Assembly (NCBI GenBank): GCA_020536535.1
Contig: JAHLWZ010000240.1
Coordinates: forward strand, 1-57,888
Reading direction: 5' to 3'
From: Pelomyxa schiedti
Lineage: Eukaryota > Protista > Evosea
Length of the DNA: 57,888 nt
Below, piece after piece: positions 1-57,888 of this stretch. Under the pieces are notes generated by a model, which worked only from the letters and a program-made list of their open reading frames with translations, did not search any database and had not been told where the DNA came from. The stretch's first letter is position 1. Every line of letters begins with the position of its first letter. A program made the translations under genes and the position numbers.

Positions 1-137
1 AGTTTATAACGAAAAAAAATAGGAAATCAACAAAGCCAATAATCCCGCCGAGCAACACCGTCGGTCCCGTCGTCGGCCGCAGTTTTCGCATCCCGTTCTC
101 CTCAGCCTCATTTTTTTTTTTTGACACCTCAACAACC

Positions 138-555
138 ATGTCGGCAAAAACCGAAGCGACCAAGCCCGCACCAGCCCCTGCTGCTGAAAAAAAACCAACC
201 ACAGCCCAAGCCCCCTCACCAGTCGCCGAGAAAAAACCAGCAGCCGAGAAGAAACCCGCTGCTGCAGCCGAGAAGAAACCAGCAGCCGAGAAGAAACCAG
301 CAGCCGAGAAGAAGAAGGCAACACCAGCACCAAAGAAGGAGGGTGGTGAGAAGAAGGCAAAGGCCGCGGCACCAAAGAAGGAGGGTGCTGCTGGTGCTGC
401 TAAGAAGCCAGCAGCTGCCGAGAAGAAGGCTGCACCTAAGAAGGCCGCCGCGGCACCAAAGAAGGAGGGTGCTGCTGCTAAGAAGCCAGCCGCGCCAAAG
501 AAGGCCGCTGGGGAGAAGAAGCCTGCCGCACCAAAGAAGGATGGTGTGAAGAAGG
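138..555 (+). CDS. 5' part of the Lys/Ala/Pro-rich histone H1-like protein; misplaced contig belonging in the 51451-51550 gap
   Basis: ORF MSAKTEATKPAPAPAAEKKP... with AEKKP/PKK repeats; 1-121 = 51330-51450 and 435-555 = 51551-51671. Confidence 0.8.
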
Positions 556-655
556 NNNNNNNNNNNNNNNNNNNNNNNNNNNNNNNNNNNNNNNNNNNNN
601 NNNNNNNNNNNNNNNNNNNNNNNNNNNNNNNNNNNNNNNNNNNNNNNNNNNNNNN
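556..655. other. Scaffold gap (100 N); further 100-N gaps at 22092-22191, 51451-51550 and 57013-57112
   Basis: Runs of exactly 100 N. Confidence 0.99.
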
Positions 656-692
656 CCCCAAAAAAACCTCACACACACCACACATCACACAG

Positions 693-924
693 CGATGGCC
701 GGATCATCCGACGGTCGAGTGCCTGAGGAAGTGGCCAATTTGATTGGAGCAAGGAGTTACCACGTTTGCTCAGCACGGACTCAACAAGGTTTCTTTCATT
801 TATAAGCAAAAATCACCCTAACAAGTGTCACACAGGGTTGATGGATGTGTTCGACAGTGCTGTCCGTGTTGTTTTCAACACTGTTGACCATGTTGTTCTC
901 CATGATTCAGTAGGGGGATACTAA
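693..924 (+). CDS. 3' exons of a Rho/Rac-family GTPase-like gene (5' part lost in the gap)
   Basis: Spliced EEVANLIGARSYHVCSARTQQ|GLMDVFDSAVRVVF resembles the Rac C-terminus ([32 protein letters not shown]); GT-AG intron near 789-835; TAA 922-924. Confidence 0.6.
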
Positions 925-1011
925 TTACTGTCACTGTATAAACAACCTTTTTTTACTGCAAAAAGGAAACAAGGAAATGTTGGGTCATGTTTCTGAGAAA
1001 GCCCATCACCA

Positions 1012-3382
1012 ATGAACGAAGCCACGGCACCCAACACCCACCACGTGATGCAACGGATCTTGTGGGTGTCGCGTGTGTTGTGGGACCAAGTTGTCGTGCC
1101 GTGGGTCCTCCGGCCGGCACACAAGGCCACCCCCCGTCACCGGCCCCTGGACCCCGAGGTGGTGTCGTGCGTGCTGCGGGTCGGGGAGGCCGCGTTCCCC
1201 CTCGTGGCCCTGTGCTGCCGCGCAGTCGCCCCGCGCCCCGAGCGGTACGGCGAGGCCAGCGAGCACTACCGCGCCATCGAGGACGCCGCAGCGGCGCAGT
1301 GCCCCCGCTGCGTAGCGTGGATAATCGCACACAACAACAACGACGACGCCGGTGCGGAGCCAGAGGCTGGCGGGAGCGGGAGGAGGAGGAGGAGGCGTAA
1401 GGCCAAGGAGCAGATCGCGGTGATGACGGGGCTGTGCCGCGGGGGCCACCTGGGCACAGTGAAGGCGTTTGTTGGCAGCCGCGGGGCGTGTGAGTGCTGG
1501 GTGGAGCAGGAGGGAGAGGGCGAGAAGGTGCACCAGCTGTGGGCACAGTCGATATCCCCAGACGCGGAGGAAGCGGCGGCGCCGGTGCGTTTGGTTAATT
1601 CAAGATTTACACTTTTTTAAAAATTCAAAAATAATAAAGCGTATGTATGTTATTAAGAACTTAACGTCAGGTGAAGGGAACATCACTGATGAATTGGAAT
1701 TCCGTGGCCACAACAACCAATCTCAGTAAGGAGCCAATTTTAAGTGAGGAATTCTGGAGTGCGAGGGGATTCTTCAAACTCACACAGGAAGTTTGTGCAA
1801 AAGGAAAACTTGACGTTCTCAAGTGGATACTGTCGAGCTTCTTTCAAATCAACGAAGGCAACAAGTTCATGCTGGATCATTTTCTGCATGAAGCCGCTCA
1901 GAATGGTCACCTTGACGTGATCAAGTGGTTGGTGGACACCTTTGATTTGTCAGATTTTGCTGATAAATGCTGTGCATTGGGGGCCAATTTCCGACCATTT
2001 GGCAGTGTTTACGATGTGAAGCGCTTTGTTGAGAGCTTTCCAGAGTGGACCTTTGATGGAGGAGCAAAGCTCGCTGTCTCAGCGGCACTGTTTAAGGGTC
2101 CATCATCGGCTGATGAAATCATTGAAGTGTGCCAATGGCTCACCGATCGTTTTTCACTGCGTGGGATGGATTTCATTGACTGGTTCGAAGTTCCCAAGTA
2201 TCCTGAAGTAATCAAGTGGATACTGTCTGATATCACAGAAGAAGGTGACTTGTATAGTATTTGGAATTTGACCTGCTCTGAACTGAGCAACATCGAGTTG
2301 GGAAAGTGGTTCATTGAAGAGAAAGGAATCACACCAACGGAAGATGACTTCATGACAGCTTGTTCAAGCACCCGTGACAATCTGGCTTTTATTGAGTGGT
2401 TATACAAGCAAGTTTCAGTCAGCAGTTCTGACTTGCTTTCTTCTCTCCACAGGGCGTTGGCACGTAAAAATGAATCAAATTCCAGGTGGTTGGAGCAGAC
2501 CTACATTTCAACTGTGAATTCAAGACCAAAGATTTCTCTAGTTAAAATCTCTGCAATGTACAAGTGCTCAGTGGATGAAGGCTGGCTCGAGTGGCTGTTC
2601 ACTCACACAAGTATGTGTGACATTGACTGCAGTGACATTGAGCTTGTTAAATTTGTGAATGAATGCATTGAAAGAAACCAGCTTCATTGTGCCCTTTCAG
2701 CTTGGGAAAGGTTCTCACTGTCACCCATCACCAACCGCGACCTGCTTTTAAGTATTCTGACTAAGCTTCTTGTCTGTGGCTCACTCTCTCAAGTCAAACA
2801 AGTTGAATCCATCAGTGGGGGCTTCACACCCTCTGAAATATGGGATTGTTTGAGCCATTGTACCCTTATTCCAGAATCCAGCAAGATTGTAAAATGGTTG
2901 GTAAAAGAGTGTACACGAAACGTCAGCGACCCTGCTGCAGTTACACCAAAGAACTTCCCTGATTTGACCAGAATGTTTGCAGAATTGATACGATGGAACA
3001 AGCGGGGATGTGTAAAGTGGCTTTTCAACAGGTTTCACTTCCCTGAGGTATGGCTATCACCGCCCAAACACTAATTAATCACACATCAAAGATACCTGCT
3101 GAAGTGGGGAACCTACATAATGATATTGACCTGGCCACATGGAAATTGTTGCTGAGGCTATTCCCAGACATCAACAGGGATGTTGTCACTCAACACTTCA
3201 TGGGTGTTGCCATTGCATCGCCACTTCACTCTCAATTCAGCATCAACGCCCTCGGTGTCACACTCAATGACATTGCCCAGTTCTGTCAGGACAGCACCAG
3301 TGAAAATGACAACAACTTTGGATTGAATGACACAAAACAATGGTTGGAATGGGCAACTCGTAACCATGGAATAAATGAATGA
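1012..3382 (+). CDS. Degenerate ankyrin-like repeat protein, tandem paralog A (3 exons)
   Basis: Motifs LCRGGHLGTVK, VCAKGKLDVLKWI, AAQNGHLDVIKWLV; introns near 1585-1670 and 3048-3091 join ORFs 1012, 1671 and 3050. Confidence 0.75.
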
Positions 3383-3462
3383 TAACCAATATACCTGGTG
3401 GGTTCCCACAAGGCCATAACACTACTTTGATTCTAAGAAGCGGTATCTTTTCAGCGAATTCG

Positions 3463-5987
3463 ATGAACGAAGCCACGACCCCGACGCTCAACAACGCCCA
3501 GCAACACGACACATCCCATGAGTCCAACACGAAGCAACGGATCTTGTGGGTGTCGCGCGTGTTGTGGGACCAAGTTATCGTGCCGTGGGTCCTCCGGCCA
3601 GCACTCGAAGCCGCCACCCCTTGCGGGGCGGCCCTGGACCCCGAGGTGGTGTCGCGCGTGCTGCGCGTCGGGGATGCCGCGTTCCCCCTCGTGGCCCTGT
3701 GCTGCCGCGCGGTGGCCCCGCGCCCCGACGCGCGGTACAGGACTCTCTACAGGACCACCGTGGAGATCAGCGAGCACTACCGCGCCATCGAGGACGCCGC
3801 AGCGGCCAACTGCCCCCGCTGCGTAGCGTGGATAATCGCACACAACAACAACAACGACGACGACGGCGCCGGTGCGGAGCGAGAGGCCGGCACAGGGAGC
3901 GGGAGCGGGAGCGGGAACAGGAGGAGGAGGCGTAAGGCCAAGGAGCAGATCGCGGTGATGACGGGGCTGTGCCGCGGGGGCCACCTGGGCACAGTGAAGG
4001 CGTTTGTTGGCAGCCGCGGGGCGTGTGAGTGCTGGGTGGAGCAGGAGGAGGCCAGGGGCGAGGGCGGGGTGGCACCGGAATCGGGGGACCAGGGGAATGT
4101 ATTCCGGCTGTGGCCCACGCTGGGAGATTCCGGGTCCGAAGTAGTGGCTTTGGTGTGTGATTTCCTTTCTGGTTTCGTTGTGCTCAACATTGAACGTTAA
4201 CGTCAAGTGAAGGGCGGACAATCACTTTTGAACTCCGTGGCCACTGCAACCAGCAGAATGGGAAAGGAACCAATCCTAAGTGAGGAATTCTGGAGCAAAA
4301 GGGGAATCATCAGACTCACGAAGGAAGTTTGTGCAAAGGGAAACCTGGATGTTCTCAAGTGGATACTGTCGAGCTTCTTTCAAATCAACGAAGGCAACAA
4401 ATTCATGCTGAACGAGTTCGTGCATGAAGCATCTGCGAATGGGCAACTTGATGTGATCAAGTGGTTGGTGGATACATTTAATCCTGTGGATAAACATGAA
4501 TGTGGAGACGATTTCGAACCCCGCTACAGTGTTTACGACGTGAAGGCCTTTGTTGAGAGCTTTCCAGAGTGGGACTTTGATGGGGGAGCAAGGCTCGCTT
4601 GCACAACAGCAACGTTTCAGGGCCCATCATCAGCCGAAGAAATCATTGAAGTGTGCCAATGGCTCACAGACCGTTTCTCACTGACAAGGGGTAATTTTAC
4701 GGACTGGGCGTGGGACGAGCCGCCCAAACATCCTGAAGTTGTCAAGTGGCTACTATCTGATGCCACAGAGGATTCTGACGAGCTGCGGACGATATGGCTT
4801 TACTGCTCCTCACAGAGCAACGTGGAGTTGTCAAAGTGGTTCGTTGAAGAGAAGGGACTCAGACTCACAGTGGAGGACTTCAGGAGAGCTTTCTATAGTA
4901 AAACTTACAATCTGGGTTTTGTTGAATGGTTATACAAGCAAGTTTCACCCAGTAGTGCAGACTTGCTATCTTCTCTCCACACGGCATTGGCACGTAAAAA
5001 TGAAGCAAATTTCAAGTGGTTGGAGCAGACCTACATTAAAACTACGCATTCAACACCAAAGTTGTCTCTTGTGAAGATGGCTGATTGTTCTCACTACTCG
5101 AGTGAGGACTGGATCGACTGGGTTCTTGCCCATTCAAGCACTGGTTCCATTGACTGCAGTGAACCTGAGCTTGCAAAACTTGTGAAGAGTTGCTATCCAA
5201 TGCCACGGTTTCCTATTGCTATTTCAGCTTGGAAAAAGTTTTCATTGTCACCAACTACCCACAACGACTCGCTTCTAAAATTGCTGAAGGAGCTTATCGA
5301 CGCTGGATCATTATCTCAAGTCAAGCAAGTTGTTGCCCTTGCCGACTTCCGACCCTCTGAAATAGCCAATTGCCTCTGTGACGTTCATCAGTCACATTCG
5401 AGCAAGATCGTGAAATGGCTGGTCACAGAGTACACACGACACACCAGTGATCCCACTGTGATGTCAGCCAAGAAGAACTCTGGGAGAGTGAGTGCAGCAA
5501 GGCTATTTGTGGAGTTGATTCGACACAACAAACGGGGGTGTCTCGAATGGCTCTTCAAAAGGTTCCACTTCACACTCCCTGAGGTATGCCTGCCTGCTTT
5601 TTCCCCTCCCCAAAAAAGATTCTTTGCTGATTTATGCCTACTAACAAGGTACTTGCTGAAGTCCGTACAGCCAAGGAAAAACCGGGACACAGAGTGGACT
5701 TTGCCACATGGAAACTGCTTCTGGCGCTGCTCCCGGAGATTAACCGGGATGTTGCTAATCAACAGTTTATGGGTGTTGTGACTGCATCGCCACTTCACTC
5801 CCAATTCAGCATCAACAGGCTCGGTGTCACACTCAATGACATTGCCCAGTTCTGTGAGGACAAGGCTAGTGATCGTGATGGATTGGATTACGTGAGGCAT
5901 TGGCTGGACTGGACAACCTGGAACAACCCACTGTTCCCAGAATTTGAGGAATCAACACAAAAGGTACCGAACTCTGATGAACCCTGA
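3463..5987 (+). CDS. Degenerate ankyrin-like repeat protein, tandem paralog B (3 exons)
   Basis: Collinear with paralog A and has the same intron positions (near 4141-4207 and 5585-5649); ATG MNEATTP at 3463. Confidence 0.75.
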
Positions 5988-6051
5988 CACGCGTAAACAC
6001 TGGATTTTTTCTTTTTTTTCTTATCTTTTTCAAACTTTTCAAACAGGAAAA

Positions 6052-7200
6052 TCAGTGCTGATAGGGGTTTGTCTCTCTATCAGGGTCATGCTCCTCCAAG
6101 CCAGTGGCACAGGCCACAGAAACTTTCACCATTGTGGTATTTGGTTCCGCTAGTGGCTCAATGTTGTCGAAGTGGAAGTGGGCCTCCTCACTGAAAAATT
6201 CCGGCACAATGAACTTCCCCCACTTTCCATCCAGAGTGACAGACACTCTCAGGGGAACCAAGCGAGGCGCCGTTTCATTCCAATGCATCTTAATTGTGAT
6301 TATGACACCGCCGTTGGAGCGTTCCTCTCCATAGAACCAGAAGGTCACGAGTGGCGTTTTGAGGGAAGATACTACGTGAAAATACATGTTTGAAGTGAAG
6401 TCGAATTTACAGAGTGGGGTAACTGTGGGAACGTGAGTGGCGATGTTTAATGTTAAGGGACCCTTACAATGGCTATCACCGATGGCCTGCTGAAATTCTC
6501 GGCACACGGCACGGCATTGGAGAAGATTGGGCGGCGGTAAGTTGTTAAATATTATGGACAGAACAGAGCTGGGAAGATCGAGAATATGCTTTCCTTGTGC
6601 AAGTTAAAGATTAAACTAATTGCACAAACAACTCACCAGAAACAACTGAGATATCACCACAGGAAATCTTGCAAACGGCTTCAATTCTCTGTCGCGGCAC
6701 AAGAATCTGCGCAAACGCGGTTAGCCACAGAGAAGACAGCAATGCATATACTTTCTGCTTGGCAGACGCGGAATTGAAGTCAAACAGTTTCAATTGATGA
6801 AAGGAGTGCTGCAAAAACATTGCTGTAAAAAAAAAAAAAAAAACCCAAGGGAAGTGACCTTGTTGTTTTTAGTGACACAATTCAAAAGAAAAGACCTCCT
6901 CTCTTCCAGTATCTCATCGACGCGCAGCTTCACGAACTCAATGAGCGTATTAGTGCCCTTCACCAGGTCCGCAGCAGTCTACACGAACAACCCACCAGTT
7001 AGAGTATGGTTCCCAACCCCAATCCCATGAATCATTCCCACCACGCACACACAATCCCCAACCACCGTCCCCCTTCTCGATCAACAATCGCAATCATCAT
7101 CACCTTGTCTATTCCCCATGCCACCAGGCCGACGTACGCCGACACCCGCCCAGCCAGCCCCTCCTCGGCCTCCCCCTCCTCATCCCCCTCGCCCCGTGGT
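6052..7200 (-). CDS. F-box domain protein (5' end approximate)
   Basis: Minus strand near 6480-6590 reads ILDLPSSVLSIIFNNLPPPNLLQCRAVCREFQQAI (F-box consensus), followed by a beta-rich domain; several upstream exons. Confidence 0.65.
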
Positions 7201-7296
7201 CGGGAATTTTTTTTTTTTTTTTTTGTGTTATGTTATTGATAAGATGTAATGGCCACAAGGCATGACGTGGCCGAAAAATATTTGATTTATTGAGTG

Positions 7297-8352
7297 TTAT
7301 CTCCTCCCCCTGCCTCTGCCACCCCTCCCTCTTCCTCCCCTGCCTCCGCCCCGTCCCCCTCTGCCACCCCTCCCTCCTCCTCCCCTGCCTCCGCCCCTTC
7401 CCCCTCTGCCACCTCTGCCACCTCTGCCGCCCCTGGTCTTGCCTCTGCTCCCTCCCTCGCCGCTGCTTCCGCCTCTGCCGCCTCGCCCGCCTCGTCCACG
7501 GCCCCCTCGTCCGCCTCTGCTTCCCCTTCCTCCTCTCTTTCCCTCGCCAGGTGCCCCCCTTGAGGAGCCACCACCTCCTTGGTGGTCTGGGTTCTTCCAG
7601 CCTAGTTGTTTCCTGGATTTAGTCGCTGCAGCCTTGGGTTTCCCCTTGGCCCGGGATTTCCCTATGAATACAGGCCCGGCACTCGCTGCATAGGAAGATA
7701 TGTAAGTAAGGCGTGTGAAGTATGGAGTGGTAAAAATACATTTTGGCTTGCCGGGTGTGACAATCAATGGCATGCTCTTGAAATCCAATCCGTTCATTTT
7801 ATCTATGGCGGCTTTTTTGGATTCTGCAGTATCGAATTTGGCAACACCGCGGCTTAATAAGAGTTACAAGTAACGCAGTAAAGGAAGGGCGTACCACTTG
7901 GATGTCTGATCCAGGGGATCAAGCTCCAACGTGAAGCTGACGAAGCCCTTGCAAACCGAGAACAGCTTCTTGATTTCGGTCTCGGTCACAGAAGGCAAGA
8001 AGTTGTAGACGTAACAGCTTGTATCAGACACTGCAACTTTAGATTGCTTGCCTGAAGTGCCTTGTTCGATTTCCGTCACCGACTTCCTCTTTCTGCCCGC
8101 CAACTGTTGAATGCGTAGAAACGAAATTTTAGGCCCGATCAGTAAGAACTAGCAATTACAGGAACTTGAAATTACCGGCTGATCGTCGTCTTCATCGTCG
8201 TCCTCATCCTCTTCGTCGTCGTCATCATCGTCATCGTCATCGTCGTCGTCATCATACTCTCCCTCATCATCCTCATCGTCATCTTCGTTGTATGTTTCTT
8301 CTTCATCAACTTCATCTGTTTCGTTGCGTGTCTTTGCTTTGGCGGCTTTCAT
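7297..8352 (-). CDS. Acidic N-terminus + single RRM + RGG/GAR tail (nucleolin/GAR-like RNA-binding protein)
   Basis: Poly-D/E exon; RRM CYVYNFLPSVTETEIKKLF...SKCRGVAKF...AIDKMNG; C-terminal RGGRGG repeats. Confidence 0.75.
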
Positions 8353-8698
8353 TTTTTGTTAATTAGTCTGGTCTGCAGCCACGGAGGTAACAGGGAGCGA
8401 TATTTGATTAATTAATGGGTGCAACTGCCTGAAAGAGGGAAAATAAAAAGAAGGCAGAAGATGGAATAATCATCATGGGCAAAGAAGATCTGAGCCAGAC
8501 ACAGCGTTCTTTGGGGAGCAATCTGAGGGAGCGTTTGAGATTGAAGGTTTCAGTCAGGCTAGCCTGCAACTGATAAAAATAACAGATTAGAGGAAGGAAC
8601 GCCGGTTCTGTTCGTTTGGCACCAAAAACAAAACAAGCAACAAAAAAAAGCGGAGACATCAACAGCACACATCGCCGGCACACGACGCATAGTCGACA

Positions 8699-10847
8699 AT
8701 GACGTCGTTCGCGACAGATCTACTTGTGTGTTGACCGTAGTTGTAGCTGTTTGGTGTAGATCTACGTCAATTACCACTTGACACCGCTTTTTTTTCCCTT
8801 GGTTTTCTTTGGTTACGTTGACTTTGTTTTAAGGACGGATTTGACGCCTGCTACAAGAGGACAATTGGTATCCTTAAAAGCACACATGGTATGTTTCTGA
8901 AAACTGCACGCTAATGAAAAACGGTGATAAGTGTTGTTACATAAATATTGAGTTAAATAGTAACAACACTCAATATTTTTATACTCGCAGAAATTGGTAG
9001 TTTCTTTAACAAGTTGAGCACCATCCGAAAGGAGTACCTCAACAAGTACTTGGGGCTCATCAGAAGTTATGGGCAGAAGAAGTTACTTGTGAACGGTTTC
9101 TTAGATGGGTAGGCCCATTCTGTTCTTACATATACCATTGTGACCAAGAACAGAACAGTTAAAAAAGCTCTGGAAACAATGGTAACTGACATGGAGTCCG
9201 TAACTAATCATGACCTTGCTTTCTCCAATAAAATATCCGAAATCTCCACTGAGGTGGCCAATTTTGTGAGAGACAAAGAAGTCAAACGCAAGAAGGTACA
9301 CCAGTCACTATTTTTTCCCCAGATAATTAATGTTGTTAGTTGGAGACTGATGGCAAACGTCTAACTCGCGAATTTGCTGACCAGTTGGATGCCTTAAAAA
9401 GAGTTTGTTTTCTTCCTCATTTATATAAACGTTCATATTTTTAAAGTCCAAGGCGAACTACATGAAATTATCTAGGGAGGCAGAGCTCGCTCAGCAGGAA
9501 CACCAAAAAGCCCAAGGTGACCCTAAGACCAAATCACAGAAGTTAACTCAGGTATGTCAATTACACTCGTTCGTGCTAAACTTTCATTATAGCTCGCCAC
9601 ACGTGCATCACAAGCTGCGGATAAGGCAAAGCAAGCTGACCAAGAATACAAAGATACCTTGAGAACCAGTAACGACAAACAAACTCAACTCTACACAAAA
9701 GACATGCCATCACTTTTGGCTGTATGCTCCGGTTTTTTTCTTTACCTTTTGCCAACGCCATGAAGGAGTTCCAAACGTTTGAAGAAGAGAGGATCCGCTA
9801 TGTCCAACAAACAGTGAAGCAGTATGCTCAGGCAGTACTTGAGTTCCCAGCCGTGTACAAGAAAGCCGGAGATGCCTCTGAGTCCTTTGCAGGCCAGGTG
9901 ACTTCCTTTAAGTGGTTCCTTTTTAATATTCCCAAAGATAGATGTTGCTGCTGACGTTCTTGGGTTTGTCAACACTAATAAAACGGGGGTTCATGTACCT
10001 CCCGCCATAGAGTACGAGGGCTATAATCCTGGTGGTGGGCCTCCACCCGTCCCTCCCACTTCCGTTAATTCTCACCCACCACCACCATCATCACATGGTG
10101 GAGGGTCAACAACCACGGTAACGCCCACCCCCACCCCCCCCAACACGAGCACGCCAACACCTGTTGCACCCAAGGTTTTTTTCAACACTTTATTTTACTT
10201 GAACTAACAACTTCAGGAATGGGGTCTCTTAGCTGGAGACGAGTCTCTCTCTGTTGCCGAAAAGCAAAACAAACTAACGGAACAACAAAAAGAAATCGAG
10301 AAGCAAATAAAGGTTTTCACCTCTGACTCTTCATCATTAACACAGTAAAAGAATGAAGAAAGTCAAGTTACGGCACTGGAGAGATTAATCCAATTCTACG
10401 CTACAGATCCTGGTGGTAAAAAGAAGACCGAGGATGAACTCGCCGAATTGCACAAAAAGGTGAAACCCCGTTCCCTCAAATTCCAACTAAGATACCTTGC
10501 AGGTTGCCGCTCTCAAAGCGGGCCTAGCCAAAGTTCAAAGTCAACTTGCCGGTCTCTCTGGTGGCACTCCAGGAGGGGCTCCCGCTCCTACCGAACCTGA
10601 AGCGGTACATCCACCTCATTCTCAATTTAGAAATCAACGCAACACATAGGCAGCTGAAGTCCAAGTGCAAGTACGGGGCATGTATGACTACACTGCAACA
10701 TGTGACACAGAACTGTCATTTAAGGAGGGTGAGATATTCGTTGTTTCAGAACAAGACTCCAGTGGATGGTGGTATGCAACAATCGGTGACAAGAGCGGTT
10801 TTGTGCCTCAAAATTATGTTGAGGTTGTCACTCCTCCCTCTTCCTGA
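8699..10847 (+). CDS. F-BAR (FCH) + HR1 + SH3 protein, CIP4/Toca-like architecture
   Basis: MTSFATDLL|DGFDACYKR (FCH); MKEFQTFEEERIRYVQ; HR1 ALERLIQFYATDPGGKKKTEDEL; SH3 VRGMYDYTATCDTELSFKEGE...GWWY...GFVPQNYV. Confidence 0.85.
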
Positions 10848-11027
10848 TCAAAGGAAAAACCCAACCCCAAACAAGCCAAACAAAAGAGGAAAAAACCATG
10901 TTGTTTCTTATGAACTCCCTTTTCTTGTTTGTTTTGTGGAAGACACATAAAATTTGATGTTTTCAGAAAAACATAACATTGCTTTGCCAGTGAAACGAAG
11001 TGGTGTTGGTGTTACTTTGTGCTGAGT

Positions 11028-12269
11028 TCACTTAAAGACAAAGGCTACAACAAGGAGAATGAGGACAACTACCCAGGCCGCACATAGGAATACTAGGGTT
11101 TTACCTAGGTCTTGGGTTGCGTTATCTACACGAGTGTTAGTTGCGGTGTTAGGTGGGAAATAACATACCGTAGGTGACAACAGCATTTTTCCACCATTTG
11201 GGATAGTTCTCTCGTGCATTGTGAGAAATGGCTTTAACTCGGGAATAGACGGCCCGCAACAGTTTCACAGCCCGCTGGCCAATTGGGTGATGAAGAGTTG
11301 CGTTCCAACCACGTTGTATCTTGTGAGGGATTGATCTGATGACTTCCGCCAATGGGCTCTTTGGTCGAACTGCGACTTCCGGGATGAATACTAGTTCCGG
11401 CTTGTCAGTTCCTTCGTTTCCGGGAAATGTGATCTGGTCTTTGCCGGTACCCTTTCCGGTGTCTGATACAGTAGGAATCGGGTTTTCTTCCCTCCTGACT
11501 ATCTCCACCTTATCCCCGTTCTGGTCAACCAGGTGTGTTTCCGCTTCAGTGGCTTTCTTACCAATGTTGTCCTCCGAGTCCCCAGCTTTGTTGCTCCCCG
11601 AGTTTTCTGCAACCGTGTTGGTGGAATCCGAGGAACCAGAATTAGTGCCTTTGCCTTGCTCACCAGTAGAATCTTCTCCCCCAGCGGAGCCGGTGCCATC
11701 AGCACCAGCACCAGCACCAGTACCGGCACCCTCGGATGACAGGTTCCCCAGCGCCTCGCCCGTAACGCCGGTCGTGCCAGTTCCCATCTTGGAGGCATCA
11801 TCATCAGCAACACCGGGATCACGGCCACCGCCGCTATGTTCCGTGCCCCCCTCGCCTACAATAACAACCACTTCTTCCTTCTGTTTCTGCTGCTGCTGGT
11901 GCTGTCCGACACCACTGTCGCCGCCGTCGCCGCCACTCTGTTGTGCCGTGCCAGTTGCGTCCGTGATGTTATCCAAATTGGCGGTGGTGGTGCCCTCAGT
12001 ACCGGTACCAGGCTGAGGTTCGGGTTCATCGGGATTGCTTGGGGTGGGGGGCGTGGGGTATTGGATCTGGATGTCACAGCCTTCCCCTATACATACTGGG
12101 GGCTTCGGAAGCTCGGGAATAGAAACCGCTGGTTGAGACGACTCATAGAAAGCGTACTGGAAAAAAGCAGTACCTGGCAACTCCGTTGAGAAAGGGGGAG
12201 GGGGAAAAAAAAATCGGGGCAAAAAGGAGTCGTACAAATCGCTGAGGCGAACAAGGCCGTAAATAACAT
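11028..12269 (-). CDS. Orphan protein with hydrophobic N-terminus, low-complexity ectodomain and C-terminal TM helix
   Basis: Spliced start MLFTALFASAI|CTAFFQYAFY; last exon LVFLCAAWVVVLILLVVAFVFK*. Confidence 0.6.
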
Positions 12270-12626
12270 GTCTCAGGTGATAAAGATCAAACAAATACCT
12301 CTCTTGTTGTGGTTCCTTGTTGTTGGTTTTCGTTGTTTCGGTGACCAACTACAAAAACGATCAAATTGGCCTGACACGTTTCTCTATGATTTTGCATCAG
12401 ATGAGACTGAGAGAGCGACACTGGGTGCTCAGAGTGAGGTCAAGATGATCACTTTTGAGGAAGACTGGGGGGGATCACTAAATTGTGCCCAATCTGGGTG
12501 ACGTAAAGTGCTGTGTCTGTTGCTTTTTATTTCGTCCTTCCGCAAACGCGGAAAGAAATAAAACCAAAAAAATCAAACCAACTCTACCACATTTTTCCAA
12601 ACAAAAAGGGAAAATAAACGACGACG

Positions 12627-13735
12627 ATGGCACAGCCAGATCCCCGCGAAGAAAATGTGTTCATGGCCAAACTCGCCGAACAGGCTGAGAGATACGACGG
12701 TGTGTCCCTGTTTTGCGACGCACCGGTCGTGTTTTTTTTTTCTCAAACGCTGCACGACACTATTGGTTTTTTTTTCACGCGCTGCAACACGTTTCTTGTT
12801 TTCTACAACCGAGATCTACGCATTTACGCGTTCTTTCGTTTTTTTTTTCTTTGTTAGAAATGGTCAAGTTCATGAAAATTGTTGCCCAAACCGCTGCCGA
12901 ACTCAACCCTGAGGAGAGAAACTTGTTCTCTGCTGCCTACAAGAATGTCGTTGGTGCTCGCCGTGCTTCCTGGAGAATCATCTCCTCAGTGGAGCAGAAG
13001 GTGCCCTCTTTCTGTTTGAGGTGGCATGTTTTTAATCCAAGGGTTTTATGCAGGAGGAGAGCCGCGGCACAAGCGTCGACAACCTTAAGCGCATCCAAGA
13101 ATACAGACTCAAAGTCGAACAAGAGTTATCTGCAACCTGCGCAGAAATTCTTAGCATTCTTGATACCACACTCATTCCCAAGAGCACCACACCCGAGGGC
13201 AAAGTCTTCTATCTCAAGATGTACTACCCCTCGTCCTCACTCTATCTCGCTTACGCTTCCCAGGAAGGGAGACTACTACAGGTACCTCGCTGAGTACCGC
13301 GTTGCTGCCGAACGCAAGGAAGCTGCCGCAAATGCCATGGAAGCCTACAAGGCTGCCTCCGACATTGCAAAGGACCTTCAGCCAATCCACCCCACCCGCT
13401 TAGGTCTTGCACTCAACTTCAGTGTCTTCTACTACGAAATTATGGGGTGCGGAGCTCTCGCTCTCTCTACACCGTTTTAACTCCAAGTTCAGATCACCCG
13501 AAGATGCCTGCAACCTCGCCCGAAAAGCCTTCGATGATGCTATTGCCGAGCTTGAGAGGATCCCCGAGTCTGAGGGCTCACACAAAGATAGCACGCTCAT
13601 CATGCAACTTCTCCGCGACAATTTGTCCCTCTGGGCAGCAGACCTCCGTATGTCACCCTTACCTTGTGTGTACTTCCGCTTACCCGGCCAACAGACGAAG
13701 AGAGAATTGAGGAGGAGACTGGCGGCCAGTCATAA
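12627..13735 (+). CDS. 14-3-3 protein
   Basis: [79 protein letters not shown]; multiple GT-AG introns. Confidence 0.97.
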
Positions 13736-13962
13736 ACAACATCACACCCCTTTGCAACAAATAAGTATCATAATAGGAAAACAAAAAACCAAAAACCAAA
13801 CTTTTTACTTGTCGTCCGGGCTGTGTGTGCCCTTTTTTCCCTTCCCTCTGGGAGATTCCTTCCTTCCTGTTGAAAAGGTTTCAGGGAATATACAATCTTT
13901 CAGCAATCTTGCTGTTCGTTCATGTTTACCTGAAGCTTGTTTGGTTAGTTTGTACGCAAAAT

Positions 13963-14877
13963 ATGGGCAAGGGCAAAGGGAAAAACCACAAGAGGCGCCA
14001 GAAGCCTCGTCAGAAACAACAACAACAAGCCACAAAGAACAATGCATCCCCTCCTCCATCAAAATCATCACCGACGCCTCCACGTGCTCCTGCTCCCGCT
14101 CCTGCTCCATCACAATCATCATCAGCTACGCCGCCCACCCCAATCCCCATCGGTGTTGATGCGTTTGTGAGGGACAGAGTGATGCCAAAATTGCGGGGTT
14201 GCATGAAGGCACTTGTTCTCGCCAAGAACACGAGGTGTGGAGCAAGGGCCACGGCGGCACAGCAGCTTCCTGTTGAAGTTGCGTTCCCAGTTCCCTTCTT
14301 TTTGGCCACAGTTTCTTATCCAACCAATGGCACTGCCCACCCAACCCAAACAGGTATCAAGGAATATCTTCCAATATTTGCGGCGGGTTCCCTCTGAATC
14401 CGTTGGAACTCTTCTCTGCCGCCATAAATTCTACACTGACAATGGATATAACGCGGATTACGAGTTAGATTTCGAGGCTGATGGAACCTGTCGGGTCCGG
14501 TACTAGTCCATGATATCCTAACAACATAATAGTAGTCTAACCACTAACAGGGAGGAGTGGGTTGTTTTCACAAGTGGTTCTGGTGACAATGAGCCAGGTG
14601 GGGGATCCTGTCAGCCTGGAAAGTGGTCCCTAACAAATGTAAGCACCCACAACATTCAAAATTACCTAAAACCCACAAACAGGAATACAATGTGCGGATG
14701 ACATTTGCCGATCCCAAACTCAAGGTGGCTCCGGTATGGAACCTGTGTGTGGACCAGAATAACCCCGACCTTCTTGGTCTGTACTGGCACTATGACTACA
14801 TTAATAAGTTGGTGTGGCAGCACAAGAGCGTGTGGGATCCTGTCAATCAGACTTCGCCGTGGGGACCTCACTTCTAG
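13963..14877 (+). CDS. Hypothetical protein with F-box/BC-box-like motif and Trp-rich beta domain
   Basis: Spliced ...[24 protein letters not shown]|VSRNIFQYL...[14 protein letters not shown]|EEWVVF...GKWSL; exons join in frame. Confidence 0.6.
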
Positions 14878-17795
14878 AGAGAAGAAAGATGGCTGTGACT
14901 GTGGTTATGGTATGTAAAAAAAAACCTGTAAATTGGGAAGGTGGTTGTATCTTTTTTTATTTAGAGCTTGGACCTTCTTCCTAATTGGTTGCTTTTTTGA
15001 CTGGGAGGATGCAGTAGGAGCAGGAGGGGTCCTTTTTTGGGGCAAGTGGGCACGAGATTTAGGTTTGGTTATCTCCACTACCTCTTCCTCTTCCTCCTCT
15101 TTATGAGGGGTATCCTCAGAGTCACTGGGTTTTTCTTCTTGGTCTCCACCACTAGAATCTCCCTCTTCATCATCAGAACTAGACGTGGATTCTGACTCTG
15201 ATGATGGTGGCGATGCGATTTTGCGTCGCTTTGTTGTTGCCGCTGTTGTTGATGTGGCTGTAGTAGAGGAGGATTTCTTTGCCGGGGGTTTTGGTGTTGC
15301 TGTTTTGGCCGGTTTTGTTTTGTTGCTGCTTGATTGACTGTGTGGCTTGGTCCTTGGTGTATTTGTTTTGTCCACTTGTGTGTTGGTGTAACTTACCGTC
15401 TTGTCCTTTGAAGCGTCTTCCTGTGGAATCTGTGTGCAGTGTAAGAAAGAGGATGGGAAAGAAGGTAGTTACCTGACAACTGTTGAAGCGTTGGTCTGGA
15501 TTCATGTGGCAGAACCACTGGTCTGGGAACGTGGTGCCTTTGACAGGGTACCGGCGCCATTTAAGGCAGCGGTTACATTGGACCCAGTCGTCATCAACAT
15601 CCAGGTGGCTTGCTAGAGTTTCAGTCTCAGCTTCATTATCTTCCAGAAAGGTTTCAACCTGCATTGATTTGGTGAGTCTTGCAATTATAACCAGTTCTAA
15701 TGACTAGTTGTACCTCCTTACTAAGCCACTCTTCTACTAACCCCAGGGCTTGATCCTCATTGAACCCTTGCTTATTATTCAGAGGTTCACAAGCATCAAC
15801 AGAGAGTACACCAATAACACCATTCCCACGTGTAACATAAGAAGCCTTTGATTCCAGGGACCCAATTTTGTAGTCTAATTTAGAGTGAGTGGCACGTCAA
15901 GAAGAGCATTCTTACAAGAAGAGCATTCTTACAAGAAGAGCATAATCTGTTGTGCCAAAATAAATGAAATCCACTAAGTCCTATTTCTCGATCACGGGCA
16001 TTATACCTGATGCAGTTAGAGAAAAATGGAAAAGAAAGAACTGACCCAAGGGTTAGATTTCCAATGTTGGGGATGGAAGAGTTGACTCTTTTTGCATTCG
16101 ACAGAGATGTATGTACAGGTTTACTTTCCACTTTTTTCCCACAAATGAAAAACATTGATGATGGAGTCAAATACAACTTGGACAGATATTCCCTGAGTGA
16201 GTAGTCCAGAGGAACATTGACTTTCCCTATCTTGCACAATGGTGGGTATTAAGAAACTTATTTATTATTGGCGCACCCCTCTTCTGTTAGAAAAGTTTCT
16301 CCCGTTCACAGGCCTGATCTGAATGTCATTTTTATCCAAGTCCGGCATCAATTCCAGCTGGTTGGGAGCACCCGGACTGTTGTGGAGGTTGAATAGCATC
16401 ACACATGTGCCGGTTGCTTGCGTGTCGGCTTTCTAAAGACAACACTTTCAGTGCTCCTAACACAATGAACTTACCTTTGCCAGTGCACGTATTTTAGCAA
16501 AGACCAATCCAAGTCCAACCTGACTCTTGATGGGGGACACTGAGAATACCCTATTCAAGTGATCTGTAGCTTGGAAATCCTGTTGATAGGCGGGATCGAG
16601 GCACATTGTAGAGGGTCTAGCTTATTATTCAGCACAGTGTTGAACAACGTGGAGTTTACGTAAAAGTCACAACAGGTGCAGTAACGGTGTTGGCTGACTC
16701 ATTCATGGTAGTTGATAGTATCCCAACAGAAGCACTTTCAGCAGAAATTGAGAATACTAATGCATCTTTGCAAATCCTCATGGACCCTATGGCAAGTAAA
16801 TCCCGACAAGATAATAAAGGTAAGAAAGGACCTGTTTTGAATCCAATTCCAAAACGGCCAATGTGAACCTCTCCATTGGTCTTGGAATGACCGTATTGCA
16901 ATAATCCTTCAAACGTTAATTGTACTGCACGGTAGAAGAAAAGGGTACCATGCATTTCGGCGCGGGTCATGCCATGTCCATTGTCCGTGACCAAGATCAC
17001 AGGTTGGCCAAACTCCTCATTCCAGTCAATGTGAACCTGTGCGGCCTCGGCATCAACTGAATTGTCAATCTTTACAATTCTTGTGAGTTGCCCAATGAAA
17101 GAGATGTCATACCAACTCTGCGAGGGCTCCAAGAACCCACCTGTGAGTGGTGCGAGCATTGGACTCTAGAAAGGAGGGATGGGCGCACAAAGAACTAACA
17201 AAAAGCCATTAGACTGGGTGTAATATGAAAGTTGGCTCACTGTTCAGATGAAGGTTGCAGTCGAAACGTTACAGGATCATCTTTACAAAAAGAAAGCGCT
17301 GGAGGTACAATATATACCTTGCCCAAGCCAGGAAACGTGTGCACAACATACTGCCATTATCAGTGTTGAAGGGTCATTGTGACGAGCTTACTGTACCTTG
17401 GGTACCCCTCTTGGGGTTTGTCGGTTGCCTCGGTGAAATAGAAGATAGGACAAAAACGAAAAAAAGTGGTCTTTCTCATCACTGGTAGCTATAGACGCAG
17501 GTCTTGCCTTTAATGGGATTTGAATGAAAAATTAGGTTGGTGTCACTCAAGTGCAGTACACACAGTTAGGCTAATTTTAGTGTCAGTTGGTTCCTGAGCA
17601 ATAGCATCGGCTTCATAGAAATTAAGCTCAGAAGGTCTAATGATCCAGTACCGGGTCAATTACAACAGCTACGGGAGAGGGGATATAAAAAAATACACAG
17701 ACATAGTAATGGAGGTGGACTGGTCCCTCTGAATCTCGAGATTGGCCACAAACTCATTGTTCCACAGCAATCTGACCGGACCAACACTCACCATT

Positions 17796-17826
<31 letters not shown>

Positions 17827-18193
17827 ACGAGGGCGACGTCCTCTGCACTTGTTGTTGTTGTTGTTGTTGGTGCTCGCTGAGAATGCCAACGCCAACACTT
17901 GGCCTCGGTGGTGTTGCTGGTGTTGTCGATGCCGACGACGACGACGACGAGGACGACGACGAGGGGGATGGCAGCTTGGCGGGGGCACGATCAGGAGAAG
18001 GAGAAGGAGAAGGAGACGGCGGAGGGGGGGCGACGCCGCCCACAACGGCGGCAGCAGCAGCACCCACGTCGTGGACGACATGAGGCGGGGACCGGGGGAA
18101 GCACTCGCTGGCGCCGGTGGTTTGTGGTTTGGTGTAGTAGGGGTGGTTGCCTGCTGCTGGTGCGTGTGGTGTTGCTTGCTGCTGCTGCCTCAT
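14868..18193 (-). CDS. MORC: MORC-family GHKL ATPase with CW-type zinc finger
   Basis: HPSFLESNARTTHRWVLGALAEL|IDNSVDA; VTDNGHGM; IGRFGIGFKTGSMR; WHNRL...GVIGV...NNKQGF (S5 domain); CW WVQCNRCLKWRR...WFCHMNPD. The 3' end is 14905 if the last intron is not spliced. Confidence 0.92.
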
Positions 18194-18521
18194 TCTCACG
18201 TGGCGTTGTTGGTTGGTGTGTGTATTTGATTTGAGAGAGAAATGAAAATGTTTGGTTTGACAAAACCCCCTTTGGTGTCACTACACGTAGCACCAAACAA
18301 AAGTAAAGGGCTCCAGCCTGGGTGAATCTGTTGTCATTGAATCTGTCCTGAATCGACGTCTCACCTGGTGATACTTCAAACTGTGTCATTAGAATCACTT
18401 CTAGGGGAATTCCTGGAGCGCTCCAATCGGCTGATGAAGGAAGTAAGAAAAACAAAAAAACCCAAAGCAAAGTGATGGGTATGAGCGTTACTTTCGTTGC
18501 AGTTCGTGGTAATAACCGCTT

Positions 18522-19515
18522 ATGGGCTTATGGGATGTCACAGAGGGGGCCGGGGACCTGTCGTGGTACGGGGGACTCAGCTACTTGTTGAAAGAATATG
18601 CCAAGGCTGTAATCCGGGCTCAGCCTGAAAACATAAACGCCTTTTCACAAGCGTACGGCCATTCTCCTAACTGTTACTTTGTGTTGAATTGTAAAAAGGT
18701 ACTTTGAATCTAAGATTGCGGAGAGAAAGGAGGAGGAACACACTATATCAAAAGAAAAGCTGAGGCATATGATTGATGAGGTACTACCGCCTTAAAGAAA
18801 GAGTCAGCCTTAGTGTTTGAAGCTGACTTGCAAAAATAAAGATATACTTGCAAAAATAAATATATAATAATTACCGTAAGTTAGGGCCAGGCAAAGTTCT
18901 CCGAAGCGATTTTTTAGCCGTAAGTGACGAAGTTAAATGTCCTGCAGAACAAGTTGCAAAAATACTGGAGCAAATGAGGCCTAAAGGGCCCATTGATGTC
19001 TCCGAATTTATGGCCTTGGCATGTACTACCATTTCCATGGTTAGACATCTCCTTTCCCTCCTCTCTGCGTTTCTTCTATTCTATTCTATTGTATTCTTGA
19101 TTATTTTTCAAGTGCACAGGAATAATTCCCTGCCATCCTTACCTTATCACTCACTCCTTCTCAGAATCTGATGGAATCCATTCAGTTGATGATGGAAGTC
19201 GATTCCGGCAGCACCAGCGGCAAAGTATCAACCAGCCGGTTCATTGAATTGGTTACGTACATTCTGCTACGTGACCACACCCTAGAGGCATCATCATCAG
19301 CGGTATCAGTCTCAGTGTCCGCATCAGCGGCTTCAGTCTCGGCCTCAGCAGGAGCAGCAGCAAACATTGATGGATGCGGCGGGAACTGTGCCTCCGCTCT
19401 CCTGGATGAGTTACGTGACTACACCACAAAGAATTCCATCGACGAGCTCTCGTTTGATGACTTCAAGTCATTCCCAGTAGCATCCAAATTAGTCTCGGGC
19501 CAATCTGACTTGTAA
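18522..19515 (+). CDS. ROPN1L: Ropporin-1-like / radial spoke RSP11-type RIIa-domain protein
   Basis: LSYLLKEYAKAVIRAQPENINAFSQAYF (RIIa D/D domain) and IDVSEFMALAC...GKVSTSRFIELVTYI match the ropporin family. Confidence 0.7.
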
Positions 19516-19800
19516 AAAAAAAACCGGATTGTGACACCCCAACACAAACTCATGAGTACTGACAGTACTCCCCTGCGTGGGGTATAAAGGGGCGGGCACC
19601 AATTTTTCCGTTACTGAGGTTGGATCTCCCCAAAAGAAAAAAAAAAAGCCTTTGGGTGATTTGGGGCAAAATGCCAACGCGTTTCGTTAAAGAAAGATAA
19701 AAAATTCAAAAAAATAGGATCAAACGCACGTCCGTGGTGGTAGTGAGATCGTAACGTTTTACATACCGGAAAAGCGACTCCTTGTGTCCTACTGTTGAAG

Positions 19801-22800
19801 ATGACTTCAGTTTTGAGCAACAACAGCGGTTACGTTGGCGCGTCGCAAAAGCGCGCTTTGGTGTCGTCAACGTCGTCTGTGCCTCCGCCTTTGCCTCTTT
19901 CAACGACGCCTCCTGCGCAGGACTACTACGGCCGCCCTGCGAATATGGCCAACAACCAGAGCGCATCGCGTAGAAGCGCTCCGGTGGGCGGAGCCATTGG
20001 GAACAACGCGAACGCTAGCGGGTACACTCCTTACCCATTTGTTCCGCAGACGCCAGATAATCAGGAGATTTTGGCGCTCCAGCAGAGATTGCTGCACCAG
20101 CAACTGCAGTTACAACAACAGCAGTTCCCATCACAACAAATGCAAGAGCAACTTCTACTACAGCAAATGGCGTACGGCCAAGAATTTTTACTGCAACAGC
20201 AGCAACAACAGGCCCTCAAGCAGGACCTTTCGCCACAACCTCCAATTCCAACTCCCGTGTCTTCCCCAAACACAACCCCTGTTACAACGCCAAGTCCCCA
20301 TACTTACTCCCAAAACTTGGCCAACGGAAATAGCGTCAATTCCAACCTGTCAGTTTCCTGTTCTCCAGCAACAACACCCCCCACTTCGTCACCGACTCCA
20401 TCCCCCACTATGGCGGGTTGGGGTCCTCCCCCTCCTTTGATGCTACCTAAACTTGGTAGTGGATATAATCTTGAAAATGGCGATGGAGGATTGATGCCGA
20501 TTCAATATCCAAGGTACGTATTGTTTTCTGCACCCTCTCCCCTCCCCTCTTACGATACTTGTTAGTGAAGAAGAAACATGTTTATTTCCTATCCTGAATG
20601 AGTTCGATCCGTCTAACATAAATGACAGTCCCAAGTACATTAATCGTTAATCCTAAATACAACACAACCGTACTCATTGGTGTTATAGTGTACCCATATC
20701 TCCCGATCGGGACGACTTCTCCCCTCAAAGGCAACCTCAGCAACCCCAATTGATGCCACCAATTCTTCAGTCGCAGCAACAAATGGTGCAAATTCAGGCA
20801 CAGACTCAGCAAAATGTACCTCAATTTCAACCTCAACAGAGTCAGGGGCCACAACAATCCTACCAACAACCTTCTTTGAAACCCCTTTCTCAGGTTCCTC
20901 CTCACATGGTAACATCCTCCCCTATAAAATACAGCTTCTTAAGTGCAACACTAGGAATCCGGGATTCCCGGTAGTGCGCAGTCCGCATCTTTGCCGGCAG
21001 CCCGAGCTCCTCCCCCTGCTTTGTCCCCAGTTACAAGACTTCCCCCTCCAAGTCCAACGGTCATGGGAAATGCAGAGCCAAGTCGTGATTTGTCCTCTGT
21101 TCAAGTTGCTTTCCGGCAACAATCTAAGTATTTCCCAAGTACAACCATTCTCCTTTCTAAAATTGGTTCAGTAAACCCGTGGAATTAAGGCTGTTGGGAG
21201 GTATTTCTAATCAAATTGGGTTTTTTCCCTAATTCCTTCACAGTTCCCCAGAAATCTCGTGTTGAAACTCAAATTCGCTTGTGTGTTCAATTGGTTGCCT
21301 CTGGTGGTCAGGTTCATTCTTATTTATCTTCTTTCTCCCCCTTACACAGTTCCAGGTAGGAAGTGGGGGTCTTCGCTGGAAATATTTGTATCTGCCCCCA
21401 GACATGTGCAACAATGACCTACGCTCTGTTAATGCCCATGCACCTCCCAGTGTTTCTCCAGTTAAAGGACATGACCTCTCTGCCACATTGAATGTCCAGA
21501 CGAAAGTCTTGTGTGCAAGTGATAACAGAGGTATTTTTCCCTCTTACAGATTGCATCAACTAATATTTTGCCAGAAGTCCTGATGTGTATGGGTTGTGTC
21601 CAACGAGAAAGAAGATCACTGGAAAGAAAGAAGCAGTATGACACCCGTTCCTAATTCTATTGCGATACATCCAACCTATTCACAGTAATGTGGCACCTAC
21701 TCCAAGCCAGCCAAATTCAAGACCGTCCACCCCAAGTTGCAATAGTGCTGGGATTTCAACAGGGGGAATTGGTTGGTCTGAGATGATTGAGCAGGAGCAA
21801 AGAAAAATTGTTCAATTTCACAGTAATCCACTGATTGATTTCACCAGTGGGGAGGCGATTATATCACTGAGAATCACATGGTATCCTAACATACTTGGCC
21901 AATGTTGTTTCTTACCTCATACCTTTCTAGTTATTGCAGACATCATAACGAAAAAGTTGGATTTAGGATACAACTTACTCTGGTTGACCCAATCAGTGGG
22001 GAAGTTGTTGCCTCCAGTTCTGTTTCTTACAGTAATTGTGAGTTTCTCACATCCAAAAAGGTGTTTCATCACCTGTACTTATTACGGACGANNNNNNNNN
22101 NNNNNNNNNNNNNNNNNNNNNNNNNNNNNNNNNNNNNNNNNNNNNNNNNNNNNNNNNNNNNNNNNNNNNNNNNNNNNNNNNNNNNNNNNNNCAACTTACT
22201 CTGGTTGACCCAATCAGTGGGGAAGTTGTTGCCTCCAGTTCTGTTTCTTACAGTAATTGTGAGTTTCTCACATCCAAAAAGGTGTTTCATCACCTGTACT
22301 TATTACGGACGATCACAAAACTTCTGTGAAAAGGACTGCCAAGAGACCTCGCATTGACCCTGGTAATTGGATTTTTGTTTATGCCAATTGTTCAACTTAA
22401 AAAACACAAGATTATGAAGATAAACACACCACCCCAATTATACAGAAAGTGGTACCAAATATAGGCCCAATCGCAGGCGGGATAGAGGTGACACATCTCC
22501 ATCTCAAAGTAAGTATTAATCATTCAACAGGTGACACTACTTGGCAGTGGGTTCAGCTCGAGCAACACGGTGCATTTCGGACCTTATATTGCTCCTTCCC
22601 TAAAGTATCTTTTTTTTTCCCTTCTGAAGGCAATCTTACGCTTTTGCAGCTGTTGGAACGCAACTACTATTGTCTGCACACTTCCCCCTTCAGGAAGAGA
22701 GGGTATGGACTTAGGTTCCTTTTCTTCGTTAACTACAATGTAGGCCCTGTTCAGGTAACAATTAATGGGACTGATCAATCACCGGCTTGTGAGCCAGCAA

Positions 22801-25158
22801 TATTCACTTACAGAGATGGTTGGTTCTTTACCATAGTTGCCGTCATTTAGCTAACTTTAAATCCAGATTCTGATCACAGGTTACTCGAAATTGCTCTGCA
22901 ATTGGTTTTTTCCTTTGTGCACACCAACGATTTCTAACACTGCCGCAGATTGGTCTGAAGTTCAACGGGCACGTTGAAAGTGCCAAATCTGTGGCAATGC
23001 AAATCTTGTCGCTAGGCCAACCGCAGGGCACACCATCCAACACACCAACCTCTAATTCTTCCACTATTCAAGACAACATCAACCAAGTAAGTGCACTTCC
23101 TTTCCAAGAAATGGAAACAGTAGTACTGAATGCAATGAGGATTGTTGACAGGTATCTAACTTTTTTTTTCCCCGAGTACTCACCTGTGGTAGTATGGATG
23201 GCAAAACAGTTGATGTGACTGTCAAAGATAAATTCGGGAGGAACATGCTTCATTACGCAGCCATGAAAGGGTATCCCCATCACTTCACGTAAAAACCTAG
23301 AATTCAAAGTGCCCCAGGTATGTTGAGTTGGGGTCTTGGTGCCTCAAGAAAGGGGGAATAGCTGTTGTGAATACGAAAGACATCATGGGCAATGCCCCAC
23401 TCCACTATGCATGCTTCTATGCACGGACCCAGTTGTATGTGCCCAAATTCATCTTTTATGGATCTCAACGTTGCTTTTGTAGTACAAAACTCTTGCTTCA
23501 ACACAAAGCGGATTTGTCCCTCCAGAATTTAAGTAATTGCACGCCTTGTGACATGGCACAATTAGTTAGCAATGCCACAGTCCTCCCAGTGCCTCCACCG
23601 CTTCCACCGTTGCGACATCACCTTAAAAGAGCTTTCAGCTCCAAGACGGCACCCACAACACCACATAACTTGCCTCCAATATTTCCCCCACCAACACCAC
23701 TCACTTATACCAAGACCATGCCAAGTTCTACTTTACCTCTTCAACCTTTCACATCAGCCCAACCTGCCGCGATAAGGGCGGTCGCCCTACCCATCACCAA
23801 GGTGGGTGAATACAGAATTTCCATCGAATCTAAGCCAAAGAACGCGGAACTTCCAGTTGCCAACATAAAGCAATCGGGAGCCGTACCCGACAATCCCGAT
23901 TCCAGCATCGACCTCAAAATGAACATAACGCAAGAAAATGCAAACAAAGACACTACAATGCAGAAAGAGGAGAGCAGTGGCGTACAAGAGAAGAGCAACT
24001 CCCCTTCATTCTCCTTCTCGTTCAGCAAAAAGGATGATGAAAAAATGAAGGAAACAGATGCACCAAACCTCCCATCCAAAGACTTGTCTGCCCTTCCTAC
24101 TACAAAAGAGACTTCTAACCTCCAGCCCACCACTACTATTACCTCCTCAACAGAAACATTTTATACCACAGACACTCAGGTGACAGATGATACCACAGGC
24201 ACATCCACACTCAACTTTAACTTCACCCCACCATCACCTACGCAACGCTCCAACAAAGAAACAAAGAAACTGAAGCACAAAACCATATCCTTCAACAAAA
24301 GCTTCTACACCAAGAAACCATTCAATTTCCACAACCCATATGTAACACTTTGCACCTCACCTACCGCTGCTGACATCAGGCAAAAGCAAAAATCCAACAA
24401 TGAACAACAACGCCTCTCCAGCAACTTCAGCACCCACAACACACCCCCCAACTGCATTTCAGTCTCTCTTCCAGATGCCGACCCATTTTTGCATACAACA
24501 ACCCTGACTCTTCCTGCTGCGGAATCATGCATGGATACAGACACATACCATCACGACACGGAGAGCGGAGACAATCGCGGTAGCCCCGCCAATAGCGCTG
24601 CCACAATAGCATCTGAACACTCCATCAACCACGACTCAAGTCCTCTCACTGGAGACAACAGAAGGAGGAACCTTAGAAGTGCTTTCAGAGGGGGAGGCTG
24701 GTGGCACAGGCACGCACCAAAAGCCCTTTTGGTTGCCGGTATGTCTATTCCTCTTCGGTTTCTTGCTCACAGGTCTTCTTAGGACTTGGAATCGTTGGAG
24801 TTTGTGCTGTCCTAGGGCTTTTATTTGGTCCGGTTGGCTTTGATTGGAATGGTACTCACCACATTGGTACCAACATTCACTCTTCCCTCTGCATTCTAAC
24901 TGTACCACAGTCAACTCCTCCGCCAGCGTCGAGACCAGCTTCGGCGAGAACGTGGCCATATACTACACCCTGCTCTGTGCCCTATGCGTAACCTCCGTAG
25001 TTACCATGTCACTTGCCTTTGCATGGTTCACCTCGCGGCGTAAGCCCAGCGCCACAAGCGGCAAGCTGAGAGTGCTGGGCATGTCAGCGGTTATCTTTGG
25101 TGTGTTTGACCTGCTGTTCCTATCTCTCCTTCTCGCCGTGCTCTTTGCTGGACAGTGA
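19801..25158 (+). CDS. Spt23/Mga2-like membrane-bound transcription factor (Q-rich, DNA-binding domain, IPT/TIG, ankyrin, C-terminal TMs)
   Basis: CMGCVQRERR; IDFTSGEAIISLRIT|CYCRHHNEKVGF; IITDDHK; IPT KVVPNIGPIAGGIEVTLLGSGF...CWNATTIVCTLPP; SDHRLLEIALQ.IGLK; ankyrin GRNMLHYAAMKG and GNAPLHYAC. Confidence 0.88.
21971..22312. repeat. Exact 121-bp duplication flanking a gap (21971-22091 = 22192-22312); contig-overlap artefact
   Basis: Identical sequence on both sides of the N run; merging the copies restores the IITDDHK reading. Confidence 0.9.
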
Positions 25159-25361
25159 ACCAATGAAACACATCCTCCTCCTATACCGCACTGAGAGACG
25201 CGGGGGTGTATCATTGTTAAGTGAATTTTTCCCTTTCTATTTATTGTAAAAAGCAATAAAAGGTGTTGTCAGAAGAAAATTTATTGTTTCTTGGGTTTGT
25301 TTCAATTACAAAAAAAGTTGTTATTGGTTGCATTGTGTAATCCTCAATGTCATCTTGAAGT

Positions 25362-26041
25362 TTAAGTCCTCTCACCACGGAGCCTCCTGGCAAGCTGTAA
25401 GTCCTTTGGAAGGACTGTAGTCCTCCTGGCATCTGGCCCGAGTTAGGGTGTATTTTGGGGTGAAAACAGACTTACGGATTGCACAGAGGTTAGAATCTTC
25501 AAAGAGTCCTATGAATAAAAGGTAAGGTTTTTGCGCTATTCAATGGGGAGGGCCTACCAACAACGTAAGTTTCAGCAGCTTCCTGAAGAGCATTTACAGC
25601 CGCGGACTGGAACCGAAGATCACATTTGAAGTCTATCAGAGAGGGGAATAGAGTCAGAGTAGAACAAAACAGTAAAGTATACCTTGTGCAATCTCCCTTA
25701 CGAGTCGTTGGAAGGCCATCTTCCTTATCAAAAGCTCAGTAGACTTCTGCATCATCCTGATTTCGCGGAGTGCCACAGTCCCTTTTGTTAAGTTCCAAAT
25801 ATTATTATAAGCACTAACCACTAAAGAGATACCTGGGCGGAACCTATGCGGTTTCTTAACGCCACCGGCAGGTGCTGCCATAACGCGTGCTGCAGTAGAT
25901 TCAATGTGCTTTCGTGGTGCTATAACAAAATGAAGCAAAAAAAAACCAGTAAGTTTGTAAGTAAAAGGGGGAAAAAAACCGGAGGTAACGCATACCCTTC
26001 CCCCCAGTCGATTTACGTGCCGTTTGCTTGGTGCGTGCCAT
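25362..26041 (-). CDS. H3: Histone H3 variant (6 exons)
   Basis: Spliced [136 protein letters not shown]. Confidence 0.97.
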
Positions 26042-26244
26042 CTCGTGCCGTGTCCTTTGTCGTAGATCCGCTGCCCGCCCCTTGCGTCCGCTCGCTTTCT
26101 GTTTTTAAAAATTAAAATTTACGAGTGTAACGGGGGATTGATTGGATCTGGTATCTGTTGAAGCTGAAGTTGGTTTTTGGTTCTAGCCTGAAAACACCAT
26201 GGCTGGTTGAAAAGTTCCTTCAATGTCAGTGTCAAGTAGAAGTT

Positions 26245-26306
26245 CTAAGCCCTCTCACCACGGAGCCTCCTGGGCAGTTGTATGTCGGGCTATTCCTTCT
26301 GGCGTT
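26245..26306 (-). pseudogene. Remnant of a histone H3 3' end
   Basis: NARR-(deletion, frame change)-DIQLPRRLRGERA*; shares cctctcaccacggagcctcctgg with the intact H3 gene. Confidence 0.7.
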
Positions 26307-26487
26307 ACGTTGTCGGTTGGGTACTCTCCCTATCGAATAAATAATATTATCTCTAGAAAAGGAAGTGGTGCCTTCCATCCCCGCACTCCCTCTCATACAC
26401 CAATTTTCGAAAAAAAAAAGGAGAAAAGGGACAACAACGAAGAGGCAAGACTTTTTTGGTTGATCTACTGTCTCGTATCTGTTGTCC

Positions 26488-26927
26488 TCAGTCAGCGTTG
26501 GCAACATCATCATCCGAGTCGTCCCTGTGTGTGTTCAGTTGCTAAAGTGAAGCCAACCAACGCCACAACAACTGAAAGATACTAACCTTAGCTTATCATC
26601 GTCGACGTTCGCAGCGGCGCCGCCCTCGACGACTCTCTTGGCGTCCACCAGCACATCGTGGTCCCCATCGCCGCCGGTCCCTGCTCCTTCTCCTCTGTTG
26701 GTTGTTGTTGTTGTTGTGGTCGTGGTTTCTTGTGCTCGTGTGCCCTCGGGCGTCGTGATGGGCGGGGTGGGCAGCCGCGACAGCCCCAGCACAGAAGCAG
26801 ACGTCGTCGCGGGGTTCGCCTCGCGCCACGCTCGGTACGCTGCGTAGGCGCTCAGGGCCACGGCGCCACCACCAACGATCGCGCACGCCGCAACTCGCGC
26901 CCACTTGCCGTGCCCTTTGTCACTCAT
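26488..26927 (-). CDS. Small protein with N-terminal TM anchor and acidic/Thr-rich tail
   Basis: MSDKGHGKWARVAACAIVGGGAVALSAYAAYRAW...; one intron, last exon DDSDDDVANAD*. Confidence 0.6.
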
Positions 26928-26987
26928 TTCCGTAATGAAAGATCGTGATGATGAGTAGTATTGAAAACAAAAAAATGTTATTATGTT

Positions 26988-28085
26988 TCAAGACGATTTT
27001 TGCACAATTTGTAGGGGGAGTGATTGGGCCAAGGAGAGAAGCCAACACGAAGTTCCAGTGTTGTGGGTGGCATTGTGGCCCACATATATGCCGACAACAG
27101 GGTCTCCAGAGATGTCAAAGACTGGGATATTGACCCAGTGAAGCAGAGTCCGAACCCCACTCGAGGGTGTCAGGAGTGACCAGAAGCTGTCTCTACACGT
27201 ACCGCAAATCAGTAGTTCATCTTGATGGTTCCAGAACAGCGGCTTGTGTTCAGGAGCTACGTAGGTATTCCCCCAATCCCACCGCATGATCTCTGCTGCG
27301 CTAGTTGCGAGAGTTTGCTCGATAAGATGGTTCATCCAAATTGCTTTGCAGTCCTGTGCATGTACTTTGAGGATGTCATCAATAAAAAGGGAAATACCTC
27401 ATTTATGGCAACTATATATAACCGAGGTTCCAGGGGTATACTTGCAGGACGTAGGGACTCTTTGACTTCTGAGGGGGTACATGAAGGGAAAGGGGGTTGG
27501 TTACCTTTCCCATCCTGCATATTTACATTATAACCGCCAACAGGGATCCCCGTTGGCCCATTGGGGTCCAATGAATGAGTGGTAGTTTGCGGTTGTTGGT
27601 GGGTTGGTTCGACAGGCGGTGGAACGTAGTTAGGATACAGAATCAGGGTGTCACTCGTCCCAGTATCCTCCAAGGAATTACACAAGATTTCAAGGTCGCG
27701 TTGAAAAAATTCGTCGATTCGATCCGAAGTGGCTGTTCCACTGCTGTTTCGGCTTTAAGCGAACGAAAAGGGAAAAACCAAACCTTGTTTCGCTGATGCC
27801 CCTGGGTACAGGTGGTACTTGGGTTCGAAATTGGCGACTTTGATGACTCATTCCCTGATCTTGTCCTCACTTAGTCTCCAAAGGAAAGCCGGATGTGTAT
27901 GTACCTGGTTCTTCCGCTTTCGTATCAGCCTGCGTATTCGAAGCACCCATATCATTGTCATCGCCAGCATCGCTGGGTGATTTGGTGATTTCAACCGCGG
28001 AAACGCGAAGCGTAGCCGATTGATCGGCATCGCTGATCGGTTGGATTTGTTGATTTCTCGTAATGGAAGAAGAGTACCCTTGCAT
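26988..28085 (-). CDS. Hypothetical multi-exon protein with globular Trp/His/Cys-rich C-terminus
   Basis: Consecutive minus-strand ORFs separated by GT-AG segments; C-terminal exon IMRWDWGNTYVAPEHKPLFWNH... Confidence 0.5.
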
Positions 28086-28288
28086 TCCTTAACGTTCCTC
28101 TTATTACTGAGTGGATTACTTGTTTTTTTTTTAACAACAACGGCACGACAGCAACGAGCACCAAGAAAAAAGTACTCGATACAGCCGCACTTTATGGAGA
28201 ACTTAGTTTTTTCACTAACCCACACACAACTAAAAATAGATCTATTTATTTGCGGCTTGGATTGAAATTCACATCGAAAACTTCGGTG

Positions 28289-29646
28289 ATGGACAACGCA
28301 GAGCCGAAGGCCGTAGACGATGAGTTGGAAGGGATGCCTCTATTTGCTACGCGGACGCCACAGCCCGGGGAGCCAATGAGCGACGCGATGATGGCTCTAC
28401 AGGACCTCCTCTACGGCGACGGTCAGTCCCCCTTCGAGGTGTTATTTCTTTGATCTCATGCACACCCCCGTTTGCTTTGTGTGTGGTTTTTGTTTTCGGT
28501 TTGGCATCTGGTTCGTTGTGGGGCTGACATTGTTTTACGGCGTAGGTTGCGTCCAACTTCAAGCGATCCGGTAATGATCAATTCGGGATGGGCCCCGCGC
28601 ACTATGATGACGCCATTCAGTCGTACACCACCGGGATATCCACCATCGACACGGAGCTGGCCAAGCCCGCTAGCGGCGACAAGGACGCGAAGCTGCTGTC
28701 ACTGCGCTCGACGCTGCTCTCCAACCGGGCCGCGGTCAATTCCAAGAAGGGGAACCACGGCAGAGTGATAGAGGACTGCTCTCGCGCAGTTGTCGACGAT
28801 GCCTCAAACGCCAAAGCGTGGTGGAGAATTGCCTTTGCCGAACAAACTCTTGAACATCACACAAAGGCACTTGAGTGGTGTGACCGGGCACTTTCGGCAT
28901 TATCATTACCTGCTGTGGCTTCACCAACGCCCGCGGTTTCGGAGTCTGCTGCCGCGACCTCAGCCAAAACACAACAATCAAACACGACATCGTCTTCAAG
29001 CAGTTCCAGTTCCTCAAAGCCGGAATCCGTTGTTGACCAAATCAAGGCACTTCGCGCAAAATCGCAAACGGCACTTGATGCTAGTCTGAGCTTACAACAG
29101 AAAAAAGCCGCCGAACGGGAGCAACGCAAGAGAGTGGTAGAGAATGCCATTACTCAACGCGGAATCAGGATTGGACCGGGGATAATAGACACGACCAATG
29201 TACTTGGAAAGACTACAGACGAGAATGAAAAAGGAACTGCTAAATTCGATGAGGATACAGCCGAATTGTGCTTCCCTTGCGTCGTTGTCTACGAGGAATA
29301 CTCCCAAACAGACATCGTGGAGGAGTGGTGGGAATCACAGAAAGTGAGAGATATCCTGAGCATGGTTCTGGAAAACCGGCCCCCGTGGGATGTAAGAGGT
29401 GACTACACACCCGATACAGTTGATGTACTCTGTGTAGCGGAAGCTCCGGCCCCCAATACTAGTACTAGCACAGTGGGTTCTGGAAAGAAAAAGTGGCTCC
29501 GGCTGAGAAAGGACCTCAGACTTACCGAGCTTCTGTCCAGGAAGGATTTTTACCTACCTGGTGGAAAAGTTATTCTGTTTGTGGTTCCGACCAATGAGGT
29601 GGAGTTCAAGCAGCCATTCCTCAGCTCTTATCTCTCTTCACTCTAA
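28289..29646 (+). CDS. TTC4: TPR Hsp70/Hsp90 co-chaperone TTC4/Cns1
   Basis: PLFAT...ALQDLLY...P.EVASNFKRSGN; TPR LLSNRAAVN...GNHGRVIEDC...AKAWWR; wheel domain FPCVVVYEEYSQTDIV...RPPWD. Confidence 0.9.
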
Positions 29647-29746
29647 TCTGTAAAGAACTGGAAACGAGAGGCTTTACTTTTTACAAATTTATTTCTTTGC
29701 CAAAAATATGTTCTACACAATGCCGAATCCACAATAAATAACAACA

Positions 29747-32700
29747 TCAAGAGCCCTCCTCAACAGTCACACTCATAGTTGTAGTAGTACTAGTAGTAAC
29801 AGAATTACTATCACCTTCATTGTTGCTATCCACGGTTGCCTCCACAACTGTGTAGAATAAGTACAAGATATGTGAATGTTTCCCTACCAGAACCAATGTA
29901 AGGGGGGCCGGCAGATAGCCGGTGCTGAATAAGTGATTCTAAAAGGTGTGTTGTCCACTCCTCAATGTGGCCGGTCCCAAGGAGTCCATGTGTGTCAGAT
30001 AGGAACAGGTTGGTAGAAAATGAATGTGCTGGGGGAAAAAAAGAAGGTTAGAAATTTGGAAGACATTAATTGAGAGGGAGTGATTGGATTACCTAGAGAT
30101 TGGGGCGATGAACCATTTGTAGCCGAGTTGGCAGCTACGGCTGTGAGGACTTCAGCAAGCCAGTGGAGGATGCTGCTGTTGAGGGACTTGAGTTGTGATG
30201 TGATTTGGTTGATTTTAGAAGTGGACAGTGGGGACCTGTGATCATCAGAGGGTGTGGTGAGTGGACTTGGTGTGGGATTTGATGACGTGGAAGGAGCAGG
30301 GGAAATAAGAGATAGTGGTATTTCATCAAGGAGGCCTTCTGGCATGCTATGGAACCAAACCTGCAATCGAAAATAAGCATTCAAAGGAGTATTGTAAAGT
30401 GGGTCATACTTTTAGCAAATCTGCAATATCTAGGGGATCAACCGGCTGTTCCAGAGCAAAATCTCCTTTGTTAACAGCTTCTCTTAGTCGGTGAACTGCT
30501 TCAGAGCTGCCGGGTTGTATGAAAACGTTCTCCTGTTTCGATGATTAAATTCTCAATGTGAATTTGAAAATTAAAAACCATGCTGAGTCCTTGGTTCTGG
30601 AAGAGTGCTTCTTTTAAAATTACAAGTACTTCAGGAACAGTCTGACCTGTGTCGTTTTCAGTATATAAACATGCTCCATCTTGCATACCTCCATCTTCTA
30701 CAAGTGACAATGACGAGGGATCCACATTAAAAACAGCAGCTCCGCGACTCTTTATGATAATGTCTAGTGCAATCGAAGACTTTCCTATCTGAATTGGGAC
30801 TTGTATTTGCTTGTTTAAAGGTGCGCGAAGAATAAGCTTGGCTTCAACGGAAACAGAACCCCTCTGTGAAAGAACTCAGTTTTTATGTTTCAGGGGAAAA
30901 AATACCGGTGGGACTACTCCAGTAGACTTGACAAAAGTAATTAAGCAATTTGGATCAGTAAGGTTCTCGATGAAGTAATTGCTTTTCACTGTGGCAGTAC
31001 TAAGAATGTCAAACCTTGGAAATCACTTTAGTAGGGTCTTTATGTGTATGCTTCTCACCTTAGGATATGCGGAACAGCCATGGGAAAGGGACCTTCTATA
31101 TTAAATCTTATGGAGGGAGGGAGGACCTGAAGGAATTACTGAAAGGCAATTTTCGATGTGATATGCTACCTTGAAATCTACATATTGACTCAGAGAAGAA
31201 GATTCGATCTTAAGAGAACATACTTGTTATGTCAACTTGAGATGAGAATAATCCCGAGCCCCATTTGAGACTTGAAGACTGTGAGGGATTTATTAAGGCA
31301 ATGATTAAGAACATATTAAACCTTTCCCTCATCTTCGCCTTGCAGTAATTTTAACAGTTGATTGCTTATATCACTAAATGATGGTCTTTTGTGGGCATTT
31401 GCATTCCAGCACTTGATTATTAGTTTTGCCACGGGATTTGTGAGCATTGCCTTGGGAATCGCTGGTCTCTCGCCCCTCTTTACCATGTCTAACATGTTTT
31501 AGTAATGATATTAATTAATAATACGAACTTGGTAATGACCAAGAGGGCTTTCCAGCAAAAGGTTCCTCTCTTGTCATCATTTCCCATAGAACTATTTTTA
31601 TTTACATCTACTGGAGCACATGACCTCTGATACCTATGGCATAAGCATAAACGTCTGCCTTCTGAGTATACTTTTCATTATCAAACAGTTCTGGAGCCAT
31701 GTACTGAACTGACATGGTTTTAGTTTACATCACCATTAACACTGACTACGGACCAGTGCCAATATTTGCAGACATTAAAGCAGCAACATCTGCAACACGG
31801 GTAGTGCCAAAATCGATAATTTTTATAATCATTTCCTCAGTAAGCTGAGAAGCAGTGAGAAAGGTGAAGTATGGTTGGACCGTACCAAACAATTTTGCCT
31901 GGGAGATAAAGTTATGCCACCAACATGAGTACAAAGAAATAAATTGTGAAACATACGTCTTTAAATCTCTGAAATAGTGTTAAAACAAAACAAAACAAAA
32001 CAATAAGGCTCTAAACCTGTGTATTAAACCAAGAGAGTGCAAAAATGCCATTCCCTTGGCAATGTCCATAGCAAAATTAATTGCAGACATGTCTGTCATT
32101 CTTCCTGTTGCAAGTTAGGTTTTCCTTTGCTTCAACGAGAACAAGCCTGATTTAATGAAATCACAAAGACTTCACAGTGCACAGTTAAAGGTGAGAACAA
32201 ATGAGAGGGGAATCAACCATACCTTGTGGGCATTAGATCAGTCAGTATATACAACATTCTTTTATTCTTGGTACAAGCACCAACGCAGCTCATCAAGTTT
32301 GGATGGTTCAACAAACTGTCTAACGTGAGTGTGGCTACTGGTATTGAAGGCTGATACCTCATCAAAGCAATTTCCTTTCGAAATTCCTTTATATCAAATA
32401 CAAGGTTATCTTCACTGTAATGCTTGATAGCAACTTGTCGACCTTTCCACTCTCCCCTAAGAAACCTTAATCCATCAATCCATGTGAAAAGCTAAACCTG
32501 TATACCTAAGATGACATTAAAGGTACAAAATTCAAAAAATGAAAAAAAAATACTTTTCCTGCTGCGCCTCTTCCAATAAGTTGCCCCAGTTTGATTTCTT
32601 CTGGATTGATTTCTTTATGAAGGGAAATCTGCCCAAGCTCCGCAAAGCTGACATAATAAGAACGAATCTTCTTATGAGAGTTACCGGAGGTTTTCAGCCA

Positions 32701-34214
32701 GTTTTTCACAACTCCCAGCCATGTTTCTCAGTTCCTCTTCCTCAATTTTTTTCCTTGCAGCTAACTACTTAAATTAAGTTCAACCAGTCAAATTGATATA
32801 ACCCAACCGCTTTTCGGTATTCACTGAGCTTCGCCTTGTACTCGGCAGTCTATTCCTTGTTAGCTGTAGTACAGATGCAGGGTAAAAAAACCTCTGGTGA
32901 GAACTGCTCCAATTCGTTCCTTAATTTTCGGTGTTCATCATCAGCACTCGCGGGTATAGTGAAATCAGGTGCAGTGGGAATGGGCGAGAGTGAAGTAGAT
33001 GCGGATGCCTTGGGTGAAGGCATTGAAGGTGGGGAAGATGCAAGTTTTATCTCACTTCCCTCTTTGGGATAGGATTTCCCAACTAAGTTGATGCTCCTTG
33101 TTGTGTAAATCAATTTTCGATGGACTTTCAGACTTCCAGATGTGCTTGCTGTAAGTTCATGCCGGTCCCCAGAAGAATTGATGCAGTCACTAGCTACATC
33201 ACTGCTCCCACTATCACTTACTTTACTTGCGTCACTTGGTGAAGTAGTATCACTTGCTTTAGGCTCAGAATGGTCACTGGTTGGACCTGTTTCACTATCG
33301 ACCTGGTCTGATGTCGATACTGTCTCAGAGTCCCCATGTGGTGAAGTGGATTGGGCATCATCAGCGGAAATGGGCTGCCTCGTTTCTTTCGTCTAGGAGG
33401 TGTCAGATAAATGTGGAATTTAAGCCAAAAAAAAAAAAAAAAAAAGGAAGAGCCGATACACCACCTTTTTGTGGTGCAATTTGTGATGATGATGCCGCGA
33501 CGTGCTTGGAGTGGCACTACCACTTTCCCCCATCTGTGACTGTGATTCCTCAGTCTGCGCACCTTCCTTTTCCGGTTCTCCATCAGCGGCGCCCTGATCA
33601 GAAGGATCTTCATCGGATTTCGCAGAACCGGAGGCTGCTGCGGCCGCCGACATAGCAGCCGCGAGGACGTCGACTGTGGTTGGCAGCGTGGATTGGAGCT
33701 GGGGCTCCGAGTGCCTCCTGGAGCGGCGGCCGGCCCCCGGCGACTCGCTGCTGCCGCGGTGCGGCACCCCCGCGCACAGCTCGGTGCCCGTGGTCGCCGC
33801 GGTGCTGGCGCACAGCGCCCCCGACGACGGGAAGTGCGCGGGGCGGGGCGGAGGCGGCGGCGGCGGGGTCCGGCGCGCCCCGCTGCGCTTCTGGTGGGGC
33901 CGGCGGGGCTGCGCATCGTCGGTGTTGGTGTTGGTATTGGTATTGGGGGAGCTGCTGCCCGTGCCGCCATCACAAGCTGCTGTTGGGGTTTCTGGTGCCC
34001 CGCCCGTGTCACAGTCGCCGCCATCGGCGGTTGAACCGCCACCAACGGCGGACCCATAATCGCGTTGGGCGTGACCCTCCTCGTCGCCCTGTTGGTGTGT
34101 CCCACCGCCGTCTTCCTCCCCGGTCCCTGCGGCGGCGCTAGTAGCGCCCCTCGTAGGGGTTGCTTCGTTTGTGGAGTTGTCGTCGTCGTTGTCAGCGGGT
34201 TGGTTGTCGGACAT
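29747..34214 (-). CDS. TKL protein kinase with C-terminal RhoGAP-like domain and low-complexity N-terminus
   Basis: IGRGAAGKV, VAIK, HRDLKTQN, DFG, YMAPE, KCWNANAHKRPSF; then VPEVLVILKEAL...GLSMENVFIQPG...IADLLKVWFHSMPEGLL...ATNG. Confidence 0.85.
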
Positions 34215-34494
34215 CCCTGTGATGTTTCGTGGCTTTTGCTCCTCGGTTCGTCGTTTTGTTTCTCGACTCTTTGATTGCCTCGTTCGGCGAAGGCTAACCG
34301 AGTGAGAATGAGCCAATCACAACGAAGTCCTGGGACTGTCCTGGCTCATAAGATCCTGAGGAACATACCGAGGCAGATGGCGTCAGTGTGTTGGTGGATA
34401 GTCCCAGAAGGAGGCACAAGTAAAGAGATCCACCGGTAATCATCTGCACAATTCGAGATCACGTGGCGATCGCCTGTAGGCAGGGCAGTTGAAC

Positions 34495-35968
34495 ATGTCA
34501 TCGCCGGTCGGGTACGAGGAACTACCCAATGATGGGACAGACTACGGCGGGCGTCGATCACGCAGCGGGAGCGGTGTGGGCACAGGGAGCCCGTCCGGCA
34601 GCCCCAGGTGCACGACCCCAACCGCGGTCGCGATTATGGGAGTCGACGGGCCGCCTTGTGGCGGGGGAGGCAGCGGACAAACACAAAGATGTGTGTAGCC
34701 CGTGTTGTGGGATTATGGGTGGGTAAGGGTCATCATTTTGCAACACCTCTAATAAAAAAAATAACTTTTAGACCCTGTGAAACCAGGATTATCTCCTGGT
34801 ATGTACAAGAGATGATTATGGTGGTCAATCACGTTTGTACTAAAATTATTCATCAGAAACTTTGAAACGGTTTATGGAACACCCACCCATTGTGTCACAG
34901 AACATGTTTCAGTCACACAGCACAAAGGAGATTAAATTTTCCGGTTTGCTTTTCATTTTCACTTGCGTTATGGTACCAGTGTTAACGCACATAGAAATTC
35001 AGATTGGTCGCCAAGTTGGACATGGCGCCTTCTCTGAAGTATTCGAAGGGTACTTCAATAAGTGCCACGTCGCTGTAAAGATCCTAAAGGTTCTTCAATA
35101 AACTCCGGCAATCTTTGCCTCTTAAAGTGTTTCAGGTTAGTACCAAGGACTCCTATCTTGCCCGTAGATTTCACCATGAAGTCACAATTCTCCAACAAGT
35201 GAAATTACTTCCATTGGCGTAATTCTTACAGCACTTCAGGCTAGACACCCAAATGTAGTCACACTGTATGGAGCATGCTCCAACCCCCCAGCAATTATAA
35301 CAGAGTTTCTTGATGGGGGAACCCTGTACGAATATTTGCACAAGACTACTACAGATAGCACAACATCCTACACACCAACCTCTCTACCTCTTTGCGTAGC
35401 TCTTCCAATCGCCTTAACACTAGCCACGGCAATGTCATACCTGCACCGGATAGGTATCCAGCACAGAGACTTGACTTCCAACAACATTCTCCTGCACGGA
35501 GTTGAAGCTCAAGTTACTGCATGCCCCCTGCACAACGGCCGTATCCCGCTTGTGAAAATATCCGACTTTGGACTTTCCCGTGGGCCGCTACCTTCAGAAT
35601 CCCAACTTCCGCCCGGCAGCAGCAAGCTTGTAATTGGCGGCATCTGCCACCCCAGATGGCGGCCCCCGGAGATAACACTCAACTCAGCGGTCATATCCAA
35701 CAAGTGCGATGTATACAGCTTTGCACTTGTTCTATGGGAGCTGGTTACAGGTGAAATTCCCTTCCGTGACCTGAGCAATATCGATGCGGCAAACAACGCC
35801 GCAATGTATGGCCTCAGGCCCACTATTCCTAGAACACTGCCGCCGGCAGTTCGCAGGCTAATCGAGAGCTGCTGGCACCATGACCAGAGCTGCAGGCCCG
35901 GCTTTGAGGAAATAGCCTTCACTCTACAGAGAATATTATTAGAAGAAGCAGGCCTTTGCAGCAGTTGA
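34495..35968 (+). CDS. TKL kinase resembling Dictyostelium ZAK1/Pyk3 (CZAK) tyrosine kinases
   Basis: VGHGAFSEV, VAVK, HRDLTSNNILL, DFGLSR, CHPRWRPPE, ELVTGEIPF...AAMYGLRPTIP. Confidence 0.85.
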
Positions 35969-36164
35969 TTGTCTTCCATCACATACTCACACCAACACCC
36001 AACACACTTCCTTGTTGCCAATTGACTTGGGACAGGAACCTTGTGTGCTCATCCCTATCACTGTGAAGGAAATAATAATTTAAAAAAAAAAAATTTCGCC
36101 AAACAAACGGTTTTACTTTTCGTTTTATTGCTGTCTTACGAGACTGTAACGAAACGTCACGGCT

Positions 36165-37598
36165 ATGAGTGGAGAGGGAGGAGGCGCGGTGGGTGTCATT
36201 ATGGGTGTCGCTTCTGATGAAATGATGAGCAGTCTGAGTTTGAGTTTCAGTGATGTGACTAGTAGTAATGCTATTAGTTATAGTATTACTAGTACCAGCA
36301 TTAGTAGTAGTAGTAGTGAAGGTGGTGGTATTGAGGAGCTGAAAGGAATGGGACCATTGACCATTGTGTTGTCATGCATATCTATGATGTGCTGCTTGTT
36401 GGTGTTCACTTCATTACTGAGGACAAAGGTATGTTTGTGTAGCTTTTGATCAAAGCTTTCAGTACTCTGTGGGAGGGTTCCTTTTGGGTTCACCTACTGA
36501 TACCGCTTTTAATTACCAGGATTACCTTATACCGCCATACTTTGGGGTAGTAAACTTGAGTGTGAGCGATTTCTTCAATGGCCTGGCTACGGTAAGTGAA
36601 TTTAATCCGTTATTGTACTTATTCTCAACTCAGGTTATGGCTCAATCAACAAGCGGAGAAAGAATGTGCAATTTTTGTGGTATGGTTTGTATTGTTTTAC
36701 TTCTTCCTTGGTAAAATGCCGCTACAAAGGGTTTATTGCTCAGACAACAGATTTGGCTGGTAATATGTGGCTTTCCTTCATAGCTCTGAGCTTGTTAGCT
36801 GTCCATTGATGTTATGTTTATTTAATATTATTAGATTCTTCTTGTATAAGGGGAGAGTGGAGTCTGTTTTGACAAGAAAAGGACTCATCAATGGCAGTCC
36901 TTCGACTGTCCCATCTATTAACAAAAAGCATTTACTCGCATGCGTCTGTTTATGGTATACATAATATTTCAAATTAAGACTACCATTTATACAGGATACT
37001 AGCAATGGTGACGGCTATAATCCCACTGACCGGATTTGACTCTATAACCTACCAGGAGGGTGCCATTGGAACTTGCTGGATTTCTGCATCTCCGCTTATG
37101 GCCAGATTTGTACTCTTAACAATTCCGCTGCACTATTTTCTAAGGAACCGCAGCTTCTGTTCTACATTCCTTTGTGGTTCATGATCGTCCTAGTTGGATT
37201 GATTTACGTGGTCGTCATTTCCCTACATCCACTTTTGGTGTGCCCCCTATAAACCTCCAACAACTAAACAGTAACAAACTACCAAGGGACCGAACAATTA
37301 CACTCCACGCCAGTTCTTATACCCAATCACAATGTTAATTATCTGGATTCCATGCACAGTAAACCGGATTCTAGAGTCCATAGGTTTGATTGTTCCGGCA
37401 ACAGAATACTGGCAAGCATCAGTCCTGCCCATGTGGGGGTGTGTCCTCCCACTCAGATATTATTATTATTTAAGCTCACATCTACTTAGGTTGATTGACT
37501 GTACTATCTACCTAATTACCAAGCTTCCTGACAAACAACCGGGAAGTACATTGTGGGATTTGTACTGTACCCCTCTGCCCTCAGCTGGCCCTGTATAA
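36165..37598 (+). CDS. 7-TM GPCR, cAMP-receptor-like (cAR/Crl/GCR1) family
   Basis: LSCISMMCCLLVF; NLSVSDFF; Cys before TM3; GTCWIS; LFYIPLW; YPITMLIIWIPCTVNRI; PMWGLIDCTIY. Confidence 0.8.
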
Positions 37599-37705
37599 AA
37601 ACAAGCCCGAAAATTACTTGTATACCTAGAAGCTGGAAAGAAAACAAGCCCAAAAAAACATAGTATCATTTATTTAAAGCCGGCTAATTGGTGAATAGGG
37701 AATTG

Positions 37706-40700
37706 TTATGTAAGTCCAACTAATACAGAGTTGAGCAAATGCGTGTTGGCCAGAGCCTCGCGGATTGTATCAGGGGACACACAGAGGGAGAATGTCCATG
37801 CAGACTGACGTGATTGAGGCTGGTCCAGCCATGATATAAGGCTCTGGCTGGATAGGTTCTGACACAGATGAAAGCTTTCCATAAAAGTCTGTGCTGGAAG
37901 GTGCCATGTATCCATCAAAGTGTGATATTGTGTGTATACCTTTTGTGATTGTGTTGGTTTTGGGAATTATCATATGTGTTTCGCTACAAAATTTAATGTG
38001 AAATTGGTAGGTGTGTTACCTCTTTTAGACCTAGTACGGGAACCGGTTTGCACAGCTGGATGTAGGCGGCTGAGCATAGAATGGCTTGTTCATGGAAGGG
38101 CAGTCTGGAAATTCCGGTGTCTATGTGGGGTAAAGGTAGATGTAATTTGATTTGCGGGGGATGGTGAGTTCAAACCTAGTACGTAATTTACCACAGGCCT
38201 CATTTGCCCAAAGGTAATTGGTTTATTATCGAAAACTTGCTGTCTGTATTGCTGAACAGCTGATCTGGAGTGTGAAAGTGAAGTCAAGTGTACTCACCCT
38301 GTAGAGCTCCATACCGGCAAATTGTTAGTGCCTTTCTTACATCACTTCCGAACTTTACTACTTCCTTACAACAAAACTCTAGTGCCTTTTCCTGTTGAAA
38401 CTTAGAATAGACTAAGTCAGGATGAGTACATTGAAGACAGGCTGGTCCTGCAATCGGTAAAGAATAATTTGGTATAACTGCTTTGCTGAGTACGGCTTGA
38501 ATGCCACAGATACAATTTGTTCTGGAAATTAGGTGAGCCCTCATATGTAGGCATTAAACAACCATTGGGGCGGAGTGCTGAAAAAGCACGTGATTCAGAG
38601 AAATCCAGACGATTTCCACAAACTTGCTTGATGAATAAATTATAAACACCACATAAAGAGATACCCATCAGAATCAGTCTATTGGAAGGTTCTAAAGCAA
38701 TTTTGAAGAGTACGTTAATCACAGGAATGCCTCCTGGAAGTTTAGCAAGGTTATCCACTTCATCCACAACAAAAGCCCTGTAAAGATTGGTCACTACTAC
38801 TTTTTGATATGGAGTTGTACACTGGGTTGCGGGGTGGTCTCCAGTTTGTTGCTGTGCCTTTTTCAATCGTTTTTGTTGGTTTTTTGGCAGAACCTAAATA
38901 CAGTTTGCTTTGCAGCTTTTGTGTGAGGTGGATACTTGGATGAAAGTCGTCGTTATCTGCCGAATATTTTCTCCTGGATTTGAATTGGTTTTTACCGAGA
39001 TTTTTCACGAGCAGATGAAGATGTGTGTAGACTTCAGCTGAGTTATAGAGATTGCAAGAGTTAATCCAGTGATACGGCAGTTTCGTGCCCTGTGACTAAC
39101 GACACATTAAAAAAATAAGTGTTAAGAGATAAAGCACCTTCAAAATAGTAGGAATTCGCTTTATCAAAGTGTGGGACTTTCCTAAACCGACACTCCCCGT
39201 CACTGATAAACAGCCTCCGACATTTTCTTTCAAGCACACATCAATAAACCTCAGGATCTAACTCGCCTGAGCACGTTAACACAAGAGAGTACTTACTTGC
39301 TGAGTTTCCAACGGCCTTTCCGCCATGAAATCAAGATCTTGTAGGTTTGGAGAGAGGGCATGCGATATATCGTCAATGATCAGGTTTTTGTCGTTCAGGT
39401 CTATGGGGTTCATTTCTGTAATGTTTAAGGAATATGGAGATAGATGGACTGCTGACCTATCATATCAAATATTTGCTCGGGTAGGTTCTTGAGGTCCTCC
39501 TTTAGTATTCTCTATAGATGTTTTAATATTTGGCTACACCTACTAAACCGTACAGAGAAAAGATTTCTCATGTATTGCACTTGAGGTTTTAATACAGGTT
39601 TCAGGTCACAACGTTCGTGGAAAATCACGTCTTCCTCAATAGAAGCCTCAAGTTGAGGGCATCTCTCCTTAAAGATGACTTGTTTATCTTCTGTTGCATA
39701 CTGCATATGTTCTATTCCGCATTTGAGAGTCTTGAGGTTCTTGTCAGTGAATCGAAAGTACTCACAGTATGTACGTTGGTGTGTATGTAATGAAAGGCAA
39801 CTTTGACGAATTCATCGTGTGGACCATAGCTTAATTTCATATTAGATTTGTATAGACGTAGCAGTATGAGAAGTAGTACAATACATTAGCCAGGCAGCCA
39901 TACACTTAAGTACATAATAATCCCATCCTAATAAAAAAAAAGGGGGGGAAGAAAAGGTTAGGAAAGATGGTGTTAATTTTTGAGAGCAGGGTCACCTTGG
40001 GAAATGTCTATCATAAAGCAGTTACGCTCAGAAAAATTGGAGAATTGCCACCCCTGGTCCCGCCATCTACACGCAACAACTGTTAAAAAGGAGCAATAGA
40101 AACGGTGAGTGAGGAATTAGTGTAGAAAGGGTTTTAAAGTAAGCTCAACAAAGACAGTTCAGAAGGGAAGGCTACGGGACCTACTTTATTGGAGTAATCG
40201 GCCGCGTCAGACGTAACAGTGATCGAGCCACAGTGTCGACCTGGTACCAATATGCAACACACATCCACCACCGCGTGTCCCCTGTGCCCCCTGATTGCCC
40301 CTGCAACCCCGACGATGGTTCCGCCGCTGTTGTTGTGGTTGTTGATGATGATGCTGTTGTTGATGATGACTGTGCATGCGGCGGCGACGGTGTTGTTGTT
40401 GTTGATGTTGTTGTTGAGTATGCAGGGGGTGATGATGGCACCAGTGGCGGTGATGGTGGTGGTGGTGGTGATTGGGCATTTGGCAGGCGCGACGCCGAGT
40501 CGGGCGACGGCGGGGCTTGCGTATGTGACTGTGGTTGTGGCACGTGGGGCTGGGGCTGGGGGCAGGCCGACGGCGAGAGGGTGGCGAGCACGGGGCGGGA
40601 CGGCGGCGGCGGCGGGGAGGGCAGCGGCGACGAGGAGAGCATAGGGGTGGTGGGCGACCGCGGCGAGGAGGAGCAAGTGGCGGCGCGACACGCTGCTGCA

Positions 40701-41008
40701 AGGCCCAGGCCCGTAGGGGACGGGGACACGACTGGGGAGCGGCGGGCAGGGGCGGGGACGCGCGAGAGGGGCGGAGAGGCGCGCGACGCGGACGCGGACT
40801 GGGGGGCGGTGGGGGTCGCCGGAGAAGCGGCGGCGGGCGACGCAGAGGGGGAGGGCGCCGGCGTTGGCTGGGGCGTCGGAGGCGGGCAGCCCTCGTCCTC
40901 CTCCATTGTGACCAGGGTGCTGCCGTCACCGAGCCAGTACACGCCGCCCTCGTCCTCGTCCTCTTCGTCGCCCAGGCCCACAGACACAGCACCCACACCC
41001 CGGTTCAT
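37706..41008 (-). CDS. Cdc6/Orc1-family AAA+ initiator with winged helix and long N-terminal extension
   Basis: ERPLETQQILRFI...GGCLSVTGSVGLGKS (Walker A); AFVVDEVDNL (Walker B); FKPYSAKQLYQII; GSDVRKALTICR (sensor 2); LPFHEQAILCS (winged helix). Confidence 0.85.
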
Positions 41009-41095
41009 TTGTTGCGACTGCAATCAATTCGAACTCTCACTCCTTGATTGATTTCGACTTTTTTTTCGCTGCACAGCGTAGTCGTGTAGGGGAGC

Positions 41096-41925
41096 ATGAA
41101 CACTAGCGTGAGGGAGTTGGCCGAGAAGATACCGTTGCTCACGGTGAATGCTGGGCCGTCTGATGCGGAGAGGTGGGTGGCACGGCTCAGGGAGGAATAC
41201 ACAGCCCTGATAAAGGCGCGCACTCGCCTACCTCGGAGCACCCCACCCCCTTTTTTTTCCCCCACTTTTTCACCATTTTGCCAGTAAACTCTCTAACTTT
41301 TTTTTATAGTATGTTGAGTTGATGAAGTCTACAAATTCTGAGTGGTTTACGGTGGAGGCTGACAGGACAGGGACAAGGTACACACACGCAAGCTAATCAA
41401 CTCTCCTTAATGTGAGTAACTATTATTATTGTAGATGGCACGGCAAGTGCTGGTATGTACACAATTTCACTCGCTACGAATTCGATTTGGAATTTGAGGT
41501 GTTTATGTCACTTATATTTATTTGTTGTAAACTAATATAAGCCCAATAGATTCCAGTTGCGTATCCAACTATATCCCCAGAACTCGTTTTAGCCGAACTT
41601 GAGGGACTGACTCCCAAGATGTACCGGTATGACAGTTCCTTTGGCCCGCGATTACATTTGTTGCGACTCAACATCGCACAGAGGCGGAAAGATTTGCTTA
41701 AGCATACACTTCAAGCCCCTGTGGGCCAAGAACTCCCCTCACTTTGGAATAGTTCATGCACTTGTTCTCGGTGTAAGTGTTCTTTTTTTGAACTGTGACT
41801 CCCTTCACTTCACCAATATCTCGATACTAATTGAATGATTGAATGCAATGTAGTTGGCGCCGTGGCTTGCAGCTGAGATACCACACCTCATAGAATCTGG
41901 CCTCATCAAACCCAAGACCCCCTAA
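41096..41925 (+). CDS. UFC1: UFM1-conjugating enzyme
   Basis: [10 protein letters not shown]...[13 protein letters not shown]...WHGKCWY...[14 protein letters not shown]...[27 protein letters not shown]. Confidence 0.97.
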
Positions 41926-42053
41926 TTCAATCACTGCACAAGAGTAAATCTGATGATCAATTTTTGTTACACTAATATCCACCAACACTAAAACCGAAAT
42001 CTTGCGTTGATACGCCATCAACGAACAAACACCCAACAAACAACACCACGACG

Positions 42054-43678
42054 ATGACAAGCAAAGTGGGCAAATGGCTGGCGAGCGTTTTTGTTGGGGT
42101 GCTGGTAATTGTGGTTATGGGAGGTGGGTTTGCTGTTGATGCTGCTTCATCGTCGTCATCAGCAGTTACTGAGACTGGTTCATCCTCATCAGTTACTGGA
42201 CCAGTTGGGCCACCTGCTCCATATATAGTCAGCTGGCCAAAGGAAGTCAGTGATGGCGTTTGTGCCGTGGTATGTTGCAACTCTGTTAATTAAAAATTTG
42301 GAGATGCATATATTTATATGTATATCAACAAAAAAAACACAATATATTACATGAAAATGTTGGAAACGATATATTATTACATGAAAATGTTGGAAACGAC
42401 AATGGGCTAACAAATGAACTAAGCTAGTAGCGATTTCACTGGTTCCTTCCTGCATTTTGATTGCCTTGCATCTTGTGTGTTACGTGCAGGTACTTTGTTC
42501 CCCATTATTACCTCTGCTCTAATAAGTACTTCTGAACTTTCTAGCCGCTGGTGCAACGGTTTATAGTCCGTCTAATTTTGATTGTACCCGTTTTTGGAGT
42601 GTTTGGATATTTCTCTTTTCTATTTGTCAAGGCGGGGCTTTGGCTGGCAATTTTTAAGGATTTATATGAAGCTTATTCTCTATACGTTTTGTACGTTTTC
42701 TACCAATGCACTAGCTAAGTATAACTATTTTTTTTCTTAGCTATTGTTTACTTGTATCATGGTGCGGGGATGTTAAATGCCTAACCTCCTGTCTGGCCAA
42801 TAAAATCCCACCGAAGACCAAAGTTCTCCCCTGCATCAAAATTACTACACCACCGATGCGCAATCTGGTCATGGCTGTGAGAATAACTATATTACAGTTC
42901 CTAGTGATGTGACGCCCCTCTGAACAAATAAAGTTTGCTAATTTTCCGTAGAAAGCCCCTTCTCACATTCATTGCTGCAGTGCTTGAATCCCAAGAGAAA
43001 TTGGGCAAAGTACAACTGGCTTTCCGAATTATTGACATATTGTCTTTCGTGGCAGCTATGATGGCTTTACTTCTATTTTATCGGGCAATTAGTCCTTGTC
43101 TGGAGGGATTGAATGCCATGGGAGTGCGTAACTCTGGCATTGAGTTCTTGCTATCAACTGCCTTCTTAGATTTTCCTTTGGCTGAAAGGATTCCTTCTAT
43201 TGGTTGTAGTTCAAGAATTCATAGTAAACCTCCTCGTGCAGGTTCACAATTCTTCCGTATTCAACGCAAAAACTCAACCACGTTGCAGTTCCGGTTTATT
43301 CACCCCTGGGATGGCCTGGATCCCCCAAACAGAGGGGAACGGCTCAACGACTTCCTGATATTCCTTGAGTTGATTTTATTCAGCTTCGCTGCCTTCTTTG
43401 TATTCACTCCGCTACCATTCTTCAACCGGAAGAAGCTCGGCGAATATGATGACAAACTAGTCAAGGGCAAGACCACAGGCCAGCTGGTACTCTTTGGGCT
43501 CTGGGATGCACTGGTCAAACTATGGGATACCAAAGGCAAGGGATGCTGGCATGGTACTAATATGGCAACGGTGTCATTCCAAGCCGGAACAGGTTCCGGA
43601 ACTACAAATCCCTATTCACCCCCAACATTCATTCCTGTTGCTGCACCTGACATGGTTGGGAGTGTACAGAGGTCCTGA
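42054..43678 (+). CDS. TMEM184/OST-alpha family transporter
   Basis: LIALHL...PLVQRFIVRLILIVPVF...KDLYEAYSLYVF; KPLLTFIAAVL; LNDFLIFLELILFSF. Confidence 0.85.
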
Positions 43679-43897
43679 GGCAAACACCTACTACAAACAA
43701 CAAACGTTGCCTCGTTACAACGAGAACTTTTTTGACTAGTGAAAAAAAGAAATGAATGTAATTTCCGTTTTGTTAAAAAATGGAATCTAGAACAATTCCA
43801 GTGAAGTGGCTATGTTGTAGCAGCAAGTGGTTTGAGGTGATATTCTTGGGTGTTGTTCGCGGTTGTTGCGAGTGGGGCAGTTGTTATTCATGTGGAC

Positions 43898-45223
43898 TTA
43901 TTCACTGGGTGTAGTTTTTGCTGCGGCAGTATTGACCGTTGCGGTTGAACTTGTGAGTGGTGCTGATTTTGTTATTTCGTCTTGGAAAAAGTCATTGGCC
44001 ACTAAGAATTGAAAGCATTGGAAGATAGCCTTTTTCTCCCATTTCTCTGGGTTCCGCAAAACCTGGGAGATGTTAAAACGGGGAGTACAGATTATCCTAC
44101 CTTGAGAGTTTTCCCCAAGATTACAGAGGGAACAGGTCGAGTGATGACTGGTTTCTAATATGTTTAATTATAAGCTTATCGTAGCACATGCATATGCATA
44201 CTTGTTCCTCCTCGTTAAGATACAGATCTACAGTATTCTCCTCCCCTGCTTCCTCTGGTGTCGCTGGTTTGTCCTGTGGAGGAGCTGCTTGCGTAACTTG
44301 ATCAGGCTCCGTTTTTATGGGCTCACTCTGATGTTCTTGCTTCACTAGTTCCGGTTCGATTTTTACGGTTGCCTCTGTGTTAGTGGCGTCGGCCTGTGTC
44401 TGTTCTGGATTTTCTTTGGAGGTATTTTCGCGGTCAACGGGTGCTGTCCCTTGAGGTGGCGCAGGAACAGGGTCCTCCGCAGGTTTTTCCGCCGTTTCTG
44501 CGTTCTTTTGCTCCGCCTGTGGTTCTTCATTAGCATCGTCGGCTTCATCGAATGCTTGATAGTCAGTGTTGTAATATTCGTTGCGGGAGTAATAACCCCC
44601 GCTGCCTCCTCTCCAGTTTCCCCTGTATCCCCCCCTTCTCTGATATCCTCTGTAACCCCCTCCCCATCTCCCGCCCCATCCTCCTCTCCCTCTCTCCCCG
44701 TCCCTCCCATAACCGTAGTTATCCCTTCCGTAACCGTCCCTGTCATAACTATCTCTCTCATAGCTTCGCCATTGTCCCCCTCGTCCTCTCTTTGCGAATG
44801 GTTCACCAGGGTTATCCTGGAATATCTCGTAAATAATCTTGAGAGAGGAGCAATTTCAAAAGAACCTTTCTGGCGGCCATCTTCTCTTTAGTTGGATAGC
44901 TCTCTCTTCTATCTTTTCTCCACTTGTTGATACCTTCTGGAGTATCTAGCTATTTAAAAAAAAAAGGAAACGTTTAGGAAAAAAAGAAGCCACTGGTTTA
45001 ACCACCCACAATTGTCGGTAGCATTGGCATCTTATAATGGGAATAAGGGTGACACTCGGAAATATGAAGTGACATCTCCTGCATCGATCCAGAAAACCCA
45101 CAATACTATAATTTATGTAAACGCGATTCCTTGCGTAAAGAACACCAAAAGAAGGCGAACCTCTGGGCAATGCATTGTGGGAGATCCCGACCCCGTCGCG
45201 CTTTTGTCGTTCTCGTCCCACAT
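43898..45223 (-). CDS. NUFIP1: NUFIP1/Rsa1-like box C/D snoRNP assembly factor (start uncertain)
   Basis: Zn finger CPEYCGFSG...HISECH; PEP motif DTPEGINKWRKDRRESYPT; C-terminal EKKAIFQCFQFLVANDFF. Confidence 0.8.
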
Positions 45224-45618
45224 GCGATCGCCTTCTGTTATTAATTAATGTTTGTATCTGTTATCTGGGACCAATCCCATAACCAGGACTGCCACTTCCA
45301 CGAGTTCAGCCCACGAGACCGAGAGGGAGGACGGCCTGCACCTATCTTTCTCCTACCTCCATGAAACTCATAGTGGCGGTGTAACTTAAGTAGGTGAATA
45401 GCAAGGTGGCTTATCGTAGGGCTGGGTTTTCAGGTTACCCAGTTCTAAATGGTGGTCCCCAAATCGCATGTTTTTTTTTGGTTTCCTGAGTGGAAACTAC
45501 CTGCCTGTCCCAGCAGGTGCTGAGACTTGTCTGATTGAGAATGACGGGAACCGAAAAGTCCAAACAAACCAAACGTTGCGGTACGTGTCGGGTGTGGGGG
45601 AGCAACACGTAACCCATA

Positions 45619-46985
45619 ATGCGGAACGTGCCGGTGCTTTTGTTGAGTGGGTTGTTAGTCACTGCATTCCCGATAATATGCAGCCTGATCGTGATGTTTG
45701 TGAAATGGGGTGATGGTTGTGACAAGACTTTCAGGTTGTTTTTTTGGTTGTTTGTTTTTTTGGTTGTTTTGTTTTGTTTTGTTTTGTTTGTTTGTAATAT
45801 GCTGATTTTGTTCCCTTGTTGACTACAGTTAATGCGATAGGTGGTTTTTGGCAGTTGGATGTGGTATTGCTGGGGGTGACTTGGCTGTTTCACTTCTTGT
45901 TGCATTACGTTACAGAGGACAGTTTTACAAGCTCAGGGTGAAACCAATCACGTAAGTGTGATTTCTTCTCAACACTATTGCAAATATTTGTTCTTACTAG
46001 AGAAATGCCAGTGCGAAGAGCTGTCCTTTACTTTCGCTTTTAGGTGTTGTAAAAAGCTAGTTAAACGAATATTTTCCATTTGTGTTGGAGTCTGGCTGTT
46101 AGCCTCTACTATTTATACAATAGTGGTATTTGCTGTAGTATGTTATGGAGACAAAACTGATGTTTGTGACGGCGTATGCATTACAACTCCTCCTTCAAAA
46201 ATAACCGGCACACAGACAGGTGAGAAACCAAATATATTACGAATGCTGAGGGCTGACTGCGTTTTTAAATTTTTATATGACACCATGTATGGTCCACGCA
46301 ATGTGTAGGGATTATCATAACTTCAACTCCCAGGTTCTTTGTGAGTATGTTTGTACAAGGTTGCTGCTTTTCCGTTGAGCCAAAGCTCACTAATAATCCT
46401 GACATTGAGATGGACTTGGCTCCTACAACCAAACCCGGCCCCAAGCGCAATGAGCTCAACTTTGGCAATTTATACGACGGCAATGAACCCGATGAAGAAT
46501 CTGGAGCAGCGGCGGCACCCAAAGGGAAAGCCAAAGGCAAACAAACTGGAACACCGTCATCCAACGATGTGGACTTCAGCAAACCAGCAGGGTGGCGGGC
46601 ACAGGCTGAAGCAGCCAGGGATGCACAAGCTGCCCCTCCTTCAGCAAAATCCACAACCAAAACAGCACCCGGCGAGGTAGACTTTGGAAGGCCACCGGAT
46701 TTAAGAACATCAGAGCCAAGTGGTGATGACAATAGCACAGCAACAACAACTACAACAACCAAACAGGACAAAAGTTCCCAGAAAGGAGGAAAGGATAAAT
46801 CCCAGCCGGAAAAATCCAAACCTGCAACAAACAACAAAAGCAAACCAGAAAAAGCACCCCCACCACCGGCAAAATCCAAACAAACAAAACCAACCACAAC
46901 AACCACAACTACCACAACAGCACCACCAGCAGCTGAAATTGACTTCTCTTCAGTGACACGCACAGAGTATGAAGGTGGACTTTAA
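45619..46985 (+). CDS. Multi-pass Cys-containing membrane protein with Lys/Pro/Thr-rich cytosolic tail
   Basis: Hydrophobic exons (VLLLSGLLVTAFPIICSLIVMF; IFSICVGVWLLASTIYTIVVFAVV) then ORF 46341-46985 with repeated (E/D)xDF motifs; exon boundaries uncertain. Confidence 0.5.
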
Positions 46986-47149
46986 ACCTCAAGTCATCTT
47001 CCTGAACGTTATATCTCTATTCCAAGCACGCACTAAATACAGCTTCGATTGTTAAATAGAAGTGTTTTGTTATTCCCTCTGAAAAAAAGAAAGGACTTCT
47101 GTTCTTCCGTGCTTTTGCACACTGGAGATAAAATTTAATCATACATATT

Positions 47150-49004
47150 TTATGGTTTGGTAACGGTAATACTGGACTCAGCACCTGTTATCACAACATC
47201 TGCAAGAAGTTAGTAAACAGAAATGTGGCTCGTTTATTGGCTACATTTCCACACAAATGCATCATGTATGACAACAATATCATTAACGCTGATAGGCACT
47301 TGCGAATGAACCCGCCAAAGTTCCACCCGAACTGCTGTGTTGCGGTTTGCTATGTCTGCAAGTTGAATTGTTCTGTTCAGTAAATATCAGAATGTAATCT
47401 GAGAATGGTGTAATAGCACACTTCACTTGGGCCGGGCCCCATTTAGTGTTTCTGGTGCAAGTTGCCACAATACTGAGCACAACTCCGCGCACATCTATGC
47501 TTTTGTTTAGAGGGGGAATTGCGTGGGGGATCAAGGAATACTCACTCAATCTGGTGTTTTGGCAAGAAAAGATGTTAGCAATTGGAGTGAAGTTACACTG
47601 AGTATCACTATGTGCAGGTGGAAGCTGCGCAATGGGAGTCACATCTTTCACTATACTTGTTGGAAGCAGATTTAGCTCCAGTTTCTGCGGCTCCTTATAC
47701 CGAGGCTTGACTGCACAATTTGAGATACAGTATTGCTAGCGGAACTGAGTAAAACAAAAAGCATATGAAGATATACATGATTCTCTTGCATAAGGTTATC
47801 GAAAAGGGCCATAGTCTGTGGCCACCCAACTATTAATATCTGCCCACCCTAGGGTAAAGTTATAAGCAGCTGGGAGGGTAAGAAAAAAAAAGTGCACACT
47901 TGCTCGTCTTCCAAATCTGCCGTGAAGTATTTTCCTGAGGAACATTGTCTGGGCCACTTACGTTTTACGCAGACCTTTATAGTCCACTTTGCCAAGGTTG
48001 GTGACAAGCTGGCAACCGGGGTTATCTCCGAACTGTGAGCGATATCAGAGTCCCCGCTGTTAGTTATTAGTATCTGTAAGTTCATCCACATAGTAGCAAG
48101 GACTGAAAATACCTAAAAGCCAGGGCTGAACCCCAGTGTTAATGGGTAGGAAAACAAAAACAAAAACAAAAACAAAAACAAAAACAAAAACAAAAACAAA
48201 AACAAAAACAAAAACAAAAACAAAAACAAAAACAAAAACAAAAACAAAAACAAAAACAAAAACCCACAAACCTCTGTTTGGTTCCAGCATCGGGTTTTTC
48301 CACACTCCATCACTGCTCTCAGTCCCCGGGCCGCTCGATGACGCCGATGACTGAGGATTCGCTGCAGCCGAAACGCCCTGCAAGTGTCCCTGTGTATTAT
48401 TCTGGACGAGTACAGGTGAGGATGGCGGCGACGGCGATTGCGATTGTGGGTGCGGGGAGGATGATGGTGATGCGGCAGCGGTGTTGGGCCGCGGTGGCGA
48501 TAATGGGATTGATGTGGTGGCAGTGGTTGTAGTATGATGAGTACAAGTGGCTGCTGCTGCGGTTGTGGTATTTGTAGTTATGGGTGGGAACATGAGGGTG
48601 GGCACAGGGGGTACCACAATGGGTGGCAGGTCGAATGAGAAGTTGATGGCCGCGCTTGTGGCCTGGCAACAATCCACAGCCGATCCACCGGTTGATGTGG
48701 GTGACGTGGGCTGCTGGGGAGGCTGCGGCGGCGGTGGTGGTGGGGATGCGGGTGGGGACGGGGACTGGGCCGGGGAGGGCGTGGTCCCTCCATTATGGGA
48801 TGGGCTGCTTGGAGGCGAACGGGGCTTGGGGATTACGATGGGCTCCCATTCTGCGAAGCAGCAGCCGCTCGGTGTAGTGTTGTTATCGTCGACGACCCCC
48901 TTGGTGATTTCCGTAGGCTGCGGGTGAGCGATAATTGTGGGTGAGTTGGTGGTTGTTTGGTTGCGTAGTTGGGTAGCTGTTGCTGTTGGGGTGTGGCTCG
49001 TCAT
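47150..49004 (-). CDS. RPA70-like OB-fold protein (DBD-A + DBD-B only) with Pro/Ser/Thr-rich N-terminus
   Basis: ITPVASLSPTLAKWTIKVCVKRK...GKYFTADLEDE; YCISNCAVKP; NFTPIANI...IDVRGVV...RTIQLAD...VRVELW. Confidence 0.75.
48150..48263. repeat. (AAAAAC)n hexanucleotide microsatellite, about 18 units, intronic
   Basis: Perfect repeat directly after a minus-strand GT donor. Confidence 0.95.
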
Positions 49005-49317
49005 ACGGTTGATTTACACTAACAATGGGAATCTCTTTCATTTTTTTTCTTGTCCTTTTCGGCTTGGGTTAGTTGGGCGAAAGTCCTGTGAAGTCTCTCC
49101 AAGTTGTACTGAACTGTTTTGAACTCAACAGATCCCATAAGGGAGTCTTTCAAGTTGGGTGCCGGGTGGTGGTGCTTCTTAGAGGCGGGCCCATTGAGCT
49201 GTTGAGTGATGAATGAATTAACTCAGCTCACTTTGATGTGAAATGAAACTAAACGTTAATCGAACCGTCTGACACCAACAGGTTTTTTTTGGCTTCGTGT
49301 CAGGCTTTGCAACAACC

Positions 49318-51176
49318 ATGGGTACGCGAGTTTGCCTCCTTTGAAAATAAGGGAGTCGTGTGACACGGGTGGGGCACGTAACAGATGCACTGAGCGGGGG
49401 AGCCCAGTCCGCGGCCAGTGCTGTGAAATTGGCGCAATTGGTGATATCTGCTGCTAAACAGTGGTTGGATGCCAACAAAAAAATCCCTGCCGTGTGTTTT
49501 CGGCCTTTTTTTTTCCTGCTTTTTTTTTTTTTTTGTCAGCAGGACCCTTTTATTGCTTCCAGTTCCATTTTACAATATAACATATAGTATATTTTATTCT
49601 CGAATACTTAATGTATTAAGCTTAATCGATAGGAGCTGCGGAAACTCGAGGCTATCGCCAAAGCTACAGAACGTGTAATAACACCAATTGAAGCTGATCC
49701 CAGATATCTCGCTACCTTTGAACAAATACGGGGAATCCTGGATGAAGCTGCACAATTAGTACTGGCGTATTCTCCTAACCCAACAGCAGATGCACCTACT
49801 CCTGGAAGGAAATTCATCGATCCATCTAAGGTAAAAAAAAAAAAAAAACACCTACAAGTTGTAACATACCTTTACCTTACTGTTTCAACCTATTCAGTAC
49901 CACATTAATGCCATTGGGATAGCGGGAAATTTGGAAGCCGCATGCGAAGGACTTATTGATCAACTAACGTTTCTGGTTACCAGTACAGATGCATCCCGCG
50001 GTCTACGGGCAAATACATGCAACATTATTACCGACAATGTGCGTTTTCTTTGGTCCATTTTTCCACTGAATAAAGCACAAGGCTGCAAAACAATTTTGGA
50101 TAAATCCTTGTTTTGGAAGTGCTACATTATCTGTACCTTATAACGTCTTTGTCAGCCAACTCGAGGTTCATTGCAAAGAAAAACTTACACCAGTTCACAA
50201 GGCATCACTGGGAAAAGGTTAAAGCAAAATTCCAACCCCAATGCTAATCAGATTTAGGTAAAATTCTCCGGGAACAAAGGCCAGTAACAGTATTTGAATT
50301 CCAACAAATTACCGGCCAGTATACATTCCAAGGGTTTCTCGATTTGCTGCCACTATTCAATCCTTTCATCCATCAACCCCCGGTGAATACTTTTTCCATT
50401 AAGTGAGACAGTCTTACTAAGTGTATTCATGAAGTTGTAGGATTCAAGTTGCTTCTACCTCTGTAATGGCACTTCTGTCCTGCAACCTTTCGGTATCCTC
50501 TCTTCACATTACACCTTGTAATAAATGTTAGCTTTCAGATGGAGATGAATCTCCCTCCACAGTTCTTATTACCGCTGGCAATAGCGGTTCCGCACTTAAT
50601 CTGTGGAGATGGAAGGATGGAAGACTTGTAAATGCAATGACTCGACTTGCCGTGGATCAGGATATGGTGCCTGATCACATGAACTTCCGCAAAGCGTTGG
50701 CGAGACCGCTGGATATATCTTCTCTTACCCAATGTTGGACTTTGTGTCCGGTAAGCTATTTTCATTCTCTTTCCCTTACAATCATACAGGACGGAACTCT
50801 GAGGCACGATCCTTCCAGCCAAGACTGTCTGCAAGTCATTGAGTATGGCTCCTCACAGGTAGCCACACAAAACAGTCAATCACTCGCCTCTAAAAAGATA
50901 CAGGTTTCCGTACTTGGTGAAGTATCAAACCCACCCACTGCAAATCAAATATGGCAAATCGAGCTGTTTTTAATAAGGGAAGACTCACCCCTTGTTAAGG
51001 CAATACCCAGGCCCCTTCCGGCACTCCTATCTGAGATTGCGCTATCCAGCTGTGCCTCTGATAGCAGCCAATTGGCACTCCCACTTTCCACATTGTCTGG
51101 AACAGCAACTACCACAGGTGACCCAACATCCAAAAAGCCCAAGTTTGGCCTGCACCTTCACCACAAAAACCACTAA
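49318..51176 (+). CDS. Helical-bundle + Cbl-type EF-hand-like + ricin-B-like beta-trefoil protein
   Basis: Exons splice in frame from ATG 49318; AAKQFWINPCFG...VPYNVFVSQL...VTVFEF; LWRWKDGRLVN, QCWTLCPDGTL, NQIWQI. Confidence 0.6.
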
Positions 51177-51550
51177 CAAACACACCAACCAAAAGAGTAT
51201 AATACTTAATTATTGCTTCCGCCACTGACCTCAGCTTCTCTCTGGAGAACGCAGATCTGTTATCAAAGAATTAGAATTTTAGAAACAAAGGCCTTTGTAC
51301 GGCAGGTGCAATTGGTAGTTACGTCCAAAAGTTTATAACGAAAAAAAATAGGAAATCAACAAAGCCAATAATCCCGCCGAGCAACACCGTCGGTCCCGTC
51401 GTCGGCCGCAGTTTTCGCATCCCGTTCTCCTCAGCCTCATTTTTTTTTTTNNNNNNNNNNNNNNNNNNNNNNNNNNNNNNNNNNNNNNNNNNNNNNNNNN
51501 NNNNNNNNNNNNNNNNNNNNNNNNNNNNNNNNNNNNNNNNNNNNNNNNNN

Positions 51551-52284
51551 CCTAAGAAGGCCGCCGCGGCACCAAAGAAGGAGGGTGCTGCTGCTAAGAA
51601 GCCAGCCGCGCCAAAGAAGGCCGCTGGGGAGAAGAAGCCTGCCGCACCAAAGAAGGATGGTGTGAAGAAGGCGGCAGCTGCACCAAAGAAAGCCGGTGAG
51701 AAGAAGCCCGCACCAAAGAAGGGAGAGAAGAAGGTTGCACCAAAGAAGACCGTCGAGAAGAAATCCGCAAAGGAGGGAGCCGCAAAGGCACCTGCTCCCA
51801 AGAAGAGAAAGGTTTGCCGCCACCTAAGATTATTAATCCTACCCGCTACTTCCCCATTAACACCCTTATACTTATATCATTACGCTTTTCCTTTCCTAAC
51901 CTCTGTCAAAGGTTGCCCTCTCTGTCAAGAAATGGCTGGCCCGAGCTAAGCCAATCACTTGCACATCCCTTGGTGGAAGCTGGCAAATCAGACCAACAGC
52001 TTACACTTCCGGAAACGTCGGCTACTCTTCCAAGTATTTTATTTTCCTGAAATCCAAAATACCACACTTAGTTTCCGCAAAAATGAGAATTTCTTATATT
52101 TAAGTTTAAAATAAGTTAGTATTACAAAATTAATTAGTACTAATTTAATTCTTTCCGGCACAAAACTAACTGTTTTTCTCCCTACAGCGGCTCCGTCACA
52201 ATTTCTATCCACGGAAGGAAGATGAAGGCCCAGCAACGCACCATGGTTATCATCCCAGCCAAGAGACGCGTAAAAACACTCTAA
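51551..52284 (+). CDS. 3' part of H1-like Lys/Ala-rich protein with small C-terminal beta-rich domain
   Basis: PKK/AEKK repeats, then introns 51812-51911 and 52034-52187 giving VALSVKKWLARAKPITCTSLGGSWQIRPTAYTSGNVGYSSNGSVTISIHGRKMKAQQRTMVIIPAKRRVKTL*. Confidence 0.8.
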
Positions 52285-52522
52285 ACCCCTTTGTGTTTAA
52301 TTGTTGTTCCATCTTTGTTCTTATTTGCTTGGTGTTCTTCCTGCTCAAAAACAAATCCATTTTTCGAAAAGCTCAAAACTTTCTCTATCTCTATGCAAAG
52401 TACATGGCTTTTATTTTACACATAGGTGTTGTTGTATCACCCATTTGAAAGGCTTTAAATTTAATTAAATTTAAAGAAAAAAAAGGCACCCGATTATTTT
52501 AATCGGGTCTCGGTTCAAATAA

Positions 52523-53322
<800 letters not shown>

Positions 53323-53468
53323 GGAGCTATCCCACCCAACAACCCCCCTTGTTTTAACAAAGTTTTTGGTATTAAAAAAAACCCTGTAATTATTGAACAA
53401 CAGCTGGTGTGTTATTCACTCTCAAGTTGAACCTTCCGTGAAGTTGATTTTTTTTTTACGCTGAAGTG

Positions 53469-55615
53469 ATGGACGGAGATGCTCCCAGTCGGGGTACAGT
53501 TGCAGAGATGTGCAGGGGAGTAATGTCTCCTGATTTCTCAATCGCAATGAATGCACTTGTTGAACTGAGAACACGGGTGTCGTCGGGTATCTCTTTATCA
53601 TTTATTGGACACTATTTTATGGCAGTCAGCACCACCACCGATTGACGAGGTGTTGGCAGTTCCTGGCTGTGTTGCGAGAATCATTCAGTTCCTTTCTGCG
53701 GTAACCTTTTTCTTTCCATTTGTCACTCTGCTAATCACTGAAATACAGAGTGACAACACCAATTTGCAATATGAGGCTCTGTGGGTTCTCACAAACCGTA
53801 AGTCTGACACAGACTACTAAATATATATAATATGTTTTTTCTGCTGACTGAGGGGTGAATGCTTGAGTTTGCAGTGGAACTGATACAAACCAAACACTGA
53901 AAGTTGTCGAACTTGGTGCACTGCCTCAAGTAATTTCACTTCTTTCATCTCCAAATGCCCGTGTCTGTGAGCAGGTTCCTTTCTCCTTTTTTGGCTCTCC
54001 TTTGACCTTTCTTTATGAACAGGCAATATGGGCACTTGGAAACATCGTGGGAACCAGCACGGAGTTGCGCAACGCCATTTTGGAACTTGGATATATTCCC
54101 GCTGTTGTCAATGCAATGCATACATTCCAAAACAGCGATTCTCTGTTAAAAATTGCGGTGGGTTAGGCACTCCGCTTCCTTTCTTAAAAGTCTCACTCCA
54201 CACCTGAATTTCCTTTTTTCTTTGTTCCTTATGAATCACCCCAACCAGATTTGGGCATTCTCCGTTGGATGCCGAGGGAAGCCACCACCCCCTGACAAAT
54301 ACTTCATTCCAAGTAGGTGATCTCTCAACTTACATCCACTTATCTGTGTGCAGCTCCGACATTTGATATCTTTCCAACACTTGTCGCTTTTTTGCGGAGT
54401 TCAGATCTCGACATTATTTATGACACCATCTGGTTAATGCCCCCTCTCTATCTTTTTTTTCCTGTTTTACCCACAAAAAGGTCTCTCTGTTACCTAACTG
54501 AAATCACTGACTTCTCCAAGCACATCACTGCTTCTGGGATTTGTTCGAACATAGTCATATTTCTCGACGTTTGTTTTCTTCTCTTCCTTTCTCTTTGAAA
54601 ATGATCCAAAAATCAGCTTGTCTATCCCAAGGTACACCCCGTAGCACTGCGCACATTGGGAAACATTGTCCTAGGGAGGTTTCAACAACTTCACAGTTTA
54701 CTACTTGCTAATCACAAACAAAAGTGACACTGAAACTCAGGTTGCTGGAAATTATTGAATATTGATCCAATGCTTTATCCTGCAGGTCGTGGTTGATGCA
54801 GGAGTCTTGCCAAAATTGCTGCCCTTGTTGTCTTCTCATTATTCACTTTACTCTAATTTTGCAACAGATTGAACAGCCCCGATAAACCTACGCGGAGGGA
54901 GGCATGTTGGCTTGTATGCTCCCGAAATTTTCTGTTTTATTGGAAAACTTACCCTTGATAAGCTCTCTAACATTGCCGCGGGAACGAGGTACGCATTCTC
55001 TAAGCATCGGAAACCATTATTTGATTCACATTTCTTCCAGCGGACAAATCTGTAGCATAGCAGCGGAGCCTGGACTCTTTGAGCAGGTTATTGCACTCAC
55101 GAGTAGCAGCGAAAGCCTGGATATCAGAAAGGAAGCTGCGTGGGTTGTGTGCAACGCAGTGAGTGGTGGATCGACAGAACTTATCAAGTAGTATCCCATC
55201 CTATTTTCTGAAGTTAACAAGGGGTCTAATAGACGACTGTTTAATCGCGGTGCTCTGCGCGAAATTGTTGAACTTCTTGATACTCTTGACTGCACAGATA
55301 AGGATCTGGGTTTGCTAGCCACTGCTCTCAGAGTTACTCCCCGTTTCCAATATAGAATCCCAATATCACTTCAAAGTTCTGACTCCTTTAAAGCTCCTCG
55401 AGACCGCAACAAGTATCGATGCCAGAGAAGCCTCTGACGTGTTCACACTGAGACTTATTAACGACGGGGTCATAGCTAAACTGAGGAGGATACAGCGAGA
55501 TACCAAAAACAAATCCTTGGCTGGACTGGCAAGCAAGCTTCTACTACTCCTTGACAAGGATAAGGACATCGAGAAGAGCACAGGACCCAGTGGTGATTCA
55601 ATGGACATTGAGTGA
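53469..55615 (+). CDS. Importin-alpha-like ARM-repeat protein without IBB domain
   Basis: PPPIDEV; LQYEALWVLTN; EQAIWALGNIVG; ALRTLGNIV; EACWLLSNIAAG; IRKEAAWVVCN. Confidence 0.88.
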
Positions 55616-55715
55616 GTTAGTTATTGTGCATTTCTGCGTGTTAAACCAAGGTGATCTGCGAATAATCTATAGATTGATTTACAGGAAATCACACTGTGCA
55701 ATCTAAGTAGCAGCG

Positions 55716-56999
55716 ATGAGCGAAGGGAGGCGAGGGGTGCCGGAAGTGCGTCAGCGGGAGCAAGCAGATCTGCTTGGGGGCATTATTCAGTCGATGTCAC
55801 GCGTACCACAGGCAACGCCGCCATGTCCGAGGGCGTGCCAACCGGCTGTGTCCCGCGAGGTAGATCCGGATGCGTCGTGTTACGGTGGGTAGATCACGGT
55901 AAATCCTTCCCTCCCTCCCTATGCGAGGTTCACAATTTGGATCGACGCGTCGCGTACTGACTGATGTGTGTTTAAATCAGACCCGGAGGTTAAGGCACGA
56001 ATCGAGTTTAAGCAATACGTAGAAACGTCTATCAAGAAATTCCTGGACTCTTCGGAAGACCATTTTGGTTTTGTACAAAAACCAATTTAATTTAATTGTC
56101 ACAAGTTTGCAGAATTCGAACCGGTTGAGGACAGAATGTACCGGCTTATAATGTAGAAGCGGCTTTTTTTTTTCATTTTTGGCATCAATCATTCTCACTA
56201 GTCACCAAGCAGCTGACGAGAATGACTGTGTAAGTCACTCCTTTGGGCTGGATCCAAATAGAGTTACCATAGTGTGGAGAGCTACCCACCCTCCAGATGA
56301 CCAAACTCTCCAACAATTGCAACAGGTATTCCTTTTTTTTTATCCGCGAGTGAAGCCAATACACTTTAGAAGTACAACCCCGAAAGTACTTCTGCACAGA
56401 CCCAGTGCCTGCAGGTATCTGTATGCCTTTTCACGTACACTGTATTTATTTCTCTAAAGGGAAATGACAGAGTTTCTAGTACCACTGCTAGTAGCACTTG
56501 CCCGTCGAATCAAGTGTCTGTCATTCCCGATCCTCCCAAACGGAGAAGAAAGGAAGTACCTCCACAACAACTGGAACTTCTTAGCTTGAACCAAAGAAAA
56601 AGAGAAACACTCACCATCGAAGACATACAAGAAAAACGAAAGCGGTCCCGCACCGATTCCTCTATGTTGACACAACGCCTGGCTGCGGCCAAAACCGTAT
56701 CTCCACCTTCATCCCCACCACGCATTCCACCACGCACCGTGCAATTAATTAGCGCCACCCAAAGCAGCAGTAAGACCTCCAAATTAATCCCGCCGCTATC
56801 ATCCACTCCAAAGCGCTCCGCACCCTGTACTCCAACACAAGCACCCCCGCCAAAGAACAAAACCTCACCACCCACACCTACTACAACAACAACCACCAAC
56901 ACTTCCCAACAAAGCACATGCACCGGCAACACTCAACAACAAGGATCAAACACTACAACAACACACCCACAAACAGCCACTGATAACAAATCAAATTAA
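55716..56999 (+). CDS. SPAG7: SPAG7-like R3H domain protein
   Basis: ADLLGGIIQSM; EFKQYVETSIKKFL...FEP...RLII|HQAA...SHSFG...PPDD; KRETLTIEDIQ. Confidence 0.75.
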
Positions 57000-57112
57000 A
57001 TAAATACTACAANNNNNNNNNNNNNNNNNNNNNNNNNNNNNNNNNNNNNNNNNNNNNNNNNNNNNNNNNNNNNNNNNNNNNNNNNNNNNNNNNNNNNNNN
57101 NNNNNNNNNNNN

Positions 57113-57888
57113 ATTCACTCTTCCCTCTGCATTCTAACTGTACCACAGTCAACTCCTCCGCCAGCGTCGAGACCAGCTTCGGCGAGAACGTGGCCATATA
57201 CTACACCCTGCTCTGTGCCCTATGCGTAACCTCTGTAGTTACCATGTCACTTGCCTTTGCATGGTTCACCTCGCGGCGTAAGCCCAGCGCCACAAGCGGC
57301 AAGCTGAGAGTGCTGGGCATGTCAGCGGTTATCTTTGGGGTGTTTGACCTGCTGTTCCTATCTCTCCTTCTCGCGGTGCTCTTTGCTGGACAGTGAACCA
57401 ATGAAACACATCCTCCTCCTATGCCGCACTGAGAGACGCCGTGGGGGTGTATCATTGTTAAGTGAATTTTTCCCTTTCTATTTATTGTAAAAAGCAATAA
57501 AAGGTGTTGTCAGAAGAAAATGTATTGTTTCTTGGGTTTGTTTCAATTACAAAAAAGTTGTTATTGGTTGCATTGTTTAATCCTCAATGTCATCTTGAAG
57601 TTTAAGTCCTCTCACCACGGAGCCTCCTGGCAAGCTGTAAGTCCTTTGGAAGGACTGTAGTCCTCCTGGCATCTGGCCCGAGTTAGGGTGTATTGTGGGG
57701 TGAAAACAGACTTACGGATTGCACAGAGGTTAGAATCTTCAAAGAGTCCTATGAATAAAAGGTAAGGTTTTGCGCTATTCAATGGGGAGGGCCTACCAAC
57801 AACGTAAGTTTCAGCAGCTTCCTGAAGAGCATTTACAGCCGCGGACTGGAACCGAAGATCACATTTGAAGTCTATCAGAGAGGGGAAT
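57113..57888. repeat. Alternative haplotype copy of 24875-25649 (Spt23/Mga2-like 3' exon + H3 variant 3' half)
   Basis: Near-identical with about 10 SNPs/indels; first difference at 57234 vs 24996, exactly 121 bp from the start. Confidence 0.9.

Follow-up and report, generated by a model that had tools for sequence, protein, structure and literature searches.

Contig JAHLWZ010000240.1 of the anaerobic amoeba Pelomyxa schiedti carries a gene for a histone H3 whose tail has valine and methionine in the places of K27 and S28. The initial annotation of this DNA (57,888 nucleotides, positions 1 to 57,888 of the forward strand, hereafter "the window") described the product as a variant unable to carry marks at either residue. 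It suggested that the variant could be immune to Polycomb in the manner of plant H3.15 or, more speculatively, that its hydrophobic pair could recall the PRC2 inhibitors K27M and EZHIP. Does the missing lysine reveal a device directed at Polycomb repression, or does it reflect a more general change in the H3 family of this organism? The gene is called C240 below, and the other H3 genes of the genome are designated in the same way.

An intact and transcribed H3 gene

The C240 gene occupies positions 25362-26041 on the minus strand and comprises six exons, whose 411 nt specify 136 residues and a TAA codon. Its five introns (76, 51, 50, 49 and 43 nt) all begin with GT and end with AG, and all are in phase 1. 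The features of the transcript are as follows.

26042-26053, minus strand: 5' UTR, at least 12 nt; the X3 RNA contig extends to 26053
25996-26041, minus strand: exon 1, ATG, residues 1-14 and the first base of A15; the X3 RNA contig joins 25996 to 25919
25833-25919, minus strand: exon 2, A15-G44, the variable tail segment with T23, V27 and M28; splice model and RNA
25683-25781, minus strand: exon 3, G44-D77, the alpha-N helix and the start of alpha-1, with M53, M54, M65 and A66; splice model and RNA
25558-25632, minus strand: exon 4, D77-G102, K79 kept, C80, AAVN at 87-90; splice model and RNA
25476-25508, minus strand: exon 5, G102-H113; splice model and RNA
25362-25432, minus strand: exon 6, H113-T135 and TAA, with R115 and with H113, D123 and L126 kept; splice model and RNA
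25276-25361, minus strand: 3' UTR, at least 86 nt, AATAAA at about 25285-25280; the X3 RNA contig extends to 25276

All five introns are skipped exactly as predicted in the Logan contigs of two single-cell RNA-seq runs (X3 and X4), and a single RNA contig of 511 nt spans 25276-26053 and hence the entire coding sequence. Transcription was read here from assembled contigs, which carry no expression levels. DNA run X1, from which the assembly probably derives, has no splice joints at the C240 introns. The five clean introns and the intact frame, from which function had been argued initially, are thus borne out by RNA from two runs. A search of positions 24000-27500 against Rfam returned neither a histone stem-loop nor any other RNA family.

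The spliced coding sequence served for translation, for local alignments with loci of this genome, for dN/dS estimates and for the tree. Its translation is identical to P0001, that is GenBank KAH3765019.1 ("histone H3 [Pelomyxa schiedti]"), a protein that matches the Pfam Histone family (PF00125) over residues 7-132 with an E value of 1.1e-38; in the genome scan, the PF00125 match falls on exon 3. C240 is therefore an intact, transcribed, correctly spliced and bona fide histone H3. As GenBank already lists the product, merely as "histone H3", the present work makes a modest addition, namely the variant character of the protein and its family context.

The surroundings of the gene contain a fragment of a second copy.

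26246-26303, minus strand: degenerate partial copy of the C240 last exon, reading ..DIQLPRRLRGERA up to a stop, about 200 bp upstream of the ATG

This segment aligns best to the last exon of C240 (50 of 58 aligned bases). A deficit of 10 nt breaks its frame, it has no splice acceptor, and no RNA contigs were found over it; a partial tandem duplication probably left it behind. Further upstream, at 26500-26960 on the minus strand, lies a small two-exon ORF of no obvious family that begins MSDKGHGKW and goes on to a hydrophobic helix and a stretch of threonines. On the other side of the gene, X3 and X4 contigs from a neighbouring transcript (25100-25254) depart from the genome at two points: two extra nucleotides follow 25201, GG in one of the runs and GT in the second, and A is replaced by G at 25213. 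Variation between alleles or between cells, within a 3' UTR, is the probable cause.

Departures from canonical H3

The tail exon of C240 aligns without gaps to residues 16-43 of H3.1, so that V stands at K27 and M at S28. Over residues 1-18 C240 does not differ from canonical H3, and the protein as a whole is collinear with the canonical 135-residue H3, its fold being free of any insertion. Against the canonical-type H3 P0035 the identity is 80% with no gap; against canonical H3s generally, it reaches only 78-80%. The initial reading of the tail as free of indels thus holds with respect to canonical H3. It does not hold with respect to C867, the most canonical H3 of this genome (135 aa), than which the C240 tail is one residue longer.

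The substitutions reported at the outset (K23T, K27V, S28M, R53M, Y54M, L65M, P66A, AAVN at 87-90 and K115R) are all present in the splice model and the alignments. Further changes are Y41F, T80C, S96A, A98T, L100V and T107S and, in the C-terminal part, V117T, I119V, M120L, I124L, I130L and A135T. Alignment likewise confirms that K4, K9, S10, K14, K18, K36 and K79 are kept, and K37 is retained with them. At the H3-H3' interface, H113, D123, L126 and C110 are retained as well. An identification with CenH3/CENP-A, discounted from the start, is rejected: such proteins have a divergent N-terminal tail and a lengthened loop 1, whereas C240 is canonical at tail residues 1-19 and its loop 1 is free of insertions.

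Relatives of C240 in other organisms

The protein search was made with the stop-free frame at 25657-25920 of the window, minus strand, which reads through exon 2, intron 2 (51 nt, left unspliced) and exon 3 and holds 60 of the 136 residues. Within a set of 5.8 billion proteins, the 8000 candidates sharing most words with this query were scored. The top match was C240's own product, P0001 (98 bits, a singleton cluster). All other matches listed carry the Pfam histone domain and score about 95 bits or less, and neither V27-M28 nor M53-M54 was seen in any of those inspected. As the query was partial and 8000 candidates were scored, diverged orthologues could hide among canonical H3s. Two degenerate-pattern scans of metagenome contigs, one of them for the variant tail, returned nothing; they say little, because only exact conservation of the peptide produces a match. 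Taken over the 5.8-billion-protein search and the metagenome pattern scans, no C240 orthologue was found outside P. schiedti.

Other departures at residue 27 were observed among the metagenome H3s. One 136-residue protein (P0096) reads AARMSAP and is thus a true natural K27M; two more of the same length (P0075 and P0107) read ASRLMGA, and a 79-residue fragment (P0028) reads AARMT. In the tree, the three full-length K27-substituted proteins group together as a clade (91/70).

Five H3 paralogues in the P. schiedti genome

The H3 family was searched with C240 exon 3 against the whole P. schiedti assembly (52,367,397 bases in 5337 contigs). The search identified six places, which resolve to five H3 genes (C867, C240, C226, C712 and C137), each with an intact frame. 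C867 encodes a canonical-like protein of 135 aa from a gene with three introns, on a very short branch (0.033). Its identity is 93% with P0123, which comes from metagenome data and falls in the cluster containing the Physarum polycephalum H3, and 90-91% with other ordinary H3s. C226 (L021; 137 aa) has all five intron positions in common with C240, and the two are sisters in the tree (UFboot 90, SH-aLRT 87) on long branches of 0.24 and 0.26, respectively. C712 (142 aa) and C137 (146 aa) make up a second pair (95/92), in which the tail intron is different and the central exon long. As judged from the tree, C240 is a member of a fast-evolving pair standing beside the slowly evolving, canonical-like C867.

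Two apparent additional copies were rejected. A duplicate of exon 2 in C226 (L021, 1068-1381) consists of identical sequence flanking runs of N, a scaffolding artefact; the "two" H3 loci on C137 (L023 and L024) likewise show identical sequence on both sides of N runs and represent one gene.

Synonymous divergence between paralogues exceeds 1.5, is saturated or is not computable, while dN ranges from 0.09 to 0.27; in the three pairs permitting calculation, dN/dS is 0.04-0.09. For C240, dN is 0.14-0.15 against both C226 and C867, with dN/dS of 0.09 and 0.04, respectively. Saturated dS combined with low dN indicates that the H3 paralogues are old duplicates under purifying selection. The initial view of C240 as a functional gene agrees with this result as well as with its transcription and splicing.

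These data bear on the possibility that C240 is a redundant duplicate in slow decay, transcribed and functionally neutral. Its long branch would fit such a history, as would its occurrence as a singleton cluster with no V27-M28 or M53-M54 orthologue in the protein search or the two metagenome scans, and the decayed last-exon copy just upstream. A decaying gene, however, would not be expected to preserve an intact frame of 136 codons with all five introns spliced in RNA, nor to combine saturated dS with the low dN and dN/dS values found against C226 and C867. Moreover, the residues critical for the nucleosome and tail positions 1-19 are unchanged in the protein despite synonymous turnover. We consider decay very unlikely and favor the reading of C240 as a selectively maintained variant.

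A tail segment that differs in every paralogue

Comparison of the five paralogues places the K27 substitution in a wider pattern. Residues 1-18 are the same in all of them save for S13 in C137, and a histidine follows in four of the five; this part of the tail is constant in the protein despite many synonymous differences. The residues from K36/K37 onwards are conserved as well, but C226 has Q at the K36 position. Between these two blocks (residues 20-35), every paralogue is different, both in sequence and in length. The intervening stretch is HIASKHAHKKAPAGGV in C867 and HIASKAAAQPSKPAASGI in C226, and the inserts of C712 and C137 are several residues longer. The C226 tail as a whole reads KHIASKAAAQPSKPAASGIQK; it lacks K27 and has Q-P where C240 has V-M, and the protein also carries W120 and V135.

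The motif ARKS at position 27 is absent from all five paralogues. Lysines at 27-28 are clear only in C867, and there the context is AHKK. Since the 20-35 stretch is variable throughout the family, the absence of K27 from C240 appears as one case of a family-wide loss of constraint. A Mastigamoeba H3 is reported to be about 94% identical to animal H3.3 (PMC2939574), and with so near-canonical a relative the decay of the K27 neighbourhood seems specific to a sub-lineage.

Polycomb machinery

The search for PRC2 used SET, CXC and VEFS profiles, applied exon by exon in six frames to the whole assembly. The SUZ12 VEFS box gave no candidates, and no match to the E(z) CXC domain passed, in the 52-Mb assembly. 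The SET profile identified 13 loci in the assembly, none of them E(z)-like by catalytic motifs and best PDB matches; EZH2 was absent from the PDB matches. Three of them (L025, L037 and L029) are SET1/KMT2-like by the same two measures, two (L026 and L028) are NSD/SETD2/ASH1-like, and two (L034 and L030) are tentatively EHMT2/SUV39-like. The remaining classified loci are SMYD-like, and one divergent SET locus (L033) had no PDB match. The chromodomain profile gave 44 matches genome-wide, many of which may be borne by retroelements.

Two considerations limit the weight of the negative results. The Pre-SET domain (PF05033) had no match in the assembly although SUV39/G9a-like SET pieces occur; this makes the assignment of L030 and L034 as K9 writers tentative, and it implies that the failure of a domain scan to find a match counts for little in a genome so rich in introns. 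Furthermore, the genome has 7.43 introns per gene, and the genome-derived proteome contains 81.9% complete BUSCOs (PMC8887013), so that short or diverged PRC2 domains could escape an exon-wise search (7.4 introns per gene, about 82% completeness). The scans agree with published surveys, in which E(z), ESC and Su(z)12 were all missing from the archamoeba Entamoeba histolytica and from Dictyostelium purpureum (PMC9018016). A protein of Mastigamoeba balamuthi stands among the significant SUZ12 hits aligned in supplementary file 73 of PMC10638273, and H3K27me2 is described as a repressive mark in Entamoeba by Foda and Singh (2015), in the terms in which PMC4712492 cites them. With moderate confidence, on the strength of these genome scans, we regard PRC2 as not detected in P. 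schiedti.

An undetectable PRC2 core, together with a 20-35 stretch free to vary, suggests that the loss of K27 from C240 reflects relaxed constraint across the lineage. The initial annotation had named just this situation, all H3 copies lacking K27 and PRC2 being absent, as one that would speak against a dedicated function. The picture obtained is essentially that one, with the qualifications that C867 has lysines at 27-28 and that PRC2 is undetected rather than demonstrably absent.

A role for C240 and C226 in evading a mark placed on K27 or K28 of C867 would offer a different account of the same data. In such a scheme, similar to that of H3.15, the mark would be laid down by an undetected PRC2 or by a SET enzyme other than PRC2, and incorporation of the variants would erase or block repression locally. 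The distribution of lysines is as expected, K27-K28 being present in C867 and absent from both C240 and C226, and C240 is expressed with its frame conserved. A repressive H3K27me2 in Entamoeba, an archamoeba without detectable E(z) (from the citation in PMC4712492), the SUZ12-like match in Mastigamoeba and the 44 chromodomain matches in the P. schiedti genome speak for it as well. Nevertheless, the scans of the assembly yielded neither an E(z)-like SET domain nor a CXC domain or VEFS box, and the ARKS context required by known K27 writers and readers is missing even in C867. In addition, variation of residues 20-35 in all paralogues is the pattern of relaxed constraint and not that of a targeted change at K27. 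We find evasion unlikely; the proposed Polycomb immunity of the H3.15 type loses its footing where no paralogue keeps ARKS27 and the enzyme goes undetected. Relaxed constraint remains the preferred explanation.

Even less can be said for a dominant inhibition of PRC2, in which V27-M28 would poison the E(z) active site in the way of K27M or EZHIP. C240 does have a hydrophobic pair in an AAR-x-x context, and the metagenome protein P0096 shows that a natural H3 of the K27M type exists. Such inhibition reportedly involves methionine (or isoleucine) at the position of the substrate lysine, in an R-K-S-like context, a result attributed to Lewis et al. in 2013. C240 resembles K27M and EZHIP in having a hydrophobic residue in place of K27 within an A-A-R context. 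It differs from them in that the lysine position is taken by valine and the methionine sits at 28, in that the E(z) target was not detected in the genome, and in that the sister gene C226 has Q-P, so that V-M is unconserved even within the pair. Inhibition of this kind appears extremely improbable, and the early comparison with K27M and EZHIP is not sustained.

Discussion

We estimate at roughly 0.7 the probability that C240 is a selectively maintained, lineage-specific H3 of the replacement type, in which the loss of K27 is part of a relaxation affecting the whole family. As far as can be judged from its sequence, the protein is most likely a partner of H4 and is incorporated into nucleosomes as a variant of the replacement type. 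The replacement type is suggested by the introns, by the AATAAA in the 3' UTR and by the failure to find a stem-loop; entry into nucleosomes is suggested by the intact histone fold and the conservation of H113, D123 and L126. The C240 tail would be open to marks at K4, K9/S10, K14 and K18, and the protein also to marks at K36 and K79; enzymes resembling SET1/KMT2 and NSD/SETD2 occur in the P. schiedti genome. Positions 23, 27 and 28 would not be modifiable. The loss of K27 would, under this interpretation, constitute no dedicated anti-Polycomb device.

The functional individuality of C240 is more probably a matter of the fold, where the changes include M53/M54, neighbours of K56 in the alpha-N helix where DNA enters and leaves; M65/A66 (P66 is lost in C226 too); C80; and AAVN at 87-90. 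The alpha-3 helix carries conservative changes (R115, T117, V119, L120, L124 and L130). The H3 87-90 patch steers the choice of chaperone in animals. Together, the changes in the fold would be predicted to shift nucleosome dynamics, the route of deposition, or both.

H3 variants of the H3.3 type have AAIG at 87-90 and are encoded by replication-independent, polyadenylated, intron-containing genes. C240 resembles them in its introns, in the AATAAA of its 3' UTR with no stem-loop found, and in A87 and A88. It departs from them at 89-90, where it has V-N in place of I-G, and in its identity of 78-80% to canonical H3s. The H3.3-like copy of P. schiedti is C867 (90-93%) rather than C240.

In functional terms, the nearest analogue is a plant variant. 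Deposition of Arabidopsis H3.15, in which K27 is replaced by histidine, removes H3K27me3 (Yan et al. 2020, in the summary given by PMC10426802). Like H3.15 and the sperm-specific H3.10, C240 is an intact and expressed paralogue with a canonical fold, a residue 27 that cannot be methylated and the other tail lysines kept. However, H3.15 acts against an active PRC2 and beside H3.1 and H3.3, which bear ARKS27, whereas in P. schiedti the PRC2 core is undetected and no paralogue has ARKS27. Since C240 groups with C226 (90/87) and has five intron positions in common with it, it originated within the lineage, independently of plant H3.15.

Another parallel is provided by the lineage-specific H3 families of protists, with three variants each in Entamoeba and Dictyostelium and many in ciliates (PMC2939574). 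As in those families, P. schiedti has several old paralogues that vary near modified lysines, with one canonical-like copy and others evolving faster. The difference is that residues 1-19 are nearly invariant in the five copies and only 20-35 are free to vary, length included. At the level of the family, and on the comparisons made here, C240 would be best described as a lineage-specific variant within a multi-variant protist H3 family.

The contrast between the free segment and its constant flanks allows one further interpretation. A K27-type mark may exist on the major H3, C867, with its lysines at 27-28; it would be comparable to the H3K27me2 of Entamoeba as this is reported in PMC4712492. 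The 20-35 stretch might then serve as a paralogue-specific "barcode" between the 1-19 and K36-K37 modules, chromatin containing C240 or C226 being refractory to methylation of the kind that a non-PRC2 enzyme places on K27/K28 of C867. If true, this would be escape from a repressive mark by means of variants, in a form independent of Polycomb. We hold such an arrangement to be quite unlikely and retain maintained function with family-wide relaxation of K27 as our interpretation.

The case of C240 calls for caution: an H3 without K27 should not be called Polycomb-immune until the rest of the family and the enzymes have been examined. No new kind of system emerges from the analysis. The H3 family of P. 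schiedti fits a connection between the loss of the writer and decay in its substrate motif, and the chromatin biology of Archamoebae gains a defined set of H3 variants.
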